A stretch of DNA of 64,000 bases from Candidatus Kerfeldbacteria bacterium RIFCSPLOWO2_02_FULL_42_19 (lineage in GTDB: Bacteria; Patescibacteriota; Patescibacteriia; HO2-48-17). Numbering within the stretch: position 1 is the stretch's first letter; each line of letters starts with the position of its first letter. The notes under the pieces are model-generated. The model was not told where the DNA came from, ran no database searches, and saw nothing but the letters and a program-made list of their open reading frames with translations. A program made the position numbers and the translations under genes. This document shows, in pieces, positions 1-64,000 of this stretch. The DNA lies in NCBI GenBank assembly GCA_001818315.1, contig MHKF01000018.1:64325-128324 (forward strand), written 5' to 3'.

Positions 1-206
1 CATATTTTAGAGGTGAACGTGGATATTGGGAGATCCATTCGTGAGTATGCACCGCTTGACAAAGGTGAGAAAAAGGGAAATAATGAGCTCAGATTTTCTA
101 CGGATTTGGCAAGAGATCGGTTGTTTTTGGTTCAATGGAAATAGGTGTAATCTATTGATGTTGAATACGAGCAGTCGTAATGTCGTGACGACTGTTTTTT
201 TTCATC

Positions 207-1226
207 TTGTATATGTTTGGTTTTACAAAAAAAATTGGTATCGATTTAGGCACAGCGACGACGCTCGTTCATTTGCCGAAAAAAGGCATTGTTGTCAATG
301 AACCTTCGGTCGTAGCAATCTCCGTTAATGATAAGAAAGTTCTAGCAGTCGGGAATGACGCTAAGGAGATGCTTGGGAGAACGCCTGATTCTATTATTGC
401 TTGTCGGCCTCTGAAAGACGGCGTTATTGCTGATTATCGTACGACCGAATGTATGTTGCGGTACTTTATTAATAAAGCTGTAGGAGGTATTCGTTTGATG
501 CGACCAGAAGTTATGATTGCTGTTCCTGGTGGTATTACTTCTACAGAAAGGAAAGCTGTTATTGATGCAACTATTCAAGCTGGCGCTAAGGCCGCATATC
601 TGATTAAAGAACCAATGGCAGCGGCTATTGGTGCGAATATTCCCATTGGTACTGCTTCCGGGCATCTGATTATTGATATCGGCGGAGGCACGACGGAGAT
701 TGCTGTGATTTCTTTAGGCGGTATCGTGACAAACACTTCTGTTCGCATTGGTGGGAATAAGTTGGATAATGCTATTACTGAATATGTACGCAAAAAGTAT
801 GGTCTTGCGATCGGTGATCGCACCGCCGAAGAAGCAAAAATTCGTATTGGTTCTGCACTTCCTTTGCGTGATGTGATGGCATTGGATGTGCGTGGTCGTG
901 ATATGGTTTCTGGATTGCCCCGCACTATCACAATTACTTCGGATGATGTGACGGAAGCCATTCAAGATGAACTAAATGGTATTATTCAAGCAGTTAAAAA
1001 TGTCCTTCAAGAAACTCCACCGGAACTTGCTGCTGATGTCATTGATAAAGGTATGGTGATTACCGGTGGCACGGGACTTCTGCGTAATTTGGATAAGTTG
1101 CTTGAGCGTTCGACCGATGTGTCGGCATATGTTGCAGATGAGGCGCCGCTTTGCGTTGCAAAAGGCACTGGCGTTGCTTTGGAGAATCTCGAATCGTATA
1201 AACGAAGTATTCTTGCTGCTAAATAA
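207..1226 (+). CDS. mreB: Rod shape-determining protein MreB (actin-like ATPase), paralog 1
   Basis: Translation has IGIDLGTATTLV phosphate-1 motif, DIGGGTTEIAV and the overall actin/Hsp70 fold signature; 339 aa typical length. Confidence 0.9.
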   Translation: MYMFGFTKKIGIDLGTATTLVHLPKKGIVVNEPSVVAISVNDKKVLAVGNDAKEMLGRTPDSIIACRPLKDGVIADYRTTECMLRYFINKAVGGIRLMRPEVMIAVPGGITSTERKAVIDATIQAGAKAAYLIKEPMAAAIGANIPIGTASGHLIIDIGGGTTEIAVISLGGIVTNTSVRIGGNKLDNAITEYVRKKYGLAIGDRTAEEAKIRIGSALPLRDVMALDVRGRDMVSGLPRTITITSDDVTEAIQDELNGIIQAVKNVLQETPPELAADVIDKGMVITGGTGLLRNLDKLLERSTDVSAYVADEAPLCVAKGTGVALENLESYKRSILAAK

Positions 1227-1230
1227 TTGC

Positions 1231-2442
1231 ATGATTATTGGAATTGACGCTTCTCGAGCAAACGAAGTATATCGTCGGGGTACCGAATGGTATGCTTTTT
1301 TTCTTATTAAGGCACTGAGTAAGATCATTGGTCCGGAACATACCGTTTTTTTGTATGTGAAACAACCCTTGCGTCCTGATCTTGCTTATGATTTGCCATC
1401 ACATTTTGTAGCAAAAATATTGCGTTGGCCTCCAGTATTTTTGTGGACTCAGATGCGTCTTTCTTTGGAAATGTTGTGGCATCCACCAGATATTTTTTTT
1501 ATTCCCGTACACACACTTCCTCTCTTCCATCCTCGCAAAACTGTGATTACATTGCATGACGTTGGTTTTGAACGTTTTCCAGAATTGTATGATACTCACC
1601 CTATTGGTCCTCAAGGGAGTGTACTCACTCGACTTTTTGATACTGTTGTCAAAATATGTACGCTTGGGAAATTTGGCAATAATGAACTGGATTATCATCG
1701 TTGGTCAGTTCGTTTTGCATTGAGACACGCCGCGCATATTATTACGGTTTCTGATTTTTCCAAACAAGAGATTATGCAACTGTTTCATACTTCTCCGGAA
1801 AAACTCACGCGTGTTTATATTAGCTATGATGAAAGACGCTATCATCCAGTGCGAGATCAGCAAAAAATTGCGGATGTACTTCATAAGTATCATGTCCAGC
1901 AACCTTATGTGCTTTTTGTTGCGAGTCTTGAGGAAAAAAAGAATGTTCTCCGACTTATTGAAGCTTGGCACTCCATTCGACAAGAATCTCGTTTTCCTCA
2001 TACTCTTGTATTAGCTGGGAAGCCAGGGTTTGGTTATGAACGCATCCGTCGAAGTATTGATGCGTTCGGACTCACTTCCTCGGTTCATGAAACAGGATAT
2101 ATAGTGGAAGAAGATTTGCCGACACTGATGAGCGCTGCCGATGTTTACATTCTTCCTTCGTTGTACGAAGGTTTCGGTATCCCTCTTTTGCAAGCATTCG
2201 CTTGTGCAACTCCGGTCGTTGCTTCTCACGTTGCCTCTATACCTGAAATTGCTGGTAGTGCGGCACAGTATTGTAATCCATATGATGCTCACGATATTGC
2301 TCGTGCCATCAGTGAAGTACTTGCTTCTTCAACAATTCGAAATCGGTTGCGAAGTCTCGGTCGAGCGCGTTTGCAATATTTTTCTTGGAAGGAGTGCGGA
2401 GAACAGACATGGAGTATATTGCAACACGTGAGTAGAGCCTAG
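1231..2442 (+). CDS. Glycosyltransferase, GT-B fold (GT4-like)
   Basis: C-terminal EGFGIPLLQAFACATPVVAS..IPEIAG motif typical of GT4 retaining glycosyltransferases. ORF track begins at 1066, but that stretch overlaps mreB. The in-frame ATG at 1231 (MIIGIDAS) sits 4 nt after the mreB stop and is the likely start. Confidence 0.75.
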   Translation: MIIGIDASRANEVYRRGTEWYAFFLIKALSKIIGPEHTVFLYVKQPLRPDLAYDLPSHFVAKILRWPPVFLWTQMRLSLEMLWHPPDIFFIPVHTLPLFHPRKTVITLHDVGFERFPELYDTHPIGPQGSVLTRLFDTVVKICTLGKFGNNELDYHRWSVRFALRHAAHIITVSDFSKQEIMQLFHTSPEKLTRVYISYDERRYHPVRDQQKIADVLHKYHVQQPYVLFVASLEEKKNVLRLIEAWHSIRQESRFPHTLVLAGKPGFGYERIRRSIDAFGLTSSVHETGYIVEEDLPTLMSAADVYILPSLYEGFGIPLLQAFACATPVVASHVASIPEIAGSAAQYCNPYDAHDIARAISEVLASSTIRNRLRSLGRARLQYFSWKECGEQTWSILQHVSRA

Positions 2443-2467
2443 GTACGAAGCTATTTTTCAGTGGATC

Positions 2468-2640
2468 GTCGCCCCGAATACCATTTCTTGTTCAATACAT
2501 CATTCAATGCATAAGAAAAACAGGAGGAAGACTCTCCTTTCTCAGCACACTGTGCAGTGTTAGTGCTTCGAAAGCGAGAGTCTTCCTCCTGTTTTTCTAT
2601 GATCAAAATGTATTTTTCACAGACGAAAGTGCATTCGGCA
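2468..2640. repeat. Family-1 palindromic repeat element, copy 1 (central loop in inverted orientation)
   Basis: Outer stem cgccccgaata/gcattcggc; perfect 16-bp inner stem caggaggaagactctc/gagagtcttcctcctg followed by TTTTTCTAT. Shares the conserved 3' tail ttttctatgatcaaaatgtatttttcacagacgaaag with the copies at 29.6, 45.5 and 48.3 kb. Confidence 0.8.
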
Positions 2641-2679
2641 ATAATCCCTTTATCTTGGGCTTTATGATATGATAGGTGT

Positions 2680-3702
2680 ATGTCCTCATCCACTTTTATC
2701 TGGCCTATTATCGGTCATCAGTCAATTCAAATGTACTTGCAAAAGTGCATTAAATCTGGTAAAATTTTTCACGCTTACATCTTTGCGGGTTCTGAAGGTT
2801 TGGGAAAAACAACAGTTGCACGATTATTTTTTCAAACGCTTGCGTGCAAACTTTTTAATCCCACGATAGCGAGTTTTCCATGCAATACATGTAAAGTTTG
2901 CCAGCAAATGCAGAGCGGCAGCCATCCTGATTTATATTGGCTTGCACCGGTTCATTCCCCATTTTTGTTACTGGATGACATTCAATCTTTGCGTAGTCGT
3001 TTAAGTAAACGCGCTTTTTTTTCTGGTATCACTTTTGTGGGAATAGAGAAAGCTCATCTGCTGACTCCGGAGGCAAGTAGTGCTCTTTTGAAACTTATCG
3101 AAGAACCGGTAACGCGCTTGTGTTGTATTTTTTTAACGTCCGCTTATGCAGCACTTCCTGAAACTTTACGTTCTCGCACGCACGTTATTTTTTTTCATCC
3201 AGTATCTCAATCTTTGATATCTGATTCGTTACGAGATCGTTGTTCGCACAAACAAGCTTTGGAACTCGCTCAAGAGTCATTTGGAAGACCCGGTTTTGCT
3301 TTGCAAGCACTTGCTACTCCGGAGTTGCGCAAAAATCTTCATACCCTCGTTGCTCATTTTTTGAAAGTTTTACACACAAAAAAACTGGCTGCTCGTTTGA
3401 CTATGCTGGAAGCACTTTTTTTTCGGGGTATATCCACTCAACACACTCGTGCACGTTTTCAAGAAATATGCGAAGTATGGAGTTTCGTACTGCGCGATAT
3501 ATTTTTCGTGAAGTTAGACCAAAAAAAATATCTCCGTTTTCCTACATTTGTTGAGCAGTATAATAATTTTGCAGCGCAAATAACCTCGCGGCATTTACTT
3601 CAGATGATGCAGGATACGATACGTATAACACAAGCAATGAAAACAAATATTACCCCACAGCTTTTACTGGAGCAGTTTTTTCTTCAACATTCTTTTTCAT
3701 AA
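2680..3702 (+). CDS. holB: DNA polymerase III delta-prime subunit (AAA+ clamp-loader)
   Basis: N-terminal GHQSIQ..L......GKIFHAYIFAGSEGLGKTT Walker A-like box and overall delta-prime layout. Confidence 0.7.
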   Translation: MSSSTFIWPIIGHQSIQMYLQKCIKSGKIFHAYIFAGSEGLGKTTVARLFFQTLACKLFNPTIASFPCNTCKVCQQMQSGSHPDLYWLAPVHSPFLLLDDIQSLRSRLSKRAFFSGITFVGIEKAHLLTPEASSALLKLIEEPVTRLCCIFLTSAYAALPETLRSRTHVIFFHPVSQSLISDSLRDRCSHKQALELAQESFGRPGFALQALATPELRKNLHTLVAHFLKVLHTKKLAARLTMLEALFFRGISTQHTRARFQEICEVWSFVLRDIFFVKLDQKKYLRFPTFVEQYNNFAAQITSRHLLQMMQDTIRITQAMKTNITPQLLLEQFFLQHSFS

Positions 3703-3703
3703 T

Positions 3704-4792
3704 ATGTTCTATCCGAAAATCGCTGTTTTTTTTCTTCTTGCTTCGAGCCTTACTTTTGTTGGTTGCAATCTTCAACGTCAAGCTACTCAGCTTGATGGCG
3801 GAGTATTTTTGAGTCTGGACTACGGTGAGACTTGGAACACGCGAAGTTTTGTCCGTTTTGAAACAAAAACTCGGCGTCTGATTTCAATAAACGACGTCAC
3901 TATCCATCGTCTTATATTCGACCCAGTGAACCCCAGTATGGTATACGCGTTGACGAAAGAAGATGGATTGTATGTTACGGAAAATGATGGAAAGGAATGG
4001 CGTAAAACAGGGCTTTCAGCTGGCAACATTACAGCGTTGAGTGTTGATCCGCAAGATACACAACGGCTTTTTGCAGCACGAGGTAAAGAGATTTTGCGAT
4101 CCATTGATCAGGGTACAACTTGGGAAATCGTGTTTACCGATACTCATAATGCCTTACTCACGGATGTTGATATTGACTTTTATGATCTTCAAAACGTGTA
4201 TGCTACGACCGATTCCGGGACTGTACTGAAAAGTCTTGATGGCGGAGTAAATTGGGAAATACTTTATGTGCCTGGGAAAGAAATCCGTGAGCTGATCCTT
4301 GATTCGAATGATAGTCGTATTGTGTACTTAGTGATAAAAAGCCGTGGTTTTCAAAAAAGTATCGATTCTGGCGTAACGTGGCAGGATTTTCGAGAAAAAC
4401 TTGCAGAGTTTTCAGGTGCTACTACGATTCAGCGACTGATAGTTGATCCTCAAAATTCACAACATATTTTGATCGCCTCTACCTTTGGGTTGCTTGAGAG
4501 TTTTGATGCCGGAGCAAGCTGGAAGCCAATTCAAACATTACTTACCGCACCTCTTGCCTTTAGTGCATTTGCTTTAGATCCGCAAGACAGTCAGCGCATG
4601 TATTTTGCGATTAAAAATCTGATGCACAAAACCGAAGATGGAGGGTTGACATGGAAAACGATTGAAAATTTTCCTTCGAAACGTCCTGTTATTTTTCTGA
4701 TTGCGCATCCTATTGAAACGAACGCACTGTACGCCGGGACTCTGAAGGTAGAAAAGAAACGTCGTGGCATTTTCCCGCAGCCCGCCAAATAA
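3704..4792 (+). CDS. BNR/Asp-box repeat lipoprotein (Ycf48-like beta-propeller)
   Basis: Signal peptide with lipobox LTFVGC. Seven S/D-x-D/G-G-x-T/N-W Asp-box repeats (YGETWNT, DGKEWRK, QGTTWEI, GGVNWEI, SGVTWQD, AGASWKP, GGLTWKT). Confidence 0.6.
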   Translation: MFYPKIAVFFLLASSLTFVGCNLQRQATQLDGGVFLSLDYGETWNTRSFVRFETKTRRLISINDVTIHRLIFDPVNPSMVYALTKEDGLYVTENDGKEWRKTGLSAGNITALSVDPQDTQRLFAARGKEILRSIDQGTTWEIVFTDTHNALLTDVDIDFYDLQNVYATTDSGTVLKSLDGGVNWEILYVPGKEIRELILDSNDSRIVYLVIKSRGFQKSIDSGVTWQDFREKLAEFSGATTIQRLIVDPQNSQHILIASTFGLLESFDAGASWKPIQTLLTAPLAFSAFALDPQDSQRMYFAIKNLMHKTEDGGLTWKTIENFPSKRPVIFLIAHPIETNALYAGTLKVEKKRRGIFPQPAK

Positions 4793-4802
4793 TTTTATGC
4801 CT

Positions 4803-5354
4803 ATGATGACACACATGGAAGAACAAAAGTTTATTCAAGCGATTCAATTTTTCAAAAGTGAGTTGGAACACTTACGCACAGGTAGAGCGACTCCTGTATT
4901 GGTAGAAGAGATTCCAATCTCCGCTTATAATACTTCTTCTCCACTTCAGCAGCTTGCTCATATCAGCGCACAGGATGCTCGTACGTTGGTGATCCAGCCG
5001 TGGGATAAAAGCATCGTCAATGATATTGAAAAGTCTTTGCAAGCCTCATCCCTTGGCATACCGCCAGTAGTTTCGGGTACAGAAATTCGACTGAACTTTC
5101 CGCTCCTGACCGAAGAAAGACGGAAGGAAATCGTAAAAATAGTGCACGCCAAAGCTGAAGAGACTCGAGTACGCGTTCGCACGATTCGTGAGCAAATATT
5201 GAAAACATGGAAAGAGAAAGAACGGGAGGGTGAAATCTCGGAAGACGCATTCGCACGGTTGCAGAAAGTTTTACAGAAAAAGGTTGACGATACGAATCAA
5301 TTCATTAAAGATATTATGCTCAAGAAAGAGAAGGAGATTTTATCACTTTCATAA
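4803..5354 (+). CDS. frr: Ribosome recycling factor
   Basis: EEQKFIQAIQFFKSELEHLRTGRATPVLVEEI... matches the RRF family along its whole length. Track start 4764 overlaps the upstream gene; ATG at 4803-4815 is the more likely start. Confidence 0.9.
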   Translation: MMTHMEEQKFIQAIQFFKSELEHLRTGRATPVLVEEIPISAYNTSSPLQQLAHISAQDARTLVIQPWDKSIVNDIEKSLQASSLGIPPVVSGTEIRLNFPLLTEERRKEIVKIVHAKAEETRVRVRTIREQILKTWKEKEREGEISEDAFARLQKVLQKKVDDTNQFIKDIMLKKEKEILSLS

Positions 5355-5367
5355 TTTTTGTAAGACT

Positions 5368-6495
5368 ATGTTCATGACGCTTGTATGGTTCATCATTATT
5401 CTTGCCGTTTTAGTGCTCATTCACGAGTTTGGTCATTTTATTGCTGCAAAACGTTCCGGTGTTTTAGTTGAAGAATTTGGTTTTGGTTTTCCACCGAAAT
5501 TATTCGGTGTGCGATATAGAGGCACTTTATATTCATTCAATGCGATTCCTTTTGGAGGCTTTGTGAAACTCAAAGGCGTTCCCGGGGAAGATGCGCATCC
5601 AGAACATTTTGATGATCACAATAGTTTTGCGAAGAAAGCTTTTCTCCAGAAGTTTTTTATTTTGAGTGGCGGAGTTTTTATGAATATTCTCCTTGCCGTT
5701 ATGCTTTTTGCTGTGGGTTTCACGATTGGTATGCCACAAGTACTTGATAAGAGCAATCTTTTTTCTGCTGCTCGTATTCGCGATGAGTTCATTCAGATAG
5801 TCGAAACCGAACCAACACTTTCCGCTGCGCAGGCAGGAATTCAAGCGGGTGATACACTCCTTACTCTTGATGGACAAGTTGTTCGTAGTATTGAAGAGGT
5901 CCAGGAGTATAACGCTGAAAGGATCGGCCAGACAGTTGCTGTACAAGTGCGGCGAGGTGACGAAACACTGACTTTTCCAGTGAATGTGAGTGCACTGGAA
6001 AACGAGGAGAGAGGAGTGCTTGGAGTACAACTTGCTCGTGTTGGGACGGTTTCGTATCCGTGGTATCTTTCTTTTGGATTTGGCATTGTGTATGCGTTGC
6101 AGATTCTCTGGCTTATTCTTGGCGCTTTTGCGACTCTGCTGATTGATTTGATCACTTCAGGACAAGTTTCTGCCGATCTTTCTGGACCGGTAGGGATTGC
6201 TGCAATGACCGGACAAGTAGCCAAACTTGGTTTTGTATACGTACTCCAATTTGTCGCTTTATTATCTTTGAATTTAGCACTTTTCAATATCTTGCCTATT
6301 CCTGCACTGGATGGAGGAAGAATATTTTTTCTCATTATTGAAAAACTGCGACGCAAAAAAAACAGCGAACGTGTTGAAAATGTAGTGCATCGCATTGGCT
6401 TTGCGCTGCTTCTCGTTTTGATTGTGCTTGTAACCTTTCGTGATCTCCATCGATACAGCGATAGTATTAAGGCATTTTTTTCCGGTATTTTTTGA
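5368..6495 (+). CDS. rseP: RIP site-2 metalloprotease RseP (M50 family)
   Basis: HEFGHFIAAK HExxH in TM1, internal PDZ-like segment, C-terminal LDGG motif. Track start 5230 overlaps frr; ATG at 5368 (MFMTLVWFIIIL) follows the frr stop. Confidence 0.8.
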   Translation: MFMTLVWFIIILAVLVLIHEFGHFIAAKRSGVLVEEFGFGFPPKLFGVRYRGTLYSFNAIPFGGFVKLKGVPGEDAHPEHFDDHNSFAKKAFLQKFFILSGGVFMNILLAVMLFAVGFTIGMPQVLDKSNLFSAARIRDEFIQIVETEPTLSAAQAGIQAGDTLLTLDGQVVRSIEEVQEYNAERIGQTVAVQVRRGDETLTFPVNVSALENEERGVLGVQLARVGTVSYPWYLSFGFGIVYALQILWLILGAFATLLIDLITSGQVSADLSGPVGIAAMTGQVAKLGFVYVLQFVALLSLNLALFNILPIPALDGGRIFFLIIEKLRRKKNSERVENVVHRIGFALLLVLIVLVTFRDLHRYSDSIKAFFSGIF

Positions 6496-6501
6496 TGCGG
6501 T

Positions 6502-8172
6502 ATGAAACAGTCTCAACTTTTTGGTAAAACAACGAAAACGATTCCAAAAGACATCAAACTTGCAAGTCACAAATTTTTGTATCAGGGCGGTTTTATTCGG
6601 GAACTTACTGCTGGGCGGTATTCCTATTTGCCTCTTGGATTTCGTGTGTGGTCGCGCATCGTTTCGATTATTGATCAGGAGATGCAACGTATTGGTGCTC
6701 AGCGCGTCTTGACTCCTACACTGCATCCGGTGGAACTTTGGAAACAGGGACCGCGTTTTGCAGCGTGGGGACCGGAGTTGATGCAAGTGAAAGATCGACG
6801 CGATACTCTCTTTGCTTTAGGTGCGACTCACGAAGAAGTTTTTGGTGATCTTGTGAAAAAATTTTCTTTAAGCTATAAGGATCTCCCGTGTGTTGTGTAT
6901 CAATTTACTACAAAATTTCGCGATGAATTACGACCGCGAGGTGGCCTGTTGCGACTCCGTGAGTTTACTATGAAAGACGCCTATTCATTTCACGTTACTG
7001 CTGCTTCGTTGGATGCAACCTATAGAGCAATGTATGCGGCCTATGAAAAATGCATGCAGCGTTTCGGACTTGACTATATTGTGGTGGAAGCTGATAGCGG
7101 CGCTATTGGAGGCAAACATTCACATGAATTTATGGCGCTTTCTTCTGTCGGTGAAGATATTGTGTTACGTTGTCCGTCATGCGGATACGCTGCAAATCAG
7201 GAAAAAGCACAATTCTTTCGTGAGCCTTTGAATCTTTCTGAAAAATTAGGCAAGTTGCACAAGGTCCAAGCTCGCGGCCTTGTGACTATTGAAAAAATGT
7301 CTCAGCATTATAAAGCACCGAGAGCACAGATGTTGAAGAGCGTCGTATATGTTGCTGATGAAAAGTTTGTAGGAGCTGTACTGCGCGGTGATTTAGAAGT
7401 CAATGAGATAAAATTTAAAAATGTCTTGCAAGCGAGAACGCTTCGGCAAGCGACTGAAGTAGAGATTACATCACTTGGAACCGTTCGTGGCTTTATTGCT
7501 CCTATTGATCTCAAAAATGTTTTGTGGATTGGTGATCCTTCGGTTGAAACTGTTCGTAATTTTTACACCGGGGCGAATGTTGTGGATGTCGATTTTGCCA
7601 ATATAAATTTCCCGCGTGATTTTCAAGTATCTCGTCTTACTGATATTGCCCAAGCGCAAGCAGGGTATGCATGTCATGTATGTCATGCACAATTGCAAGC
7701 GTTGCGTGCCATTGAGTTTGGTCATATCTTTAAGCTCGATCATTATTATAGTGTCCCTCTCGACGTCAATTTTGTGGATGCGCAAGGTAACGTGAAGCCA
7801 TTATTCATGGGTTCCTACGGTATTGGCATTGATCGTGCTGTTGCAACGATCGTGGAACAACATCACGATGCTGCTGGTATTGTCTGGCCAGCTGCGGTAG
7901 CCCCTTACCAAGTACATCTTGTGAATCTCGTCACGGATCACACTGCAGCAGATGCTCTTTATGATGCTTTACAAGCTAAGGGTATTCAGGTACTGTATGA
8001 TGATCGTCAAATTTCTTCTGGTAGTAAATTAAAAGATACAGATCTTCTTGGAATGCCATGGCGTATTATCGTGAGTTCGCGACTCGCGTCGGGGCAATTT
8101 GAATTAAAAAATCGTTCAAGTAAGGCTGTAGTCAAAGGAAATCTCGCATTCATTCTCAAGCAGCTTTCGTGA
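6502..8172 (+). CDS. proS: Prolyl-tRNA synthetase (bacterial type with insertion/editing domain)
   Basis: Class II aaRS motifs, YQGGFIRELTAGRYSYLPLGFRV N-terminus characteristic of ProRS. Confidence 0.9.
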   Translation: MKQSQLFGKTTKTIPKDIKLASHKFLYQGGFIRELTAGRYSYLPLGFRVWSRIVSIIDQEMQRIGAQRVLTPTLHPVELWKQGPRFAAWGPELMQVKDRRDTLFALGATHEEVFGDLVKKFSLSYKDLPCVVYQFTTKFRDELRPRGGLLRLREFTMKDAYSFHVTAASLDATYRAMYAAYEKCMQRFGLDYIVVEADSGAIGGKHSHEFMALSSVGEDIVLRCPSCGYAANQEKAQFFREPLNLSEKLGKLHKVQARGLVTIEKMSQHYKAPRAQMLKSVVYVADEKFVGAVLRGDLEVNEIKFKNVLQARTLRQATEVEITSLGTVRGFIAPIDLKNVLWIGDPSVETVRNFYTGANVVDVDFANINFPRDFQVSRLTDIAQAQAGYACHVCHAQLQALRAIEFGHIFKLDHYYSVPLDVNFVDAQGNVKPLFMGSYGIGIDRAVATIVEQHHDAAGIVWPAAVAPYQVHLVNLVTDHTAADALYDALQAKGIQVLYDDRQISSGSKLKDTDLLGMPWRIIVSSRLASGQFELKNRSSKAVVKGNLAFILKQLS

Positions 8173-8196
8173 AAATTTTTTTACGCATTCTTTTTT

Positions 8197-9249
8197 ATGG
8201 GTCTTGTTAAGAATTTTTTTGGTAGGTTTTCTAAGGATCTTGGCATAGATTTAGGTACCGCGAATACTCTCGTGTATGTAAAAGATAAAGGCATTGTTAT
8301 TAACGAGCCATCTGTGGTGGCGATTAATGAACGCACAGGACAAATTCTTGCGGTTGGTCAGGAAGCGAAAACAATGATCGGCAGAACGCCTGCGCATATT
8401 ATTGCCTCACGTCCGTTGCACGATGGCGTTGTATCTGATTTTGAAGTCGCTGAAAAAATGTTAAAGCATTTTATCGAAAAGGTGCATCGAGAAACGTTTG
8501 CGTTGCTGCCAAGACCTCGGGTAGTGATTGGGATTCCATTAGGCGTGACAGAAGTTGAACGTAAGGCAGTAGAAGATGCTGTTTTAAACGCTGGCGCCCG
8601 GCAAGTGTTTCTGATTGAAGAACCTATGGCTGCTGCTATCGGCGCAAGACTTCCAGTACAAGATGCTACCGGTAGCATGGTTGTTGATATTGGTGGCGGT
8701 ACAACAGAGATTGCGGTGCTTGCTTTAGGAGGTGTTGTCACATGGAAATCTTTACGGCTTGCGGGTGATGAATTGAATCGTAATATCATGAATTATACTC
8801 GCGATAAGTTTAACCTTCTTTTAGGTGAACGCACTGCTGAGGATGTTAAAATTTCTATCGGTGCAGCATATGAGGATGTGGAAATGCTTGAAACAAAAAT
8901 GCGTGGTCGTGACGTTATTACCGGCCTTCCTCGTGAAGTGACTATTACGAGCGATCATGTTCGTGAAGCACTTGCGAAATCTATACGTTTATTTTGTGAT
9001 ACTATTAAAGATACTGTGGAAGAAACACCCCCTGAATTAGTAGCTGATGTTTATGAAAGAGGTATATTACTCACAGGCGGTGGAGCTTTAATACGCGGAC
9101 TTGATGTCCGAATTCAAAAAGAGATGCAAATTCCCGTACGGGTTGCGGAAGATCCTTTGACATGTGTTGTGCGTGGCACGGGTCGGGTTCTTGAAAATTT
9201 TGATGCACTGAAGGATATTTTTGTTCTTTCCACGCAACCGCAATCGTAG
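8197..9249 (+). CDS. mreB: Rod shape-determining protein MreB, paralog 2 (heads the mreBCD-pbp2 operon)
   Basis: LGIDLGTANTLVYV, DIGGGTTEIAV; directly followed by mreC, mreD and pbp2. Confidence 0.9.
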   Translation: MGLVKNFFGRFSKDLGIDLGTANTLVYVKDKGIVINEPSVVAINERTGQILAVGQEAKTMIGRTPAHIIASRPLHDGVVSDFEVAEKMLKHFIEKVHRETFALLPRPRVVIGIPLGVTEVERKAVEDAVLNAGARQVFLIEEPMAAAIGARLPVQDATGSMVVDIGGGTTEIAVLALGGVVTWKSLRLAGDELNRNIMNYTRDKFNLLLGERTAEDVKISIGAAYEDVEMLETKMRGRDVITGLPREVTITSDHVREALAKSIRLFCDTIKDTVEETPPELVADVYERGILLTGGGALIRGLDVRIQKEMQIPVRVAEDPLTCVVRGTGRVLENFDALKDIFVLSTQPQS

Positions 9250-9282
9250 CGTGCTGATGGGAGGAATGACGCATTTTAAGAT

Positions 9283-10083
9283 ATGAATGTTTTTTCGAGA
9301 CGTATTTCTCTCTTTATCATTGGAAGTTTTTTGCTTCTGATCTTTATTTTTTTCGGCGTTTTTCGTTTTGCAGAAAACGTGTTGACATTTATTGCCGCGC
9401 CAGTTCAGCAAGTGTTTTGGCAGATGAATGTGCGTTTGAAAAATATTGCCGCTGTGTTGCGCCAGGATTCAGTTTCTTTACAGCAAGAGAATATACGTCT
9501 GAAGAATCAATTGAACGCTTCGATTATGGAAAATGCAAAACTTCACCAGAAGATTGTGGAATTTGAGTCTCTTTCAGAACAATTGAAGTACATTGATGCT
9601 CAGGGTCTTCGTTCAATTCCCATGAACGTATTAGGTCCATCCTCAGACGGCATCGCTCAAGTCATCCATGTGAGTAAAGGGGCACAGGATGGAGTGCAAG
9701 TTGGACTTCCAGTCATTGTTGATAACGGTCTTTTCGTCGGTAAAATTATTGATGTAACTACAACTACCGCTCAAGTGCTTTTGATCACTGATAATAATAG
9801 TGCATTTTCTGCAGTAGTTCAAAATGATGCGCAGAGTCCTGGTATTGTATCTGGCCAGCACGGATTGTCATTGAAAATGGATTTTATTCCGCAACTTGAT
9901 CCTATTGCGATTGATATGATCGTTATCACCGCTGGTTCAGAGCCTTTGATCCCGAAGGGACTTGTTGTCGGTATCATAGAATCAGTTTCAAAACCGAGCG
10001 GTGCTTTGTTTCAACAAGCCGACGTACGTTCTTTAGTGAATTTACAAAAGCTTGAAGTCGTTTCGGCTGTACTTAGGCAATAA
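9283..10083 (+). CDS. mreC: Rod shape-determining protein MreC
   Basis: N-terminal TM helix, coiled-coil segment (LQQENIRLKNQL..), C-terminal beta domain GLPVIVDNGLFVGKIIDV; position after mreB. Confidence 0.8.
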   Translation: MNVFSRRISLFIIGSFLLLIFIFFGVFRFAENVLTFIAAPVQQVFWQMNVRLKNIAAVLRQDSVSLQQENIRLKNQLNASIMENAKLHQKIVEFESLSEQLKYIDAQGLRSIPMNVLGPSSDGIAQVIHVSKGAQDGVQVGLPVIVDNGLFVGKIIDVTTTTAQVLLITDNNSAFSAVVQNDAQSPGIVSGQHGLSLKMDFIPQLDPIAIDMIVITAGSEPLIPKGLVVGIIESVSKPSGALFQQADVRSLVNLQKLEVVSAVLRQ

Positions 10084-10092
10084 TTTTATTGT

Positions 10093-10617
10093 ATGCGTGT
10101 TTTGTTTTATATGGGTTTCTTTTTTGGGATATTGATGCTTGTGTTATTTCAAATTCATTTTCTTGATGGGTTTGAATCTCTTCGTTTTCGCATGAATTTT
10201 GTCCTCCTTCTTACCTTGTATAGCACGTTGGCTCTTTCGCTTTCAACTGGACTTAAAGTTTCGTTCCTTGCTGGAATATTGCTTGATGTCTTTTCGGCGT
10301 TACCTTTTGGTGTGTATACGATGGCTTTATGTGCAAGTAATGTATTCACATTTTTTCTGTTTCGTCGTTTCTTTGTGAACCGTTCTGTGCATTCACTGAG
10401 TATTTTGGTTACGTCTGGTACGATTTTTTTTCTCAGCATTTTTTTTACTACAGCTTGGTTTTTGCACATCATTGGATGGCATCAATTTTCATTCACGCTC
10501 GGAGAAATTTTTCCTCGTTTTGTTTGGCAGATCCCACTCCATACTCTTTTTGCTATTCTTATTTTTCTTATTTTAAGAACGTTTCGCAAGCAGTTTTTCT
10601 TCTCCGCTCATTTTTGA
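10093..10617 (+). CDS. mreD: Rod shape-determining protein MreD (polytopic membrane protein)
   Basis: 174 aa, ~5 TM helices, located between mreC and pbp2. Confidence 0.5.
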   Translation: MRVLFYMGFFFGILMLVLFQIHFLDGFESLRFRMNFVLLLTLYSTLALSLSTGLKVSFLAGILLDVFSALPFGVYTMALCASNVFTFFLFRRFFVNRSVHSLSILVTSGTIFFLSIFFTTAWFLHIIGWHQFSFTLGEIFPRFVWQIPLHTLFAILIFLILRTFRKQFFFSAHF

Positions 10618-10621
10618 ATAT

Positions 10622-12550
10622 ATGCGTTTACGTCACTTTTCTTTCTTTTTTGAACATTCGCGTGATGTACGTGATAATCGTTTGAATGATTATTCTCATC
10701 GGTATTTGATTGATGATCCGCTTGCCCCACACGCCACACATGCTCTTCGACCGCGAGAGCGATCTTTTGAAAGACGCACCCTTCTGATTCTATTGTTATT
10801 TTTTTTCCTCTCTTTTTCAGTGATTATTTTTCGAATGGTTTATTTGCAACTCTTCGCAGGTGATCACTTCCGTGCGTTGGCAGAAGGAAATAGAATTCGT
10901 GTGCAAACTCTTCAAGCATCTCGCGGTGTCATGTACGATCGTCGTGGCACTTTACTTGTGAATAATGTACCTGATTTTCGCATTGAAGTTGTACCAGGTG
11001 ATCTTTTGCGTGATCCTCGTGCACTGAATCAGCTTCAGACAATGCTCCAAGTAACATTCCCCTCTGCTTTACTAGAAATTGAAGCCTCTCTTACTGATTT
11101 TTCGCCGCATTCATTTGCGCCGAAAATTATTGTGGACCATATTCCTTACGATACGGCTTTGGATCTCATGTTGGCTACGAAAGATCTGCCTGGTGTTCAT
11201 ATTGTGACTTCATCAAGTCGTGCGTATCTTGGAACACCATCGCTTGCGCACGTTATTGGATATACCGGTAAAATTTCCAAGGAAGAACTTGCTTCACCTG
11301 AATACAGCGGTTATGAATTTATCGATTCTTTAGGTAAGACCGGTCTGGAATTTTCCTACGAGGAAGTTTTGCGCGGCATGCCTGGTAAAAAATTTGTTGA
11401 AGTTGATGCGCTCGGCAAAGAAAAAGTAGTTCTTGCCGAGAAGGTTTCAAAGCAGGGGAATAATCTTGTTCTTTCTCTTGATGCCGATATGCAGCAGTTT
11501 ATTACTGAGAGAGTGAATGTGTGGCTCTCTGAAAAAAAACTTGACGCCGCTTCAGTTGTCATCTTAGAACCGAAAAGTGGAAAAATTTTGAGTCTTGTGA
11601 GTGTGCCGTATTATGATAATAATGCTTTTCATCGCGGTGCACCGCAAGAAGTTTTGCAGGCAACACTAGCAGACGAACGTCGTCCATTGCTTTTTCGTGC
11701 TCTTCAGGGCACCTATCCTTCTGGTTCAACCTTTAAACCCTTTGTGGCTGCTGCGGCGCTTGCGGAAAACATTATTACTCCTTCGACTTCTATCTCAAGT
11801 ACAGGCGGTATTCGTATTGGCGTTTGGTTTTTTCCAGATTGGAAAGCCGGCGGACACGGTTCCACAAATGTTACAAAAGCTCTCGCTGAATCTGTGAATA
11901 CTTTTTTTTACATGATCGGCGGTGGGTATGAAGATTTTACTGGACTTGGCGTTGAACGTATTACACATTACGCGCGTTTATTTGGACTTGGCGATGTCAC
12001 TGGCGTTGATATTCCGGGAGAATCAAAAGGGTTTCTTCCTACAAAAGTTTGGAAAGAAGCTACGTACGGTGAACGTTGGTATGTCGGGGATACGTATCAT
12101 TATGCTATTGGTCAGGGTGATATTCTCGTTACACCTTTGCAAATGGCATTTGCGTATGCTGCCCTTGTGAATGGCGGCACGTTGTATCGTCCGTCCATTG
12201 TAGACCGAATCGTTGATGCGGAACGCAAAGACATTGAAGTTTTTGAGCCATTTGTAATTCGCAGTCACTTTATTCAACCAGAACTTATTGCAGTTGTAAA
12301 ATCTGGACTCCGTCAGGCTGTGCTTTCCGGCAGTGCTCGAAGTTTACAAAGTCTTCCGGTTGAAAGTGGAGGAAAGACTGGTACAGCACAATTCGGTAAT
12401 GCAGATAAAACGCACGCATGGTTCATTGGCTTTGCACCGTATGATGATCCGCAGCTCGTTGTAAGTATTCTTGTCGAAGCTGGTGGACAAGGAAATGATA
12501 CTGCTTTGCCTATTGCAAAAGAAATTTTAACTTGGTATTTTGCACGCTGA
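10622..12550 (+). CDS. mrdA: Penicillin-binding protein 2 (class B transpeptidase)
   Basis: N-terminal TM, STFKPF (SxxK), SxN and KTGT active-site motifs; synteny with mreBCD. Confidence 0.85.
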   Translation: MRLRHFSFFFEHSRDVRDNRLNDYSHRYLIDDPLAPHATHALRPRERSFERRTLLILLLFFFLSFSVIIFRMVYLQLFAGDHFRALAEGNRIRVQTLQASRGVMYDRRGTLLVNNVPDFRIEVVPGDLLRDPRALNQLQTMLQVTFPSALLEIEASLTDFSPHSFAPKIIVDHIPYDTALDLMLATKDLPGVHIVTSSSRAYLGTPSLAHVIGYTGKISKEELASPEYSGYEFIDSLGKTGLEFSYEEVLRGMPGKKFVEVDALGKEKVVLAEKVSKQGNNLVLSLDADMQQFITERVNVWLSEKKLDAASVVILEPKSGKILSLVSVPYYDNNAFHRGAPQEVLQATLADERRPLLFRALQGTYPSGSTFKPFVAAAALAENIITPSTSISSTGGIRIGVWFFPDWKAGGHGSTNVTKALAESVNTFFYMIGGGYEDFTGLGVERITHYARLFGLGDVTGVDIPGESKGFLPTKVWKEATYGERWYVGDTYHYAIGQGDILVTPLQMAFAYAALVNGGTLYRPSIVDRIVDAERKDIEVFEPFVIRSHFIQPELIAVVKSGLRQAVLSGSARSLQSLPVESGGKTGTAQFGNADKTHAWFIGFAPYDDPQLVVSILVEAGGQGNDTALPIAKEILTWYFAR

Positions 12551-12572
12551 TAGCCCTCATGGGCATGAGCGC

Positions 12573-12601
12573 TTGACAGTTTTTTTGTCAATGCGTAGAA
12601 T
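12573..12601 (+). promoter_or_regulatory. Sigma-70 consensus promoter upstream of greA
   Basis: TTGACA (12573-12578), 17-nt spacer, TAGAAT (12596-12601), ~65 nt upstream of the greA ATG; preceded by a short hairpin ctcatgggcatgag that may terminate pbp2. Confidence 0.5.
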
Positions 12602-12665
12602 GTATAAATACTTTACACATCTAAATGGATTCTCAGGTCCATTTTTATTCGTATCATTGTAGTTT

Positions 12666-13133
12666 ATGATTTCGGAAAAAAAATTTATCACCAAGGAAGG
12701 TTTGAAGAAATTGCAAGCCGAGCTTGAAGATTTGAAGACCGTAAAACGTAAAGAGGTTGCCCAGCGTATTAAGGAAGCGAAGGAACTCGGCGATCTTTCT
12801 GAAAACGCAGAATATTCATCGGCAAAAGAAGAACAAAGTTTTATTGACGGTCGTATTCTTGAGTTAGAGGAACTTTTGCGATCTGTTGTTATTATAAAAA
12901 AGAAAATTTTTGGTGGCAAAATCACTATTGGTTCGACGGTCAAATTAAAAACCAATGATGGAACAATAGTCACCTATACTATTTCCGGTTCCAATGAAGC
13001 CGATCCATCCAAAGGTTTTATTTCCAACGAATCGCCGATTGGTCAATCACTGCTTACGAAAAAAATCGGCGATACTATTTCCGTGCAAGCGCCCCGTGGC
13101 ACGGTGACATTTGAAATTATCGAAATTCAGTAG
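12666..13133 (+). CDS. greA: Transcription elongation factor GreA
   Basis: ITKEGLKKLQAELEDLKTVKRKEVAQRIKEAKELGDLSENAEY - GreA/GreB coiled-coil plus FKBP-like C-domain. Confidence 0.9.
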   Translation: MISEKKFITKEGLKKLQAELEDLKTVKRKEVAQRIKEAKELGDLSENAEYSSAKEEQSFIDGRILELEELLRSVVIIKKKIFGGKITIGSTVKLKTNDGTIVTYTISGSNEADPSKGFISNESPIGQSLLTKKIGDTISVQAPRGTVTFEIIEIQ

Positions 13134-13222
13134 AACCTCATTTTTTATTTTCCAGCAAAAATTTGTTACGCAACAAGCCTTTTTTATTTGAAATACAGCA
13201 AAGTTTGTGATACACTTTTTTT

Positions 13223-14710
13223 ATGAAACAGAAAAAAGCTATCACATCAAGTGAACGTCCAGAGCGAGAGATTCGTCTTGAAAAACTCCAAGCGTTACGT
13301 GCGCAACACCTTGAGCCCTATCCGGCTCGTGTACGTCGCGATCTCACCCTCGCGGCTGTCGAAAAGGATTTTTTGAATCTTGATGGAAAGAAATTTTTTG
13401 TTGTTGGACGCGTTCGTTCATTGCGGCGTCACGGAAAAATCATATTTCTTCACATTGAAGATGGTACCGGAAAAATGCAACTCGTACTTCAGTTCAATGT
13501 ACTTGGCCAGCACGTCTATCGCACACTGGAAAATTTTTTGGATATCGGCGACTTTCTCGAAGTTTACGGCAACCCTTATGTGACGAAAAAAAACGAACAT
13601 TCTCTGCTCGTGCATTCTTTGCGTATTATTGCAAAAGCACTCCGACCGATTCCTGATACGTGGTACGGCTTGAAAGATGATGAGGAACGTTATCGTAGGC
13701 GTTACTTGGATATACTTGTGAATCCGGATGTCGCTGAGATAATTGTGAAGCGCTCAAAGTTTTGGAAGAGTATCAGAGATTTTATGTTCGCAGAAGGTTT
13801 TATGGAAGTTGAAACTCCAGTTTTGGAAAATACTACCGGAGGTGCTGATGCAGTACCTTTTGCTACGCATCATAATAGTCTTAACATTGATGTTTATCTG
13901 CGTATTTCGGCGGGTGAACTTTGGCAAAAGCGTCTTATGGTTGCCGGCTTTGAAAAAACTTTCGAAATTGGACGAATTTTTCGTAACGAAGGTATGAGCG
14001 CCGAACACTTGCAGGATTATACTCAACTTGAATTCTATTGGGCGTACGCTGACTATGGAAAAGGCATGGAATTCGTCGAAAGGTTATACAAACATGTAGC
14101 ACGTGAAACATTTGGAACTTTGCAATTTCATATTCGTGATTTTGATGTTGATCTTGGAAAGGCGTGGCCCCGATACGATTTTCGTGAAACCCTGATCGAA
14201 CACACCGGTGTTGATGTTTTGAAAACTTCTTTGTCTGCTGTTTTACAAAAATTACAGGCTCGCAATATTCAATGTGAGGATTCGCTGACACTGCCCCGAG
14301 CACTTGACCAACTTTGGAAATCAGTTCGTAAGAGTATTGCCGGACCGGGGTTCGTTATTCATCATCCTGTTTTTTTATCTCCGCTCGCCAAACGCACGGA
14401 GCACAATCCAGAGCTTGTAGAACGTTTTCAGTCGATTATAGCAGGTACGGAAATAGGTAATGGGTATACGGAATTGAATAATCCGATAGATCAGGCTGAA
14501 CGTTTTCAAGAGCAGGCTGCTCTGCGAGCGCAAGGAGATCTCGAAGCTCAGATGCCCGACTATGATTTTGTTGAAGCACTTGAATACGGCATGCCGCCGA
14601 CGTGCGGCTTCGGTGTTTCTGAACGTTTATTTGCATTTCTGATGAATCGATCAGTTCGTGAATGTGTCTTATTTCCGCTCCTGCGTCCAAAGGTAAAAAA
14701 AGTTTTATAA
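13223..14710 (+). CDS. lysS: Lysyl-tRNA synthetase (class II)
   Basis: N-terminal OB anticodon-binding (VVGRVRSLRRHGKIIFLHIEDGTG), class II motifs incl. FRNEG. Confidence 0.9.
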   Translation: MKQKKAITSSERPEREIRLEKLQALRAQHLEPYPARVRRDLTLAAVEKDFLNLDGKKFFVVGRVRSLRRHGKIIFLHIEDGTGKMQLVLQFNVLGQHVYRTLENFLDIGDFLEVYGNPYVTKKNEHSLLVHSLRIIAKALRPIPDTWYGLKDDEERYRRRYLDILVNPDVAEIIVKRSKFWKSIRDFMFAEGFMEVETPVLENTTGGADAVPFATHHNSLNIDVYLRISAGELWQKRLMVAGFEKTFEIGRIFRNEGMSAEHLQDYTQLEFYWAYADYGKGMEFVERLYKHVARETFGTLQFHIRDFDVDLGKAWPRYDFRETLIEHTGVDVLKTSLSAVLQKLQARNIQCEDSLTLPRALDQLWKSVRKSIAGPGFVIHHPVFLSPLAKRTEHNPELVERFQSIIAGTEIGNGYTELNNPIDQAERFQEQAALRAQGDLEAQMPDYDFVEALEYGMPPTCGFGVSERLFAFLMNRSVRECVLFPLLRPKVKKVL

Positions 14711-14722
14711 ACGCTTTTCTTT

Positions 14723-16000
14723 ATGCTCGATATCGAATACATCCGTCAATATAGTGCGCTTGTCCGCGACGCTGTTCGAAAAAAGGGTTTTCAGGTTGAT
14801 ATCGATAGACTTCTCGCTCTCGATGCACAACGTCGTGAACTTTTGCAGAAAATTGAAAAATTGCGTCATGAACAAAAAGAGGGGAGTAAAGTTATTACAA
14901 GCGTACCATCTCAAGAGCGAGCCGAGACGATTCGTTTTATGAAAAAAATTGATGATCGTATTTCAACGTTTGCAACGAAATTAAAGCCACTACTTGCAGA
15001 ATACGACGCACTTCTTTTACAGGTTCCAAATATTCCGGCGAAGGAAGTGCCAGAGGGTCATTCCAGTGAGCAGAACGTCATGTTGCGAACTGTTGGTCAA
15101 CCGCCACGTTTTTCTTTTGAGTTTTTGGATCATGTGAAGCTTGGGGAGTATTTGGATATTATTGATGTGGAACGTGGAGTAAAACTCACCGGGAATAGGG
15201 GATACATTTTAAAAAATGACGCTGTTCGATTGGAGCAGGCGCTGCTTGTGTATGCATTGGATTTTATTGCACAGCGCGGCTTTACGATTTTTACGCCGCC
15301 GTATATGGCACAGGAGCGTTTTTTCTTTGGCACAGGCTATTTTCCTTGGGCCAAGACAGAGACCTTTCAAGTATCTGATGGAAAAAAATTTCAGCACCTG
15401 ATAGGTTCGGCTGAAGTGCCGCTCACAGCGTATCATGCGGGTGAAGTGCTTGCAATAAAAGAATTGCCGAAATATTATGCTGCTTCAACTCCGTGTTTTC
15501 GTACAGAAGTTGGAAGTTATGGAAAAGATACAAAGGGTTTATTTCGACTCCGACAGTTTCATAAAGTTGAACAGGTGATTCTATGTGAAAATAGTGAAGA
15601 AGTTTCAGTTCATATGTTTCATTTCTTACTTAAAAACGCCGAAGAATTTTTGCAATCACTCGAATTACCTTATCGAGTTATGCGATTGTGTGCCGGTGAA
15701 ATCGGTGCTGGTCAGATCGAAAAATATGACATTGAGACATGGATGCCATCGCGTAATGCGTACGGTGAGACGCACTCATGTTCCCGTTTTCATGATTTTC
15801 AAACGCGACGATTACATATTCGATACAAAGATTCTGACGGTAAACTTCGTTTCGCGCACTCACTCAATAATACTTTAATCGCAAGTCCTCGCATTCTTAT
15901 TGCTTTTTTAGAAGTTCATCAGCAGGAAGATCGTACCGTCCGTATTCCGAAGGCACTTCAGCCGTATATGCACGGAAAAGAATATATCGGTAAGTTATAG
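14723..16000 (+). CDS. serS: Seryl-tRNA synthetase
   Basis: N-terminal coiled-coil arm (LDAQRRELLQKIEKLRHEQKE), class II catalytic core. Confidence 0.9.
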   Translation: MLDIEYIRQYSALVRDAVRKKGFQVDIDRLLALDAQRRELLQKIEKLRHEQKEGSKVITSVPSQERAETIRFMKKIDDRISTFATKLKPLLAEYDALLLQVPNIPAKEVPEGHSSEQNVMLRTVGQPPRFSFEFLDHVKLGEYLDIIDVERGVKLTGNRGYILKNDAVRLEQALLVYALDFIAQRGFTIFTPPYMAQERFFFGTGYFPWAKTETFQVSDGKKFQHLIGSAEVPLTAYHAGEVLAIKELPKYYAASTPCFRTEVGSYGKDTKGLFRLRQFHKVEQVILCENSEEVSVHMFHFLLKNAEEFLQSLELPYRVMRLCAGEIGAGQIEKYDIETWMPSRNAYGETHSCSRFHDFQTRRLHIRYKDSDGKLRFAHSLNNTLIASPRILIAFLEVHQQEDRTVRIPKALQPYMHGKEYIGKL

Positions 16001-16047
16001 ACTGAGAGTTTGGTGAATAATGCTTTTTCGGAAACGGCGTTCCCGAC

Positions 16048-17073
16048 GTGTCGGGACGTCTGCGTCCAACTTCACACATGCACAAATATTTTGCCTTTAC
16101 GAAAAACGCTTATGTATCCGCAGGAGAATATCTGCGCCTTTTTTGGTATACGCGACCGCAATGGTATGAAAGTGTATATCAAGTTGTGTTGCGGAATCCG
16201 TATGCGCAGGTCGCGTCCTTTACACTGATTGTGCCACTTCCTGTGCAATACGCGATGCAGCATGTTTTTGATATTACTTTGCTTCCACGGAATGCACGGG
16301 TTGGTGTTGATATGACATATGGAAATCATTATGCGTATTGGCGTGCGTCTCTTCCGCCAAAAGAATTTTCTACTTTTCAACTGAGTTTTAAAATCAAAAA
16401 ATTACCTCATTTTTTTCTATGGTGGCATCATCGTTATGAGATTCAAGATTATGAAGGTATGGCGGCATCGCATCCATCATTCGATTCAAATAGTTTTATG
16501 CAACCAAAACATCCGCGCATTCAACACATCATACGTACTTTACCAAAATATGCTTCTGTATCAAAACAACTTTTCACCCTCGAGCGCTATCTGGTGGAAT
16601 ATTTTACATATGGGACGTCGATCAAGGGATTGTACACATTGGACGAAGCATTTGCGAGTAAGACAATTGATTGCGGCGGGTTCAACGTTATTTTTATTTC
16701 ACTTTGTTTGGCGCTCGGTATACCGGCGCGGCTTGTTGTAGGATTTTGGGCCGGATATCCCGCAAGTTCTTTCGATGAATCTATGCATGCATGGGTTGAA
16801 GTTTTATTGCCGAACGGTCAGATTGTTTCCGTTGACCCCTCGGTTACGTATTTGCGTAAGCATTATAGAAGTTGGAAACTCGGGCGTCTTGGGTATATTG
16901 GAAGTGATCGCATTGCATTTTCATTTGGATGTGATATAGCTCTTCGAATTGATAATGAAATAGTTCGTGTGCCTTTACTTCAGCATCCTTTCCTCGTGCA
17001 GAAGAAAAAATCCCTGCGTCTTACAGTGCAGACACAATGGCATGCGAAACGTATTCAACAGAAATATGTTTGA
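16048..17073 (+). CDS. Transglutaminase-like cysteine protease superfamily protein
   Basis: IDCGGFNVIFISLCLALGIPARLV (Cys), ..HAWVEV (His), ..D catalytic triad spacing typical of transglutaminase-like domains. Confidence 0.55.
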   Translation: MSGRLRPTSHMHKYFAFTKNAYVSAGEYLRLFWYTRPQWYESVYQVVLRNPYAQVASFTLIVPLPVQYAMQHVFDITLLPRNARVGVDMTYGNHYAYWRASLPPKEFSTFQLSFKIKKLPHFFLWWHHRYEIQDYEGMAASHPSFDSNSFMQPKHPRIQHIIRTLPKYASVSKQLFTLERYLVEYFTYGTSIKGLYTLDEAFASKTIDCGGFNVIFISLCLALGIPARLVVGFWAGYPASSFDESMHAWVEVLLPNGQIVSVDPSVTYLRKHYRSWKLGRLGYIGSDRIAFSFGCDIALRIDNEIVRVPLLQHPFLVQKKKSLRLTVQTQWHAKRIQQKYV

Positions 17074-18334
17074 ACCCTTAGTTACATCTTCACTCTCATC
17101 TCAATTCGAATCTGATGATTTTGATGTATTGCGTCATGTTTTGTTTCATCCACGTTTATGGTCTACTGGTCGCGAAGTAGCGGCTTTAGAAGAAGAGATT
17201 GCGTCGTATATTGGCATGCCTCGTGCATTTGCATTTTTTAGCGGTAGGGGAGCGTTGTATGCTATTCTTTCCGCCTTGCATCTTCCACCCGATGCCGAAG
17301 TATTGGTGCCGGGGTTTACTTGCATTGCGGCGGTCGCACCTGTACTTTGGGTTGGCGCTCAACCTGTATATGTTGATATTGATGAGAGGACTTTGAATAT
17401 GTCACCGGTGGATTTAGCTCGCAAGATTACTCAGAAAAGTCGTGTCGTGATTGTGCAACATACCTTTGGCTTGGCGTGCGAGCTTGAGAGCTTACTTGCT
17501 TTTGCGCGACGTCATAATCTTTTTATCATTGAAGATTGTGCTCATGCACTTGGTACCGAATATGCAGGTAAAAAAGTTGGAAGTTTCGGTGACGCAAGTT
17601 TTCTGAGTTTTGGTCGGGATAAAGTTATTTCTGGTATATTTGGGGGCATGGCATTGATGCGTGACAGAGTCTATTCTGATCGAATGACACACTTCTCTTC
17701 GCAACTTATTTTTCCACCGCGACGTTTGCTTTTTAAAATTTTATTGCAGCCTTTTCTGACTTCGCTTGCACGGCGACGCTATCATATTTTTTCTTCAGGA
17801 AAAATTTTTTTGAAAACTCTCAAAACCCTCAGGTTTTTAAATTTTGCAGTCGAGAAAATCGAAAAACGTGGCGGTCGACCTTCTTTTCTTTCATTTCGTC
17901 TTCCGAACGCATTGGCGATAATTGTTCGACATCAATTTTCTAAATTAGATGATTTACAGACACATCGCACTTGGGTTGCAGGTCGTTTTCAGAAAACGTT
18001 TACCGCTTTTGGACAGGAGAATATGCCGATGAATGTTTCGTCTGATGGCAAAGGGAATCATATTTTTCTTCGTTGGGTATTGAGGCATCCCACGGCGACG
18101 CATGTATTACGTCGCGCCGAGCAACATAATGTTTTCATTGGAGATTGGCATGGCAGTCCGCTTGTTCCATCGGGTGTTTCTTATACTGCATTTCATTTCA
18201 ATCCCGCTACATGCCCCATTGCCTGTCGCGCCGCAAAAGAAATCATTCCATTCCCGACACATCCGCAGATTGGCGAAAAGGAAATCGAACGTCTTGCTTG
18301 TCTTTTTAAGAACTATGCGTTTCCCGCGAAATAA
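17066..18334 (+). CDS. DegT/DnrJ/EryC1/StrS family PLP-dependent sugar aminotransferase
   Basis: WSTGREV.ALEEEIASYIG...AFFSGRGALYAIL...FIIEDCAHALGTEY.GKKVGSFGDASFLSFGRDKVISG (PLP-lysine region). Track start 16967 overlaps upstream gene; ATG 17066 or 17042 more likely. Confidence 0.75.
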   Translation: MFEPLVTSSLSSQFESDDFDVLRHVLFHPRLWSTGREVAALEEEIASYIGMPRAFAFFSGRGALYAILSALHLPPDAEVLVPGFTCIAAVAPVLWVGAQPVYVDIDERTLNMSPVDLARKITQKSRVVIVQHTFGLACELESLLAFARRHNLFIIEDCAHALGTEYAGKKVGSFGDASFLSFGRDKVISGIFGGMALMRDRVYSDRMTHFSSQLIFPPRRLLFKILLQPFLTSLARRRYHIFSSGKIFLKTLKTLRFLNFAVEKIEKRGGRPSFLSFRLPNALAIIVRHQFSKLDDLQTHRTWVAGRFQKTFTAFGQENMPMNVSSDGKGNHIFLRWVLRHPTATHVLRRAEQHNVFIGDWHGSPLVPSGVSYTAFHFNPATCPIACRAAKEIIPFPTHPQIGEKEIERLACLFKNYAFPAK

Positions 18335-18341
18335 ATATACT

Positions 18342-19358
18342 ATGATTCAGATTCGTGAAATTGATAAAAAATTATGGAATTCGTACGCAGTGAGTGAACG
18401 TTTTCATACTTTTTTGCATTCCTGGAATTGGGGGGAATTTCAAAAGTCGCTGGGGCATGTCGTTCGCAGACTTGGTATTTTTGAAGATTCGCATCTTCTT
18501 GGAATAGCGCTTATTGTGACCGTTCGTGCAAGACGCGGTACTTTTTTGTTCTGTCCCCACGGTCCATTCTTGGATATTGAGCGGCGTGATGCTTATGAAG
18601 CTCTCCTTTCTTTTTTACGCGGTGCTGCACAATTGGATAAAGCGAGTTTCATACGCTTGAGTCCCATCACAAAATTATCTCAACAATCGCTTGATTTTTT
18701 TCGATTACTAGATTTTCGGCGTGCTCCTATGCATATGCATACCGATTTCAGTTGGATTTTGGATGTTCGTAATTCCGAAGACGCGTTGCTTCATGCGATG
18801 CGGAAAACAACGCGATATAGCATTCGTAAAGCGCAGAAAGAAGGGGTGCGCATTGTACAGAGTTGTGATCGCGCAGAGCTCTCGGCGTTTTATAAAGTAT
18901 ATGCGTTGACTGTCAAGCGACAACATTTTGTTCCGTTTTCCGAAGAGTATATTTCAAAAGAATTCGATGCCTTTCAGCAAGATGATCACATTCGTATTTT
19001 TCATGCTTATTATCGCGATCAGGTTCTTTCCTCGGCTATTGTTGTTTTCACTGCGAATTCTGGTTTCTATCATCACGGTGCTTCGACGCTTACCTTCCCA
19101 AAGATTCCAGCAGCTTATCTTCTGCAATGGGAAATTATCCGCACTTGTCGCATGCGAGGATATTCATGGTATAATTTTTGGGGTATTGCTCCGGAGAACA
19201 TCAAGCATCATCCTTGGGAAGGTACGACATTGTTTAAAAAAGGTTTTGGCGGTTTCTCAGAAGCGTATGTTCCTGCACAGGATTATGTTTTGGAACGAAA
19301 ATATTGGCTTAATTTCGCCATTGAATCTTTTCGGCGATGGAAACGGGGCTTTGATTGA
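18342..19358 (+). CDS. FemAB-family peptidyltransferase (peptidoglycan interpeptide bridge formation)
   Basis: MIQIREIDKKLWNSY..F.HSWNWGEFQKS N-terminus and ~340 aa length match FemX/FemAB (acyl-CoA N-acyltransferase fold). Track start 18102 is a 5' extension; ATG 18342 follows the upstream stop. Confidence 0.7.
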   Translation: MIQIREIDKKLWNSYAVSERFHTFLHSWNWGEFQKSLGHVVRRLGIFEDSHLLGIALIVTVRARRGTFLFCPHGPFLDIERRDAYEALLSFLRGAAQLDKASFIRLSPITKLSQQSLDFFRLLDFRRAPMHMHTDFSWILDVRNSEDALLHAMRKTTRYSIRKAQKEGVRIVQSCDRAELSAFYKVYALTVKRQHFVPFSEEYISKEFDAFQQDDHIRIFHAYYRDQVLSSAIVVFTANSGFYHHGASTLTFPKIPAAYLLQWEIIRTCRMRGYSWYNFWGIAPENIKHHPWEGTTLFKKGFGGFSEAYVPAQDYVLERKYWLNFAIESFRRWKRGFD

Positions 19359-19378
19359 ATTGAATCGAGCGTAAAAGT

Positions 19379-20605
19379 ATGTTACGAAAAATTTGGCTCC
19401 GCTTTCGCGGTTTTCCACAACGGAGTGTGCAGATTGCAGCGAGTGCGTCACAACCTCGTCATCAGTATTTTAATCCTTTCTTTCCAAAAGAACGACACGT
19501 CGTGATCCAACCTTCCCATCGGAATGATTTTGTTGTGTATATTGGGATAGCGATTGTATTTTTGTTATGTATTTTTATTGTTACGAACTATCTGCCGTAT
19601 TTTCGCATTACGAACGTGACGTACGATGGTTTTCATTTTCTCCAACGTTCCGAACTTGAAGAAATTGTACAGTCAACCCTATCGCAAAAACATTTTTTTC
19701 TTTTTCGCAACGATTCTTTTTTTACACTTAGAGAAGGGGAGATCGAACAGCGTGTCACTGAAACAATTTCCGATCGTTTTGCCTTACATTCGGTGACCGC
19801 AACAAAGATTTTTCCACGCTCTCTCCACATCCGTATCGAGGAACGAATTCCACGCTTCGTGTGGATTTCTAACAGTCTTTATTTTTATATTGACCCTACC
19901 GGAACAATCACCCAAGCTATTACACCGGAAGAAGTGAACCCGGATTTCCCTAAAATTTTTGACCAGAATAATATTCCTGTACAAGTAGGTTCGCGGGCTC
20001 TCTCACAGAAACTTTCAGAGTTAATACTTTCAATTTCCGAGGATTTTTTTCGTGCAACGAGTATTAGTATTGATCATCTTGCTCTGCCTTTGTTGGTTTG
20101 TAAGGAAGCAAAACTTATTGAGAATACAGTGCGTCTGCAAGATGATGTTTCACAAGAGCAGTATGAAACGCTTCGTGATATTCAAGAAAAAGTACAGACA
20201 GGCGAAATGAGTATTGAGGAAAGCTTAACGCTTCTTTCAGAGAAGGGTATGCCTTTTGAGGATTTTGCATCTATTATGGATTCATCAACCTCTCAAACTC
20301 AGCCGAAACCGTCGAATATAAATACTCAATCGCAAAATAACGCTACGGCGACGCAGTTTGATACTTCAAATACTCAGATTGTCTTCGAAGAGATATTGCA
20401 GCAGGCTGTCTGTAATCTTCCTGATGTTGCACATGATGTGTTTTTAAAAACACAGGAAGGTTGGGGGGTTTATTTTACTGATCTTCTGCCGCTCGAAGCA
20501 CAATTCACAAAACTCAAGGTAACATTGACTGAAAAATTTCCTTCAGCACCGCGTTCGTTGAAATATATTGATTTGCGTTATGGCGATAATGTTTATTTTC
20601 AGTAA
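19379..20605 (+). CDS. Cell division protein FtsQ/DivIB-like (TM + POTRA) with long C-terminal extension
   Basis: Single N-terminal TM (YIGIAIVFLLCIFIV) then POTRA-like segment ..FRITNVTYDGFHFLQRSELEEIV...IFPRSLHIRIEERIPRFVWISNSLYFYIDPTG. Confidence 0.5.
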   Translation: MLRKIWLRFRGFPQRSVQIAASASQPRHQYFNPFFPKERHVVIQPSHRNDFVVYIGIAIVFLLCIFIVTNYLPYFRITNVTYDGFHFLQRSELEEIVQSTLSQKHFFLFRNDSFFTLREGEIEQRVTETISDRFALHSVTATKIFPRSLHIRIEERIPRFVWISNSLYFYIDPTGTITQAITPEEVNPDFPKIFDQNNIPVQVGSRALSQKLSELILSISEDFFRATSISIDHLALPLLVCKEAKLIENTVRLQDDVSQEQYETLRDIQEKVQTGEMSIEESLTLLSEKGMPFEDFASIMDSSTSQTQPKPSNINTQSQNNATATQFDTSNTQIVFEEILQQAVCNLPDVAHDVFLKTQEGWGVYFTDLLPLEAQFTKLKVTLTEKFPSAPRSLKYIDLRYGDNVYFQ

Positions 20606-21227
20606 GATGAGAATTTCGTTCAAGCGAGAGTTTACTTAAAGATTGAACGTCCTTGGGATTTTGATTTGAGCGGGTGATTGTATATGTTTTCTTTCTTGAG
20701 AAGGAGAGGAGCGTGTTGTTTTACACTTCATTCTTTATTTTTGTATCACATTGCTTGAGTGAGCGATCTTTTGAGTTATTTTTGTAGGTGTCTAACTGTG
20801 TCGCATAAGATATATTGTGCGACACATATTATAAAGAAATGGGCTTAGATTCCCTCTCCCCTTTATTCCTGAAGCTCTGCCCTTATATTCGCTATTTTTT
20901 GAAAAACCATTCGATTTCGTCTTTGTAAAATTTTTGAGCTACTTTTTTTATTTACACTCAATTCATTGCTTCCATACCCCACTTATGGAATGATTCCACG
21001 AAAGCGGGATCAACTTTAAATTTGGTGAGATATTCCGTGAGGCCATGTTCCGCAAATATCTTGGCATTGAATCCCCCATTAAAATATATAGTCCATACTT
21101 TGGTGATTGATACACTTTAATGCCAGACTAAGGAAACGGCTTGGTAGGAAAATTCATGCTATAAAATGGAGTCTGTTTTTGAACATTGTAAAAATGAATT
21201 AGGCAGAAAAGATTGTCGGAGGCAAAA

Positions 21228-21839
21228 ATGAAAATTAAGGACAAACCACATAGCTGGTTCAATGCACAAGAGCTGGAAATTCTCGCAATCTGCAGCGAGA
21301 TCATCCAGTGGACTCATGACAGTTATGATAAAGCTCTTTTTTCAGGCTCCGGGCAGTTGATTGACAGAGCTACGAAATTGTATGACCGTTTTATTCATCT
21401 GAATGAAACCGATGAGATTGTCCAGATAGCAGTGGAAGCAGGAGATCTGCGTAGACAGTGCAGTAAAATCTTTGAGAAGTATCGGTACGATGCCATGTTC
21501 AGGCCAATGGTATTCATCAGGATGTATCCGGAACGCTGGTCAGCAGACGCCATCATAAAAAAATACCAACCGCATCTGAAAATGGGAAATAAGATTGTGC
21601 TGAAAAGAGAGTATCAGTTCGGCGGCTACGGGGATTTTATTGAATTCATCATCGAGATGCCCTTATCACATGAGAACTATTGCGAATGCCTTACGGTCCA
21701 AGAAATATATGAATACTGGGACTATAGTGGCAAAGCGCACCTCGATGGATTCGATAAAGTTTTCGAAAAGCATTTCGACCGTTCTCTAAAAATCTATAAG
21801 CATTTACATGATTATGGTGGTTTGCATAGAACATTGTGA
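21228..21839 (+). CDS. Hypothetical protein, orphan, atypical codon usage
   Basis: GGAGG SD 6 nt upstream of ATG 21228 (track gives TTG 21213); no recognizable motif; own intrinsic terminator; codon usage (CAG, CTG, AGC rich) differs from surrounding genes. Confidence 0.5.
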   Translation: MKIKDKPHSWFNAQELEILAICSEIIQWTHDSYDKALFSGSGQLIDRATKLYDRFIHLNETDEIVQIAVEAGDLRRQCSKIFEKYRYDAMFRPMVFIRMYPERWSADAIIKKYQPHLKMGNKIVLKREYQFGGYGDFIEFIIEMPLSHENYCECLTVQEIYEYWDYSGKAHLDGFDKVFEKHFDRSLKIYKHLHDYGGLHRTL

Positions 21840-21843
21840 TGCT

Positions 21844-21881
21844 AAGAAGACCCTATGCGTTTGAGGGTCTTCTTTTTTGAC
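21844..21881 (+). terminator. Rho-independent terminator of the orphan gene
   Basis: aagaagaccct-atgcgtttg-agggtcttctt 11-bp stem followed by TTTTTT. Confidence 0.6.
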
Positions 21882-21993
21882 AATCCACCCACGCGACGCG
21901 CCCTAGTGCTTGGCATCGTGGTATTCCAAGGCGTAGTTTGACATTACCTCTCAACACGTTCTTGCGATTCTTTTTTCAACAATTATCAATTAT

Positions 21994-24147
21994 TTATGGC
22001 AAAAATGGCACGGGGTTAATGGGTATGCCGTTTTCACGAAGTTCAAAATGTAAGTGCGGGCCAGTACTAAACCGACCTGCCCCTGGAGTTCCTGGGGTTC
22101 CGCCGCTTCGACCGATGATTTCCCCTTTTCGCACAAGCCTTCCTGTTTCGAGTTTTTCATATACCGAGGATTCGATCGCGCTTAGGTGTCCGTACACCGT
22201 TGCATATCCATCGCCGTGCACAAGCATGATATACGTATACCCGGTAGCGCCGCCGTCTTTTGCTATTGCGACATATCCGCTTGCAGCAGCGCTCACCTTT
22301 GTTCCTTGCGGTGTTGCGATATCCATACCCGAATGTTTGAAATACCGCCGGAAAGGATAATCTGCGCAGTCAAATCCACACGTAATCTCTCTACCCGCTA
22401 TTGGCCAGGAAAGTGCGAGCGGACCTCCGAAATCACTGTCGTCTTCCAGGAGCGGATCTTCATCCCCTTCTCCTTCTCCATCTTTTTTCTTTTTCTCCTC
22501 CTCAATTTTTGCTATGCGCTCACGCACTTGTTGTTCGATTGCCCGCATTTCACTGTCGGTACTGAGTTGTTCTTTTCTCACCTCTTCGACAAGCCCTTGG
22601 AATTTTTCTTCATCAAGCGCTGTTTGAGTGAGGATGTCTGCTTTTACTTTCTTTTCCCCTTGCAGTTCTTCATGCCTGATCGTGAGTGAATTTTTCATCT
22701 GCACAACATCCGATTTTTTTCTTTCAACACTTATTTTTTTTTCTTCGAGTTCGCGTTTTATATTTTTAATATTTTCGAGTGTGTTTTTTGTTTCTTTCTC
22801 CAGTTCTTCTAAATACGTAATTTCTGTAAAAAAGTCAGAGAATGATTCGTGGAGAAGCAGCACTTCAAGATAGGTTGTATCCTCTTTCACATACAACGTA
22901 CGGAGTGTTTCAGCGAGATATTTTTTCTGTAACTGTATTTCCTCAGTTTTTTGAAGAATTTTTTGTTGGAGTTCTTCAATTTCTAGTTCCAGGAGTTCGA
23001 TTTCCTTTTCTTTTATTTCAATTTCTTTCTCGGTTTTTTGAATCGACGTATCAATGACATCGAGTTGACTTTTGAGTGTAAGCTGCTCTTGTTGTTTGAT
23101 TTCGATTGTTTTATTCAGTTGATCAATTTTCTCTTCTATCAATTCTATTTCTTCCACCGTTTCCTCAAGCTTTGCATTCAAGTCTTGCAGCACTTCGTCT
23201 TCTTCGGAAGTATCATCTTCTGTTTGCGCTGGCAAATCTTCCTCACTGGTTTCTTGATTCGTATTTGTTTCGGTTTCATCTTGTGCTTGTATGCTGTGAG
23301 CCGAGAGAGTTTGTTGTGACAAGAACCATACGCTCGCAATAACCCCCGCAAGAAGCATTTTTTTTGTGCTTGTTATTTTGGATTTTTTGGATCGCTGTAA
23401 CTTTTCTTTACAAACGAGGTACGGAAAAATAATCACAGCATTGTAGATACGTTTGAAACGTTTTGGTTCCAGTGAAAATCGCCAGAGCCATTCAATTCCG
23501 ATTTTTCTCATCCAGAGCGGTGCTCGAGGGAATACGCCCGTGAAATAATCAAAAGTCCCCCCTACTCCGATAAATATTGATGCATTTTTCAAAATGTTTC
23601 TTGCGTGATTGATCCAATATTCTTGTTTCGGCGATCCGAGCGCGACGAACACAAGATCTGGTGCATACGTGTTCATCATTTGAAAGAGGTTGTCTTCGGG
23701 AGCTCTGTCGGTTATGTCGGGCGTACGGCTTTCGTAAATTTTAAAATTGAGATTTGGAAATTTTTCTCTGAGTGATTTTGTGAGGGTTTCTTTTGAAGAT
23801 AGACTTACTATCGGGAGCACGATGCCAATTTTTTGTTCAGTGCCCTTCAGTTTTTCCATCAGCGCTAAAACAATATCCGCTCCGATCACCCGTGTGTGAA
23901 TTTTTCCAAACGAAGCGAGAATGAGGCCAGTACCATCCGGGAGTAAGATATCGGCCTTTCGGAGAATCTGATGGAATCGCGCATTTTTGTTCGCGCGAAC
24001 TAAAAATTCTGGACCCGGCGTAAAGACACTTGTTTGAGTCCTTTTTTGCAGACGATCGAGGATATATTTGAGAGCTTCAGCCTGCGTAATATTCGCTATT
24101 GGAATACCAAGAATTTCGATTTTTTGCATGGTTGAAGTATAACACAT
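21994..24147 (-). CDS. Fusion protein: WecB/TagA/CpsF (GT26) glycosyltransferase - TM - coiled coil - M23 (LytM) peptidase
   Basis: aa 7-250 align to WecB/TagA family (ILGIPIANIT...LLPDGTGL...VALGSPKQEYWI...). Internal Met at 23358 starts a signal-peptide/TM-like segment MLLAGVIASVWFLSQQTLSAHS. There follows a ~250-aa E/K-rich coiled coil, then an M23 domain (HSGMDIA..G..V.A...G.V..A......GY...L.H..GY.T.Y.HL......G..GTPG..G.STGPHLHFE). No stop codon between the parts. Confidence 0.7.
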   Translation of the reverse strand: MCYTSTMQKIEILGIPIANITQAEALKYILDRLQKRTQTSVFTPGPEFLVRANKNARFHQILRKADILLPDGTGLILASFGKIHTRVIGADIVLALMEKLKGTEQKIGIVLPIVSLSSKETLTKSLREKFPNLNFKIYESRTPDITDRAPEDNLFQMMNTYAPDLVFVALGSPKQEYWINHARNILKNASIFIGVGGTFDYFTGVFPRAPLWMRKIGIEWLWRFSLEPKRFKRIYNAVIIFPYLVCKEKLQRSKKSKITSTKKMLLAGVIASVWFLSQQTLSAHSIQAQDETETNTNQETSEEDLPAQTEDDTSEEDEVLQDLNAKLEETVEEIELIEEKIDQLNKTIEIKQQEQLTLKSQLDVIDTSIQKTEKEIEIKEKEIELLELEIEELQQKILQKTEEIQLQKKYLAETLRTLYVKEDTTYLEVLLLHESFSDFFTEITYLEELEKETKNTLENIKNIKRELEEKKISVERKKSDVVQMKNSLTIRHEELQGEKKVKADILTQTALDEEKFQGLVEEVRKEQLSTDSEMRAIEQQVRERIAKIEEEKKKKDGEGEGDEDPLLEDDSDFGGPLALSWPIAGREITCGFDCADYPFRRYFKHSGMDIATPQGTKVSAAASGYVAIAKDGGATGYTYIMLVHGDGYATVYGHLSAIESSVYEKLETGRLVRKGEIIGRSGGTPGTPGAGRFSTGPHLHFELRENGIPINPVPFLP

Positions 24148-24199
24148 TTTCTGTTATTCTATAATGAGAGCGCTTGATGACTTTTGTATGCTTATTTGA

Positions 24200-25612
24200 A
24201 TGATTTTTACTCATTACACGAAAATTTTTTTTTGGTTCTTCACTCTGATTTTACTTCTCTTTGTATTTGTGTCAAATGTTTCGAAAGCTGCGAGTCCGCC
24301 AAATTTTATTATTTCCGATGTTGATCTTGTTGATGCTGATGCTTTATCTCTTTCAAGAATCCAACAGTTTCTCCACGAGCGCGGCACACTTGGTACCTAT
24401 ACTACCGAAGTGGATGACATTCAAAAAAGCGCTGCACAAATTATTTTTGACATAGCTCAGGAATATCAAATAAATCCCAAGTATATTATCACCCGTATTC
24501 AAGTGGAGCAGAGCTTGATTACCGATCCGAATCCAACGCAGTATCAATTTGATTGGGCAACAGGGTATGGACGTTGTGATACGTGCACACCTGAACAAGC
24601 GGAAAAGTATAAAGGTTTTGCGCTTCAAGTCCGTTGGTCGGCAAAGCGTGTTCGCGAAAGTTACCTTTTTGATCTTGAAACGAAGGGACATACACTTACC
24701 GGTTGGGGACCCGGTATTACAAAAGAAACTCTAGATGGAGTAAAAGTTACACCTGTGAATAATGCTACTGCGGTGTTGTATACGTATACTCCATGGGCAG
24801 GTGAATGCTTTGGCGGCGCGCCAAATGTTGGTGGCAATTGTTCCTTTCATAGAATTTTTACATCGTGGTTTTCTTTGCAATATCCTGATGGAACTTTGTT
24901 GCAGGGTGAAAATGGCGGTATTTATTTGATTCGTGGAGGAGAGAAACGGCCTTTTCTCAATCGCGCCGCATTTGCGCCATATGACGTTCGGAAAGTTTTA
25001 CCTGTAACCGAAAGTGTTCTCGCTGCTTTTCCCACCGGAAAACCTATCGCCTATCCTCCATACGTACTCTTGAGATCGCCTCACGGTACTGTGTATCTCT
25101 ATAATGAAGGTACGATTCGTGGGATTGAATCTTCCGAGGTATTACGCAATTTAGGTTTTAATCCAGAAGAAATTCTGTCCGTTTCCTGGAATGAGCTTCA
25201 CGATCTTACTGAAGATCGTCCTATCACTATGCAAGATATTTATCCAGCCGGTGCGTTACTCCAATATCAGGATTCTGGCGGGGTTGTGTATATTGATCCT
25301 AGTGGCGTTCGTCATGATATTATGAATCGTGAAATATTGCGTTCGAATTTTCATCGGCCTGTGATTATTCAGAAACCGCGTGAATACATTGATCAATTTA
25401 CCAAAGGGGAAAAATTGGGTTTTCGTGATGGCGAACTTGTGACATATTCGGAGTCACGCGCTGTATATCTGATTTCCAATCGCACGCGAAGACGTTTTGC
25501 TTCTGGTGAAGTTTTTACCTCTCTTCATTTTCGTTGGGATAATATTATTACTACGACGAAAGAAGCCGTTGAACTTCACCCTGAAGGTCCCGTACTAAAA
25601 CTTGATTTCTAA
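24200..25612 (+). CDS. Secreted hypothetical protein with four C-terminal ~50-aa tandem repeats
   Basis: Signal peptide (FFWFFTLILLLFVFVSNVSKAAS); repeats of the pattern G.VYLI..G.R..I.S.EVL.SLGF; divergently transcribed from the GT26-M23 fusion gene. Confidence 0.5.
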   Translation: MIFTHYTKIFFWFFTLILLLFVFVSNVSKAASPPNFIISDVDLVDADALSLSRIQQFLHERGTLGTYTTEVDDIQKSAAQIIFDIAQEYQINPKYIITRIQVEQSLITDPNPTQYQFDWATGYGRCDTCTPEQAEKYKGFALQVRWSAKRVRESYLFDLETKGHTLTGWGPGITKETLDGVKVTPVNNATAVLYTYTPWAGECFGGAPNVGGNCSFHRIFTSWFSLQYPDGTLLQGENGGIYLIRGGEKRPFLNRAAFAPYDVRKVLPVTESVLAAFPTGKPIAYPPYVLLRSPHGTVYLYNEGTIRGIESSEVLRNLGFNPEEILSVSWNELHDLTEDRPITMQDIYPAGALLQYQDSGGVVYIDPSGVRHDIMNREILRSNFHRPVIIQKPREYIDQFTKGEKLGFRDGELVTYSESRAVYLISNRTRRRFASGEVFTSLHFRWDNIITTTKEAVELHPEGPVLKLDF

Positions 25613-25615
25613 ACT

Positions 25616-26410
25616 ATGGCGCTTATTTTTGGGGCAATCACCCCTCACCCACCGCTTCTACTTCCGAGCATAGGTAAGGGCAAAGAGGTCCGACTCACAA
25701 AAACTATACAAGGTTTTCGTGCGCTGGAGGAATATTTTTATACTTCAAAACCGGATACGGTAATTATTATTTCACCGCATGGCCCGATTACTGTTGATAA
25801 TTTTTATATGAATGTCGCTGAGCGTTTTCGCAGTGAATTGCAAGATTTTGGCGATATGAGTACGAATTTGACTTTTTCTGGTGATATAGGTTTCGTGAGT
25901 AAAATTAAGGAAAAATGTGATCAGGACTGTTTTCCGGTTAAACTTCTTTCTCAAGAGGCGCTTGATTACGGCACACTTGTTCCTTTGTTTTTTCTTACGC
26001 AACATACTCCCAATATAAAAATTGTTCCCATCAGTTATTCCTGGTTGGATTATGAATTGCATTATCGTTTTGGCGTGATTCTGCAGCAGGAAATTTTGAA
26101 TAGTAGTAAAAGAATTGCTGTCATTGCCTCTGGCGATCTATCACACCGGCTTACAAAAGAAGCTCCGGCAGGATTTTCTCCACATGCTCAGAAATTGGAT
26201 GAGACGATTATTGAAGCGGTGCAACAAAAAGACAAGGCAACGCTTTTGCATATTGATCCTCTGCTCGTGAAAGAAGGAAATGAGTGTGGTTTGCGTTCTC
26301 TTTTAATTCTCCTCGGTATTTTTAACAGCGTCAATTATCAACCTGTCATCATGAGTTACGAATATCCTTTCGGCATTGGTTATTTAATTGCACGTTTTGA
26401 TGTACAATAA
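25616..26410 (+). CDS. Class III extradiol dioxygenase subunit B-like (LigB/MEMO1 superfamily) protein
   Basis: AITPHPPLL, ISPHGP and VIASGDLSHRL motifs resemble LigB-family metal-binding His positions; assignment by motif recall only. Confidence 0.4.
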   Translation: MALIFGAITPHPPLLLPSIGKGKEVRLTKTIQGFRALEEYFYTSKPDTVIIISPHGPITVDNFYMNVAERFRSELQDFGDMSTNLTFSGDIGFVSKIKEKCDQDCFPVKLLSQEALDYGTLVPLFFLTQHTPNIKIVPISYSWLDYELHYRFGVILQQEILNSSKRIAVIASGDLSHRLTKEAPAGFSPHAQKLDETIIEAVQQKDKATLLHIDPLLVKEGNECGLRSLLILLGIFNSVNYQPVIMSYEYPFGIGYLIARFDVQ

Positions 26411-26412
26411 GT

Positions 26413-28068
26413 ATGATCGCAGAGGTTATTCCGCGGCTGCGATTATTTCGGACATTAGGAACTTTTGAATATCAGATTCCAGGACATTTGTCCGTAGCAT
26501 CCGGTGATCTTGTGCTCATACCATGGAGAACAAAAGTTTTGCTCGGCGCTGTCTTGCGAGTGACTTCACGTTCTCGCGTTCCACAAAAAAAACTTCGTCC
26601 CATACTCCGTGTTATTGTGACGCAAGCATTTTGCCCAGCATATCTCGATGCGCTCCTTTGGTTTTCAAAGTATTATTTTATTTCCCCCGCTTCTGCTTTG
26701 CATACCTGGTTACCGGAGATTCCACAGAAGCGAGTACCTTATGCATTGACAAAGTTTTCTCATACAGTTATTCGTCCAGAGGAACCGCTCGGACACTCTC
26801 TTTCGAACAGTGTGTTTCAAAAATACACCTCTCAAATTATCACGCGAATTTTTCATGCAAAATCGACGACACTCGTTTGTTCTCGATTTGAAGAGAAAGT
26901 ATATTTTTATCATGAACTTCTTCTGCGTCGTTGTCAGGGTACAGTAGTCATCATCACTCCTACTGTGTTTGATGTCGAGAAGCTTTGTAAAGCTTTAGCA
27001 CCTTGGCATCCCCTCCCCTTTCATTCTCAAATTTCACGTAAAAAACTTTGGGAACATTTTTGGTTGAGTCACAAGGATCCGCAGACGAGAGTTGTTATTG
27101 GTACGAAGAAAGCTATTTTTTCTTTGCCAGAAAAATTTTCGTTGTTAATTATTGATCAAGAAGAGAGCCCGCATCACAAGCAATATGATCAGAATCCACG
27201 TTATACTGTGCATGATCTCGCCTTTTATTTTGTTCGAAAAGCTCTCTCGCACGTTGTTTTTGTGAGTCATGCGCCACGAGCAACAACGGCATTTCATACA
27301 GAGCTTTTGTCGATTACCCCAGTGCGTGCGCGAGATCTCCTCCAGATTATTGATATGAATTTATTTCCTCGCCATGCTGCTTTTACACTTTTCTCTGACA
27401 TGCTTGCTCAATTTATTTCCTCGCATTCACCAGCTTTTATTTTTCACAATCGTACGGGTTTTGCGCGTTATCTGGTCTGCCATGTCTGCAATAGAGTTTA
27501 TACGTTTAGCAGTGTTACACGATGCCAACAATGTGGCAGCACTCATCTGACCTCCGCTGGTTTTGGTACGCAAAAAATTTTTCAGGATATTCAGCATCTA
27601 CTCCCTCCAAAACATATTTATATTTTCGATCGATTTCACCGACACGATCCACCAAACAACACCAATGTCATCGGAACGGAATTCGCTTTTGATAAGCTAG
27701 ATTTTGAACGCTTTCAGAGTTTTGTTGTGCTTGGTATTGATCGCCAGCTCGCATTACCAAGTTGGCGGGCTCACGAACGTGTGTTTCAATTACTTTCGTT
27801 CTTCGCAACATTCGGGCATCCGATATTTATCCCTACATTTGCTCCGAAACATTTTGTCTTACAGTCGCTCCTTTCAAATACTTTGCAGAAATTCTATGAA
27901 CATGAACTTCGCTTGCGCCAGAATTTTTCCTACCCACCGTTTGTCAAGCTTATAAAAGTAATCGATCCTAAATCCAAAGCTATTTCTCTTTTAAAGAATC
28001 CTCCTCGCACATGGCAACCGCCTACGAATGCTCTTGTCGATGTTGACCCAGATCTTTTTTTACAGTAG
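26413..28068 (+). CDS. priA: Primosomal protein N' (PriA)-like, Walker A and DEEH motifs degenerate
   Basis: N-terminal 3'-DNA-binding-like segment (ASGDLVLIPWRTKVLLGAV), DEEH position reads IDQEES, CxxC...CxxC zinc-ribbon (CHVCNRVY...CQQCGS) at the expected position. No GxxGSGKT where the Walker A is expected. Confidence 0.6.
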   Translation: MIAEVIPRLRLFRTLGTFEYQIPGHLSVASGDLVLIPWRTKVLLGAVLRVTSRSRVPQKKLRPILRVIVTQAFCPAYLDALLWFSKYYFISPASALHTWLPEIPQKRVPYALTKFSHTVIRPEEPLGHSLSNSVFQKYTSQIITRIFHAKSTTLVCSRFEEKVYFYHELLLRRCQGTVVIITPTVFDVEKLCKALAPWHPLPFHSQISRKKLWEHFWLSHKDPQTRVVIGTKKAIFSLPEKFSLLIIDQEESPHHKQYDQNPRYTVHDLAFYFVRKALSHVVFVSHAPRATTAFHTELLSITPVRARDLLQIIDMNLFPRHAAFTLFSDMLAQFISSHSPAFIFHNRTGFARYLVCHVCNRVYTFSSVTRCQQCGSTHLTSAGFGTQKIFQDIQHLLPPKHIYIFDRFHRHDPPNNTNVIGTEFAFDKLDFERFQSFVVLGIDRQLALPSWRAHERVFQLLSFFATFGHPIFIPTFAPKHFVLQSLLSNTLQKFYEHELRLRQNFSYPPFVKLIKVIDPKSKAISLLKNPPRTWQPPTNALVDVDPDLFLQ

Positions 28069-28078
28069 ATTAGATCGT

Positions 28079-28609
28079 ATGGCAATCTTACCTGTTTTAA
28101 TTCATCCTCATCCAGCATTGCGTGTTTGTGCGCAAACAGTGGATAGTGCACAACTTCATTCCCTAAACATGAGGAGGTTGATTGATGACATGATTGAAAC
28201 AATGCGCGTCAAGGATGGCGTTGGTATTGCTGCCACGCAGGTTGGAAAACCCTATCAAATTTTTATCGTTTCCGAAATTCCAAAAAAAGTGCAAGTATTC
28301 ATAAACCCCGAACTTTCTGTATTTTCCAAAAAGCAAACATATCTGGAAGAGGGTTGTCTTTCCTTACCAGGAATTCTTGGGTGGGTTGCTCGACCAGCAA
28401 AAGTTCGTTTGAAGGCACTCGATCTTTCGGGTCAGCCGGTTGAAATTAAAGCGACAGGATTAATGGCGAAGATTGTTCAGCATGAATACGATCATTTACA
28501 GGGTATTCTTTTTATAGATAAAACCGAGCGTCTGACGCAGGGTAATCTTGTAGCATTGGAGCGTGGCGAAGCATTGGTTGCTTCTGTCCACAAAAAACAA
28601 ATGTGGTAA
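28079..28609 (+). CDS. def: Peptide deformylase
   Basis: GVGIAATQVG, EGCLSLPG, QHEYDHLQG - the three canonical Def motifs. Track start 28028 overlaps priA; ATG 28079 (MAILPV) is more likely. Confidence 0.9.
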   Translation: MAILPVLIHPHPALRVCAQTVDSAQLHSLNMRRLIDDMIETMRVKDGVGIAATQVGKPYQIFIVSEIPKKVQVFINPELSVFSKKQTYLEEGCLSLPGILGWVARPAKVRLKALDLSGQPVEIKATGLMAKIVQHEYDHLQGILFIDKTERLTQGNLVALERGEALVASVHKKQMW

Positions 28610-29529
28610 ATGTAAGTCCTATGTTTTCTGTCCTGTTTTTTGGAACTTCTGAATTCGCGGTGCCTGTACTTGATGCTTTGAAATTTTTCGGTTTTCAGAT
28701 CGCTCTCGTTATTACTCCGCCGGATAAAGCGAAAGGACGTGGTCGTCACATTGTTTTTTCGCCTGTGAAGAGTTATGCAGTCCAGCACAGCCTCAATAGT
28801 TTCCAGCCGAGAAAACTTTCTGCTCCGGATTGTGTTCGGTATCTTACTCAATATCATTTTGATATCGGTATTGTTGCATCGTATGGGAAAATTATTCCAG
28901 CTTCAATCCTTCATGTGCCGACTCATGGTATGATCAATATTCATCCCTCATTGTTGCCAGCGCTTCGTGGGCCTGCTCCTATACAATATGCGTTGCTTTT
29001 TGGACTCACAGTAACCGGTGTGACATTTATGCTTATGGATGAGGGTATGGATACTGGGCCTGTGCTTTTTCAGCGCACGATGAGGATTCCTGCGCGTGCT
29101 ACTTTTTTTATGCTCTCTGAGCTTCTCTCTCGTGTAGCTGCACGCGATGTTCCATCGGTTGTTACGCGTTACCTTACAGGCGAACTTGTGTCACATGCTC
29201 AAGGACAGAACGGTGTGAGTTATTCAAAAATGCTCAATAAGGAAGCTGGACAGATTCGCTGGGAAAATTCTGCCGAAAAGATTGATTGCATGATTCGCGC
29301 ATTTTTTCCATGGCCCGGTGCTTTTACTTCCTGGAACGGTTTGCATGTAAAGATTATCGCCGCGCATCCTGGTTCCCACGGCAATCTTGTAATACCTTGT
29401 GGTGATCGTACTTCATTAGCGATTGATACTTTACAACCTGCTGGAAAAAAGAGTATGAGTTCTTCGGATTTCGTGCGTGGATATCGTCGTTTTTTGCCGT
29501 CTCATGCAGTTCTTGATCGGCAGAGATAG
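28603..29529 (+). CDS. fmt: Methionyl-tRNA formyltransferase
   Basis: FFGTSEFAVPVL N-terminus, IHPSLLPALRGPAPIQYAL formyltransferase core; def-fmt synteny. Confidence 0.9.
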   Translation: MVNVSPMFSVLFFGTSEFAVPVLDALKFFGFQIALVITPPDKAKGRGRHIVFSPVKSYAVQHSLNSFQPRKLSAPDCVRYLTQYHFDIGIVASYGKIIPASILHVPTHGMINIHPSLLPALRGPAPIQYALLFGLTVTGVTFMLMDEGMDTGPVLFQRTMRIPARATFFMLSELLSRVAARDVPSVVTRYLTGELVSHAQGQNGVSYSKMLNKEAGQIRWENSAEKIDCMIRAFFPWPGAFTSWNGLHVKIIAAHPGSHGNLVIPCGDRTSLAIDTLQPAGKKSMSSSDFVRGYRRFLPSHAVLDRQR

Positions 29530-29555
29530 GAGGCGTGCATTTTGTGTATGGGACT

Positions 29556-29717
29556 GTCACCAAATACTGTTTTTGTCTCATGCACAAAGCAAAAGAGGAG
29601 GAAAACTCTCGCTTTCGGAGCACTAACACTGCACCGTGTGCTGAGAAAGGAGAGTTTTCCTCCTCTTTTGCTATGATCAAAATGTATTTTTCACAGACGA
29701 AAGCGCATTCGGCGACA
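29556..29717. repeat. Family-1 palindromic repeat element, copy 2
   Basis: Inner stem gaggaggaaaactctc/gagagttttcctcctc (G-C to A-T covariation relative to copy 3), loop gctttcggagcactaacactgcaccgtgtgctgagaaag, conserved 3' tail; between convergent fmt and GT2 genes. Confidence 0.8.
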
Positions 29718-29723
29718 AACCCT

Positions 29724-30476
29724 TTATGTTTTTTTGTTTGTTGCGCGCGGCAATTCATTTCGAAATGGTTTTCCGGTACGCGCGGTTTTGACGAAATTGA
29801 GGAGATATTTTACAAAATCAAATGTTGGTTTGTAGCGCCTCGAATGTGTTGCGATCATGAGTTTTGGGTCGAAAAAAATCTTTCCAATTTTTTTTACTCG
29901 TTGTGAAAGTTCAATATCCTCACCAAATTTGAAATTGACATTAAATCCGCCAGCTTGCAAAAAAATGTCTCTGCGGATAGCAAAATTCGTTCCGGGGAGA
30001 TGATTCGTGCCTTTCCCAAGTTTTTTATCCGCCCACATCATCTTTGGGAATATTTTTGCTGCAAGCCAGTTCCATAATTTTCCTCTATCCGAGAAAGTAT
30101 AAGGCCCCCACACAGCTCCGTACTTTTTGTTTGTTTTCATGATGTTATGGATCGTTTGTAACCAATGTTTTGGGACGATACTATCTGCATCTGTACTTGC
30201 AATAATACTCCCTCGTGTGTGCATAAAACCTGTTTGCCTTGCATAACCTACTCCCCTGTGTTGTTCTTTGAGAATGGTCACATTAAATTTTTTTGCCAAA
30301 GCAATGGTTGCATCTTGACTTCCGTTGTCGACCACAATAATTTCGTAAGGTGCGCCTATATTTTGTTCACTCAGTGCCTTGAGACATGCGGTGATGAGTC
30401 TTGCTTCATTGTACGCTGGAACTACGACGGAGATTATCGGTTGCTTTTGTAATTTTTGTTCTTGTATGCAGTACAT
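29724..30476 (-). CDS. Glycosyltransferase family 2
   Basis: ISVVVPAYNEARLI...YEIIVVDNGSQDAT (GT-A DxD region). Track start 30722 overlaps the upstream gene; ATG at 30476 (MYCIQEQ) gives a 251-aa protein. Confidence 0.75.
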   Translation of the reverse strand: MYCIQEQKLQKQPIISVVVPAYNEARLITACLKALSEQNIGAPYEIIVVDNGSQDATIALAKKFNVTILKEQHRGVGYARQTGFMHTRGSIIASTDADSIVPKHWLQTIHNIMKTNKKYGAVWGPYTFSDRGKLWNWLAAKIFPKMMWADKKLGKGTNHLPGTNFAIRRDIFLQAGGFNVNFKFGEDIELSQRVKKIGKIFFDPKLMIATHSRRYKPTFDFVKYLLNFVKTARTGKPFRNELPRATNKKT

Positions 30477-30481
30477 AACGT

Positions 30482-31987
30482 TTATATTTTTCGAGTCTTT
30501 TTCGTCACGTGAAATCCGAGATATTTCCCAAACATAAGACGCGTTTGTGCATCGATTGCGCACACTGAACCAAAACAAATAAGAGATATAGGAAGAAGCA
30601 ACCATTGGACGATCATGATGAGATATTTTGTTTTTTTGTATCGCTTTGGTCGCGGTGGAAGTAATACCGTGCTCATAGCGACCGAAAGCAGCAGTCCGAT
30701 GCTCGATATACGCATTAGCCATTGTAAAATAGATGGCGCATTCTGGGCAATAATAGTAGATTGTACGGCATCGTCAGCGAGTCGTAAGGGTAAGTAGCCT
30801 AAAAGCAGAATGAGTATTGGGGCTGTTGCCCATGCATGCATGCCCTCAAGTTGTGCGAAAATATAGCGGATTTTTATTTTGAGTGGCATCGCTTTGTTGC
30901 TAAAAAAATTCCATATCATATACGGAATATTCTCTACTCCCCATGCCCAACGACGTTGTTGTTGATACAAGGTTTTGAGGGTTTTCCACCAGTTTTCACT
31001 GAGGACGCTATCCATCGATACTGGAATGTGCATTGGTACCATGGAATAATTCCCCTCATATTCTATGAGGCATTGTACGAAAACTCTGGAGTCTTCTGAT
31101 ACAATATCCCGTCGCCAGAATCCTATATCCACTAACGCTCGGAAGCTCATACTGTGCGAAGAAAAGGTGAGCAGTTTTTCTGGACGTGTTTGTTCTGTCA
31201 TCATCCAAAATGTTGTGCCATACGATGCGACACGTACAATGGCAGGCGCATCCCAAATGTTGTTATGAAATACAGGAATCGGTTGATAGCTTGCTCGCGT
31301 TGGATGTGGCTGTGTTCGATACATATACGTCAAGTATGTAAAGTATTGTTTTGGAATTTGTGTATCAATGTCAAAGACTGAGACGATAATATCTTCATAC
31401 GGGATTTGATGGCGATCAATGAATGTTCGAGCTTTTATTCCCGCATCATGAATATTTGATCCCTTCCCCTGTATTTCCTCTTGTGGGTTCAAAGTGTGTT
31501 CTGTTGTTAAAAATCCAAAAAAATGATGAGCGAATTTCTTTTCGAGCGTCGTCGCATATTTTTTACCTCCCTTTGCGTCTGCTTTTTCCGTAGCATACAC
31601 GACGATACATTGTTTGAGTGGAAATTCGCTGTTCAACAGACTATCGAAACAACCCTGAATCACTTCAAGGCTTTCACCGAATGTTGGGAGAATAATGAGA
31701 TGAATTGTTTTCTGAAAATTTTTGAGTGTCTGACATTTTGCGAGCCAGTCTGTTCGCATGACTTTTTTCATGCGGATAAAAGTTATAAGCTGAAAATATG
31801 AAAGATACAATATTTTAAGGAGCCAATAAAGATCAAAAAGCAGAATATAGTATATGACCCATAACGGGCGTACGAAACTCAAGCCAATTGCTACAATAAA
31901 AGTGCTCCACACAATAGCTCCTGGAAGTATTTCGAGTGCACGATACGCTTGATACTGTGAAAGATAAAACCAGTGAAATCTACGCAT
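30482..31987 (-). CDS. Membrane-embedded processive family-2 glycosyltransferase (cellulose/chitin/PNAG synthase-like)
   Basis: N- and C-terminal TM helices flanking a GT-A domain with SEDSRVF (ED) and QQQRRWAWG (QxxRW) motifs. Confidence 0.7.
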   Translation of the reverse strand: MRRFHWFYLSQYQAYRALEILPGAIVWSTFIVAIGLSFVRPLWVIYYILLFDLYWLLKILYLSYFQLITFIRMKKVMRTDWLAKCQTLKNFQKTIHLIILPTFGESLEVIQGCFDSLLNSEFPLKQCIVVYATEKADAKGGKKYATTLEKKFAHHFFGFLTTEHTLNPQEEIQGKGSNIHDAGIKARTFIDRHQIPYEDIIVSVFDIDTQIPKQYFTYLTYMYRTQPHPTRASYQPIPVFHNNIWDAPAIVRVASYGTTFWMMTEQTRPEKLLTFSSHSMSFRALVDIGFWRRDIVSEDSRVFVQCLIEYEGNYSMVPMHIPVSMDSVLSENWWKTLKTLYQQQRRWAWGVENIPYMIWNFFSNKAMPLKIKIRYIFAQLEGMHAWATAPILILLLGYLPLRLADDAVQSTIIAQNAPSILQWLMRISSIGLLLSVAMSTVLLPPRPKRYKKTKYLIMIVQWLLLPISLICFGSVCAIDAQTRLMFGKYLGFHVTKKTRKI

Positions 31988-31999
31988 GGAGATGACTTA

Positions 32000-33163
32000 T
32001 CATTTCAAAGTTTGGATGATCGCATACCCTATACCTATTACGAAAAGCGCGTACATGCCGTATTTGAGAGTCTTCGGGAGCATGAGTTGGAATGCTACCG
32101 ATTTTTTTTGTTTGTTTTGTACTTTCGTATGCATCATAAGAATGAGTATGCCATCGAGGCCGCCAACAATAGCTCCACCGAGACCGAGTATTTCTATAAA
32201 ACTCAACAGATCAAGCGTCACAATAATGAATGGGATGCTGATGACTAAAAGCCATGCCGTATTTCGTGATAATTGTAAATCATATTCATATGATTCTTTC
32301 AGTACGATCCCAAGTGTCATGAATGATGTTGTCATTGCGAGAATACCAAAAATGCTGCCTATTACAAGAATGAAAGGTCCGAGTTTTTGACCAAGTCCGA
32401 TTATTGCACTTTCGGAAGTTGCAGATCCTGTTATTCCGATGACTATGATGGTAAAGAGAATATAAACGAGGATGGTGATACTTGATCCTGTGAGGATAGC
32501 CCTTTTGAGGGTGTGTTGTTTGTTTTTCAGAATTTCGTGCATTGCTGGTATTGCTGATGCTGCCCCAAGAGCAAAAAGAATCACTCCATAAGGTTGCATG
32601 AAATATTCAAGCGCATGCTCTTGAAAATAATGCTGTATTTCTATAAAAGGAAATCCCCATACACTGATGAGTGCTATGATTCCTAGGAGTGCTATGACCA
32701 TTATTTTTTCGACCGTCACAACCATGCGTAGACCAAGGTACAGTACGATAGCCATGAGAAGAAAGAAAATGTTGCTGTAAATTTTTGCTGAACCTCCTAA
32801 GAGTGGACTAACAATCGCATGAAGAAAATTTCCAACCTCGATGGTGTACGCCACGAGTGCGCTGTAGATTCCAAAAAAAAGCGCAAGCCATGCGCATATC
32901 TGTCCTTTTCTTCCAAAGTAAATTTTTGCATATCCTGCTAATTGATGCTGTCCCGGAGTCCGTGTAATGACCTCGCCGTAAGCGAGCACCACAAGGGTAA
33001 TAAGACTGCCGAGTATGACAATATGGAGCATGCCAATCCAAAAGCCTGCTTTATTCACAACATACGGTATACCAAAAACTCCTGCACCGATTGCAGTGCC
33101 GATGTAAATAGCAACAGCTCCAAAAAATCGCTGCCTTTTTACTTGTTCAGTGACGTATTGCAT
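32000..33163 (-). CDS. Amino acid permease (APC superfamily, HAAAP/aromatic amino acid transporter-like)
   Basis: ~11 predicted TM helices, N-terminal AIYIGTAIGAGVFGIPY motif typical of Mtr/TnaB/TyrP/SdaC-type permeases. Confidence 0.55.
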   Translation of the reverse strand: MQYVTEQVKRQRFFGAVAIYIGTAIGAGVFGIPYVVNKAGFWIGMLHIVILGSLITLVVLAYGEVITRTPGQHQLAGYAKIYFGRKGQICAWLALFFGIYSALVAYTIEVGNFLHAIVSPLLGGSAKIYSNIFFLLMAIVLYLGLRMVVTVEKIMVIALLGIIALISVWGFPFIEIQHYFQEHALEYFMQPYGVILFALGAASAIPAMHEILKNKQHTLKRAILTGSSITILVYILFTIIVIGITGSATSESAIIGLGQKLGPFILVIGSIFGILAMTTSFMTLGIVLKESYEYDLQLSRNTAWLLVISIPFIIVTLDLLSFIEILGLGGAIVGGLDGILILMMHTKVQNKQKKSVAFQLMLPKTLKYGMYALFVIGIGYAIIQTLK

Positions 33164-33166
33164 GGA

Positions 33167-34423
33167 TTATTCGTAGCGCAGTGCTTCTATGGGGTGTTTT
33201 CGAGCAGCTTTTGATGCTGGCATAATACCGAAAATAATGCCGGTTGCTACGGAAATACCGAATGCAATAATAAAACTTTTCCAAGAAACTATCGTCGGTA
33301 TGTTCGCGAATTTTTGAATGAGTATTCCCCCGCCAATAGCACAAAGAATGCCAATAATACCCCCGACGATACTTAATGTTGAGGCTTCGGTTAAGAATTG
33401 AACGAGAATATTTCCATTGGTGGCGCCTATAGCTTTTCTGAGTCCAATTTCTTTTGTTCTTTCGGTGACAGAAACGAGCATAATATTCATAATGCCGATA
33501 CCACCAACAATAAGTGATATTGCCGCGATGCTGAGCACTGCTTGTGTGAGTATCGAAAAGAAGCTGTTAAAAACATTCAGAACATCTTCTTGTGTCAGGA
33601 CAGAAAAATCTTCTACATCTTTATGATTTGCTTTTACAACTTCTCGGATGCGGTTTTTCGCATTTTCGACCTCTTCCGCGCTTTTGATCTTGTTGAGGAT
33701 ACGATATACGACATCCTCTCCAGTTATTTCTTTTGCCACCGATCGTGGAGTCACAATCACATCATTCGCATCTGAACTTCCAAAATTCAGAGCCTCTTCT
33801 CGTATTTTTAGGACACCTGTAATCAGAAAATCTTCTCCCAGAAGTGTAAGTTTTTTTCCGATCAGTTCTTGCGCGATTTCTTGATCCGTCTGCTCACCTT
33901 CCTCACTATTTTGAATAATTTTTTTTGCCGCGCCGCCACCGAGCACTACGACGCGTTGCTTTTCCTCAAATTCTTGTTGAGTGAAGTATTCCCCTGCTGC
34001 GAGTTCGTTTTCCACAATTTCAAAATACGTTGGTGATGTGCTCATGGGCAGAAGATTCAGTATCTCATGATCATCGTACTTGGGTGTTGCTGAAAGCAGC
34101 GTCATCGGAGCGTTCTTTTCTACAAGATCGACTTCCTCCAGAATTTTTTCTGCGTCACTTTCGGTGAGTGTGCTGACACCAAATGACGCCGAAGGATTGA
34201 AATTCCCACTTTCGATATCTATTTTTCCAGGAGTCACCACAACAATATTGGAGCCAAGTTCTTGTATTTGTTGTCCAAATTCTTTTTTAAGGCCATCCCC
34301 AATTGCCATGAGAATGCTTACCGAAAATACTCCAATAATAACGCCGAGCATTGTCAGTAATGACCTGACTTTGCTATTAAAAAGCGCGGTGAAGGCAAAT
34401 TTAATATTCTCTATGAAAAGCAT
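33167..34423 (-). CDS. ABC transporter permease, MacB/FtsX-like
   Basis: N-terminal TM, large periplasmic MacB-like domain, C-terminal FtsX 3-TM bundle (GIGIMNIMLVSVTERTKEIGLRKAIGA). Confidence 0.8.
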   Translation of the reverse strand: MLFIENIKFAFTALFNSKVRSLLTMLGVIIGVFSVSILMAIGDGLKKEFGQQIQELGSNIVVVTPGKIDIESGNFNPSASFGVSTLTESDAEKILEEVDLVEKNAPMTLLSATPKYDDHEILNLLPMSTSPTYFEIVENELAAGEYFTQQEFEEKQRVVVLGGGAAKKIIQNSEEGEQTDQEIAQELIGKKLTLLGEDFLITGVLKIREEALNFGSSDANDVIVTPRSVAKEITGEDVVYRILNKIKSAEEVENAKNRIREVVKANHKDVEDFSVLTQEDVLNVFNSFFSILTQAVLSIAAISLIVGGIGIMNIMLVSVTERTKEIGLRKAIGATNGNILVQFLTEASTLSIVGGIIGILCAIGGGILIQKFANIPTIVSWKSFIIAFGISVATGIIFGIMPASKAARKHPIEALRYE

Positions 34424-34435
34424 ATATCGATTTAC

Positions 34436-35113
34436 TTAACTGCGAACAATTTTTCCATCTTTCAGACATATAATTCTTTCTGCTTCTTTTGCAATTTCCG
34501 CATCATGTGTAACAACGATTATTGTTCGCCCTTCTTTTTGCAGCTGTTTAAAAATTTTCATAATTTCTTTTCCAGAGTGACTGTCTAAATTTCCTGTTGG
34601 TTCATCGGCAAGAATAAGTGTCGGATTGTTTGTGAGAGCGCGAGCAATGGCAACGCGTTGTTTTTCGCCACCGGATAATTCATTCGGTTTGTGCTTCATG
34701 CGTTCTCCTAAGCCCACCTGTTCAAGGAGTTGTTTCGCACGTTCTTTGGCTGTTCCACGCGGTTGTCTGCCGTAAATCGCCGGAAGCAAAACATTTTTGA
34801 AAGCAGAAAGTCTTGGAAGTAAATTAAAAGTTTGAAACACAAAGCCGATTGTTTTAAGACGAATGCGTGCCATTTCTTTCGAGTTCAAATCTGCGATATT
34901 ATGATCGTCAATAACAATTTCACCACTTTCTGGTTTATCAAGTAAACCGATGACGTGCAAGAGACTTGATTTACCAGAACCTGATGGACCCATAATCGCT
35001 ACGAATTCCCCTTTGTTGATGTTGATATTAATATTTTTTAACGCTTCCACGTTATTTTGTTTTGTGAGTCTGTATGTTTTTGATACGTTTTTGAGTTTCA
35101 GGATCTCGCTCAT
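34436..35113 (-). CDS. ABC transporter ATP-binding protein (MacB/LolD-type)
   Basis: Walker [10 protein letters not shown], signature [15 protein letters not shown], Walker [12 protein letters not shown]. Confidence 0.9.
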
Positions 35114-35134
35114 AATTTTTGGTTCCTACCTTTC

Positions 35135-36274
35135 TTATTCAAACGTAACACTTCTATCTTCTGGTACAATTTGAATCCATGTTGCGCCTCTGCGTAAATC
35201 AATATCCTTCTTTTCTGCCGTCAGAAATTTCATACGATCTTCGCGATTTTCTTTTTTCCATGTTCCGATAATGACTTCTCCATCTCGTGCCACAGAGACC
35301 TTCCCCTCCCCGTGTATGTCGAGAGTTAATCGTCCTTTTTCGCCTACAGCAAGTATTTTTGGAATCGTAATAATAATAACATTTTTTGCACGGATTTGCT
35401 GATTGTTATTCCTATCCATATGAGGTCTGCTGGCATTGAAACGCAGATATTCTTTTGTCGTTTCATCGAATTGATATTCAACTTGATAGGAAATACCAGA
35501 GGAGTAATTAATAGTTATTTTTTTTGCGTTTTGCGTGTCTGTATTTTGTTTTTTTTCACTGGAATCTTGAAAATTCCAAGTTACATATTCAGGTACTGCA
35601 TCCCAAAAATTTCGATCGTGAAGCGCCCGTTGTAAGAGTTCGCTTGAGGTAAAAAGATTATGCGGTGCAGGTGTTCCTTTTTCTCGCCAAAAATATGGAG
35701 CTGATCCTCGAATTTGATTGAGGTCATTGATGTGATCACTATCAATCATTTGCAATGCTTCTGGGCTGCCTCCTGCATGAGCAAGGAGTGCTCCACCTTT
35801 TCCGTATTCTTGTGCCCATTCGACATAATATGGCCTCACGGAGCGCACCGGTCCAATTTTTGGAATATTTTCAATTTGCGGATCAAAGAGCGCTAAAAAA
35901 CGAGTAATCCCTCCTTCGACCAAGGATTCATAGACGACGGCTGCCTGACTGAGGCCGGCTTGCGGGCGTACGGTAATCAGATTTTCGATCATCACTGCTA
36001 CTGGCCAATTGTTAGTTTCTTTTGTGTCAACAGTACGTCCATCAAGTTTTCTGGCGGTAGTCGTTGGAATCTCTTTCGTTGTATTATTATTTTTTTGCGC
36101 GGATTTTCCTGTATTCTTTGCTGTTTTTTGTGCTATAAATTGCGTTATCGGGTTTTTGACTAAGGCATAACTAATGGTGCTCCACGCAAAAAACATTCCA
36201 ACAATAAGCAGCACTATAATAATACCGTATTCAAAGAACTTTGGATGGAGTTTTTGTATTTTTTCCAAAAGCAT
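35135..36274 (-). CDS. DUF3048 (YerB-like) domain protein, paralog 1
   Basis: WPVAVMIENLITVRPQAGLSQAAVVYESLVEGGITRFLALF...GPVRSVRPYYVEWAQEYG core shared with the next gene. Confidence 0.6.
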   Translation of the reverse strand: MLLEKIQKLHPKFFEYGIIIVLLIVGMFFAWSTISYALVKNPITQFIAQKTAKNTGKSAQKNNNTTKEIPTTTARKLDGRTVDTKETNNWPVAVMIENLITVRPQAGLSQAAVVYESLVEGGITRFLALFDPQIENIPKIGPVRSVRPYYVEWAQEYGKGGALLAHAGGSPEALQMIDSDHINDLNQIRGSAPYFWREKGTPAPHNLFTSSELLQRALHDRNFWDAVPEYVTWNFQDSSEKKQNTDTQNAKKITINYSSGISYQVEYQFDETTKEYLRFNASRPHMDRNNNQQIRAKNVIIITIPKILAVGEKGRLTLDIHGEGKVSVARDGEVIIGTWKKENREDRMKFLTAEKKDIDLRRGATWIQIVPEDRSVTFE

Positions 36275-36280
36275 ACAAGT

Positions 36281-37363
36281 TTATTTTTGAGTGTATAAAA
36301 CGTCACGATCTGGTGGGATAACCTCTATCCATACCGATCCTGGGTTTAGAGCGATGGATTTGCCGGTCGTATCATAAAAGTAGGTACGTTGTTTTGTGGC
36401 ACTATGTTCCCAGCGGCCTTCAATTTTTTTGCCGTCGAGAAATACAAAAGCATCACCGGCGCCTTCAGTTTGTATTCCGAGTAAACCCGAGCGCGGATCG
36501 ACGAGATTTGTTTGTGCGCGTTGGACGATAATATTTTTGACCTGCAGTTGTTCACCTGAATTTTTATCGAGATGAGCCTTTCCCCCGTTCGAACGTGCAT
36601 ATGCATTGGTTTCAGGATTATATATGTAGCGAACTTCATAATTATAGGTAGAAAAATCGAGCACGATTTCCTTTTTATTTTTTGTACGTATCGGTTCTTC
36701 TGTTTTGATTTGCCATGCTTCAAATGCATCGTTTTCTGGTGGTGTTACTTTGTTGTCTTGCGCGGCAATAGCCAACAATTCGCTTGAGGTAAAAAGATTA
36801 TGCGGCGGAAAACTTTCTTTCGTGCGCCAAAAATAAGCCTGATCTCCACCGATTTGATCTATATCAATAATGCCATTTGTCTGTAATATATTTAACGCTT
36901 CGAGACTTCCGCCTGCATGAGCAAATATTCCACCATATTCTTGCGTCCATTCTATAAAATAAGGACGAGCGGATCGTATAGGCCCGATTGTTTTTATTGG
37001 CGTTTCGAAAGTCTTGTATACAGCAAGAAATCGTGTAATTCCACCTTCAACGAGTGCTTCGTATACAACATCTGCTTCCTGCAAACCTGATTGCGGTCGA
37101 ATATCCACAAGGTTTTCTATTACAGCAGTATAGGGTATTGCTGTTTTACTTGTTTGAGTCGTTTCATTTGTTTCTATTGTATTGGTATTTATAATCTCTA
37201 CAGCTTTTGTGTTTTCAAGTGTTGCATCGTTCTTTCGAAAAATAAAAAAACCCACAAGGATCACAATGAGTATAAGAAAAACTATCAGAAAAATAATTGC
37301 GCTTGTTGTGTTTTCTTTTATTTTCCACCAGGCCTGCTTGAAGATATGCAGGAGTTTATTCAT
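36281..37363 (-). CDS. DUF3048 (YerB-like) domain protein, paralog 2
   Basis: VIENLVDIRPQSGLQEADVVYEALVEGGITRFLAVY...GPIRSARPYFIEWTQEYG; tandem paralog of 35135..36274. Confidence 0.6.
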   Translation of the reverse strand: MNKLLHIFKQAWWKIKENTTSAIIFLIVFLILIVILVGFFIFRKNDATLENTKAVEIINTNTIETNETTQTSKTAIPYTAVIENLVDIRPQSGLQEADVVYEALVEGGITRFLAVYKTFETPIKTIGPIRSARPYFIEWTQEYGGIFAHAGGSLEALNILQTNGIIDIDQIGGDQAYFWRTKESFPPHNLFTSSELLAIAAQDNKVTPPENDAFEAWQIKTEEPIRTKNKKEIVLDFSTYNYEVRYIYNPETNAYARSNGGKAHLDKNSGEQLQVKNIIVQRAQTNLVDPRSGLLGIQTEGAGDAFVFLDGKKIEGRWEHSATKQRTYFYDTTGKSIALNPGSVWIEVIPPDRDVLYTQK

Positions 37364-38000
37364 GAGTCTCTTTTTTAGCTGTCTCTTCTGGAGTTTGTGT
37401 TGGTGCTATCTCTTGTGCGGTCGGGGTCGGTTGTGCTTCTTCCACTTTTTGCGCCGTTGTGAGAACTATAGATTCTTCGGGGTCGTCGAGAATACGGATC
37501 GTTTTTGGTACTGTTACATCTTTAATACGCACATGATCTTCTAATGCCTTGAGTTGACTTAAATCAACGTTAATTTCCGCAATAAGATCATTTGGTAAGC
37601 ATTCAATGTGTAATGCGTCTTTTACTTTAATGAGTATCGCGTTCTGTTCTTTGACTATTGGTGACTCACCAATAAATTTTAATGGAATTTCGGTAGTAAT
37701 TTTTTCATCCATTCGTACTTGGTAAAAATCAACATGGAGCCATTGTCCAGTGAGCGGGTCGCTTTGCACGTCATGAATAATAACTTTTTGCGGCGGTTCC
37801 TTTTCAATCATTAAATCAATCAGGGTGTTTTCCCCCGCCTTTTCGTATATTTTTTTAAAATGGATCGCCGGGATACTCATGCTCCGATTTTTTATTCCAT
37901 GTCCGTAGAGAATCGCTGGAATCAAACCATTTTTTCGAAGTTTTATAGTTTTTTTACCAAATTCGATACGTTCTTGCGCTTGTATATGTAAAATTTTCAT
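37356..38000 (-). CDS. rplY: 50S ribosomal protein L25 / general stress protein Ctc form
   Basis: RIEFGKKTIKLRKNGLIPAILYGHGIKN, full-length Ctc-type with C-terminal extension. Confidence 0.85.
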   Translation of the reverse strand: MKILHIQAQERIEFGKKTIKLRKNGLIPAILYGHGIKNRSMSIPAIHFKKIYEKAGENTLIDLMIEKEPPQKVIIHDVQSDPLTGQWLHVDFYQVRMDEKITTEIPLKFIGESPIVKEQNAILIKVKDALHIECLPNDLIAEINVDLSQLKALEDHVRIKDVTVPKTIRILDDPEESIVLTTAQKVEEAQPTPTAQEIAPTQTPEETAKKETHE

Positions 38001-38016
38001 AATACTCTTTTTTCGT

Positions 38017-38361
38017 TTATCGCTCGTGAACTTTGTGGAGAATGTATTGAGTAAAGCGTTTGGATTGTATATATTGATAGACTTCGATCACATCATTGAA
38101 TGTCACTTTCTCTCTTTTTTGTAGACGTCGAATGTCTGCACTATTTGCATCGGTCACAAGTACGGCGGAATTAATCCCGAGGGCACTCAAAGCAATCAGT
38201 GCCATCATTGAAATGGAACAACGTTGGCAGCGAATATATATAAGTCTTGCGTTATCGCTTTGCCCAATGACTTCAGCTTTGAGTGGGTCGTAACGAAGAC
38301 GACACATCGGACAAAAGGATACAATTTTGAGACTTTCGTGAAATACTTCGGCGTATTCCAT
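38017..38361 (-). CDS. Small zinc-ribbon (CxxC...CxxC) hypothetical protein
   Basis: In-frame ATG at 38361 gives ~115 aa with SFCPMCRLRY...IRCQRCSIS. Track ORF extends to 38613 and overlaps the SEDS gene 3' end. Confidence 0.35.
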   Translation of the reverse strand: MEYAEVFHESLKIVSFCPMCRLRYDPLKAEVIGQSDNARLIYIRCQRCSISMMALIALSALGINSAVLVTDANSADIRRLQKREKVTFNDVIEVYQYIQSKRFTQYILHKVHER

Positions 38362-38420
38362 ACGTATTTTAAAATAGTGTCTGCTTTTTTTGAAACTATA
38401 GCATTTTATCAGATCATCTG

Positions 38421-39524
38421 TCAAACTTGCTTTTTGTGTCGAATGATAATGGATTGAATCAGGCCTATGAGTAAAAGATTTGCTACTAGAGAACTTCCAC
38501 CAGCGCTTATGAAGGGCAGTGGAATTCCAGTTATTGGCATAATGCCGATATTCATTCCTACATTGATAAACATCTGCACACCTAACAAGAGTACCGATAG
38601 GAGGAGTATCCACCTACCAAAAGTATCTTTCAATTTTACGATATATCGAAAGAGACTGAAAAAAAGCAATAAAAATCCGCTTAATACGACGCTTGCACCG
38701 ACAAAACCCAGCTCTTCTGCTATGACTGCGAATATAAAGTCTGTTTCTTTTTCTGGTAAAAATTTTAACTGACTTTGTGGGCCCAGACCCAATCCTCTTC
38801 CGAGGAGTTTTCCAGAGCCGACTGAAATCATGGATTGAATAACATTGTAACCTTTCCCTAAAGCATCTTTTTGCGGATTGAGCAAGAGTATGATGCGATT
38901 TTGCTGATAATCCTCTAAAAAAAACCAGGTGATAAACGGTATGATGCAGAGCAAGAGAATAATGATCAGACGCGCTTTGAATTCAATACGTATAAAAAGA
39001 AATGCAAGAGTCCAAACTATAACGAAAAGTGCAGCCGATCCAAAATCCGGTTGGAGTAATACAAGTGCTGTATAAAGGAGGGTGATGAGACCGCTGCCGA
39101 GTAGAGCTTTGAACGGTGTGTCGTTCCCGTATTTGGTGATCCAGGCCGCGAGATTGAGGATAAACATTATTTTTGCGATTTCCACCGGTTGGAATATAAA
39201 CCACTTGAGGTCAATCCATCCTGTTGTTCCGTGAATCGTTGTGCCGAATAATAAAACTAATATGAGTATGAGCACTCCCAGGAGCAAGATCACCCACGAC
39301 AGATGATACCACATACGATAATCAAGTCGTGATGCTATCAACACACATACTATTCCTATGCCTAGGGCAATCAATTGTGTTTTGAATTTTGCAATTGTGG
39401 GTACTTCGGCGTGCAGGCCGATGCTATAGATAGTCGCGAGGCTTAAGAGTATGAGGAGTACTATGCATAAAAGTGTTCGACGATCCCACGCTTTTAAAAA
39501 TGCAATATACTGTCGCCAACTCAT
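38421..39524 (-). CDS. SEDS-family peptidoglycan glycosyltransferase (RodA/FtsW)
   Basis: 10-TM topology, C-terminal PLPFISAGGSSL motif characteristic of FtsW/RodA/SpoVE. Confidence 0.85.
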   Translation of the reverse strand: MSWRQYIAFLKAWDRRTLLCIVLLILLSLATIYSIGLHAEVPTIAKFKTQLIALGIGIVCVLIASRLDYRMWYHLSWVILLLGVLILILVLLFGTTIHGTTGWIDLKWFIFQPVEIAKIMFILNLAAWITKYGNDTPFKALLGSGLITLLYTALVLLQPDFGSAALFVIVWTLAFLFIRIEFKARLIIILLLCIIPFITWFFLEDYQQNRIILLLNPQKDALGKGYNVIQSMISVGSGKLLGRGLGLGPQSQLKFLPEKETDFIFAVIAEELGFVGASVVLSGFLLLFFSLFRYIVKLKDTFGRWILLLSVLLLGVQMFINVGMNIGIMPITGIPLPFISAGGSSLVANLLLIGLIQSIIIRHKKQV

Positions 39525-39532
39525 TGTGCGTG

Positions 39533-40372
39533 TTACAAAATGATATTTTCTGGATCGAAGGTGTTAATCACGGGGATGATTTGTACTTCAGCCGATGGAG
39601 CAAATCCTCGATTCCACTGAACCTCGATCGTGTATTCAGTATCAACTTTGAGTGGACTGATACGCGCTTTCTTTGCTGCGATAATTTCTTCGTCAATGCG
39701 CAACAGAATGAGAAACGCTGCATCCCAAAAACCGTAAATTCCTTTATTTTTGACCTGCGTTTTGACTTGAGTAATGGTACTTTGTATTCCTGATGCGTCT
39801 TCAAGCTTGATTCTTTTATATTCTGGTTCACTGATAGTCACTTCTGTATCTAATGTTTCAAGTTTTTTTGTATTTTTCCATTCAATTTCGGTTATTTTTA
39901 CGGTATTTTTTAAATTTTCATCGAGGACGCCGGGTATTCCAAAGTGTACTATCACTGTTGATTTCTGTGGCTTGAGAAATATTGTTTCTTCCTCGAATAT
40001 TTTACCGGCAATAATAAACTGATAGGATAATTTATCTATCCTCCAGAATTCATTCGGATTTTCTACTTTCGTCGCTACATCTATTTTTCCTGGAACATCC
40101 GAAAGGAAACTTTGTATGCTTCCGATCACGGGTTTTTGTGGCTCTATAAATTTTCGTACTTCGCGATAATTGAGTGTGTTATTGGTGATATCTGCAGTAA
40201 TTTTATTACTGATAAAGAGCTCTCGTACATAGAGTGTTACTTGCAACAGAGCGAAACCTGTTAAAAGAATATCGAAAAAAAGCCATACTATAAGCAAAAT
40301 AAAACGCATCCCCTGTCGGTGCGTCACCCACCAGTATCCAAGTTGTAATTTTTTGCTACCGAGTTCGTACAT
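39533..40372 (-). CDS. Hypothetical membrane-anchored protein upstream of SEDS gene
   Basis: Single N-terminal TM (FILLIVWLFFDILLTGFALL); no recognizable motif; 8-nt gap to SEDS gene. Confidence 0.4.
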   Translation of the reverse strand: MYELGSKKLQLGYWWVTHRQGMRFILLIVWLFFDILLTGFALLQVTLYVRELFISNKITADITNNTLNYREVRKFIEPQKPVIGSIQSFLSDVPGKIDVATKVENPNEFWRIDKLSYQFIIAGKIFEEETIFLKPQKSTVIVHFGIPGVLDENLKNTVKITEIEWKNTKKLETLDTEVTISEPEYKRIKLEDASGIQSTITQVKTQVKNKGIYGFWDAAFLILLRIDEEIIAAKKARISPLKVDTEYTIEVQWNRGFAPSAEVQIIPVINTFDPENIIL

Positions 40373-40375
40373 ATT

Positions 40376-40711
40376 GTGTTATACTCACTGTATCAGATCA
40401 ACAAAAATAAAACTATGCTCACCTCTCTCGATTTTCTTTACATTATTATTGCGGTATGCATTTTGATCCTGACGATTTTTCTTGTTTGGGTCCTCTATTA
40501 TGTAGCACAACTCCTTCGCCAAGGCCATGATATCATGATGCAGGTTCGAAAAACAGTGTCTGAGATTGAACAGTCTATTGACGCAATACATCAGCGCATT
40601 TCACAGTCTACGCATTCACTTGTGAGCGTCGTCCAGGAATGTGCATCGATGTTGCGTTTCATACAAGAATTTCGCGCTCGTAAAGGCCGTTCCAAGCGGG
40701 CGCAAAAATAA
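40376..40711 (+). CDS. Small membrane protein with coiled-coil tail (DUF948-like architecture)
   Basis: One TM helix (FLYIIIAVCILILTIFLVWVLYYV) followed by ~60 aa helical segment. Confidence 0.35.
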   Translation: MLYSLYQINKNKTMLTSLDFLYIIIAVCILILTIFLVWVLYYVAQLLRQGHDIMMQVRKTVSEIEQSIDAIHQRISQSTHSLVSVVQECASMLRFIQEFRARKGRSKRAQK

Positions 40712-40860
40712 TACGTACATACGCTTCGTGCTACGACTCGTTTTTCGCTTAGAAACCTACATTTTCGTGGCGGGTACCACAAGATTCTTAACAGACTCTT
40801 AGGAATTACAACGTTTGATACTGTCTGAAACAGAGGTCACAAACATGTATTCCTTATTTT

Positions 40861-43800
40861 ATGCAATCCGAACATGCATTTGTGCATCTCCATGCACATA
40901 GTTTTTACAGTATTTTAACGGCACTTCCCAGTCCTGAGGCGTTGGTGAGCTATGCTCATAAACTTGGATTTCCGGCTCTTGCATTGACGGATACCAGCGT
41001 CATGTATGGAGCTATTGAATTTTATCAAAAGGCACATGCTGTCGGTATCAAACCGATTCTTGGAATGGAACTTTTTGTTGTCGATTCTACACAAGATACA
41101 CATGCGCGGAAACCTTTTCCTCTTGTGCTTCTTGCGAAAGATTATGTCGGATACAAATATTTATTGTATCTCAGTTCCCATGCGCACCTTGAAGGTGTCC
41201 GTGACGGCGTGCCGTGTATTGATAAAAAAATTTTACACAGGCAGCACAATCAACTTATCGCACTGACAGGAGGGGTCCAAGGTGAAATCGCTTCGGCTCT
41301 TGCACGTCATAATGAAACGCAAGCAAAGCAGCTACTCCATGAATATCAGAATATTTTTGGCAAAGAAAATGTCTATATCGAACTCCAATCACGTTTGGAA
41401 GTCCCAGAAGCCAATGCACTATTTCAGCAACTATATGCGTTCAGTCGCACGATGTCTGTTCCTCTCGTAGCCACCAACGATGTGCATTATCTGAAACCCG
41501 AAGATGCACATGCGCAGGACATTTTACAGTGTATCAAAGCAAAAAAACTTTATCGGGATGAAAGTCGGACCTCACTTCAACAGAGTAATTATGCATTACT
41601 TTCGGCCCACGAAATGGCCGAGCGTTTTTCTGAATTACCGGAAGCGCTCAAAAATACTCTGAAGATTACCGAGCAATGTAATGTTCAACTTCCACTTGGT
41701 TCGATACAACTTCCGTCCTTTCCCCTCCCCGACCGCATGACACCCGAAGAGCGTCTGGTGCAATTATGTGACGATGGAATTTTGCGTCGCTATCGGCAAA
41801 AATCTCCAGCTATAGAGCAACGTCTTGCGTATGAACTTTCTATTATTCGCAAAACAGGTTTTGCATCGTATTTTTTGATTGTGCAAGATTTTATTAACTG
41901 GGCAAAGCAAAACAATATCGTCGTCGGTCCGGGTCGCGGTAGTGCTGCTGGAAGTCTTGTAGCGTATCTGACGAATATTACGAACATTGATCCTCTGCAA
42001 TACGATTTACTGTTCGAACGCTTTTTGAATCCAGAGCGTGTTTCTATGCCTGATATTGATACTGATTTTGATGATGAACGACGGGATGATGTGATTGCCT
42101 ATGTTGAAGAAAAATATGGTAAGGATCGTGTAGCGCAGATTATTACCTTTGGTACGATGGCTGCGCGTGCTGCGGTGCGTGATGTTGGTCGTGTTTTGGG
42201 TTTTGCTTATAACTTTTGCGATCGTATCGCTAAACTCATTCCAACCTTTCGAACCATTGACGAAGCTTTCACAGAAGTTCCGGAGCTTAAGAATCTTTAT
42301 GAAACTGATCCTGATTGTGAACGTCTTATCAAAACCGCACGGAAATTAGAAGGGGTTGTACGTCATACTTCGATTCACGCATGTGGCGTTGTGATTACGA
42401 AAGATCCTCTTGTGGAGCACACTGCTTTGCAACATGCGGAAAACGGATCGGTGATCTCGCAATACGCATTACATTCGGTTGAAGATCTTGGACTTCTTAA
42501 AATGGATTTCTTGGGTTTGAAGAACCTCACGATTATACGCAACACGCTTGACATTGTTCAAAAAACAGTAGGAGAACAGATTGATATTGATGTGATTCCA
42601 CTGGATGATTCGCGGACATATCGCCTTCTCCAGCAAGGACAAACGATCGGCGTCTTTCAACTTGAATCATCTGGTATGCGTCGTTATTTGCGTGAATTGG
42701 AGCCTACTGAATTCGAAGATATTATCGCTATGGTCGCGTTGTATCGTCCCGGTCCAATGGAGTTTATTCCTGATTACATTGCTGGGAAGCATGGCCGTAA
42801 AGCGATTGAGTATCTGCATAACGAACTTAAGCCTCTTTTGCAAAAAACATACGGCATTGCCGTGTATCAGGAACAGATCATGGAAATTGCACGTCAACTC
42901 GCCGGTTTTACTTACGGTGAAGCTGATGTCTTGCGCAAAGCTGTTGGTAAGAAAATTAAGGAATTGCTCGCCACACAAGAAACGAAAATGATTCAAGGAA
43001 TGATTCATCACGGTATTGCACCTCAAACCGCCAAAAAAATTTGGGAATTTATTTTGCCTTTTGCGCGTTACGGTTTTAACCGTTCACATGCAGCATGTTA
43101 TGCGTTGATTTCCTATCAAACTGCATATTTAAAAGCGAATTATCCGGCGCAATTTATGGCAGCACTGATGACAGCTGATGCTGGTGATAGTGATCGCATT
43201 GCGATTGAGGTTCAGGAATGTCGGCAGTTAGGTATTGAAGTGCTTCCTCCTGATATCAATGAAAGTTTTTCCACATTCACGGTAGTACGTAAAAGTTTGA
43301 ATGCTGACAAACCGCGCATTCGTTTTGGCTTAGCAGCGATTAAAAACGTTGGATCGACTATTGTACACGCCATCATTCGTGAACGAAAAAGCGGGGGGGC
43401 GTTTACTGATATTGCGCAATTTCTCTCGCGAGTACATCACAAAGACTTGAACAAAAAAGCTTTAGAGAGTTTTATAAAATCCGGAGCTCTTGAGCGCTTT
43501 GACGGTCGAGCTGTTTTTTTGCACAACCTTCCACAACTTTTACAGTATGCGCGGAATGTTGCACTCGCTCGAACGAATCGTCAGGGGAATCTTTTTGGTG
43601 ATTTTCAACTTCCGCTGCTCCCTCTTGATCAGGGACCAACAATCAGTCGCGCACAACAGTTGCAGTGGGAAAAAGATCTGCTTGGTTTATATATTTCCGC
43701 TCACCCGCTTTCACTTTACAAGGATGAAATTATTCATCGCGCGGTACTCATCGAATCTGCGAAGCATTTTCCCGATGATACACCTGTGCGCTTGATTGGA

Positions 43801-44295
43801 TATGTCACAAAGACAAAGCGTTTGATTACTAAAAATCGTGAAGGTATGCTTTTTGCTCAGTTTGAGGATTTTTCTGGGGAAATTGAAGCGATAGTTTTTC
43901 CGAGAATTTTTCGTGAAACGCACTTTCTTTGGTCGCAAGGCGCATTGCTTCTTGTGGATGGCCATATGTCGCATAAAGATCATCTTGTGAAAATCATTGC
44001 GGATACGGTTCGAGAAATCAGTCTCAATGATATCGCCACGCTTCCTGTATGGAATCCATCGAGTGTTTTGATTACCCTCCCTTATCGTGTGCATCAATCA
44101 GTTGTCACACAATTGCAAAAAATTTTTTCCGAACATCCTGGGCAGTGTTCGGTACGACTTTGCGTTGAAGGTGGACAACTCGACAAAGAAATTCTTACGA
44201 AAACACGTATTCATTGCGATGCAGCAACGCTTACGGCAATTGAGCATATTGTAGGTTCTGGTAAAGTGCGCATGAATATGTCAGTGCGTGCCTAA
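40861..44295 (+). CDS. dnaE: DNA polymerase III alpha subunit
   Basis: N-terminal PHP domain (HLHAHSFYSIL), polymerase core GxGRGSAAGSLVAY and PDIDTDF catalytic aspartates, 1144 aa. Confidence 0.95.
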   Translation: MQSEHAFVHLHAHSFYSILTALPSPEALVSYAHKLGFPALALTDTSVMYGAIEFYQKAHAVGIKPILGMELFVVDSTQDTHARKPFPLVLLAKDYVGYKYLLYLSSHAHLEGVRDGVPCIDKKILHRQHNQLIALTGGVQGEIASALARHNETQAKQLLHEYQNIFGKENVYIELQSRLEVPEANALFQQLYAFSRTMSVPLVATNDVHYLKPEDAHAQDILQCIKAKKLYRDESRTSLQQSNYALLSAHEMAERFSELPEALKNTLKITEQCNVQLPLGSIQLPSFPLPDRMTPEERLVQLCDDGILRRYRQKSPAIEQRLAYELSIIRKTGFASYFLIVQDFINWAKQNNIVVGPGRGSAAGSLVAYLTNITNIDPLQYDLLFERFLNPERVSMPDIDTDFDDERRDDVIAYVEEKYGKDRVAQIITFGTMAARAAVRDVGRVLGFAYNFCDRIAKLIPTFRTIDEAFTEVPELKNLYETDPDCERLIKTARKLEGVVRHTSIHACGVVITKDPLVEHTALQHAENGSVISQYALHSVEDLGLLKMDFLGLKNLTIIRNTLDIVQKTVGEQIDIDVIPLDDSRTYRLLQQGQTIGVFQLESSGMRRYLRELEPTEFEDIIAMVALYRPGPMEFIPDYIAGKHGRKAIEYLHNELKPLLQKTYGIAVYQEQIMEIARQLAGFTYGEADVLRKAVGKKIKELLATQETKMIQGMIHHGIAPQTAKKIWEFILPFARYGFNRSHAACYALISYQTAYLKANYPAQFMAALMTADAGDSDRIAIEVQECRQLGIEVLPPDINESFSTFTVVRKSLNADKPRIRFGLAAIKNVGSTIVHAIIRERKSGGAFTDIAQFLSRVHHKDLNKKALESFIKSGALERFDGRAVFLHNLPQLLQYARNVALARTNRQGNLFGDFQLPLLPLDQGPTISRAQQLQWEKDLLGLYISAHPLSLYKDEIIHRAVLIESAKHFPDDTPVRLIGYVTKTKRLITKNREGMLFAQFEDFSGEIEAIVFPRIFRETHFLWSQGALLLVDGHMSHKDHLVKIIADTVREISLNDIATLPVWNPSSVLITLPYRVHQSVVTQLQKIFSEHPGQCSVRLCVEGGQLDKEILTKTRIHCDAATLTAIEHIVGSGKVRMNMSVRA

Positions 44296-44310
44296 GTATA
44301 TTTCCTGCTT

Positions 44311-45471
44311 ATGTCTACGGGGCCTTTTAAGAATATGAAAATTACAAAAGTTTACGCGAAATTTGTTTTTTTGTTTGTGTTGATGAGTGCGCTTCTCCTT
44401 CTTTTTATCGTGTATCTTTCTTTTGCAAAAACAACTGTGATTGTGCATCCACGTCTTGAGTCTTTTACACAGGAATTTACTTTGCAGGTTTCCAGTCCAA
44501 AAGAAACAGACGATATTTCTTCATTGTCGGCACAATTTCTACAGTATACGGTTCGCGGCAGTAAGCGTGTTGTGGATCTTACGCAAACATCTGAAATCTC
44601 TGAAAAAGCGACTGGAGAGGTTACTATTTTCAATAAGTATCGTCAAAGTCAACCTCTTGTTGCTACAACACGATTTCTTTCCAATGAAGGAATACTTTTT
44701 CGTACGCTCGAAACCGTCACTGTTCCTGCTGGAGGGCAGGTTAAGGTTAATGTTATTGCTGATCAACCCGGCGCAAGTGGAGAAATTCCTCCGACTCACT
44801 TTACGATTGTTGCTCTCTGGAAGGGATTGCAGGATCTTATTTATGCTGAAAGCAATCAACCTATGAAACGTTCTAGTCGCTCGATTACTGTTGTGACGCA
44901 AGAAGATATCCGTAATGCTTTGGAAGAGCTTTCGGCGTCGCTTATTCAGGAGGCTCTCACAGCACTTGCACTGCAGGCACGCAACGATTTTCCGCACTTG
45001 GATTTTCTTCCTGACGCTTTTGAAGAGCGTATGCTTTTCGAGTCCTCAAGTGTTCCTGCTGGTATCGAAGCTTCTGAATTTACTGTTGAACGCGAACTCC
45101 AAATCATTGCAATCGTCACTTCGAAAAAACTCCTCGAAACAAAAATACAGGAAATTTTACAATCGGCGCTCCCAGAAAATAAAAAGTTTGCTCCTTCAGG
45201 GAAGCAAGTATCGACGTATTCTTTGATTGAGGTCGAGCTCGAAAAACACACTGGAAAACTTGTTGGCCGTGCTGAATATCCGATAGTGCTTTCACTTTCA
45301 CATCCAGTACTGGATCGGAGTAAACTTACCAATAAAGACGCTCAGGAGATTCGAGCTTTTTTAACAAGTTTTCCTGAGATTAGTGATGTGCAAGTGAAAT
45401 TTTCACCTTTTTGGTCGAAACGTTCGTTGCCGCTCGAAGATCATATTGAAATTTTTCTTTCGGCGCTTTGA
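44311..45471 (+). CDS. Hypothetical membrane-anchored protein
   Basis: N-terminal TM (FVFLFVLMSALLLLFIVYLSF); no recognizable motif; 16 nt after dnaE. Confidence 0.4.
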   Translation: MSTGPFKNMKITKVYAKFVFLFVLMSALLLLFIVYLSFAKTTVIVHPRLESFTQEFTLQVSSPKETDDISSLSAQFLQYTVRGSKRVVDLTQTSEISEKATGEVTIFNKYRQSQPLVATTRFLSNEGILFRTLETVTVPAGGQVKVNVIADQPGASGEIPPTHFTIVALWKGLQDLIYAESNQPMKRSSRSITVVTQEDIRNALEELSASLIQEALTALALQARNDFPHLDFLPDAFEERMLFESSSVPAGIEASEFTVERELQIIAIVTSKKLLETKIQEILQSALPENKKFAPSGKQVSTYSLIEVELEKHTGKLVGRAEYPIVLSLSHPVLDRSKLTNKDAQEIRAFLTSFPEISDVQVKFSPFWSKRSLPLEDHIEIFLSAL

Positions 45472-45505
45472 ATTTTGGGCGCACTTAACAGTGTTTTTTG
45501 GGATT

Positions 45506-45666
45506 GTCGCCGAATAGCATTTCTTGTTCAATGCATTAGAAAAAGAGGAGGAAGACTCTCGCTTTCGAAGCACTAACACTGCACAGTGTGCTGAGAAAGG
45601 AGAGTCTTCCTCCTCTTTTTCTATGATCCAAATGTATTTTTCACAGAGGGAAGCGTATTCGGCGAC
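45506..45666. repeat. Family-1 palindromic repeat element, copy 3 (best-preserved copy)
   Basis: Outer stem tgtcgccgaata/tattcggcgaca; inner 16-bp stem gaggaggaagactctc/gagagtcttcctcctc flanked by AGAAAAAG and TCTTTTTCT. Confidence 0.85.
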
Positions 45667-45675
45667 AGCCCTTTT

Positions 45676-46314
45676 TTACTTTGCTTTTATTTTCCGCTTA
45701 AGGAATGATTCTACAGTGTGTACGATGGCTTGTGTTTGTCGATCAATTTCGACGTTTACCATGTGACCTTCGCGTTTCCAACCAAAAGTAGTTCGCTTGA
45801 GTGTTTCAGGGATAAAGGCGACTGAAAAATATCCTTGCGAATTCCATGTGTCTACAATAGTCAGGCTCACTCCATCGAGTGCAATGAATCCTTTTGGAAA
45901 AATATATTTCATCCAGGATTTTTTTATCTTGAATTGTATGCGATAGTTGTTGTAGGAAGTTGTGATGGAATCAATACTTGCTTGCGTATCAACGTGTCCA
46001 GAAAGTAAATGCCCTCCAATTTCGTCTTTGAGTGTCATGGAGCGCTCGATGTTCACGCGTTGATGTATTTTTATATGACCAAGGGTTGTCTTTTTTTCTG
46101 TTTCGGCCATGAAATCAAACGTTACTTTCTTTTTTTTACATGTGACAATTGTGAGACAAACGCCGTCAATAGCAATACTCGCGCCTTTTTTTACAGCCGA
46201 AAATGCCTGCGGCATCTGCACGGTAAAATTTTTATGATCCGAAAATTTTTTGATACTTACTATTGTACCTGTACCTTGAATAATGCCGGTGAACATATAA
46301 TGATACACTATCAA
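45676..46314 (-). CDS. ribE: Riboflavin synthase alpha chain
   Basis: MFTGIIQGTGTI...two lumazine-binding repeats (..GASIAIDGVCLTIV.. and ..GFIALDGVSLTIV..); likely ATG start at 46296. Confidence 0.85.
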   Translation of the reverse strand: MIVYHYMFTGIIQGTGTIVSIKKFSDHKNFTVQMPQAFSAVKKGASIAIDGVCLTIVTCKKKKVTFDFMAETEKKTTLGHIKIHQRVNIERSMTLKDEIGGHLLSGHVDTQASIDSITTSYNNYRIQFKIKKSWMKYIFPKGFIALDGVSLTIVDTWNSQGYFSVAFIPETLKRTTFGWKREGHMVNVEIDRQTQAIVHTVESFLKRKIKAK

Positions 46315-46427
46315 AAGTTTCTTTTCTTGACAAAGATGCTGCGAACTTTTATGCTTTTTTTGTGAAGCTACAACATTTTCGTGCTACTTTTAGATCAAAA
46401 CTCAATCGAGTATTTTTATTTTGATGT

Positions 46428-48203
46428 ATGACGGTGCGCAATTTGCATGATCCTTTGGAAGTAAAACGACACTCTTTCGCGCATTTGGTTGCTGCCGCTG
46501 TGACGCGTCTTTTTCCTGGCACTCATCTTGGTGTCGGCCCTGTGATCGATAATGGATTTTATCATGATTTTGAATTACCTGAAGGCAAAAAACTCTCTGA
46601 AGCAGATCTTCCGCGTATTGAAGCTATGGTGCGTCGATTGATTACCGAAGCGCAGGAATTTGCAAAAAAAATCGTCCCTATTCAGGAAGCGATACAACTT
46701 CTCCAGCAGCGTGGGCAAGTGTATACACAAGAACTTGCTGAAGATTTGGAAAAGGAGGGCATTCACGAAGTCAGTTTTTATAGCAACGGCGAATTTAGTA
46801 ATATGTGTACGGGTCCGCATATTCAAAACACTCGCTTGTTAGATTCACACGCTTTTAAACTCATGAATGTCGCTGGAGTATATTGGAAAGGTGATGAACA
46901 ACGTCCTCAAATTCAGCGTATCTATGGAGCAGCTTTTCATACCTCTCAAGCGCTTGAAGACTATCTGAAACTTCACGAGGAAGCAAAAAGACGAGATCAT
47001 CGAAAACTTGGTAAAGAGCTTGACCTTTTTGTTTTTTCCCCCTTGGTTGGCGCTGGACTCCCCTTGTTTACTTCGAAAGGCGCTCTCATCCGTAAACTCA
47101 TAAGTGATTTCATTCTCGAACTTCAAAAACCTTTTGGTTATCAACAAGTTTGGATTCCGCACCTTACAAAAACGGCGCTGTATAAAACTTCTGGGCATTG
47201 GGATAAATATAAAAACGATTTGTTTTATGTGCGTGGGAAACATGATAATGAATACGTTCTTAAGCCCATGAACTGCCCTCATCATACTCAAATTTATGCT
47301 TCGCGACTTCGGAGTTTCCGTGAACTTCCTTTGCGATTTGCTGAAGTTTCGACTACCTATCGTGATGAACAGCCTGGGGAACTTCAAGGTCTTTCGCGTG
47401 TGCTCGCTATTACTGTCGATGATGCACATTTATTTTGTACTCCCGAACAAGTTCTTTCGGAGGTCTTGAATATTTTTAAAATTATCGAGCCTTTTTATGC
47501 TGCGTTTCATTTACCTTTAACGATTCGTTTGTCGCTTCGCGATCCAGAACATCCCGAAAATTATCTTGGTTCCGAACACGTATGGGAACAATCCGAATCC
47601 CTCCTTGCGCAGGCAATTGAATCTTTCGGAAAAACGTATCTGAAGGTTCCGGGTGAAGCTGCGTTTTATGGACCAAAGATTGATTTTTTAGCGAAAGATT
47701 CGTTGGGTCGCAGTTGGCAGGTTGCGACAATACAAATTGATTTTAATCAGCCGGAGCGTTTTCAACTTGTCTATCAGGATCACGACGGCAAACCAAAAGC
47801 TCCGGTGATGATTCATCGCGCGATTGCCGGTTCTCTGGAACGTTTTATGGCTATTCTTATTGAGCATTTTGCTGGTGCGTTTCCGTTATGGCTTGCCCCT
47901 CTTCAGCTTGCGCTGCTTCCGGTTGCCGAACGGCATGTTGCGTTTGCACAAAAACTTGCCGCGGATTTTCGTGAGTATGATTTTCGTGTAGAAGTTTTTG
48001 ATACTTCAACAACGGTCAGCAAGAAAATTGTGGAAGCTGCAAAACTTCACATCCCTTATGTTTTGGTGCTCGGCGATAAAGAAATTGAGGAAAGAATGTT
48101 GTCGATTCGCAAACGAGGAAATAAAAAAGTTACTTCGACTTCAAAAGACGAATTTATTGCTTTGGTTCAGTCGGCTCTCAAGAGTCGCACTCTGGAATTA
48201 TAA
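46428..48203 (+). CDS. thrS: Threonyl-tRNA synthetase lacking the N-terminal TGS domain
   Basis: Begins in the editing domain (RHSFAHLVAAAV HxxxH), class II core, C-terminal anticodon-binding domain. Confidence 0.9.
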   Translation: MTVRNLHDPLEVKRHSFAHLVAAAVTRLFPGTHLGVGPVIDNGFYHDFELPEGKKLSEADLPRIEAMVRRLITEAQEFAKKIVPIQEAIQLLQQRGQVYTQELAEDLEKEGIHEVSFYSNGEFSNMCTGPHIQNTRLLDSHAFKLMNVAGVYWKGDEQRPQIQRIYGAAFHTSQALEDYLKLHEEAKRRDHRKLGKELDLFVFSPLVGAGLPLFTSKGALIRKLISDFILELQKPFGYQQVWIPHLTKTALYKTSGHWDKYKNDLFYVRGKHDNEYVLKPMNCPHHTQIYASRLRSFRELPLRFAEVSTTYRDEQPGELQGLSRVLAITVDDAHLFCTPEQVLSEVLNIFKIIEPFYAAFHLPLTIRLSLRDPEHPENYLGSEHVWEQSESLLAQAIESFGKTYLKVPGEAAFYGPKIDFLAKDSLGRSWQVATIQIDFNQPERFQLVYQDHDGKPKAPVMIHRAIAGSLERFMAILIEHFAGAFPLWLAPLQLALLPVAERHVAFAQKLAADFREYDFRVEVFDTSTTVSKKIVEAAKLHIPYVLVLGDKEIEERMLSIRKRGNKKVTSTSKDEFIALVQSALKSRTLEL

Positions 48204-48209
48204 CGGATC

Positions 48210-48355
48210 CTTCTTGCGTTTTGATAAACACACAGAGAAGGAAGTCTTTGTTTTCTCAGCGCATTGTGCACTGTCAGTGCTTTGAAAGTGAGAGTCTTTC
48301 TCCTCTTTTTCTATGATGAAAATTCATTTTGTAACAGAAAGGGTATTCGGCGCCA
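48210..48355. repeat. Family-1 palindromic repeat element, copy 4 (degenerate, inverted loop)
   Basis: gagagtctttctcct right stem, loop ttttctcagcgcattgtgcactgtcagtgctttgaaagt in copy-1 orientation, tail tttttctatgatgaaaattcattttgtaacagaaagggtattcggcg. Confidence 0.65.
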
Positions 48356-48383
48356 GTCCCTATTAGGTTTCGAAAGAGGACGT

Positions 48384-50081
48384 TTATTCTGTAACACGAT
48401 GATACAGTTCCTCAATTTCTTTGTTTGTTTTCATTTCCGAAACTATTTTTTGCGCTTCGTGTTGATTCCCTTGATCATAAATATCTATCATTCGTTCAAA
48501 ATATTTTCTTAGGAGCGTATAAAATTGAGGGATATTTTTTACCTGTATCATCCAACCGTGTGTTGTTTTTGTGATGAGGCCGCTTTCCATCATTATACGT
48601 AACTCAAGAAGCGCACTGTTGTAATACGAACGAAGTGTTGTTTCCTCGCGTAATCGCAGATATCGTAGATTCCCAGCCAGCAACATAATCGGCAATTGTG
48701 TCCATATCTCACGTGATATTTCCCCTTGTTCGTAACGAAAATGCGCGCACATCATTCCACACCACGTAGCTTTTACTTCATCCATGTCTGCCACTAATGA
48801 TGGAGTTAAGGCGCTGATGGTTGTATTGTCCACAAAAGCACCGTGTCCAACTTCATGACCGGTAATGAAATGCGCGATAATCTCTGCTGTCTGCATGCAA
48901 AAATATTTTTCTGTTGCAACAGGACCAAAGACTTTTCGAAAGAGTTCTTGTGTTTCTTTTCTTCGCGCTTCCATCCCGTTGTAATCGAGGAATATTTTTG
49001 TTCCATATTTTCTTCGCACATCACTTCTTTCAGGAACAATTTTTCCAACACCTAAAAATTCGACATCCTCTCCCGCGAAGGTGATGGGAATACACACTTG
49101 AAGTTGAATTTTTTTCATTGCCTCTCGTGAAGCTGCCCAAGTTTTTTTCTTATGGTAGTGTCGCGCAAAATGCTTTTCGAGCATGTGTTGTGTCTGTTTT
49201 GCTGTTGCATTCACCGCTGCTTGTTCCGCGTCTTCGATGACGATGCGAAGACTCGGTGCTACACGAATGCCAGTAGGATCAATATAATTTTTTTCCATCC
49301 CATGAATGAACTGAATTTTTCCAGGCGTTCTTAACCACGCGATATCAACGTCTCTCCAGAGTTTTTCCATACGTGCGAGATGTGGATTCGCGTAACTGCG
49401 TTGTAGCTTTCGAAAATATCGGTTAAAGGCATGGATATGTGGTTCTTTTTGATATACTTTGAGGTTCTGTATGAGTTTTAGAAGTGACGCTTCGATGCTT
49501 TGGTAGTGTGATGTGTATGCCTTTTGTAAAGGCACGAGTGTGTATTTGTCGCGTATTTTCTTTATCACACTGTAAGCATGATCAAGTCGTTGCTTTTTGA
49601 GCCACTCAGCGCCTACGCCAGGATCTTCTTCTAAATTTGCGAGCATTCGACCTATGGATGATTCCTTCATGAATCGTCTCCATGCAATGAAAATTTCATC
49701 GATTGTTTCACACCATGGCAAACTTTCTCTAATGAGTATTACTTCACTTGCGCTCAGTCCTAAAAGATCAGGTTGTTGCAAACGCCAACGAATGATTTCA
49801 TGTTTGAGTTTATTTTTTTGTGCCGCTGCTTTCAGTACGGGCGTGTATTCTCCTTTGATTTCATATATGCTACTGAAATCATAGTTTAAAACAGCATCCG
49901 CTACACGCTCTTGTTGTTCTTCACCTAAAACATTGAGTATTGATTTTGCTTCCGGGTGCTCGCTCAAAATAGTATTCACTGTTGATTCAAGTTGTTTAAA
50001 AAAAATGCACGTTGGTGCTGATTGAAGTGCTTTAAAATGATTGGGAAAGTGTGTTGTGAATTTTTCGATGTTGAATTTCAT
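48384..50081 (-). CDS. HExxH zinc metallopeptidase (M3/oligoendopeptidase F-like)
   Basis: HEVGH at ~aa 420 with a Glu ~26 aa downstream (ADMDEVKAT) in the position of the M3 third ligand; family assignment tentative. Confidence 0.45.
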   Translation of the reverse strand: MKFNIEKFTTHFPNHFKALQSAPTCIFFKQLESTVNTILSEHPEAKSILNVLGEEQQERVADAVLNYDFSSIYEIKGEYTPVLKAAAQKNKLKHEIIRWRLQQPDLLGLSASEVILIRESLPWCETIDEIFIAWRRFMKESSIGRMLANLEEDPGVGAEWLKKQRLDHAYSVIKKIRDKYTLVPLQKAYTSHYQSIEASLLKLIQNLKVYQKEPHIHAFNRYFRKLQRSYANPHLARMEKLWRDVDIAWLRTPGKIQFIHGMEKNYIDPTGIRVAPSLRIVIEDAEQAAVNATAKQTQHMLEKHFARHYHKKKTWAASREAMKKIQLQVCIPITFAGEDVEFLGVGKIVPERSDVRRKYGTKIFLDYNGMEARRKETQELFRKVFGPVATEKYFCMQTAEIIAHFITGHEVGHGAFVDNTTISALTPSLVADMDEVKATWCGMMCAHFRYEQGEISREIWTQLPIMLLAGNLRYLRLREETTLRSYYNSALLELRIMMESGLITKTTHGWMIQVKNIPQFYTLLRKYFERMIDIYDQGNQHEAQKIVSEMKTNKEIEELYHRVTE

Positions 50082-50283
50082 GCTTTGCTTCGAAGAATCT
50101 TGTTATTAGTATTATAACTTTTTTAGTTTTTTCCCGCAAAACACTATTGTCAGGAAATTTTCGACATGTTATTCTGGTACTATTGTATTTTCGATGGGAG
50201 GCACTTTTTCGCTTTTGTTTTCGTGTTCCTATTATTCAGTGAGGATCACTATCCAAGTATCCTTATTGAGAAAGGAGAAAATC

Positions 50284-50508
50284 ATGCACATAACTGATCA
50301 ATGCCAAGGCGTAGCACCAGTTCTTTGCGGGGATGATAATGTTTTTGAGCTTTTAGGCATTCTGCCAACAGATGTCGGGCTCACTCGCGAGGAATACTGT
50401 CAGGCCTGGCACGACGCAAATCCATTTCAAGCAGAAAAATCTGGATCTGTCACTTCGTCTGTGTCTGTCGGTGAAACTCCGATAGATCACAATTCAGTAC
50501 CGCGATAA
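50284..50508 (+). CDS. Small (74 aa) Cys-containing hypothetical protein
   Basis: Strongest SD in the window (AAGGAG, 6-nt spacer) before ATG 50284; track ORF starts upstream at 50194. Confidence 0.35.
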   Translation: MHITDQCQGVAPVLCGDDNVFELLGILPTDVGLTREEYCQAWHDANPFQAEKSGSVTSSVSVGETPIDHNSVPR

Positions 50509-50535
50509 TTTTTTCGCCTCCCATCGCCCTTTTCT

Positions 50536-51888
50536 ATGAAATATGATACCCAAAAATATTTTCTCTGGGTTCTTGGTTGCCAAATGAATAAATCTGATGG
50601 CGAGCGCGTCGCTGCTGTCCTGGAGGAACTTGGTTTTGTTCCAACCACGAATGAATCGGAAGCAAATCTCATTTTTACGATGGCATGTTCTGTGCGTCAG
50701 ACAGCGATTGATCGCATTCATGGGCGTCTTCGAAATTGGGAACATATGAAGCGCACCCGTCCGATTCTCACTGTTCTTTCCGGTTGCGTGTTACCGGATG
50801 ATAAAGAATATTTTAGAAAAAAATTTGACATTTTGCTTGATACAAAAGATATCAATCAACTGCCGGCATTGCTTACCGATACGCAAAATATTCGTCGATC
50901 CATTATCCCAAGTCGTGGTACACAAGTCGTTCAATATCTTTCTCTTAAACCTAAATATTCTTCAACCTTTCAGGCGTTTGTACCTATTATGTCGGGCTGC
51001 GATAAATTTTGTACGTATTGCGCGGTACCTTTTACACGCGGTCGTGAAGTGAGTAGACCGTCGAAAGAAATTCTCGATGAGGTTCAAGCGCTGGTTGTGC
51101 GTGGATATAAACAAATTACATTGCTTGGACAAAATGTGAATTCCTATGGTTTAGACACGCAAGGGCGTGAACCGAATTTTGCAAAACTTTTACAATTAGT
51201 TGCCGCGATTGCTGGCGACTTTTGGATTCATTACACGAGTCCCCATCCGCGTGATATGACTGATGATGTTTTAGACGCGATGGCCGCTTCGCCAAAAATT
51301 GCGAAACAAATTCATTTACCTTTGCAAGCGGGCAGTACGGCTGTGTTGAAGCGCATGAATCGAACGTATACGCAAGGAGAATATCTGCGTTTGATGCATC
51401 GTATTCGTTCGCGTTTTCCATATCTTGCACTTTCGACCGATATTATTGTCGGCTTTCCGGGTGAAACTGCAGCGCAATTTGAGGAAACACGCAAAGTATT
51501 TCGTGAAGCGCGTTTCGATATGGCGTATATTGCGCAATATTCACCGCGTCCAAATACGCCAGCAGCAAAAGTTTTTTCCGATGATGTGCTGGAGAGCGAA
51601 AAAAAACGTCGCTTCGAGGTGCTTACTGCCGATCTTAGTGAATGTTCTTTCGCATATCATCAAAGTTTGCTCCACTCAACCATTCGTATTCTTATCGAAA
51701 AATATTCCACAGGTTTTTATTTTGGTAAAACTGAGGGGTTAAAAAATATTCGCGTGCCTGCTCACGATTTCGATCATGGAAAATTTGTCGGTACTTTTCA
51801 AGAGATTCGTGTACAGACAGTATCGCATTGGCATTTACAAGGTGCATTTGTTGAGTCGTTCATACCTGTAAAGTCTCTCACACAATAA
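50536..51888 (+). CDS. miaB: tRNA-i6A37 methylthiotransferase MiaB (radical SAM MTTase)
   Basis: N-terminal MTTase cysteines, CDKFCTYC radical-SAM CxxxCxxC, C-terminal TRAM; followed by miaA. Confidence 0.9.
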   Translation: MKYDTQKYFLWVLGCQMNKSDGERVAAVLEELGFVPTTNESEANLIFTMACSVRQTAIDRIHGRLRNWEHMKRTRPILTVLSGCVLPDDKEYFRKKFDILLDTKDINQLPALLTDTQNIRRSIIPSRGTQVVQYLSLKPKYSSTFQAFVPIMSGCDKFCTYCAVPFTRGREVSRPSKEILDEVQALVVRGYKQITLLGQNVNSYGLDTQGREPNFAKLLQLVAAIAGDFWIHYTSPHPRDMTDDVLDAMAASPKIAKQIHLPLQAGSTAVLKRMNRTYTQGEYLRLMHRIRSRFPYLALSTDIIVGFPGETAAQFEETRKVFREARFDMAYIAQYSPRPNTPAAKVFSDDVLESEKKRRFEVLTADLSECSFAYHQSLLHSTIRILIEKYSTGFYFGKTEGLKNIRVPAHDFDHGKFVGTFQEIRVQTVSHWHLQGAFVESFIPVKSLTQ

Positions 51889-51896
51889 TCGCGTCA

Positions 51897-52847
51897 ATGA
51901 TTATGAGGCCTCGTTCCGTGTATCCGAAGGTTGTAGCTCTTGTGGGTCCAACGGCGTCTGGTAAAACTGATCTTGCTCTTCTTCTTGCCAAGCGATTCCA
52001 TGGATTTGTTATTTCCGCAGATTCTCGCCAGCTGTATAAAGGCATGACCATCGGTACAGCGAAACCCGCGCTTTTTCGGCCTCGCATGTTGTGTCTTCAA
52101 CGTATTTTTCATATTGCGCGCATACGGCATTTTATGCTTGATTTACTTTCTCCTGCTGAAATGTATAGTGCTGCTCTCTATCAAAAAACTGTATATGAAA
52201 TTTTGGCTTGTATGTACCGTCGTTTTCCAAAACAACTTCCGTTGATAGTTGGTGGAACCGGTCTTTATATTGATGCAGTAACTGAAAATTGGGTTTTTCC
52301 TTCTGTTCCGCCGCACATAATTCTTAGGAAAAAAATGGAAAAACAATCCTCTGAGGTTTTATTGCAGCGCCTTCACAAGCTCGATCCAGATACCGCAGCG
52401 CACATCGATATACACAATCAACGTCGTCTGGTTCGTGCTTTAGAATATGTGCTTTCAGAGAAGCGTTCTTTTCTGCGGGCACAACGTAAGGAGCAGGCTT
52501 CATTTCAAACTTTGCTTTTGGGTATCACGGTTCCACGAAAGATTCTCTATGAGCGTATTGACAAGCGCGTTGATACGCAAATACAACAAGGTTTATTGCA
52601 AGAAGTTCGTGAGCTTGTTGATCGCTACGGTTGGACGTTGCCTCTGCTCAATACGATCGGATATCGTGAATTTCGTACTTTTTTTGAAGGCGAAGCTTCA
52701 CTTGAGTCTACGATTACGCTTATCAAGCGCAACGTTCGACGCTACGCGAAGCGACAACTTACGTGGTGGCGTAAAAAACCCGTGCATTGGATCACAAAAC
52801 CTGTGGAAGCTATCAATCGCGTAGAAAAGTTTCTTAAGGAGAAATGA
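51897..52847 (+). CDS. miaA: tRNA dimethylallyltransferase
   Basis: P-loop GPTASGKT, DSRQLYKGMTIGTAKP. Confidence 0.9.
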   Translation: MIMRPRSVYPKVVALVGPTASGKTDLALLLAKRFHGFVISADSRQLYKGMTIGTAKPALFRPRMLCLQRIFHIARIRHFMLDLLSPAEMYSAALYQKTVYEILACMYRRFPKQLPLIVGGTGLYIDAVTENWVFPSVPPHIILRKKMEKQSSEVLLQRLHKLDPDTAAHIDIHNQRRLVRALEYVLSEKRSFLRAQRKEQASFQTLLLGITVPRKILYERIDKRVDTQIQQGLLQEVRELVDRYGWTLPLLNTIGYREFRTFFEGEASLESTITLIKRNVRRYAKRQLTWWRKKPVHWITKPVEAINRVEKFLKEK

Positions 52848-52910
52848 GACGTTTGACGCATTTCGGAGTACGAACACTTCATTATTCGGCGTTAGTCCAA
52901 GGTTGGACTC

Positions 52911-54404
52911 TTAGGCAAGTTTTTTGCGTAAAATATCCGTTACTGTTTGTGGATTTGCTTTCCCTTTTGTCTTTTTCATGACTTTCCCTACAAGAAACAT
53001 CAGCGCTTGTTTTTTCCCTCGCTGATAATCCTGTACAACTTGCGTTTCCTCTTGTAGGACTTCTTGTACCGATTGTTCGAGTACGAGTGTATCACTGACT
53101 TGCTCTAAGTTTTTTTCCGCCATGCACTGCGATGGATCAATGCCGGTTCGAAACATTTCTGCGAGAATGACTTGTCCTGCACTGGAATTTAATTTTCGTT
53201 CATAGAGGAGCGTAATAAATTCAGCAAAATTTTCTGGTGTCATTTTACTTTGTCCAATGCCGATATGCGCAGCGTTCGTAAGCCTGAGAATTTCCGAAAG
53301 CAACCAGCCGAGAACAAGTTTTGTTATTTTTTTCCGATTCGCATTCCAAATTTCGGTATCGCTTCCTTCCGTCGTATCCAGTGAGTCAAGCCAAGATCGT
53401 AATTCGCTTATTGTTTTTTCAAAAAATTCACTTAATTCAGGAGTTTCGATCAATACCTGAACATCTCGTTCCGAAATATCATATTCTTCCATCAAGCGTT
53501 TGCGCCGTTCTTGTGGCATTTCCGGAATTTCAAGTTGCACACGTTCGATCACTTCGTTGGTTATAAGGAGCGGCGGAATATCGGGTTCCGGAAAATAACG
53601 ATAATCCTGCACCGCTTCTTTATTGCGCAGACTGTACGTTTCTCCAATCTCATCATTCCATCCTCGCGTTTCGCGCAAGATAGTTTCACCTTGTTCAAGT
53701 ATTTTTTTCTGTCTTTGGATTTCAAACTTTATTGCTTGCTCCAATGAACGAAATGAATTCAAATTTTTTATTTCAACTCGCGTGCCCAAAGGTTTGCCTT
53801 TTGTATGCACTGAAACGTTTGTATCAAAACGAAGTTGACCCTTCTTCATATTTCCATCAGTCACTTCCGCATAAATCAGTCGTAAACGTAATTCTTGCAC
53901 AAAGAGTTTTGCCTCGTGTGCAGAATGTATTTCTGGTTTGCTGACGATTTCAATAAGTGGCGTTCCAGCGCGGTTTAAATCCATGAGCGTACCTGTTTTG
54001 GCGTGGATAAGCTGCGCTGTATCTTCTTCCATGTGAACGCGTTCCAGATGAATCACTTTTTCTTTACTTTCGTTGCTGATCCTTATGCTGCCACCAAGCG
54101 CAAGCGGCTCATCGTACTGTGAAATTTGATAACCTTTTGGAAGATCGGGGTAAAAATAATGCTTGCGATCAAATTTACACGTTGGCTGTATATGAGCATT
54201 GAGCGCACACGCCGCTCGCATCGCTTTTTGAAGGGCCTCTTGATTAAGCACCGGCAAAGTCCCGGGATGCCCAAGACAAATAGGACATACGTGTGTATTC
54301 GGTACATCTTCATCTGCGTTTTTGGAACCGCAGAACATTTTGGATTGTGTTTTGAGTTGTACGTGAATTTCGATGCCGATGACAGGCTCAAAATTTTTTT
54401 TCAT
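52911..54404 (-). CDS. gatB: Asp-tRNA(Asn)/Glu-tRNA(Gln) amidotransferase subunit B
   Basis: VIGIEIHVQL...CPICLGHPGTLPVLN N-terminus diagnostic of GatB. Confidence 0.9.
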   Translation of the reverse strand: MKKNFEPVIGIEIHVQLKTQSKMFCGSKNADEDVPNTHVCPICLGHPGTLPVLNQEALQKAMRAACALNAHIQPTCKFDRKHYFYPDLPKGYQISQYDEPLALGGSIRISNESKEKVIHLERVHMEEDTAQLIHAKTGTLMDLNRAGTPLIEIVSKPEIHSAHEAKLFVQELRLRLIYAEVTDGNMKKGQLRFDTNVSVHTKGKPLGTRVEIKNLNSFRSLEQAIKFEIQRQKKILEQGETILRETRGWNDEIGETYSLRNKEAVQDYRYFPEPDIPPLLITNEVIERVQLEIPEMPQERRKRLMEEYDISERDVQVLIETPELSEFFEKTISELRSWLDSLDTTEGSDTEIWNANRKKITKLVLGWLLSEILRLTNAAHIGIGQSKMTPENFAEFITLLYERKLNSSAGQVILAEMFRTGIDPSQCMAEKNLEQVSDTLVLEQSVQEVLQEETQVVQDYQRGKKQALMFLVGKVMKKTKGKANPQTVTDILRKKLA

Positions 54405-54493
54405 GTGAGATAGTTACCTTGCTTATTTCCTGCGATTTGCATCGCACGGTTTTTTCACACAATTCGGAAAACTTTTTACGCCTTCACAGTGCT

Positions 54494-54922
54494 TTATTGT
54501 AACCCGCTACTTCCGAAACCTTTTTCGGCACGCTTACTTGTTGCTGCTACATGCTCAACCTCCACTAATTCTATTGCAGCAATCGCGAGTATCAATACTT
54601 GCGCAATCCGCATATGCTTTGCTATCACTTGTTCTTCGTCGCTTGTATTCAAGATAACGATCATCCATTCGCCAGTATATCCACTATCTATGACTCCAGC
54701 GAGCACCGTAAGCCCCTGTTTCCATGCAATTCCACTTCGGTCGCTTATGAGTCCAACATGTCCTTGTGGGATACCCATCCGTATGCCGGTGCATATCCTC
54801 GCGCGTTCTCCTGGTTCCAAGTGAACCTCTTCAGCTGAAAACAAATCAAACGCCGCGTCATGTTCGTGTTGTTTGTATGGCAGCGGCACTTCTTTACGAA
54901 TACGCTCAACATGCATTTTCAT
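54494..54922 (-). CDS. dut: dUTP diphosphatase
   Basis: AAFDLFS, GLISDRSG, VIDSGYTGE dUTPase motifs. Confidence 0.9.
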   Translation of the reverse strand: MKMHVERIRKEVPLPYKQHEHDAAFDLFSAEEVHLEPGERARICTGIRMGIPQGHVGLISDRSGIAWKQGLTVLAGVIDSGYTGEWMIVILNTSDEEQVIAKHMRIAQVLILAIAAIELVEVEHVAATSKRAEKGFGSSGLQ

Positions 54923-54974
54923 ACTCCTTTGGAATTACGTGTCCGAACTGGATCAAATACGTCTTTTTTACTTC

Positions 54975-55655
54975 TTATACAATTCTTTGAACATGCTTCC
55001 AAACTTCTTTTGCAATTTCTCTTCTTGTTTTGAGTCTCTCCCCTTCAGTACATTGAATTGTCACCCACGTATCGTATTGTTGTGCGAGTTCCAGATACAC
55101 TCGCGCAGTTTTTCCGAGATGTACAAGATCTTCTTCATGGATATCTTTTGTTTTCCCTCTCAGATAGCTTCGATTTTCTTTTTTTTGTTCTACCAGTTTT
55201 TGGCCCAACTGCGGAGGAACATACAGAATGATTGTTAAATCCGGTTTTGGAATATTCAGAATGCCATACTCGAGTTCATTGAGCCAAGCAAGGAATTTTT
55301 CACGTTCATCCGCATCACTGATTTTACTTCCTTGATGTGCTTGATTTGCCGATACATAACGATTTGAAACAATATGCTTACCGGCAGCGAGCGTTCGATG
55401 CATTTCGAAACTTTTTTCATATCGATCGAGCGCATAAAAGAGTGATGCTCGGTATGGCCCAACTTCTTCAACACTTCCGTACATGCCGTTGAGGTATTGC
55501 TCAACGAAATAACATGAAGGCTTTCCGTATTGTGGAAAATCGCACGTTTCCGTTGCTATTCCAGCATCTCGGAGATTTTCGATGAGTAATTTCGTTTGTG
55601 TGGCCTTTCCTGCTCCATCAGTGCCACAGAGAACAATAAGTTTACCTCGCGACAT
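54975..55655 (-). CDS. tmk: Thymidylate kinase
   Basis: P-loop LCGTDGAGKAT, DRY motif, LID region. Confidence 0.9.
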   Translation of the reverse strand: MSRGKLIVLCGTDGAGKATQTKLLIENLRDAGIATETCDFPQYGKPSCYFVEQYLNGMYGSVEEVGPYRASLFYALDRYEKSFEMHRTLAAGKHIVSNRYVSANQAHQGSKISDADEREKFLAWLNELEYGILNIPKPDLTIILYVPPQLGQKLVEQKKENRSYLRGKTKDIHEEDLVHLGKTARVYLELAQQYDTWVTIQCTEGERLKTRREIAKEVWKHVQRIV

Positions 55656-55729
55656 ATTTTTATTAGGACTTACGGTTTTTCCGATTTTCTACGTCAGTCG
55701 ATTCAATAGACTTGTTGCGTCACAATCAT

Positions 55730-56416
55730 TTACATTGTGAATCGAATCGCTGGTCCCATAGTCGTGCACAGTGACGCGGATTGGATATAGGTACCTTTCA
55801 TACCTTCTGGTTTGAGTTTTTTGACGACTTCCAAAAAAGTTTCAAGATTTTCTTGAAGCTGCGGTTCGGAAAAAGAAATCCGTCCGATCAGTTGATGAAT
55901 ATTTCCGGTTGTATCTGTTTTAAATGCTATTTTTTTTCCTGCTTTGATTTCTTTAATTGTTTCGCCGATATTCATGCTCACCGTTTCGGTTCGTGGGTTT
56001 GGCATCATCCCCTTTTGACCTAAAATTTTTGCTACAGGTGCAAGTTTTTTCATCATATCCGGTGTCGCTACAGCAAGGTCCGCCGCTATTTTTTTGGTAG
56101 TCTTAATACTTTGAATTGTTTCCTCGTCACCTATAATATCTGCACCCGCGTCCTTGGCCTCTTGTTCTTTTTGTGGACCGACGAAAGCGATGATGCGTTT
56201 CTTTTTTCCGGTGCCGTGCGGCAAAATTGTTGTACCTCGCACCATTTGATCAGATTTTTTTGGATCAATTCCAAGATGAAGATGCACTTCTACACCGGCA
56301 TCGAATTTTATTTGCGCAAGTTTTTTTACCAATTGGATCGCTTCTGCTGGCGCATAACGTTTTTGTACATCGTATTCTTGCTTTGCTTGTTTCAAACGTT
56401 TTGATATTTTTGGCAT
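55730..56416 (-). CDS. rplA: 50S ribosomal protein L1
   Basis: Full-length match to L1 family; synteny with rplK. Confidence 0.95.
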   Translation of the reverse strand: MPKISKRLKQAKQEYDVQKRYAPAEAIQLVKKLAQIKFDAGVEVHLHLGIDPKKSDQMVRGTTILPHGTGKKKRIIAFVGPQKEQEAKDAGADIIGDEETIQSIKTTKKIAADLAVATPDMMKKLAPVAKILGQKGMMPNPRTETVSMNIGETIKEIKAGKKIAFKTDTTGNIHQLIGRISFSEPQLQENLETFLEVVKKLKPEGMKGTYIQSASLCTTMGPAIRFTM

Positions 56417-56417
56417 A

Positions 56418-56855
56418 TTATTTTTCTACAACAGTAAGTCCCATCTGTCTTGCCGTACCTTCGATCATTCGCGCGGCTGCGTTTATATCGTTTGTGTTCA
56501 AATCAGGGAGTTTTATGGCTGCTATTTCTCGTAGTTGTGTTTTCGTGATTGTTCCAACTTTCTGTGTTAGTGGATTTCCAGCACCTTTTTCAATCCCAGC
56601 TGCTTTCTTTAAAAGGTCTGAAGCTGGAGGTGTTTTGAGAATAAAATCATACGTGCGATCTTCATAAACCGTCATTTCTACTGGAATGATGTTTCCTTGT
56701 TTGTCCCGTGTTTTTTCATTGAATTTTTGGCAAAATTCCTGAATGTTCAATCCGTGTTGGCCAATCGCTGGCCCAATCGGCGGCGCTGGTGTTGCTTTGC
56801 CGGCAGGAATTTGTAACTTTACTACTGTTTTAATTTTCTTCGTCTTTTTTGCCAT
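56418..56855 (-). CDS. rplK: 50S ribosomal protein L11
   Basis: [27 protein letters not shown]. Confidence 0.95.
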
Positions 56856-56858
56856 ACA

Positions 56859-57404
56859 TTAAATTTTACGAATTTGCAATGAATCAAGTTCCACAGGGGT
56901 TTCGCGACCGAAAATAGATATGAGTACTTTCACTTTCCCGCGCCCTTCATCAACTTCGGCAATTTTTCCTTCCATAGTTTTGAAGGGGCCATCTGTAATT
57001 CTCACAGAATCACCGACACCGACTTCGATTTTATACTTCGGTTCTTCAATGCCCATTCGGCGTTGTAATTCCTTTACTTCATCGATTGAAATTGGCGTTG
57101 GAGTTGTGCCAGAACCTACAAAGCCAGTAACATTTGGCGTGTTCCGAACAACGTACCAAGAATTATCATCCACGATCATTTCGACCAGGACATATCCCGG
57201 AAAAAGTTTTTCCGTCACGACCTTTCTCTTTCCGTTTTTAATCTTAATGCGTTTTTCGGTCGGAATAAGAATATTAAAAATTTTATCTTCCATATCCATG
57301 GATTCGGTGCGTTGACGAAGGTTGTGCGCGACATTTTCTTCATACCCGGAATAGGTATGGAGCACATACCATCGTTTTCCTTGTTTTGATAATTGTTTTG
57401 GCAT
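56859..57404 (-). CDS. nusG: Transcription termination/antitermination factor NusG
   Basis: NGN domain (WYVLHTYSGYE), KOW (GD.V.I.DGPFK...G). Confidence 0.9.
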   Translation of the reverse strand: MPKQLSKQGKRWYVLHTYSGYEENVAHNLRQRTESMDMEDKIFNILIPTEKRIKIKNGKRKVVTEKLFPGYVLVEMIVDDNSWYVVRNTPNVTGFVGSGTTPTPISIDEVKELQRRMGIEEPKYKIEVGVGDSVRITDGPFKTMEGKIAEVDEGRGKVKVLISIFGRETPVELDSLQIRKI

Positions 57405-57413
57405 AGAACCGAT

Positions 57414-57611
57414 TTAGAGTATTTTTTTGAGAAGTGTTGCAAAGATATAATCCATTGTACCGAGGAAGACCGCAACGATTGCACTGGCTCCAATCACAAT
57501 AAGTGATTGTCGAATTGTCTCCTGACGCGAGGGCCAATCGACTTTGCGTAATTCACTGTAGGAATCTTTAAGGTATTGGATAAGATGGAGTGTCCTTTTG
57601 TCGCTTTCCAT
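57414..57611 (-). CDS. secE: Preprotein translocase subunit SecE
   Basis: Single C-terminal TM (LIVIGASAIVAVFLGTMDYIF) preceded by ELRKVDWPSRQE; likely start at internal ATG 57611. Confidence 0.8.
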   Translation of the reverse strand: MESDKRTLHLIQYLKDSYSELRKVDWPSRQETIRQSLIVIGASAIVAVFLGTMDYIFATLLKKIL

Positions 57612-58059
57612 TATTTCTATCTTAAAAAGACCCTTGTTTCGGGTCAAATCAATCATTATTTATACTCTATCGTATTTTACTCATCCGCGCAAGTGCAAAA
57701 ATTTTTCTTCACACAGTCTAGACTTCATGCGTTGTATGAAGGGACTGTTGCCGAATACACTTTTGCCTGCAAAAATTACAGTGGACTTTTTACATGTTTC
57801 AATGCCGGATTGCTCACATGCGTATAGCGTTGCGTTGTCTTGATGTTGTTGTGTCCGAGCAACTCCTGGATATAACGAATATCTACCCCGTTTTCGAGGA
57901 GATGAGTCGCAAAGCTGTGCCGGAGTGAATGGAACGATGCTTGTTTTCGAATACCCGCACGCTTCAGCGCCTGATAAAATACTGCCTGAGCCGTACGAGA
58001 CGAAAGAGATCCACCGCGTTGACTTCTAAAGAGAAGATCGCGTGAGGTTGCAAAAGATT

Positions 58060-59080
58060 AGACCTGTTGCGTATTAAATATGGTATCATAAAGACAGAGT
58101 AGAAATTAAAACAACATAAAATATGAATCTTTCTAGAATTTTTCAGAATCCTCGGCAGTTAAAAGCATTAACCGGAGCATCGAAAGAAGAGTTCGATGAT
58201 CTGCTTCCAGTATTTGAGTCTTGCCTCAAGAGATTAAAGAAAGATCACAGTACTGCACAGAAAAGAAGGTTTGGTGGCGGTCCCAAAGGCAAACTTCCTA
58301 CGGTTGAACTCAAATTATTTTTCATCCTTATGTATGTCAAAGTATATCCCACCTTTGATGTTTTAGGTTTCCTCGTAGATTTTGATCGCTCAAGAGCCTG
58401 CAGGAACACTCATTTCCTCTTCACGGCACTGGAAAAATCCTTAGGGAGAAAGATTGTCTTACCCGAACGAAAAATTCGCTCAGTAGAGGCACTCTTTCAA
58501 AAGTTTCCTGATCTTAAGGATGTATTCGTTGATGGGCTGGAACGACCAGTCCAGCGACCAAAAAAGCAAAAACAACAACGAAAACTCTATTCGGGTAAAA
58601 AGAAAACCCACACCAAGAAGAGTGTGGTGGTGGTCGATGAAAAGAGACGCATCTTGTTGCTCACAAAAACCAAGTCAGGCAGGAGGCATGACAAGCGTTT
58701 GGCTGACAAACAAGCCTTGTTTGAATGGATTCCGGAATCGATTACCGTCTGGGTGGATACGGGTTTTCAAGGGATACGCAAACAACATACCAATACGATG
58801 ATCCCCAAGAAAGCAACCAAGGGACACCCCTTAACCTACCAAGAAAAACAAGAGAACAAAACAATTTCTGGTTTACGTGTGGTGGTAGAGCATGCTATTG
58901 GAGGTATAAGACGGTTCAGAAGCATTGCTGATATCTATCGGAATAGAAAAGCTTTTATGGAAGACAGATTTCTCAGAGTCGCCGCTGGACTCTGGAACTT
59001 ACATCTGAATCATACAACATAATCTCACAGGGAATGTGGAAATATATTGTTTGATTCTGATATTAATACGCAACAGGTCT
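58060..59080 (+). mobile_element. IS element (IS4/IS5-superfamily-like, single DDE transposase), ~1.02 kb, 18-bp perfect terminal inverted repeats, 3-bp ATT target duplication
   Basis: IRL AGACCTGTTGCGTATTAA (58060-58077) and IRR TTAATACGCAACAGGTCT (59063-59080) are exact reverse complements; flanked by ATT on both sides. Confidence 0.85.
58123..59022 (+). CDS. DDE transposase of the IS element
   Basis: YSGKKKTHTKKSVVVVDE...VDTGFQG...VEHAIGGIRRFRSIADIYRN pattern typical of IS5-family/Harbinger-like DDE transposases. Confidence 0.75.
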   Translation: MNLSRIFQNPRQLKALTGASKEEFDDLLPVFESCLKRLKKDHSTAQKRRFGGGPKGKLPTVELKLFFILMYVKVYPTFDVLGFLVDFDRSRACRNTHFLFTALEKSLGRKIVLPERKIRSVEALFQKFPDLKDVFVDGLERPVQRPKKQKQQRKLYSGKKKTHTKKSVVVVDEKRRILLLTKTKSGRRHDKRLADKQALFEWIPESITVWVDTGFQGIRKQHTNTMIPKKATKGHPLTYQEKQENKTISGLRVVVEHAIGGIRRFRSIADIYRNRKAFMEDRFLRVAAGLWNLHLNHTT

Positions 59081-59642
59081 ATTGAGAAGTGATGAGAGTA
59101 CGAAGATCTTGTATAAAATTTTTAGAGATGACTGTGAGTCGATCTTTGTTTCCTTTTCCATTACGAATGAATAGGAGAAGATTGTTCAGATCAATATCGC
59201 TCATACGAAGGCGGACTACCTCGCTTACGCGCAAACCCGAACCATATGTGAGCGCCAGTAATACTCGGTGTTTCAGATTGGCAGTACAAGCAATCATACG
59301 TCGAATTTCATCGCGTGTGAGAATAACGGGTAGTTTCCATGCACGTTTAGGATAATGAATATGAGTAAGCGGCGGGAGGTGATACAAATTGATTCGCGCG
59401 AAATTGATGGCGTGAATGTAAAGAGCGATGGTTTGACTCGAACGTCCTTTCTGGAGTTGATCTTGGATAAAGAATTTCATTTCATCCTCACCGATTTTGT
59501 TTATGCGCATTCGAAAGAATGTGTAGAGATTCCACAATGCACGGCTATAAGCGCTATAGGTTCGATAACTGTAATTTCGAACTTGTATTTCGCGTTTGAG
59601 TATTTCTAATAAACTTGGCATAATAAAAATGGGTGAATCCAC

Positions 59643-59736
59643 AAAGGTAGCAATCGAGAGGATTACCCATCAATACAGATATCATACCCCTTTCGCCCAC
59701 ATTCCGCAATTTTATGCGTATAAGCACTAGTTAGGC
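59643..59736 (+). other. Putative attI region with GTTAGGC core site (59730-59736)
   Basis: Canonical integron core 7-mer GTTAGGC lies 31 nt upstream of the first cassette ORF and ~90 nt from the divergent recombinase start. Its reverse complement GCCTAAC is the first 7-mer of the attC-like site after cassette 1. Confidence 0.6.
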
Positions 59737-59767
59737 GAAATGCGACTTAACAATTAAGCGTTTAAGT

Positions 59768-60196
59768 ATGAAAAATTTTTCATTTTCCGTAGACAAAGAT
59801 GTGGTGTCTGCCAAAGAAGCTATTAAGCTCTATCTCGCGCTGAAATGGGGCAATGAATCAAAGTACGATGAAAACAAAATGAAACAAGCTTTAGAAAGTA
59901 CAACGATGGTAATATCAGCTCGAGATAGAGCTGGAAAACTCGTCGGTTTGACGAGAGTATTGAGCGATGGCGTGATTCATACATCAGTGGCAGATATTGC
60001 CGTTCATCCTGAATATCAAGGTCAAGGTATTGGTACGCAGATGATGGAGTTAGTGAAAAAACAGTATGGCCACACCGGCATATTTGTCGATGCCTTTAAG
60101 GAAAATGAAAAATTTTTCATGGAGTGTGGATACAAAAAGAGAGATATGATAGTGCTTTCGAAGCTTTTTGTTAAAGAACCGTCGCACATCGCCTAA
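59768..60196 (+). CDS. Cassette 1: GNAT family N-acetyltransferase
   Basis: Acetyl-CoA binding motif QGQGIGTQMM; stop codon TAA lies inside the GCCTAAC inverse core. Confidence 0.8.
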   Translation: MKNFSFSVDKDVVSAKEAIKLYLALKWGNESKYDENKMKQALESTTMVISARDRAGKLVGLTRVLSDGVIHTSVADIAVHPEYQGQGIGTQMMELVKKQYGHTGIFVDAFKENEKFFMECGYKKRDMIVLSKLFVKEPSHIA

Positions 60197-60322
60197 CACG
60201 CAGTATGCGGCTACAGTTTGCTCCGTTTCACTCCGAAAACTTCCGCCCATATTCACTGGTTGTACCGTACTTCGTGCGATATTATACAGCCAGTGAACAT
60301 CGCATACTGCGGAACGTTGTGC
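60191..60322 (+). other. attC-like site 1 (132 bp imperfect palindrome, GCCTAAC ... GTTGTGC)
   Basis: Outer IR cgcagtatgcg/cgcatactgcg, inner IR tattcactggttgta/tacagccagtgaaca; ~85% identical to site 5. Confidence 0.7.
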
Positions 60323-60351
60323 GAAATAATTCGCCTTAGTATACTGCCAAC

Positions 60352-60744
60352 ATGAACACTAACCGTAAAAATATATCGTCAGGTTCTCCAATGGAAAAGC
60401 CAATCGGCTTCTCGCGTGCCGTTAAAATCGGAAACATGATTTCTGTATCAGGCACAGCTGCCATTGCGCCAGACGGAAGCACTGCCCATCCAGATAGCGT
60501 TTATGAACAGACAAAATACTGTATCGAAATCATGAAAAAAGCTATCGAAGAAGCAGGCGGCACGCTCGAAAATGTCATACGCACGCGGATCATGCTCACC
60601 GACATTTCAAAATGGGAAGAAGCTGCAAAAGCTCACGGTGAATACTTCACAGATATTCGTCCCGCGTGCACCTTTGTCGAAGTCAGTGGCTTCATTAAAA
60701 AAGATTGGCTAGTAGAAACCGAAGCCGATTGTCTTCTTGATTGA
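60352..60744 (+). CDS. Cassette 2: RidA/YjgF/L-PSP family protein
   Basis: ~130 aa chorismate-mutase-like fold, ..VSGTAAIAPDG.... and C-terminal ..VEVSGFI.. typical of RidA. Confidence 0.7.
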   Translation: MNTNRKNISSGSPMEKPIGFSRAVKIGNMISVSGTAAIAPDGSTAHPDSVYEQTKYCIEIMKKAIEEAGGTLENVIRTRIMLTDISKWEEAAKAHGEYFTDIRPACTFVEVSGFIKKDWLVETEADCLLD

Positions 60745-60761
60745 AGACGGCGAATTACATC

Positions 60762-60896
60762 ACACAACAGCGTATAGCCAGTTCGGCACTTTATTATGGC
60801 TGGCTTTCAGCACAGCCAAAAGTGCCTCTCCCATATTTGCTGGTGATTGCACATATTATATCACCAGCAAACATCGGCTATACGCGAACGTTGTAC
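60762..60896 (+). other. attC-like site 2 (ACACAAC ... GTTGTAC)
   Basis: IRs cgtatagcc/ggctatacg and tttgctggtgat/atcaccagcaaa; inverse core matches the GTTGTGC boundary at 6/7. Confidence 0.65.
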
Positions 60897-60939
60897 GCTG
60901 TGCCGCGCTTTTGATAAACTCAATGTGAATCGTTAAAGT

Positions 60940-61332
60940 ATGGATATGAGCAGCTCAAAACTTTCACTTAAGGTGTTGCCGATGAAGGTCGGTATCTGTC
61001 GTCTGGAAAAGGAAGCGAGGATTCCTGATTGGGCAATAGTGGGTGGATTCTTTTCTGTTACGCGCACCGATGATGAATTGTCGGTAGTGTGTATGGAGGA
61101 AAATATACCGGAAGATGTAAAGTGTGAAAAAGGATGGCGCGTGTTTAAGGTGGAGGGAATACTTGATTTCTCATTGACCGGAATCCTCGCTTCCATAGCC
61201 AATCCATTAGCTCAAGCTAAAATCAGTATTTTTGCTGTTTCCACATTTGATACCGACTATATTCTCGTGAAAGAAGATACTCTTGAAGAAGCCGTGAAAG
61301 TTTTGAGCATCGAATTCAGTGTGTTGAAGTAA
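60940..61332 (+). CDS. Cassette 3: ACT-domain-like small protein
   Basis: 130 aa; beta-alpha-beta-beta-alpha-beta style pattern with two ~60-aa halves (..VGICRLEKEA.. / ..ISIFAVSTFDTDYILVKE..) resembling ACT regulatory domains; low certainty. Confidence 0.45.
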   Translation: MDMSSSKLSLKVLPMKVGICRLEKEARIPDWAIVGGFFSVTRTDDELSVVCMEENIPEDVKCEKGWRVFKVEGILDFSLTGILASIANPLAQAKISIFAVSTFDTDYILVKEDTLEEAVKVLSIEFSVLK

Positions 61333-61354
61333 AAAAAGAGAAGCGCGGCACAGC

Positions 61355-61532
61355 GTACAACAGCGCGCATCCGAGAGATTTTGCTACAATAATGCTGTAT
61401 CCTTTGAAAAAAGCAGAGCCAAGATACAAGCTGGTCGCTTTTATCCAAATGGCGTTTTCGCGCTTTGCTTCGGCTCCGCCGATATTTTAGCAAAGCGCTC
61501 AACGCCACTTCGGATGCGCGCAAACGTTATAC
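61355..61532 (+). other. attC-like site 3 (GTACAAC ... GTTATAC), 178 bp
   Basis: Inverse core is the exact reverse complement of the cassette-3 5' boundary GTTGTAC; IRs gcgcgcatccgag/cttcggatgcgcgc and gcgctttgc/gcaaagcgc. Confidence 0.65.
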
Positions 61533-61646
61533 GCAATTCAAAAAATATTTTTTTAACGAAGAATACTGAATGATAGGCTTTCAAAAGGAAATAAATTTGA
61601 TTTTTAAAACACAATAATTATAAACTTTATCTAATATTTAATAGAC

Positions 61647-62297
61647 ATGCAGATTAAAAAGCTTTTAAGACAATTTGATGAATTACATCATATCCATGGA
61701 GATAAAAATTTGGACTCGATTTATGGTGCAGGACAAATTCATAATCCTAAAGTGTGCTTAGTATTTATGAACCCCACTGGTAGAAATGTAGCGTCAGATA
61801 AAAAATGGCGTGGCTTAAAAGCGCCTTGGATAGGCACAAAAAATGTATGGAAAATGTTTTTTCAACTTGGTTTTTTCGAAGAAAGTTTTTTCAACGAAAT
61901 TAATGCAAAAAAACCAAGCGATTGGGATTATGAATTTGCAGGCAAAGTTTATACAAAAGTGAGTGATAATTCTATATACATAACTAATTTATCAAAGGCA
62001 ACACAGATAGATGCAAGACCTCTTAGAGATGATGTTTTTAGAGAGTATCTAGGTTTATTTGAAGAAGAAATAAATATTCTTAATCCACAAATTATCATAA
62101 CTTTTGGAAATCAAGTAAGCTCAATTTTACTGGGTAAAAATATCAAGGTTTCAGATTATAGAAAGAAGCATGAAAATATTAAAGTTAATGGAAATGCTTT
62201 TAAGGTTTTTCCTGTATACTACCCAGTTGGACAAGGCATGAGAAATATAAAAAAAGCAAAGGAAGATATTGCTTGGATTATCAAAAATCAAATTTAA
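61647..62297 (+). CDS. Cassette 4: uracil-DNA glycosylase superfamily-like protein (AT-rich cassette)
   Basis: ..VCLVFMNPTG.. in the position of the UDG GEAPG motif, ..IYITNLSKA.. and ..IIITFGNQVS.. resemble UDG family 4/5 motifs B. Markedly lower GC than neighbours. Confidence 0.45.
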   Translation: MQIKKLLRQFDELHHIHGDKNLDSIYGAGQIHNPKVCLVFMNPTGRNVASDKKWRGLKAPWIGTKNVWKMFFQLGFFEESFFNEINAKKPSDWDYEFAGKVYTKVSDNSIYITNLSKATQIDARPLRDDVFREYLGLFEEEINILNPQIIITFGNQVSSILLGKNIKVSDYRKKHENIKVNGNAFKVFPVYYPVGQGMRNIKKAKEDIAWIIKNQI

Positions 62298-62406
62298 AAT
62301 TAACGAAGAAAGCCTATTATAATGAGTAAGAACGAAAAATATTTTTTGAACTCACTTCGCTACGCTTCGTGCCACGCTGCGCTCTCCTCCCTGTGGTCGT
62401 CGGGGC

Positions 62407-62506
62407 GTATAACAAGGGATATACGGTTCAGCCCTCGGCTCGGGCTTCACCCAAATTTTTCTTCCGCTACGCTACATAAAAACTTCGTATATCCCTGACG
62501 TTATAT
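62407..62506 (+). other. attC-like site 4 (GTATAAC ... GTTATAT), ~100 bp
   Basis: Inverse core is exact reverse complement of cassette-4 boundary GTTATAC; IR gggatatacg/cgtatatccc. Confidence 0.65.
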
Positions 62507-62533
62507 GAAATACATTTTTAGAGCTATTTGAAA

Positions 62534-63301
62534 ATGCAAAAAGTTACCAAAGCAATAATCACATTAATACTTTCATACATTCTACTCAGCTTGTATGCTT
62601 TTGGCGTTTTTTTACAACAGCCACTCATAAAAGGAGAATCACTTACTATCCAAGCAACACTTGAGCCTTTTGCGTATGTATTGCTTATGGTCATTGGTAA
62701 CTTTTTGATTTTCAAAGCAGTATATTCTCAAAAAAGATCAAAGAACCGTTTCTTCGATGAGAGAAAACTTTTAGCACCGACAATAATTTTTCTTTTATTG
62801 TTGAGTTTCGGTGCAGGAATCCATACAGCAGGGCAGCTCATCGAAGAAACTTTCGTAAATACAAATGCCAACATTCAACATTTTACAGATAATTTTACAT
62901 CACAAGTAGCATACTTTTTTGAGGAATATCCTGCTCATTTTTTAATTGCTTTGCCTTATCTTATACTTTTGTATTTTGTGGCAAAACTAGAATTGAACAG
63001 ACCACCTATTCATCTTAAAAATATCGAAAAAGGCATTATTGTAATGTCAGCAATACTTTATGGAATCATTTTTGCAGTATTAAATGCGGAAGGGCAGGTA
63101 ACAATATTCGCAATTATTATCGCTGGATATTTGATTTATTCAATTTACAGATCAAAACAACAAATAAAGCGGGAACTGATAGATATGCCTTTTTCGACTT
63201 ACTTTGTAATCGGAAATGCGGTGATGATTTTATTAAATGTATTATTTGGAATAATGTATGGGTGGTCTGTTCAGCCAACTGAATTAGGTTTTGGCTCATA
63301 A
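62534..63301 (+). CDS. Cassette 5: polytopic membrane protein of unknown function
   Basis: ~6-7 predicted TM helices; track start TTG 62528, ATG at 62534. Confidence 0.5.
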   Translation: MQKVTKAIITLILSYILLSLYAFGVFLQQPLIKGESLTIQATLEPFAYVLLMVIGNFLIFKAVYSQKRSKNRFFDERKLLAPTIIFLLLLSFGAGIHTAGQLIEETFVNTNANIQHFTDNFTSQVAYFFEEYPAHFLIALPYLILLYFVAKLELNRPPIHLKNIEKGIIVMSAILYGIIFAVLNAEGQVTIFAIIIAGYLIYSIYRSKQQIKRELIDMPFSTYFVIGNAVMILLNVLFGIMYGWSVQPTELGFGS

Positions 63302-63337
63302 ACGCAACTAAAAAATAATAGCTCTAAAAATTACATC

Positions 63338-63459
63338 ATATAACACTGCGTATGCGGCTACGGCTTGCTACGGAAGCCTTCGCCCATATTCACTGGCAGT
63401 AACGCGCTTCGCGCGATATTATACTGCCAGTGAATATCGCATACTGCGGAACGTTAGAT
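63338..63459 (+). other. attC-like site 5 (ATATAAC ... GTTAGAT), 122 bp
   Basis: Exact reverse-complement relationship to cassette-5 boundary GTTATAT; near-identical to site 1 (shared gtatgcggctac...cccatattcactgg...gcgatattatac.gccagtgaa.atcgcatactgcggaacgtt). Confidence 0.7.
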
Positions 63460-63475
63460 GTAATTTGTCCTGCCT

Positions 63476-63910
63476 ATGTTCCAAAAAATAATATCACCAA
63501 TAATATATGCACTTTTTATCATTCCGGGATTAATCGCTGGAATGGCGAATGTGATCTTTTTTGATACGCGTGATGATGATTTAGAATTAATCGTTGGTAA
63601 CCTACTAGCTGGTATGATAATTTTGATCTTGATAATAACATCGATAGCTGTAGTGATGACCATTGGAAACATAGTGATCTATAAAATAGAAAGGCTCAAA
63701 AAACCCACAAAAAAAGATCACATTCGCCAAAGTCTAATATTTTATCTAGTTCTTGTTCTTGGAATATTGGTTACGATTACTGCCGAAAATACCAACGGCT
63801 TAGGATTTACCTATCTCTACATAATAATGATGGCCGCAACTATTGCAATCGTAACCAACATAATCTATCTCGTTTACAAAAATTATCACGGCAGGACAAA
63901 CTACATCTAA
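63476..63910 (+). CDS. Cassette 6: small 4-TM membrane protein of unknown function
   Basis: 144 aa, four hydrophobic helices; stop codon inside ATCTAAC inverse core. Confidence 0.5.
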   Translation: MFQKIISPIIYALFIIPGLIAGMANVIFFDTRDDDLELIVGNLLAGMIILILIITSIAVVMTIGNIVIYKIERLKKPTKKDHIRQSLIFYLVLVLGILVTITAENTNGLGFTYLYIIMMAATIAIVTNIIYLVYKNYHGRTNYI

Positions 63911-64000
63911 CAGCGCCTATCGGGGGTTGTTGCCTACTTTCAGGCTTGGTACTATGGAAAAAGCCTCTGACTGTTTTCAGAGCTTTTCTCTGAAAACAAA
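63905..64000 (+). other. attC-like site 6, partial (starts ATCTAAC; runs off window)
   Basis: ATCTAAC is the exact reverse complement of the cassette-6 boundary GTTAGAT; downstream IRs tcagag/ctctga visible before window end. Confidence 0.55.

What the first reader, a model, noticed from the sequence alone, without database searches (positions are those of the whole stretch)
57776..59642. Cassette-array recombinase is Xer-length: it lacks the extra domain canonical IntI integrases carry between box I and box II
Reconstructing the split recombinase gene (see the IS finding) gives ~280 aa. The spacing from the box I Arg (GLRVSE) to the HxxR His (HSLRH) is ~94 residues. That matches XerC/XerD rather than canonical IntI, which carries an additional ~35-aa segment in this interval that contacts the extrahelical attC bases. 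A cassette array with classical core-site logic beside a recombinase without that insertion would be an unusual integron-like system, possibly a distinct lineage. It could also be that this recombinase is not the one that built the array.
Basis: inference. Interest (0 to 1): 0.8.

Follow-up and report, generated by a model that had tools for sequence, protein, structure and literature searches.

The report
Integron whose integrase lacks IntI domain
A gene-cassette array in an ultra-small (CPR) bacterium sits beside a recombinase gene, broken by an insertion sequence, that truly lacks the extra segment thought to define integron integrases; close relatives of this short recombinase head similar arrays in more than twenty other genomes, so it looks like an unrecognised branch of integrons.

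Summary
Removing a 1,021-bp IS5-like element and one copy of its 3-bp target duplication restores a 273-aa tyrosine recombinase. Its box I Arg to HxxR His spacing is 92 residues (XerC 92, XerD 96, VchIntIA about 132). About 43 residues of VchIntIA, and a ~45-aa segment present in ten bona fide IntI proteins, have no counterpart. It scores below the integron-integrase cut-off and falls outside the IntI clade.

It is nevertheless most likely the array's own recombinase. The window shows divergent integron geometry: gene, conserved attI-like site, then at least 6 cassettes (at least 9 on the full contig). The cassettes are separated by covarying hairpin sites with AAC/GTT triplets and classical cassette-boundary logic. 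A covariance model of these sites hits 23 loci of ~270-aa homologues (47-78% identical, several CPR phyla). Every hit lies upstream and divergent. A conserved 11-7-11 attI motif ends at the G|TT junction 75-170 bp from the start codon.

Best reading: a Xer-type integron. Arms conserved in sequence on a folded hairpin would replace recognition of extrahelical bases by the I2 helix. Whether the enzyme also resolves chromosome dimers is open. I found no paper describing this. An Ignavibacteriota locus suggests it extends beyond CPR.

The parts
59081..59621 (-). 5' part of the recombinase gene (residues 1-180: N-terminal SAM-like DNA-binding domain, box I with R131, beta-hairpin with K156). It ends at the IS; the annotated 180-aa product is P0001.
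58060..59080 (.). IS5-family-like insertion sequence, 1,021 bp, perfect terminal inverted repeats, transposase ORF 58123-59022 on the + strand (PF13359 DDE_Tnp_4, PF13613). It interrupts the recombinase after codon 180. Single copy in the window.
58057..58059 (.). One copy of the 3-bp target-site duplication ATT; the other copy is at 59081-59083.
57776..58059 (-). 3' part of the recombinase gene (residues 181-273: H223-x-x-R226, H249, Y258, C-terminal ..KSPL) plus the stop codon.
59713..59741 (+). attI-like core site: left arm TATGCGTATAA, 7-nt centre GCACTAG, right arm TTAGGCGAAAT. The first cassette junction lies between G59730 and T59731, 109 bp from the recombinase ATG.
   Evidence: motif conserved in about 20 homologue loci
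59731..60316 (+). Cassette 1: GNAT acetyltransferase ORF 59768-60196; attC1 60191-60322 (R'' GCCTAAC, R' GTTGTGC).
60317..60890 (+). Cassette 2: RidA/YjgF-like ORF 60352-60744; attC2 60762-60896.
   Evidence: (I17)
60891..61526 (+). Cassette 3: ACT-domain ORF 60940-61332; attC3 61355-61532. The 21-nt cassette start is perfectly complementary to the start of its own attC.
   Evidence: (I3)
61527..62500 (+). Cassette 4: uracil-DNA-glycosylase-family ORF 61647-62297; attC4 62407-62506.
62501..63453 (+). Cassette 5: membrane protein ORF 62528-63301; attC5 63338-63459.
63454..64000 (+). Cassette 6: membrane protein ORF 63476-63910. attC6 starts at 63905 and runs past the window end (to 64083 on the contig). 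Three more cassettes follow on the contig before it ends at a transposase fragment.
   Evidence: (I4)

Best explanation
This is a sedentary chromosomal integron of a type not described before, in a Candidatus Kerfeldbacteria (CPR/Patescibacteria) genome. Its integrase belongs to a large CPR family of ~270-aa, Xer-sized tyrosine recombinases (PF13495 + PF00589, C-terminus ..IKSPL) that never had, or lost long ago, the I2 'additional domain' of canonical IntI.

Shown here:
- The gene lacks the segment.
- It stands divergently next to an attI-like site and an array of single-gene cassettes separated by hairpin sites.
- The variable part of each R' matches the R'' of the next site, the footprint of crossovers at or beside the invariant GTT.
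- The same gene-attI-array geometry recurs in 23 loci.

Inferred:
- Circular cassettes are inserted at attI and excised at attC by this recombinase, using the folded single strand of attC as in classical integrons or in CTX-phage integration by XerCD.
- Canonical IntI reads extrahelical bases with I2. This enzyme would instead read conserved sequence in both arms (about A-Y-W-T-C-G-N-A-Y-A-A). The folded attC and the double-stranded attI both present such arms as an 11 / ~7 / 11 dif-like core site.
- The 1 x 4-nt asymmetric internal loop between the R and L boxes probably marks the strand and blocks the second strand exchange.

In this genome the integrase is a pseudogene (IS insertion), so the array is probably frozen.
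For: Lack of the domain.

Cassette array in the window:
- Perfect or near-perfect complementarity between each cassette's first 9-21 nt and the start of its own attC.
- L-box helix 93% paired, with 9 of 11 pairs changed on both sides in 8 sites, and 10 of 11 in 32 sites from 8 genomes.
- R'(n) equals the reverse complement of R''(n+1) at all 4 variable positions in 12 of 24 consecutive pairs, against 7% for random pairs.

Association with the recombinase family:
- Covariance model R1, built from this array, hits only 60183-64000 within the 64-kb window.
- In homologue loci it hits only the strand opposite the gene and only upstream: all 7 further loci with upstream DNA, and 14 of 18 further metagenome loci with at least 800 nt upstream.
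- Many other contigs break 10-600 bp upstream of the gene, as expected where arrays vary between strains.

attI: consensus nTnCGnATAnAAACnA|GTTnTnnGAAAT in 13 loci, plus 6 more, 75-170 bp from the start codon.

Other support:
- Arm sequences are conserved in attC: ACATC-RYYYAAC, ACWTCG-N-ATA, GTTRNNY-GAAAT.
- A cassette protein is shared at 65% identity between two arrays whose recombinases are about 50% identical.
- No other tyrosine recombinase lies in the window.
- An Ignavibacteriota locus has an I2-less homologue followed by at least 9 such sites with the same boundary logic.
- Precedent from my own knowledge: XerCD, which has no I2, integrates the folded single-stranded attP of CTX phage into dif1 by one strand exchange.
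Against: - There are no functional data, and the copy in this window is inactivated.
- Only 64 kb of this genome (plus 2.6 kb of flank) is visible, so a canonical intI elsewhere is not excluded.
- The family scores best on NCBIfam NF040815 (XerA-type). It probably corresponds to the 'Cand' subgroup, which Smyshlyaev et al. 2021 (PMC8138268) treat as a likely substitute for Xer in candidate phyla. A housekeeping role is therefore plausible.
- 4 of 18 metagenome loci gave no R1 hit, though 3 of them keep the attI motif.
- R1 was trained on one genome's sites, and alignment A3 is fitted to the model.
- The deep phylogeny is unresolved: the CPR clade is monophyletic but with only 37% NJ bootstrap.
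- Published experiments (Messier & Roy 2001; MacDonald 2006; Escudero 2020, cited) show the additional domain is needed for attC recombination by canonical IntI.
- Use of a single-stranded substrate, the choice of strand and the exact cleavage position are inferred, not shown.
Confidence: 0.72

Rival explanations
1. The gene is primarily the CPR housekeeping Xer (chromosome-dimer resolvase). The conserved site next to it is the chromosome's dif, as in XerS/difSL and XerH/difH, where dif adjoins the gene. The cassettes are small Xer-exploiting elements (IMEX-like) that pile up at dif. The enzyme did not evolve for cassette capture.
For: Best family match is XerA-type NF040815: 211 bits for the window protein, 230-235 bits (above the cut-off) for relatives. 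Smyshlyaev 2021 groups Xer-related recombinases of candidate phyla as 'Cand' and suggests they replace Xer. attI reads as an 11-7-11 site with dyad-like arms, like dif. The gene is always flanked downstream by housekeeping operons. The motif is present in nearly every locus, even where few cassettes are seen.
Against: The gene is knocked out by an IS on all 17 contigs read for its truncated product, and no intact allele exists in the protein database (next hit 55-56% identical). It is therefore dispensable here. Arrays of up to 9 or more single-gene cassettes with structured hairpin sites and R'/R'' boundary logic are integron behaviour, not known IMEX behaviour. Genes diverge from the locus rather than converge on it, and no skew switch is visible (weak evidence). 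This rival overlaps the best explanation: the enzyme would still be the array builder.
Confidence: 0.2
2. Secondary loss: the family descends from a canonical IntI that lost the I2 segment. The arrays are relics built earlier by an I2-bearing ancestor.
For: The C-terminal ..SPL motif, the PF13495 N-terminal domain and a 197-228-bit partial match to the integron-integrase profile are shared with IntI.
Against: All 20 family members sampled lack the segment, and they fall outside a 100%-supported IntI clade. The ..SPL(D/E) tail is common to many other I2-less recombinases of this superfamily. The catalytic residues and the attI motif are conserved across several CPR phyla, which argues for function that is still maintained.
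Confidence: 0.04
3. The adjacency is coincidental: a canonical IntI encoded elsewhere in the genome (or acting in trans) built the array, and this recombinase has an unrelated job.
For: Most of the genome is not visible. Clusters of attC sites without a nearby intI (CALIN) are common. Cury 2016 concluded that recombinases lacking intI_Cterm near attC are not IntI.
Against: The same geometry appears in 23 loci from different genomes. All of about 55 R1 hits in family loci lie upstream on the opposite strand, and none lies downstream or on the gene strand. A conserved attI motif sits at a fixed distance from the start codon. No IntI-type gene lies within the sampled flanks.
Confidence: 0.03
4. 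Artefact: the missing segment was deleted when the IS inserted, or the gene reconstruction is wrong.
For: The IS sits in exactly the box I to box II interval (after residue 180).
Against: The 3-bp target duplication is intact and the joined reading frame is open. More than 100 uninterrupted homologues of 257-286 aa show the same architecture. The window protein is in fact 3 residues longer than its relatives at the junction.
Confidence: 0.01

Closest known systems
Canonical integrons (IntI1, VchIntIA; TIGR02249 integron integrases)
   Same: Tyrosine-recombinase gene divergent from an array of mostly promoterless single-gene cassettes. An attI lies between gene and array. The attC sites are imperfect hairpins with R''/L''/L'/R' boxes, invariant AAC/GTT triplets and a variable terminal loop. 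Each cassette starts after the G of GTT, and stop codons are often inside R''. The integrase has the PF13495 N-terminal domain and a ..SPL C-terminus.
   Different: The integrase lacks the ~35-45-aa I2 additional domain that contacts extrahelical bases. It fails the TIGR02249 cut-off and lies outside the IntI clade. The attC arms are conserved in sequence. R and L boxes are separated by a 1 x 4-nt asymmetric loop; from memory (not checked here), the classical site has a 5-6-nt unpaired spacer plus an extrahelical base in L''. The L box is an 11-bp near-perfect helix.
Xer/dif systems, especially single-recombinase ones (archaeal XerA; XerS/difSL, XerH/difH with dif next to the gene)
   Same: Length, two-domain fold, box I to box II spacing. 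Best profile match (NF040815) and best structural matches (5hxy, 4a8e). A conserved 11 / ~7 / 11 site lies right next to the gene.
   Different: No Xer/dif system is known to carry an array of hairpin-bounded single-gene cassettes at its site. Here the gene can be lost to an IS. A dimer-resolution role is untested.
CTX-phage type IMEX integration (folded single-stranded attP recombined with dif1 by XerCD)
   Same: A recombinase without I2 acts on a folded single strand that mimics a two-armed core site with an imperfect central region; one strand exchange is followed by replication. This is the nearest mechanistic precedent for what is inferred here.
   Different: Those elements are phages or plasmids of several kb, not single-gene cassettes. 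They do not form long uniform arrays and use the two-enzyme XerC/XerD system.
pdif modules of Acinetobacter plasmids
   Same: Discrete gene modules bounded by Xer-type sites, thought to be moved by host Xer proteins.
   Different: The sites are plain double-stranded XerC/XerD sites in alternating orientation, not hairpins. There is no dedicated adjacent recombinase gene or attI.
'Cand' subgroup of simple tyrosine recombinases (Smyshlyaev et al. 2021, PMC8138268)
   Same: Xer-related, short recombinases from candidate phyla; very probably the same protein family.
   Different: That work gave no genomic context or sites and suggested a Xer-replacement role. The link to attI and attC arrays is new.

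Membership tests
Integron integrase (IntI, TIGR02249 / intI_Cterm definition) | Tyrosine-recombinase catalytic domain with R-K-H-R-H-Y | tested here: met
   PF00589 E = 9.9e-47. R131, K156, H223, R226, H249, Y258 are invariant in the family.
Integron integrase (IntI, TIGR02249 / intI_Cterm definition) | IntI-specific additional domain (I2 helix, ~35-45 aa near patch III, between box I and box II) | tested here: not met
   The alignment to 2a3v skips IntIA residues 197-239. The segment is present in 10 IntI proteins and absent here and in 19 relatives. R-to-H spacing is 92 against about 132. There is no extra helix in the model.
Integron integrase (IntI, TIGR02249 / intI_Cterm definition) | Score above the curated cut-off of the integron-integrase profile | tested here: not met
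   TIGR02249 197 bits against a cut-off of 265, in two stretches. Relatives score 209-228; bona fide IntI score 420-488 in one stretch.
Integron integrase (IntI, TIGR02249 / intI_Cterm definition) | Membership of the monophyletic IntI clade | tested here: not met
   NJ tree, 270 columns, 100 bootstraps: the IntI clade has 100% support and excludes all 20 CPR sequences. Deeper nodes are unresolved.
Integron (system definition: recombinase + attI + attC-bounded cassette array) | Array of cassettes, each an ORF followed by a hairpin attC with R''/L''/L'/R' and AAC/GTT triplets | tested here: met
   6 sites in the window and 8 on the contig. 91% of cells are paired and 9-10 of 11 L-box pairs are compensatory.
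Integron (system definition: recombinase + attI + attC-bounded cassette array) | Cassette-boundary logic: sequence 3' of the GTT belongs to the downstream cassette and pairs with that cassette's own R'' | tested here: met
   Window: 6 of 6 cassettes, with exact runs of 6-20 or more nt. Across arrays: 12 of 24 consecutive pairs are perfect at the variable positions, against 7% at random.
Integron (system definition: recombinase + attI + attC-bounded cassette array) | attI next to the recombinase gene, at the head of the array | tested here: met
   Conserved motif ending at the first G|TT, 75-170 bp from the start codon, in about 20 loci.
Integron (system definition: recombinase + attI + attC-bounded cassette array) | Recombinase-catalysed cassette insertion and excision | not testable with these tools
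   Indirect evidence only: a cassette shared between arrays, and contigs breaking at arrays.
Xer recombinase (XerA-type, NF040815; 'Cand' subgroup) | Xer-like length and domain architecture, one-piece alignment to Xer structures | tested here: met
   One-stretch alignments to 4a8e, 5hxy and 1a0p. Foldseek top hit is 5hxy.
Xer recombinase (XerA-type, NF040815; 'Cand' subgroup) | Score above the NF040815 cut-off | tested here: inconclusive
   Window protein 211 bits against 220 (just below). Relatives score 230-235 and pass. Bacteroidota, Spirochaetota and DPANN relatives also pass, so the model is broad.
Xer recombinase (XerA-type, NF040815; 'Cand' subgroup) | Acts at a single dif site to resolve chromosome dimers; single-copy housekeeping gene near the terminus | not testable with these tools
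IS disruption on every contig read for the truncated product, with no intact allele in the protein database, argues the gene is dispensable. Skew and gene orientation are uninformative.

The most novel reading that the evidence does not exclude
A class of integrons spread across several CPR phyla, and seen at least once outside CPR (Ignavibacteriota, with hints in Spirochaetota and Bacteroidota), is run by Xer-sized recombinases without the I2 helix. These enzymes would recognise sequence-conserved arms on folded attC hairpins. If so, the I2 domain is not a prerequisite for attC-type cassette recombination. Integron searches that require intI_Cterm would systematically label these systems CALIN. 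The lineage could be either the pre-I2 ancestral state of integrons or an independent invention from Xer.
Probability: 0.55. Interest if true: 0.9.

Novelty: new variant of a known kind. Interest (0 to 1): 0.85.

Why it matters
The additional (I2) domain is the textbook signature of integron integrases. It is described as essential for attC recombination (Messier & Roy 2001; MacDonald 2006), as the step that let a Xer-like enzyme move from double-stranded to single-stranded substrates (Escudero 2020), and as the criterion used by IntegronFinder. [quoted passage not shown] A natural, widespread system with full integron architecture but no I2 would matter in four ways:
1. It would show another molecular solution for hairpin-site recombination.
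2. It would provide a living comparator for how integrons arose from Xer.
3. It would reveal a cassette-exchange platform in CPR bacteria, whose means of gene acquisition are poorly known.
4. It would imply that current surveys undercount integrons and misfile these arrays as orphans.

Tried and rejected
- The strict RYYYAAC/GTTRRRY regular expression missed most cassette ends, so I relaxed it to GTT/AAC plus extension.
- The same 8-nt-run scan on homologue loci was no better than its controls. I replaced it with a covariance model.
- An alternative 2-bp 'TA' target duplication was rejected because it leaves an in-frame TAA. ATT gives an open frame.
- The Biopython BLOSUM NJ run timed out and was redone with numpy distances.
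- The promoter/terminator scan of the array was not above shuffles. One promoter-like site at 59596-59624 (+) faces the cassettes.
- GC skew and gene orientation gave no origin or terminus signal.
- The CPR attI motif was not found next to the Bacteroidota or Spirochaetota homologues.
- R1 found nothing near DPANN homologues or near the ten canonical intI genes. I did not verify that those loci carry arrays.
- One look-up (P0089) returned genes but no DNA.
- Eight literature searches for integrons or cassette arrays in CPR/Patescibacteria, or for I2-less integron integrases, found no report.
- I did not use the search of protein representatives, because any Xer or IntI protein would pass its thresholds.
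Full report
**What is at the coordinates.** The minus strand of 57776-59642 carries a tyrosine-recombinase gene cut in two by an insertion sequence. The IS spans 58060-59080 (1,021 bp). It has perfect 18-19-nt terminal inverted repeats, a 299-aa DDE_Tnp_4/IS5-like transposase on the plus strand, and a 3-bp direct repeat ATT on either side. Removing the IS and one ATT joins the two halves in frame. The product is 273 aa from the ATG at 59621, which is where the family profile begins. The upstream GTG would give 280 aa. A 'TA' duplication would leave an in-frame stop and was rejected. The target duplication is intact, and the junction aligns without a gap to relatives (the window protein is even 3 residues longer there). 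So the IS did not remove anything.

- All catalytic residues are present: R131, K156, H223, R226, H249, Y258.
- R131 to H223 is 92 residues, the Xer value (XerC 92 and XerD 96 from known numbering), against about 132 in VchIntIA.
- phmmer against PDB aligns the protein to XerA and XerD in one piece. It aligns to VchIntIA (2a3v) in two pieces that skip IntIA residues 197-239.
- The integron-integrase profile TIGR02249 also matches in two stretches and gives 197 bits (cut-off 265). The best family is the XerA-type NF040815, at 211 bits against 220.
- In a joint alignment, ten TIGR02249-type IntI proteins from six phyla (four rescored, 420-488 bits in one stretch) share a ~45-aa insert. That insert is absent from the window protein, 19 relatives and the Xer proteins.
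- An AlphaFold model (pLDDT 87) shows the ordinary Xer-like succession of elements between the beta-hairpin and the HxxR helix. Foldseek ranks XerA (5hxy) and VchIntIA (2a3v) on top. The IntIA alignment needs 312 columns for 273 residues.

**The array is real and classical in logic.**
- From G59730|T59731 onwards, six ORFs lie on the plus strand: GNAT, RidA-like, ACT, UDG-family and two membrane proteins. Each is followed by a 100-180-nt site.
- On the public contig (Candidatus Kerfeldbacteria, MHKG01000032.1) three more cassettes follow before the contig ends at a transposase fragment.
- Each cassette's first 9-21 nt (GTT...) are the reverse complement of the start of its own downstream site (...AAC). 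This is the footprint of circular cassettes opened at the GTT.
- The sites fold as hairpins.
- In the alignment of eight sites, the L-box helix is 93% paired with compensatory changes in 9 of 11 pairs.
- Site architecture on the top strand: ACATC-RYYYAAC-A-[11-nt L'']...[11-nt L']-R-AAC-GTTRNNY-GAAAT. The R and L boxes are therefore separated by a 1 x 4-nt asymmetric loop.

**Is this recombinase the one that goes with the array?** The protein has thousands of database relatives. The best 120 are almost all 257-286 aa, 47-56% identical, PF13495 + PF00589, from Patescibacteria MAGs.

- I built covariance model R1 from the window's sites. Within the 64-kb window it hits only 60183-64000.
- In every homologue locus that has upstream DNA (L007, L008, L015, L031, L091, L092, L093), it finds 1-9 sites. 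All are upstream of the gene and on the opposite strand.
- A metagenome scan added 18 family loci with at least 800 nt upstream. 14 of them have hits, again all upstream and divergent.
- Three of the four loci without hits still carry the attI motif.
- Many more contigs simply end 10-600 bp upstream of the gene.
- In 32 sites from 8 genomes, the L helix is 93% paired with 10 of 11 compensatory pairs.
- R'(n) equals the complement of R''(n+1) at all four variable positions in 12 of 24 consecutive pairs, against 7% for random pairs.
- One cassette protein is shared at 65% identity between this array and L092.
- The downstream neighbours differ from genome to genome (secE-nusG-rplKA here; rpoBC, dnaG-rpoD, rluD-gmk-rplS elsewhere) but are always housekeeping genes. 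These are therefore sedentary chromosomal elements.

**attI.** In 13 loci, plus 6 from the metagenome set, the stretch between the start codon and the first cassette ends in a conserved motif: nTnCGnATAnAAACnA|GTTnTnnGAAAT. It lies 75-170 bp from the ATG.
- It reads as two 11-nt arms of similar sequence in inverted orientation (about ATTTCGNATAA ... TTRNNCGAAAT) around a 7-nt centre, with the cassette junction at the border of centre and right arm. In the window this is 59713-59741.
- The same arm sequence recurs in attC at R'' (ACATCGNNYAA), at R' (its complement) and just inside L' (ACWTCGNATA).
- The ATA-to-GTT distance is 9 nt in attC and 7 nt in attI.
- The step that follows is inference. 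The folded attC would rebuild a dif-like two-armed site whose centre carries a 3-4-nt bulge on one strand.

**How it most likely works.**
- Shown: architecture, site structure, boundary logic, and co-occurrence of gene, attI and array.
- Inferred: the recombinase inserts and excises cassettes as IntI does, but recognises arm sequence, as Xer proteins do, rather than extrahelical bases through I2.
- The bulged centre would give strand choice and limit the reaction to one strand exchange, which replication then resolves. XerCD does this with the folded attP of CTX phage (my own knowledge).
- In this genome the integrase is a pseudogene. No intact allele exists in the protein collection (next hit 55-56%). 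All 17 contigs read for the truncated product, from several samples, carry the disrupted gene. That look-up is by the truncated product, so this is partly circular. The array is probably frozen.

**Comparison with what is known.**
- Cury et al. 2016 found only sporadic recombinases without intI_Cterm near attC sites. They concluded that such proteins 'are not IntI'.
- Ghaly et al. 2022 state that archaeal IntIs do carry the additional domain.
- Escudero et al. 2020 describe acquisition of I2 as the innovation enabling single-strand recombination.
- Smyshlyaev et al. 2021 recognise a 'Cand' subgroup of Xer-related recombinases in candidate phyla. They give no context and suggest these proteins stand in for Xer.
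- Eight full-text searches found no report of integrons or cassette arrays in CPR, or of I2-less integron integrases.
- In an NJ tree the ten IntI form a 100%-supported clade that excludes the 20 CPR sequences. The CPR sequences are monophyletic but weakly supported (37%), and deep nodes are unresolved.
- The protein is therefore not an IntI by any defining test. The system nevertheless meets every structural criterion of an integron.

**Open issue and rivals.**
- The main alternative is that the enzyme is first of all the CPR Xer and that attI is dif, with the cassettes exploiting it. This is compatible with most of the data and would still make it the array builder. IS disruption here argues the gene is dispensable. 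Only whole-genome censuses can settle the point.
- Coincidental adjacency is very unlikely, given 23 loci with identical geometry.
- Recent loss of I2 is disfavoured by the tree.
- An IS or assembly artefact is excluded.

**Beyond CPR.** A structure-only search (AAC, a 9-bp perfect L helix, GTT) and R1 point to the same kind of site next to I2-less homologues elsewhere.
- The clearest case is an Ignavibacteriota contig (L019). A 316-aa recombinase (TIGR02249 251 bits in two stretches, below the cut-off) is followed on the same strand by at least 9 sites. These show the same boundary logic, and an attI-like junction lies just after the stop codon.
- Weaker cases occur in Spirochaetota (L020), Flavobacteriaceae (L021, L027), Paludibacter (L038) and two metagenome contigs.

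**Verdict.** The finding is real and, as far as I can tell, unreported. I rate it as a new variant of a known kind, of high interest to specialists in integrons and site-specific recombination. It awaits functional proof.

Noticed in passing
L019:7941-15319 (Ignavibacteriota MAG contig CAVSHI010000002.1): A 316-aa homologue without the I2 segment (42% identical; TIGR02249 251 bits in two stretches) is followed on the same strand by at least 9 ~120-nt hairpin sites. These have AAC/GTT triplets and R'(n)/R''(n+1) complementarity. An attI-like junction ACAAGA|GTTAGCCGTCAT lies just after the stop codon. This looks like an 'inverted-orientation' integron with an I2-less recombinase outside CPR.
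   Followed up: partly
L020:10750-15785; L027:9776-15170; L021:11209-13576; L038:79-4166; L138:3291-3438; L147:3969-4114: Spirochaetota, Flavobacteriaceae, Paludibacter and two metagenome contigs carry attC-like sites (R1 15-37 bits, or structure-only hits) near I2-less homologues. Most lie downstream on the gene strand. The Bacteroidota proteins have a ~110-aa N-terminal extension. No CPR-type attI motif was found there.
   Followed up: partly
window 58060-59080: The IS that splits the recombinase is single-copy in the window. It makes a 3-bp ATT duplication and scores below the curated IS5 cut-offs (75 bits against 140), so it may belong to an undescribed IS5-like group.
   Followed up: partly
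L001:1-300 (contig end, about window coordinate 66300-66580 if extended): The public contigs all stop about 7 kb into the array, at the start of another transposase-like ORF (helix-turn-helix N-terminus). The ninth cassette (GTTAGCTGAAAT...) has no recognisable attC before that point. The distal end of the array may therefore also be IS-disrupted.
   Followed up: no
L001:884-962 (cassette 8 end, about window coordinate 65620-65697): The sequence complementary to the start of cassette 8 (GGGCTGGTTTCTGA) is separated from its R'' (ACTTAAC) by about 60 nt that other cassettes lack. attC8 also pairs poorly in its L box. It may be a hybrid or rearranged site.
   Followed up: no
window 60194-60196, 63907-63909 and other cassette ends: The stop codons of several cassette ORFs are the TAA inside the R'' core (..YTAAC), so coding sequence and recombination site overlap, as in many classical cassettes.
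   Followed up: no
L008:2381-2641, L092:1-64, L093:7616-7879; window array, L007, L091, L092, L093: Small SWEET/PQ-loop (MtN3_slv) genes recur as cassettes in three arrays, and SAM-methyltransferase genes in five, at different positions. This hints at a shared CPR cassette pool. L099 and L105 also begin their first cassette with nearly the same sequence (GTTAGCTRAAATAT.CC.TTTTCTTTTT).
   Followed up: partly
window 59596-59624 (+): A sigma-70-like hexamer pair (TTGAGT-17-CATAAT, with TG) lies inside the 5' end of the recombinase gene and faces the cassettes, where Pc sits in classical integrons. The scan as a whole was not above shuffles.
   Followed up: no
L018:199-1017 (Candidatus Gracilibacteria): The homologue shows an in-frame TGA under table 11. 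This is expected if that lineage reads UGA as glycine (code 25), so it is not a pseudogene call.
   Followed up: no

Follow-up and report, generated by a model that had tools for sequence, protein, structure and literature searches.

A 1,021-bp insertion sequence (IS) interrupts, between codons 180 and 181, a minus-strand gene for a tyrosine recombinase in the stretch of DNA analysed here (64,000 nucleotides, hereafter the window). An attI-like site and an array of cassettes bounded by attC-like sites adjoin the recombinase gene, which is oriented divergently to them (Table 1). When both arms of the IS were re-inspected, the perfect 18-bp terminal inverted repeats that a preliminary description of this DNA had ascribed to a 1,021-bp element proved exact (18/18 bases), and the 3-bp ATT direct repeat reported with them is present at both flanks. 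The single 299-aa DDE transposase ORF named in that description is the sole ORF of the element and appears to be intact. The arm sequence AGACCTGTTGCGTATTAA has just two matches in the 64-kb window even when three mismatches are allowed, compared to 0.04 expected from shuffles, and the GC content of the IS (40.9%) is close to that of the window (41.3%).

Table 1. Features at the interrupted recombinase gene and the adjoining cassette array (positions in the window).
Feature	Position	Strand	Remarks
Recombinase codons 181-273 and stop	57776..58059	-	H223-x-x-R226, H249, nucleophile Y258
Target-site duplication ATT, left copy	58057..58059	.	
Insertion sequence, DDE_Tnp_4 / IS5-like	58060..59080	+	1,021 bp; single copy at the site
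Left terminal inverted repeat AGACCTGTTGCGTATTAA	58060..58077	+	18 bp
Transposase ORF	58123..59022	+	299 aa; triad D137/D212/E256; apparently intact
Right terminal inverted repeat TTAATACGCAACAGGTCT	59063..59080	+	exact reverse complement of the left arm
Target-site duplication ATT, right copy	59081..59083	.	
Recombinase codons 1-180	59082..59621	-	N-terminal SAM-like domain, R131, K156/K159 hairpin
attI-like crossover GTTAGGC	59730..59736	+	109 bp upstream of the recombinase ATG
Cassette array	60191..64000	+	attC-like sites; the last runs off the window
attC-like sites 1-3	60191-60322, 60762-60896, 61355-61532	+	
attC-like sites 4-6	62407-62506, 63338-63459, 63905 onwards	+	sixth leaves the window

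A cassette array with predicted attI and attC sites

Seven attC-like sites of 100-184 nt follow one another in succession, six of them starting in the window. Between the first six bases of each cassette and the R'' box of the same cassette, 47 of 49 positions are complementary, an R'/R'' complementarity that is the signature of G|TT crossovers, and the R'' box of cassette 1 (GCCTAAC) can pair with the TTAGGC of the attI-like site. The bottom strands of the sites fold into long hairpins (z-scores -2.7 to -10). Classical attC sites have a layout of spacer and extrahelical bases, whereas the sites in the window have another layout, with a bulge of 2-3 nt adjoining the R box. Among the cassette products are a GNAT acetyltransferase, a RidA/L-PSP protein, an ACT_7 protein, a UDG-superfamily protein and two unknown membrane-like proteins, with a methyltransferase and others further along; the array goes on for at least three more cassettes in related contigs (positions 1-1621 of L008 and 10436-13105 of L110). 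By its position and its attI/attC layout the locus is, as far as its sequence goes, an integron-type array.

As background, our ad hoc attC detector hit the 64-kb window once away from the array and gave no hits in nine unrelated loci; 13 weaker hits, each with one stem mismatch, came from elsewhere in 80 recombinase loci. The lone hit in the window (49783-49890, minus strand) also has one stem mismatch, lies within a 565-aa ORF far from the array and is most likely a false positive. A search of positions 57400-64000 against Rfam found nothing, promoter and terminator scans did not rise above shuffle level, and no tRNA gene was found in the window.

The insertion parts the catalytic residues of the recombinase

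We rebuilt the host gene under three junction models, of which only deletion of the element together with one ATT leaves the frame open. The minus-strand frame then extends over 273 aa from the ATG at 59621 and reads through the join as ...LRTLITSQ|...RYTHV; at the DNA level the rebuilt uninterrupted junction reads ...AAAAGATTGAGAAG... and the rebuilt empty site has the sequence ...GGTTGCAAAAGATTGAGAAGTGATG.... A TA duplication with 17-bp repeats was rejected, as it results in an in-frame stop codon, and so were 19-bp repeats without a duplication, which result in a frameshift. The original ORF can thus be reconstructed, as had been claimed, and its product has all the catalytic residues and a two-domain fold. 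In the interrupted gene, by comparison, translation ends at a TAG (59081-59079) whose first base is the last of the duplicated target and whose other two are the first of the IS, and the fragment with codons 181-273 is now cut off from its promoter and from the N-terminal part. Since the IS splits R131 and K156/K159 from H223, R226, H249 and Y258, the locus, to judge from its sequence, can no longer make an active recombinase, and we regard the inactivation, which the preliminary description had also put forward, as secure.

The insertion had moreover been described as clean, and this is borne out by the 3-bp ATT junction that restores the ORF, both gene halves being without damage beyond the insertion and the target duplication intact, but not by the three extra residues (9 nt) that adjoin the junction at a distance of 1-4 residues in the rebuilt protein. 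The protein is collinear with 119 homologues, all of which (119/119) lack these residues, and the surplus is its only indel (window ~58046-58057, codons 181-184, the SFAT loop). It is possibly the footprint of an earlier visit of an IS or a lineage-specific loop, so that the allele may have been atypical even before the insertion, or the event less than perfectly simple. We consider it improbable that the 9 nt are the trace of a previous insertion that was later excised, or of a transposition-linked rearrangement, in a gene that was perhaps already impaired. Such a history would account for a loop exactly three residues shorter in every homologue and for the position of the sole indel so close to the IS; however, the 3-bp duplication fits the A-N-T rule of the IS family (see below), and neither a longer direct repeat nor a remnant of an IS end is evident at the flanks. 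Moreover, the site opens a loop (residues 180-199) after helix 167-179, predicted with pLDDT >80, where length variation is plausible, and the closest homologue is 55-56% identical, which makes a lineage-specific indel unsurprising.

Read as a simple transposition, the event at the Kerfeldbacteria locus resembles that in the Xanthomonas chromosomal integron, in which, in the summary given in PMC9229058, intI was inactivated by insertion sequences: an IS lies in the integrase gene that heads an array, and the working integrase is gone. The Kerfeldbacteria locus differs from Xanthomonas intI in its CPR host, in a gene without the IntI-specific domain and in an undescribed IS of the DDE_Tnp_4 kind. 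IS disruption of an integrase gene is an already known, ordinary event; the IS is a new member of a known IS kind. With its perfect ends, intact duplication, undamaged gene halves and fixation over many samples, the insertion provides a datable marker.

Clusters of attC sites lacking an integron integrase are termed CALINs (Cury et al. 2016, PMC4889954), and standard tools would most likely call the window locus a CALIN, as in practice its array now lacks a functional integrase. It differs from a CALIN in that both recombinase halves have been kept undamaged, so that the sequence itself tells how the CALIN state arose.

A divergent IS5-like element with an A-N-T target

The transposase matches Pfam DDE_Tnp_4 (PF13359) with 99 bits (cutoff 24.8) over the whole profile (positions 1-158 of 158), and HTH_Tnp_4 gives a weak match. 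Residues D137, D212 and E256, which we named as the triad from their motif context (DG.E, D.GF and VEH), are invariant in 120 homologues, in line with the earlier assignment to the DDE transposases. The NCBIfam IS5 equivalog models were not passed (75.5 versus a cutoff of 140 for NF033581, 32 versus 110 for NF033580), and judged from these profile matches the IS is a divergent branch of the IS5-like / DDE_Tnp_4 group.

IS5-family DDE_Tnp_4 transposases (ISL2/IS1031-type groups) are relatives of the eukaryotic PIF/Harbinger transposases (PMC12730594). The window IS shares with the ISL2/IS1031-type elements a length of ~1 kb, one ORF with HTH_Tnp_4 and DDE_Tnp_4 domains and a DDE triad, short terminal inverted repeats and a 3-bp duplication, while it differs from the IS5 family in falling under the NCBI equivalog cutoffs and in its A-N-T target. 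IS1031 and Harbinger elements target TNA/TWA.

Homologues of 299 aa number in the thousands in metagenomes, mostly on contigs of about the size of the IS, a pattern typical of multi-copy elements; among 185,579 representative genomes no close copy was found, the best match reaching 47% aa identity. PGAP labels the relatives just 'transposase family protein' and comparison with plasmid proteins returned generic 'transposase' names only, from which no IS subgroup emerged. The nearest relative transposase (P0122, 84% aa identity) comes from Hainich groundwater contigs that NCBI assigns to a Verrucomicrobiota MAG. The nearest relative IS (L105/L106) aligns end to end with bases 1 to 1021 of the window IS at 75% nt identity, and the similarity stops exactly at bases 1 and 1021, which confirms the IS boundaries independently of the host-gene argument.

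The terminus AGAC(C/T)TGT is common to the closest relatives (L105, L106, L108 and L109), and the IS copies in L001 and L004 start AGAGTTGT. The flanks read ATT/ATT in the window and in L001 and AAT/AAT in L108, L109 and L004; the A-N-T duplication is perfect in 5/7 related copies, and in L105 and L106, contigs that barely exceed the IS in size, the flanks differ by one base. To judge from these flanks, the IS family duplicates a 3-bp A-N-T target, which accounts for the seeming 19th base pair as well: a repeat finder had given arms of 19 nt (T58059 and A59081 being complementary), and these two bases are part of the duplicated target, outside the IS. No attC-like sites were found near the related IS copies, which suggests that the IS family has no special link to integrons.

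A separate observation concerns L001, a contig of a Gemmatimonadota MAG, in which AGACCTGTCGCG... stands directly after the related IS and its ATT duplication and ...TTAATACGCGATAAC follows ~120 nt further on. This stretch (positions 3929-4075), with ends that resemble those of the window IS, looks like a MITE-like remnant.

The insertion recurs across sample assemblies

At least 12 sample assemblies, made by different assemblers (MEGAHIT k141, ANAN16 scaffolds, Logan), include contigs with both junctions at 99.8-100% DNA identity, and some of these contigs reach 88-138 kb. The truncated 180-aa recombinase product is encoded in 16 contigs and the exact transposase in 23, and in every place shown the order is secE, IS, N-terminal part of the recombinase and GNAT cassette; the exact transposase was not found in any other context in the 23 contigs. 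A 1-kb repeat elsewhere in the genome would normally break contigs, and the long contigs thus point to a single copy. The constancy of the secE/recombinase context wherever the exact transposase is shown likewise agrees with the single event that had been proposed from the window. No intact allele of the recombinase was found among 5.8 billion proteins, the best full-length match being ~55% identical.

The window belongs to a metagenome-assembled genome, which protein names assign to a Candidatus Kerfeldbacteria of the Rifle aquifer. Repeats may cause contigs to be joined wrongly in such a genome, and so the junctions might be an assembly chimera, a question that the preliminary description had itself raised, or a rare polymorphism with the gene intact in most cells. 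We hold this to be exceedingly improbable, given that the junctions are identical in all these assemblies irrespective of the assembler and in contigs of up to 138 kb, that the search of 5.8 billion proteins held no intact allele, and that the IS, having no other context, offers no second copy that could cause a misjoin. The contigs thus show an insertion that is not a chimera and that, to judge from their sequences, is single-copy and fixed in the sampled population. As to its having been called recent, the perfect repeats, the intact duplication and the lack of further lesions speak for this, but the insertion is fixed and the protein search held no intact allele.

One short contig (L023, ERZ28564302) has a 44-bp deletion (window 57622-57665) at the 5' end of secE and in the spacer towards the recombinase stop, and its secE is called as 65 aa versus 80 aa. 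A difference between L110 and L111 was set aside as one of gene calling only, their DNA being 99.985% identical.

A domain-less tyrosine recombinase in the position of an integron integrase

The rebuilt recombinase matches Pfam Phage_integrase (PF00589) with 159 bits and has an N-terminal SAM-like domain, and R131, K156/K159, H223, R226, H249 and Y258 do not vary among the 15 homologues aligned with it. AlphaFold gave a confident, complete two-domain model of the rebuilt protein (mean pLDDT 84.6), in which the junction falls at the end of helix 167-179, where a loop starts. With Foldseek, XerA and VchIntIA rank equal as the best structural matches, the alignments spanning 312-317 columns for the 273-aa query.

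The integron-integrase models were not reached (TIGR02249, 197 versus a cutoff of 265; PRK15417, 131 versus 435), and the match to TIGR02249 falls into two stretches, the best of which pairs residues 5-187 with profile positions 2-187 of 315. In the alignment with VchIntIA/IntI4 (PDB 2a3v), query residues 192-196 correspond to residues 196-240 of the chain, indicating that the IntI-specific domain of ~40 residues is absent. This domain around patch III is given as the defining criterion in a passage of PMC9668308 that cites Messier & Roy 2001. IntegronFinder uses it as a criterion as well. The best NCBIfam match of the rebuilt protein is XerA_Arch (NF040815), with 211 bits against a cutoff of 220, and the XerC and XerD equivalog cutoffs were not reached either (189 versus 335 and 184 versus 330); PGAP names some of the ~270-aa homologues 'site-specific tyrosine recombinase/integron integrase'. 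The label 'recombinase' in the preliminary description therefore stands for a tyrosine recombinase with its catalytic residues, but one from which the IntI-specific domain is absent. Predicted from domain content and model score, the protein is not a canonical IntI, although its gene occupies the position of an integron integrase.

Relative to the two best structural matches, the rebuilt protein resembles VchIntIA (PDB 2a3v) in fold, in catalytic residues and at 30% identity, and the genomic layout is alike in the divergent gene, the attI-like GTTAGGC and G|TT as the crossover of the attC sites; what is missing is the extra domain. To XerA (PDB 5hxy/4a8e) it is similar in its ~270 aa, in having no extra domain and in giving the best sequence and structure scores, whereas it differs from Xer in remaining under the NF040815 cutoff and in being consistently tied to cassette arrays. 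This tie is seen at other loci: intact ~270-aa homologues divergently adjoin attC-like arrays in L012, L014, L015 and L025-L028, that is, in 7/7 loci with upstream DNA, and these homologues had been picked by size of contig or by rank, not by context. When metagenomes were scanned with the alignment of the recombinase, most matches were to distant recombinases (33-48% identity), and only the top four were of use.

We consider it quite improbable that the gene encodes a housekeeping Xer, acting as a chromosome dimer resolvase, that merely sits beside an array serviced by another enzyme. The best NCBIfam match is indeed to XerA_Arch, the XerC and XerD scores nearly equal the IntI score, the IntI-specific domain is absent and the flanking genes are core housekeeping genes; but the attC-like arrays and the same divergent layout accompany the homologues at all seven loci while the housekeeping neighbours vary, and a fixed knockout is not what one would expect of a sole dimer resolvase. 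From its position and from the homologous loci we infer that this gene supplied the array with its recombinase, a role that would follow from co-location.

Cassette order differs alongside the interrupted gene

In contig L010 of one sample assembly (ERZ27254845), cassettes 1-3 accompany the IS allele, and a different cassette stands past attC3. The contig departs from the window exactly after ...AAACGTTA, in the R' box of attC3 (GTTA|GGC versus GTTA|TAC). A second contig of this sample, L115, opens with 104 nt of unrelated sequence, which end exactly at GTTATAC and are not attC in appearance; the UDG cassette and those after it follow at 99.6% identity. Set against window positions 61526-61532, the breakpoints of L010 (1-195) and L115 (1-104) fall precisely on the G|TT of attC3, and several other contigs end at attI or within the array. 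Thus, cassette order differs among genomes with the IS-disrupted gene, the IS being linked to the variant cassette in L010 by short-read assembly over 2.4 kb, and the earlier statement that the array is probably static is not supported, in view of a contig that has the IS allele and another cassette order from this G|TT onwards.

Arrays without an integrase (CALINs) can be mobilised in trans (bioRxiv 10.1101/2025.06.18.660453), and variant orders alongside the same IS allele suggest either a trans-acting recombinase or exchange between strains. Alternatively, the array might have been frozen since the insertion, in which case the variants would predate the insertion or be artefacts. The window encodes no second tyrosine recombinase in its 64 kb, and most contigs have the same cassette order at 99.98-100% identity, as a frozen array would; nonetheless we view this as unlikely, if not to be dismissed, because L010 and L115 have, in one sample, alternative neighbours exactly at the attC3 G|TT, L010 with the IS allele, and because of the contigs that end at attI or within the array.

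The reading we prefer, with a probability of roughly 85%, is that one IS copy lies in an ATT of an integron-positioned recombinase gene that is inactivated and fixed in this state, beside an array that is not demonstrably frozen. A single copy of the 1,021-bp IS, with its DDE_Tnp_4 / IS5-PIF-Harbinger-like transposase, would have transposed into A-T-T at codons 180/181 of the gene for the 273-aa tyrosine recombinase on the chromosome of a Candidatus Kerfeldbacteria (CPR) from the Rifle aquifer, duplicating this trinucleotide. The gene, divergent beside the attI-like site and the attC-bounded cassettes, holds the position of an integron integrase, and the cassette-order variants with the IS allele would be due to an enzyme supplied in trans or to strain exchange. 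Cassette order would then still be variable in a population in which the recombinase gene is broken, as judged from linkage by short-read assembly.

Two of the attC-like sites of the window, attC1 (60191-60322) and attC5 (63338-63459), are close paralogues with long common stretches and an inner ATTCACTGG...CCAGTGAA hairpin. Their likeness suggests duplication of an attC or a common cassette source, and it could explain some of the assembly breaks.

A possible family of integron integrases without the IntI-specific domain

The more novel point, a by-product of the IS analysis, concerns the recombinase itself. We put forward, at somewhat less than even odds, that the destroyed gene belonged to a widespread ~270-aa family in CPR/Patescibacteria whose members are integron integrases without the IntI-specific domain and whose attC-like sites, of a different bulge layout, recombine at G|TT. 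If so, the family would be active although it lacks a domain that is held necessary and is used to define and detect integrons, standard pipelines would score such loci as CALINs or miss them, and the cassette-order variants tied to the IS-disrupted allele would point to an enzyme that services the arrays in trans. Confirmation would make integrons wider in enzyme type and in taxonomy than the detection tools assume, and a CPR cassette array headed by a recombinase without the integron-integrase-defining domain would be of more interest than the IS event. In soil metagenomes, most 'integron-type' recombinases are without recognisable attC partners (PMC13323075, 2026). Our literature search, incomplete in its coverage, found no description of domain-less integrases in CPR/Patescibacteria/Parcubacteria.

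Immediately downstream of the recombinase gene, and sharing its strand, is the secE-nusG-rplK-rplA operon (window 57414-57656 and downstream, minus strand); homologues of the recombinase gene in other genomes adjoin other core operons (rpoB/C, dnaG-rpoD or rplS). The differing core-operon neighbours suggest that the platforms are chromosomal, but located at different sites in each genome. Finally, in four contigs (L031, L041, L058 and L029) attC-like sites lie downstream of a recombinase homologue (34-45% identity) and on the same strand, a layout that may represent an inverted platform.

What the first reader, a model, noticed from the sequence alone, without database searches (positions are those of the whole stretch)
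59643..64000. Integron-like gene cassette array with self-consistent core sites (at least six cassettes)
Six same-strand small ORFs (GNAT, RidA, ACT-like, UDG-like, two membrane proteins) are each followed by a 100-180 bp imperfect palindrome. Every palindrome begins with an RYYYAAC-type 7-mer (GCCTAAC, ACACAAC, GTACAAC, GTATAAC, ATATAAC, ATCTAAC) and ends with a GTTRRRY-type 7-mer (GTTGTGC, GTTGTAC, GTTATAC, GTTATAT, GTTAGAT). Decisively, the 7-mer opening each palindrome is the exact reverse complement of G+6 nt at the 5' boundary of that same cassette (GTTAGGC/GCCTAAC, GTTGTAC/GTACAAC, GTTATAC/GTATAAC, GTTATAT/ATATAAC, GTTAGAT/ATCTAAC; GTTGTGC/ACACAAC is 6 of 7). That is the relationship expected if each unit was a circular cassette inserted by recombination between G and TT of a core site, as in integrons. 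A canonical GTTAGGC attI-like core sits next to a divergently oriented tyrosine recombinase gene. Two cassette stop codons lie inside the inverse core, as is common for attC.
Basis: partly seen in the sequence, partly recalled or inferred. Interest (0 to 1): 0.92.

Follow-up and report, generated by a model that had tools for sequence, protein, structure and literature searches.

The report
Integron-like cassette array, domain-less integrase
A tiny-genome groundwater bacterium (Candidatus Kerfeldbacteria) carries a real integron-style array of swappable gene cassettes, but the recombinase beside it is a short Xer-like enzyme that lacks the domain thought to define integron integrases (here also broken by an insertion sequence), and at least 15 related loci from other assemblies show the same layout.

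Summary
Window 59.7-64 kb has an attI-like core (GTTAGGC, 59730), then six same-strand single-ORF cassettes. Each ends in a 100-180 nt imperfect palindrome, RYYYAAC...GTTRRRY. Other assemblies of the locus add two more cassettes. The 7-mer opening each palindrome complements the 7-mer at that cassette's own 5' boundary (29/32 variable bases; permutation p=5e-6). This is the footprint of circular cassettes inserted at G|TT.

A covariance model built from 22 such sites hits only the array in the 64 kb window.

- The divergent tyrosine recombinase is split by a 1,023-bp IS5-family element.
- Once rejoined (273 aa), it lacks the ~43-aa IntI-specific domain. It scores below the integron-integrase cutoff and as well against archaeal XerA.

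About 270-aa relatives in 15 further loci, mostly candidate-phyla bacteria, have the same divergent arrays, the same site type and a conserved attI-like motif. Most of these sites also lack the extrahelical bases of canonical attC.

Best reading: a sedentary integron-like system run by an insertion-less Xer/IntI-like recombinase, frozen here by the IS. I found no description of this in the held literature. Recombinase activity is inferred, not shown.

The parts
57776..58057 (-). 3' fragment of the tyrosine recombinase gene (residues 181-273 plus stop). It carries HxxR (HSLRH), the second His and the catalytic Tyr (RYTH), with no frameshift or internal stop.
   Evidence: Translation; tblastn of the rejoined protein, residues 181-273 = 58057-57779 at 100%; collinear with 29 ~270-aa homologs.
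58059..59081 (+). IS5-family insertion sequence (1,023 bp) that interrupts the recombinase. Exact 19-bp terminal inverted repeats TAGACCTGTTGCGTATTAA at 58059-58077 and 59063-59081. Transposase ORF 58123-59022.
   Evidence: Pfam DDE_Tnp_4 2.7e-28 and DDE_Tnp_1; NCBIfam IS5 family. IR pair found, 0.03 expected by chance. Present in all 17 contigs that carry the N-terminal fragment.
59082..59621 (-). 5' fragment of the tyrosine recombinase gene (residues 1-180 from MPSLL). It has the SAM-like N domain, the catalytic Arg (GLRVSE) and GKGNKDR. The reading frame ends in a TAG supplied by the IS end.
   Evidence: Identical to database protein P0001, named 'Candidatus Kerfeldbacteria bacterium RIFCSPHIGHO2_02_FULL...'.
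59713..59741 (+). attI-like core: TATGCGTATAAGCACTAG|TTAGGCGAAAT. The inferred crossover lies between G59730 and T59731, 109 nt from the recombinase start codon.
   Evidence: Related motif ATAAAC-N-AG|TTRYRS-GAAAT seen upstream of the recombinase start in 9 loci by eye. A regex finds it within about 150 nt upstream of the recombinase start in 14 of 29 relatives' loci, against 0.008 expected per 360 nt. GCCTAAC opening attC1 is its exact reverse complement.
59731..60316 (+). Cassette 1: GNAT acetyltransferase ORF 59768-60196 (142 aa). The stop codon lies inside the inverse core.
   Evidence: Pfam Acetyltransf_7/1/10. Boundaries from the G|TT positions.
60191..60322 (+). attC-like site 1 (132 nt): GCCTAAC-A-[12-bp L helix]...GAAC-GTTGTGC.
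   Evidence: Model R1 75.5 bits, E = 4e-18. Bottom-strand DNA fold -23.3 kcal/mol. Helix geometry.
60317..60890 (+). Cassette 2: RidA/L-PSP family ORF 60352-60744 (130 aa).
   Evidence: Pfam Ribonuc_L-PSP 8e-22.
60762..60896 (+). attC-like site 2 (135 nt): ACACAAC...GTTGTAC.
   Evidence: R1 62 bits. Fold -40.1 kcal/mol.
60891..61526 (+). Cassette 3: ACT-domain protein ORF 60940-61332 (130 aa).
   Evidence: Pfam ACT_7 3.5e-23, A9CJY8-like_N.
61355..61532 (+). attC-like site 3 (178 nt): GTACAAC...GTTATAC.
   Evidence: R1 61 bits. Fold -49.0 kcal/mol.
61527..62500 (+). Cassette 4: uracil-DNA-glycosylase-superfamily ORF 61647-62297 (216 aa).
   Evidence: Pfam UDG 1.2e-7; NCBIfam UDG family 4, weak.
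62407..62506 (+). attC-like site 4 (100 nt): GTATAAC...GTTATAT.
   Evidence: R1 77.1 bits, E = 1.5e-18.
62501..63453 (+). Cassette 5: hydrophobic ORF 62528-63301 (257 aa, no family).
63338..63459 (+). attC-like site 5 (122 nt): ATATAAC...GTTAGAT. Close in sequence to site 1.
   Evidence: R1 69.4 bits. Fold.
63454..64000 (+). Cassette 6: hydrophobic ORF 63476-63910 (144 aa) and the first 96 nt of attC-like site 6 (from 63905, ATCTAAC). The window end cuts the site. In other assemblies it ends at GTTAAGT, 83 nt beyond the window. Cassettes 7 (157 aa) and 8 (methyltransferase, 229 aa) follow, with sites of 184 and 98 nt, then a transposase-like ORF where every contig stops.
   Evidence: R1 on L001: 57.3, 55.5 and 34.5 bits for sites 6, 7 and 8.

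Best explanation
This is a chromosomal (sedentary) integron-like system of a candidate-phyla-radiation bacterium (Candidatus Kerfeldbacteria).

Anatomy. It has a platform and an array. The platform is a tyrosine recombinase gene with, about 110 nt upstream and divergent, an attI-like core ...ACTAG|TTAGGCGAAAT. The array holds at least eight single-ORF cassettes in one orientation. Each cassette ends in an attC-like site.

Site structure. Each site reads R'' (NNNYAAC), 1 nt, an 11-13 bp L helix, a 50-140 nt branched variable part, L', 3-5 nt ending in AC, then R' (GTTRYRY).

Inferred mechanism.
- The recombinase binds the R and L helices of the folded single strand of a site, most likely the bottom strand.
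- It exchanges one strand at the invariant AAC/GTT triplet with attI (insertion) or with another site (excision of a circular cassette).
- The junction is then resolved by replication, as in integrons and in Xer-mediated integration of folded phage DNA.

How the enzyme differs from IntI. It is about 270 aa and is as close to archaeal XerA as to IntI. It lacks the roughly 43-aa IntI-specific insertion. Its sites mostly lack the two extrahelical bases that this insertion reads in canonical integrons.

State in this genome. A 1,023-bp IS5-family element splits the recombinase gene, so the array is presumably frozen.

Shown: the anatomy, the boundary footprint, confinement of the sites to the locus, structure covariation, and conserved recombinase-attI-array synteny in 16 loci.

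Inferred: that this recombinase is the enzyme that moves the cassettes, which strand folds, and the chemistry.
For: (1) Boundary footprint. Each site's R'' complements the R' at the 5' end of its own cassette, 29/32 variable bases against 19/32 for the adjacent R' (p = 5e-6). This replicates in L094 (p = 9e-5) and L096 (p = 0.017).

(2) Structure. Both strands fold, and the bottom strand is more stable in 37 of 45 sites. On 22 sites from 8 genomes, 90.7% of cells pair against 71% in shuffles and 25-40% with slid partners. Ten of 11 L-helix pairs show compensatory changes.

(3) Specificity. Model R1 hits only the array in 64 kb at E <= 10, and it finds an untrained site at E = 7e-7.

(4) Conserved association. 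In 166 loci fetched through the recombinase, R1 hits near the closest relatives fall in 15 further loci, 37 hits in all: L015, L031, L091, L092, L094, L096-L102, L106, L113, L118. Every one lies on the strand opposite the recombinase and upstream of it. Gene maps there show runs of small unrelated genes.

(5) A conserved attI-like motif lies upstream of the recombinase start in 14 of 29 relatives, about 60-150 nt from it by my reading of the match offsets, against 0.008 expected.

(6) The recombinase was recently functional. All catalytic residues are present, both fragments are free of stops, and it is collinear with 29 homologs. The AF2 model has pLDDT 87.7, and its best PDB fold match is the integron integrase VchIntIA, followed by XerA.

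(7) Cassette traits. 5' leaders are short (23-121 nt), two stops lie inside R'', and functions are unrelated. Cassette content is almost unique between arrays (4 homologous pairs among 83 ORFs). One cassette is shared at 65% identity with L094, in a different position.

(8) Consistent with an inactive enzyme: all 17-24 contigs of this locus from several samples carry the IS. No cassette-order variant was reported among them, and the sequences compared directly are near-identical.
Against: - No activity data. The link between recombinase and array rests on synteny alone.
- The recombinase fails the curated integron-integrase model (197 bits against a cutoff of 265) and lacks the domain reported as necessary for IntI activity (PMC9668308, PMC8138268). 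If that requirement were universal, this enzyme could not recombine attC-type hairpins.
- The sites used for the covariation count were picked partly by a scan that demands pairing, so the percentage paired is inflated by selection.
- L091 shows no boundary footprint (8/16).
- Two sites (window site 8, L094 4396) have poor L helices.
- Rejoining the gene across a TA target duplication leaves an in-frame TAA. The pre-insertion state of the gene is therefore not fully clear.
- I could not see the rest of the genome, so a second recombinase acting in trans is not excluded.
Confidence: 0.72

Rival explanations
1. Xer/dif module with hitch-hikers. The recombinase is the cell's single chromosome-dimer resolvase, as XerA, XerS or XerH are. 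The conserved site upstream of its gene is the dif site. The 'cassettes' are small elements that integrated there one after another by mimicking dif with a folded strand, like phage and island elements that exploit Xer.
For: - NCBIfam's best model is XerA-type (211 bits here; 226-236 bits, above the cutoff of 220, for relatives).
- A published classification places Xer-related recombinases of candidate phyla in a 'Cand' subgroup among those thought to serve cellular functions (PMC8138268).
- No second tyrosine recombinase is present in the 64 kb window.
- From my own knowledge: XerS and XerH have their dif site next to the gene, and XerCD integrates the folded single strand of CTX phage.
Against: - The gene is IS-disrupted in every sampled contig of this population, so it is dispensable here.
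- Flanking genes diverge from the locus rather than converge as at a replication terminus.
- GC skew gives no terminus signal.
- In outcome this differs little from the best explanation. It concerns the enzyme's primary job, not how the cassettes arrived.
Confidence: 0.15
2. Orphan array (CALIN). The cassettes were assembled by a canonical integron integrase that is now lost or encoded elsewhere. The neighbouring short recombinase is unrelated to them.
For: Arrays without a recognisable IntI are common, and most have no intI pseudogene nearby (PMC4889954). IntegronFinder's rules would class this locus that way, because the recombinase lacks the IntI-specific domain.
Against: - The same recombinase family sits in the same position and orientation, with the same attI-like motif, in 16 loci. 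The recombinases are only about 35-55% identical and the cassettes are unrelated.
- Most sites lack the extrahelical bases that canonical IntI needs. A true IntI array fetched here (L077) shows them at fixed positions (PMC7439510).
- R1 does not detect L077's sites.
Confidence: 0.09
3. Non-mobile intergenic palindromes, such as terminators or REP/MITE-type repeats, that happen to lie between small genes.
For: The sites are stable hairpins placed after stop codons. Two unrelated perfect hairpins elsewhere in the window also begin with AAC and end with GTT.
Against: - This does not explain why each site's first 7-mer matches the far boundary of its own gene unit rather than its own other end.
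- It does not explain the restriction to one side of one recombinase family.
- It does not explain the conserved attI-like core.
- The terminator scan of the array is at chance level.
Confidence: 0.02

Closest known systems
Sedentary chromosomal integrons (for example the Vibrio cholerae superintegron, VchIntIA with VCR sites)
   Same: - Divergent recombinase and attI.
- One-orientation array of promoterless single-ORF cassettes.
- attC-type sites RYYYAAC...GTTRRRY with R and L helices and a variable tip.
- Crossover at G|TT.
- Related attC sequences within the array.
- Best PDB fold match of the recombinase model is VchIntIA.
   Different: - The recombinase has no IntI-specific insertion. VchIntIA residues 197-239 have no counterpart.
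- It scores below the TIGR02249 cutoff.
- The L helix is usually an uninterrupted 10-17 bp with no fixed extrahelical bases.
- The spacer is 1 nt on one arm and 3-5 nt on the other.
- The variable part is long and branched, and carries a strand-specific CTTCG motif.
- The host is a candidate-phyla bacterium. [quoted passage not shown]
CALIN (clusters of attC sites lacking an integron integrase; Cury et al. 2016, PMC4889954)
   Same: This is how current software would most likely label the locus: an attC cluster with no protein passing the IntI-specific profile.
   Different: A conserved, syntenic recombinase and an attI-like site are present. The 'lacking integrase' label would come from the definition, not from the locus.
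Single-recombinase Xer systems (archaeal XerA/dif; XerS/difSL and XerH/difH)
   Same: - Size (~270 aa) and domain layout.
- Best NCBIfam model (NF040815).
- Full-length alignment to P. abyssi XerA (E = 2e-40).
- A core site next to the gene. For XerS and XerH this rests on my own knowledge.
   Different: - In a rough NJ tree the CPR clade groups with IntI and other short relatives, apart from the XerA and XerD references (99% bootstrap).
- The adjacent site heads an array of cassettes.
- The gene is dispensable in this population.
Xer-mediated integration of folded single-stranded DNA (CTX phage and other elements that exploit Xer; own knowledge, not checked here)
   Same: It is a precedent for a recombinase without the IntI insertion recombining a folded hairpin with a duplex site through a single strand exchange.
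   Different: Those elements are phages or islands that integrate at the chromosomal dif. They are not arrays of single-gene cassettes with attC-type sites.
Archaeal integrons (Ghaly et al. 2022, PMC9668308)
   Same: Found in metagenome-assembled genomes of uncultivated lineages. Most were recovered as arrays without an integrase.
   Different: The archaeal integrases reported there carry the IntI-specific domain. The recombinases here do not.

Membership tests
Integron (IntI + attI + attC cassettes) | Integrase carries the IntI-specific additional domain (around patch III; reported as necessary for activity) | tested here: not met
   phmmer against VchIntIA aligns query 9-192 to 10-196 and 196-273 to 240-317, leaving 43 residues without a counterpart. 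The multiple alignment shows the ~45-aa insertion in the 2 full-length IntI rows displayed (L077, L068) and absent from CPR, L019, DPANN, XerA and XerD; the VchIntIA reference was entered without that segment. All 29 homologs are ~270 aa.
Integron (IntI + attI + attC cassettes) | Integrase reaches the curated integron-integrase model cutoff (TIGR02249, 265 bits) | tested here: not met
   197.3 bits in two stretches. CPR relatives score 208-228. True IntI from L077 and L068 score 465-477 in one stretch.
Integron (IntI + attI + attC cassettes) | attI next to the integrase gene with a GTT crossover core, and cassettes divergent from intI | tested here: met
   GTTAGGC at 59730, 109 nt from the start codon. 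Motif conserved in relatives. Function as attI is inferred.
Integron (IntI + attI + attC cassettes) | attC: inverse core RYYYAAC and core GTTRRRY bracketing an imperfect palindrome with R and L helices | tested here: met
   AAC and GTT are invariant in 22/22 aligned sites. R helix 87% and L helix 93% paired, with compensatory changes. DNA folds.
Integron (IntI + attC cassettes) | attC: two extrahelical bases in the stem, about 6 bp apart (PMC7439510) | tested here: not met
   21 of 34 sites have an unbroken 10-17 bp helix directly after the 1-nt spacer. Only 3 have a single bulge, at varying places. The control IntI array L077 has two fixed bulges. This rests on predicted pairing only.
Integron (IntI + attI + attC cassettes) | Cassette boundaries consistent with circular cassettes recombined at G|TT | tested here: met
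   29/32, p = 5e-6. L094 p = 9e-5; L096 p = 0.017; L091 shows no signal.
Integron (IntI + attI + attC cassettes) | Sites detected by the IntegronFinder attC covariance model | not testable with these tools
   The model is not available here. Rfam holds no attC family and gave no hit.
Integron (IntI + attI + attC cassettes) | Recombinase-dependent excision and insertion of cassettes | not testable with these tools
   Needs an experiment or read-level population data.
XerA-type chromosome dimer resolvase | Reaches the curated NF040815 cutoff (220 bits) | tested here: inconclusive
   The window protein scores 211.1, just below. Relatives P0070, P0002, L019, L020 and L027 score 221-236, above. The model's own product name is 'site-specific tyrosine recombinase/integron integrase'.
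XerA-type chromosome dimer resolvase | Acts at a dif site at the replication terminus | tested here: inconclusive
   GC skew over the window shows no switch at the locus. Gene orientation diverges from the locus in relatives. No closed genome was examined.
IS5 family insertion sequence | DDE transposase of the IS5 type flanked by terminal inverted repeats | tested here: met
   DDE_Tnp_4 and DDE_Tnp_1, NCBIfam IS5 (below its cutoff), exact 19-bp IRs.

The most novel reading that the evidence does not exclude
A widespread, so far unrecognised class of integron-like gene-capture systems exists in candidate-phyla bacteria, and probably also in some Ignavibacteriota, Bacteroidota and Spirochaetota. 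Its integrase is an insertion-less Xer/IntI-like recombinase, and its attC sites do without extrahelical bases. If so, the IntI-specific domain is not required for cassette recombination as such, and many 'integrase-less' attC clusters are complete systems. These enzymes may also resemble the ancestor from which integron integrases arose.
Probability: 0.5. Interest if true: 0.85.

Novelty: new variant of a known kind. Interest (0 to 1): 0.74.

Why it matters
Integrons are defined, and searched for, by an integrase that carries one specific extra domain. That domain is held to be essential because it reads the flipped-out bases of folded attC sites.

This locus and at least 15 relatives have the full integron architecture without the domain, and mostly without the flipped-out bases. 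If the short recombinase is active on these sites, four things follow:
- Gene-cassette capture extends to the ultra-small genomes of the candidate phyla radiation, where surveys reported no complete integrons.
- Part of the unexplained excess of 'integrase-less' attC clusters gets an explanation.
- The long-assumed descent of integron integrases from Xer-like enzymes becomes testable with living intermediates.
- A second, simpler structure-specific recombination system becomes available for engineering.

For this genome specifically, the array is probably a frozen relic, because an insertion sequence has split the recombinase.

Tried and rejected
- **Rfam.** No family at gathering thresholds on the whole window. 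Only a chance miRNA hit at E = 0.94 on the array. Rfam has no attC model, so this says nothing.
- **First pattern scan.** The 8-nt stem with 1 mismatch was no better than shuffles (51 hits against 17-42). I replaced it with an energy-based scan and then with the covariance model.
- **Promoter and terminator scans of the array.** At chance level (23 against 17.1 +/- 4.6; 3 against 3.9). No statement about a cassette promoter is possible.
- **GC skew.** No origin or terminus signal at the locus.
- **Cassette polymorphism between assemblies.** L001 and L002 differ by one base; only the gene calls differ.
- **P0089 locus.** No DNA returned.
- **attI pattern search.** One attempt was mis-specified and was redone in Python.
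- **Tree building.** Only NJ was available, so the position of the CPR clade relative to IntI stays unresolved (~30% support).
- **CTTCG motif.** I considered that it marks GAA-triloop mini-hairpins on the bottom strand. Only 6 of 39 copies sit in such a hairpin, so I dropped the idea.
- **IS-mediated deletion of the IntI domain.** I considered this and rejected it. The rejoined protein is collinear with 29 homologs and with XerA across the junction, and all homologs are ~270 aa.
- **DPANN archaeal relatives (L026, L030, L035, L046, L050).** No array detected.

Full report
**1. What is in the window**

Reading 57.5-64 kb and listing ORFs shows six + strand ORFs between 59768 and 63910. Pfam assigns four of them: GNAT acetyltransferase, RidA/L-PSP, an ACT-domain protein and a uracil-DNA-glycosylase-superfamily protein. 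The other two are hydrophobic with no significant family.

Each ORF is followed by an imperfect palindrome that opens with NNNYAAC and closes with GTTRYRY:
- site 1: 60191-60322
- site 2: 60762-60896
- site 3: 61355-61532
- site 4: 62407-62506
- site 5: 63338-63459
- site 6: starts at 63905 and is cut by the window end

The same locus occurs in 24 public contigs, including NCBI GCA_001818335.1 contig MHKG01000032.1. These extend 2.6 kb further. They complete site 6 and add two more cassettes with sites of 184 and 98 nt: a 157-aa protein and a 229-aa methyltransferase. After that comes a transposase-like ORF, at which every assembly stops.

The database names the organism Candidatus Kerfeldbacteria, a candidate-phyla-radiation bacterium.

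**2. Is it more than chance?**

*Boundary footprint.* If cassettes were circles opened between G and TT of their own site, the 7-mer opening each palindrome should complement the GTTNNNN at the 5' boundary of the same cassette, not the one at the palindrome's own far end.
- Over eight cassettes the four variable positions match 29/32 in the predicted register and 19/32 in the adjacent one.
- Random reassignment reaches 29 in 5 of 10^6 trials.
- The same holds in two unrelated arrays found later: L094 28/32, p = 9e-5; L096 18/20, p = 0.017. A third, L091, shows no signal.

*Folding.* Both strands of every site fold as DNA into an R helix, a small asymmetric loop, a long L helix and a branched tip.

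*Covariation.* On an alignment of 22 sites from eight genomes (A2), 90.7% of cells pair. Shuffles give 71% and slid partners 25-40%. Ten of the 11 L-helix pairs show compensatory changes. The sites were partly chosen by a scan that demands pairing, so the percentage is inflated. The variety of paired sequences is not.

*Specificity.* A covariance model built on that alignment (R1) scores 55-77 bits on the seven array sites it was trained on, five in the window and two in the extension. It scores 34.5 bits (E = 7e-7) on site 8, which was left out of training. It finds nothing else in the window on either strand at E <= 10.

The first, the IntegronFinder model, could not be run, and Rfam has no attC family.

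**3.

*It is split.* The minus-strand ORF 59079-59642 stops in a TAG that belongs to an insertion sequence.
- The element has exact 19-bp inverted repeats at 58059-58077 and 59063-59081.
- They bracket an IS5-family DDE transposase gene.
- Downstream, 58057-57779 encodes the missing C-terminal 93 residues without a stop or frameshift.
- The rejoined 273-aa protein has all catalytic residues and is collinear with 29 homologs of about 270 aa.

*It is not an integron integrase by the accepted definition.*
- Against VchIntIA (PDB 2a3v) it aligns in two blocks, and residues 197-239 of VchIntIA have no counterpart. It aligns end to end with Pyrococcus XerA.
- NCBIfam scores: XerA-type NF040815 211 bits (cutoff 220); integron integrase TIGR02249 197 bits in two pieces (cutoff 265); XerC 189; XerD 184.
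- True IntI proteins fetched as controls score 465-477 bits in one piece.
- The multiple alignment shows the ~45-aa insertion only in IntI.
- An AlphaFold model (pLDDT 87.7) has VchIntIA as its best PDB match (E = 6e-16, 313 aligned columns for 273 residues), then XerA.
- A rough NJ tree gives a CPR clade (98%) and an IntI clade (100%). Both, with other short relatives, separate from the XerA and XerD references (99%). The position of the CPR clade relative to IntI is unresolved.

The literature treats the insertion as defining and necessary (PMC9668308; PMC8138268). It places Xer-related recombinases of candidate phyla in a 'Cand' subgroup presumed to be Xer-like.

**4. It is a family, not a one-off**

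I fetched loci through the recombinase in three ways:
- seven calls to the look-up of encoding contigs for database homologs, six of which returned DNA
- 80 loci from species-representative genomes
- 80 loci from metagenomes

Results:
- Gene maps of the CPR loci show runs of small, functionally unrelated genes upstream of the recombinase and divergent from it. Examples are methyltransferases, HD, HIT, cupins, PQ-loop, NUDIX and Fic proteins.
- R1 finds sites of the same type in 15 further loci: L015, L031, L091, L092, L094, L096, L097, L098, L099, L100, L101, L102, L106, L113 and L118.
- All 37 hits lie on the strand opposite the recombinase and upstream of it. Seventeen of them were not in the training set.
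- Many of the closest homologs sit within a few hundred bases of a contig end on that same side. This is what repeated or variable arrays do to assemblies.
- An attI-like motif (ATAAAC-N-AG|TTRYRS-GAAAT) lies upstream of the recombinase start, about 60-150 nt from it by my reading of the match offsets. It was seen by eye in 9 loci and found by regex in 14 of 29 relatives, against 0.008 expected per 360 nt. Its layout is imperfect inverted repeats around the crossover.
- Cassette content is almost entirely different between arrays (4 homologous pairs among 83 ORFs). One window cassette (the 157-aa protein) recurs at 65% identity in L094, at another position with other neighbours.

**5. How the sites differ from canonical attC**

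Canonical attC stems carry two extrahelical bases about 6 bp apart. These, with the unpaired spacer and the variable tip, are needed for recombination (PMC7439510).

A true IntI-linked array fetched here (L077) shows two fixed bulges: GGC-C-GGT-T-CAGCGGC against GCCGCTGACCGCC.

In the CPR sites:
- 21 of 34 have an unbroken 10-17 bp L helix immediately after a single invariant A.
- The other arm has a 3-5 nt spacer ending in AC.
- Only three sites have a single bulge, and not at a fixed place.

So a missing base-reading domain goes together with missing bases to read. This is a correlation seen in few arrays and on predicted pairing only.

Strand asymmetry is nevertheless strong:
- The bottom strand is the more stable in 37 of 45 sites.
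- The pentamer CTTCG occurs 39 times on the cassette strand, and its complement never.
- CTTCG is mostly not a hairpin loop, and I cannot explain it.

**6. Most likely mechanism and state**

Steps shown:
- the anatomy
- the footprint of crossover at the invariant GTT
- structure conservation
- exclusive linkage to one recombinase family and one attI-like site

Steps inferred:
- The short recombinase binds the R and L helices of a folded strand.
- It exchanges one strand with attI or with another site.
- Replication resolves the junction, as in integrons and, from my own knowledge, in XerCD integration of folded CTX phage DNA.

In this genome the IS has split the gene in every contig that carries it. 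No cassette-order variant was reported among the contigs, and the sequences compared directly are near-identical. No intact allele exists in the protein database: after the 180-aa N-terminal fragment, the next hit is 55% identical. The array is therefore best seen as frozen.

One loose end remains. If the flanking TA is the target duplication, the restored gene has an in-frame TAA at the junction.

**7. Rivals**

*Xer/dif with hitch-hiking elements.* This is the serious one. It differs mainly in what the enzyme's primary job is. Against it are the gene's dispensability here and the divergent, not convergent, gene orientation around the locus. No closed genome was examined.

*Orphan CALIN built by a lost canonical IntI.* This is hard to reconcile with conserved synteny and a conserved attI across recombinases only about 35-55% identical, or with the non-canonical sites.

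*Plain intergenic hairpins.* This cannot explain the boundary register.

**8. Novelty**

Searches of the held literature for integrons in Patescibacteria, CPR or named CPR phyla found nothing relevant. Searches for Xer-type recombinases next to attC clusters also found nothing.

[quoted passage not shown] The 2022 survey does not mention Patescibacteria.

I rate this a new variant of a known kind: integron architecture with a different, simpler recombinase and a modified site. The held library is incomplete, so prior description elsewhere cannot be excluded.

Noticed in passing
window 58059-59081: A single-copy IS5-family element (exact 19-bp IRs, 299-aa DDE_Tnp_4 transposase) sits inside the recombinase gene. 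It is flanked by TA on both sides. Removing it with one TA leaves an in-frame TAA between residues 180 and 181. The rejoined protein also has 3 more residues at that point than any of 29 homologs.
   Followed up: partly
45 attC-like sites (window 60191-63459 and loci L001, L015, L031, L091-L118): The pentamer CTTCG occurs 39 times on the cassette strand, and its complement CGAAG never (26 of 45 sites have at least one copy). It sits just 5' of L', just 3' of L'' and inside the variable part. Only 6 copies are hairpin loops. This is unexplained. It could be an accessory binding motif.
   Followed up: partly
L019 10001-20178 (Ignavibacteriota MAG, contig CAVSHI010000002.1): A 269-aa recombinase also lacks the IntI insertion (TIGR02249 245 bits, below cutoff; XerA-type 221). 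It is followed, co-directionally, by at least 10 near-identical ~130-nt attC-like sites (GGCTAACACGCAAAACAACG...CGTTGTTTTGC-N5-GTTAGSC). Model R1 does not detect them. This is a second site class with the same kind of short enzyme in the 'inverted' orientation.
   Followed up: partly
L020, L027, L029, L056, L125, L142, L148, L172: Weak R1 hits (19-41 bits) lie downstream of, and co-directional with, short (~262-270 aa) recombinases. L020, L027, L029 and L056 come from Spirochaetota and Bacteroidota genomes. The four metagenome contigs have no taxon assigned. This suggests the association extends beyond the candidate phyla.
   Followed up: no
L011-L014, L016-L018, L031: The closest genome-database homologs of the recombinase sit within 7-600 bp of a contig end, always on the attI side. 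Two of them (L011, L018) still show the attI-like motif just before the break. This is consistent with arrays that do not assemble.
   Followed up: partly
L094 9831-8998 (minus strand): In this relative, the first element after the attI-like core is an rve-type (IS3-like) transposase gene. So insertion sequences target the platform in more than one genome.
   Followed up: no
L094 5316-5029 and 3159-2921 (minus strand): Two cassettes share a ~100-nt conserved stretch between the ORF stop and the attC-like site (GGCTTCGGGCATTCACCCC...CCGACTNNCGTCGGAAAAAGAAAAG). Its nature is unknown.
   Followed up: no
beyond the window end: L001 12314-13105 (about 65789-66580 in window numbering): After site 8 comes a typical cassette start (GTTAGCTGAAATG), then a 74-aa minus-strand ORF and the start of a transposase-like ORF. 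All assemblies end there, so the true length of the array is unknown.
   Followed up: partly
window 2515-2597 and 29600-29660: Two perfect hairpins that also begin with AAC and end with GTT were picked up by my structural scan but not by the covariance model. They are probably terminators.
   Followed up: no
window 59675-59689: ACAGATATCATACCC lies between the recombinase start and the attI-like core. It resembles GATAACATACACATTAT at the same place in L092, L094, L097 and L098. It could be a promoter or an extra recombinase-binding site.
   Followed up: no
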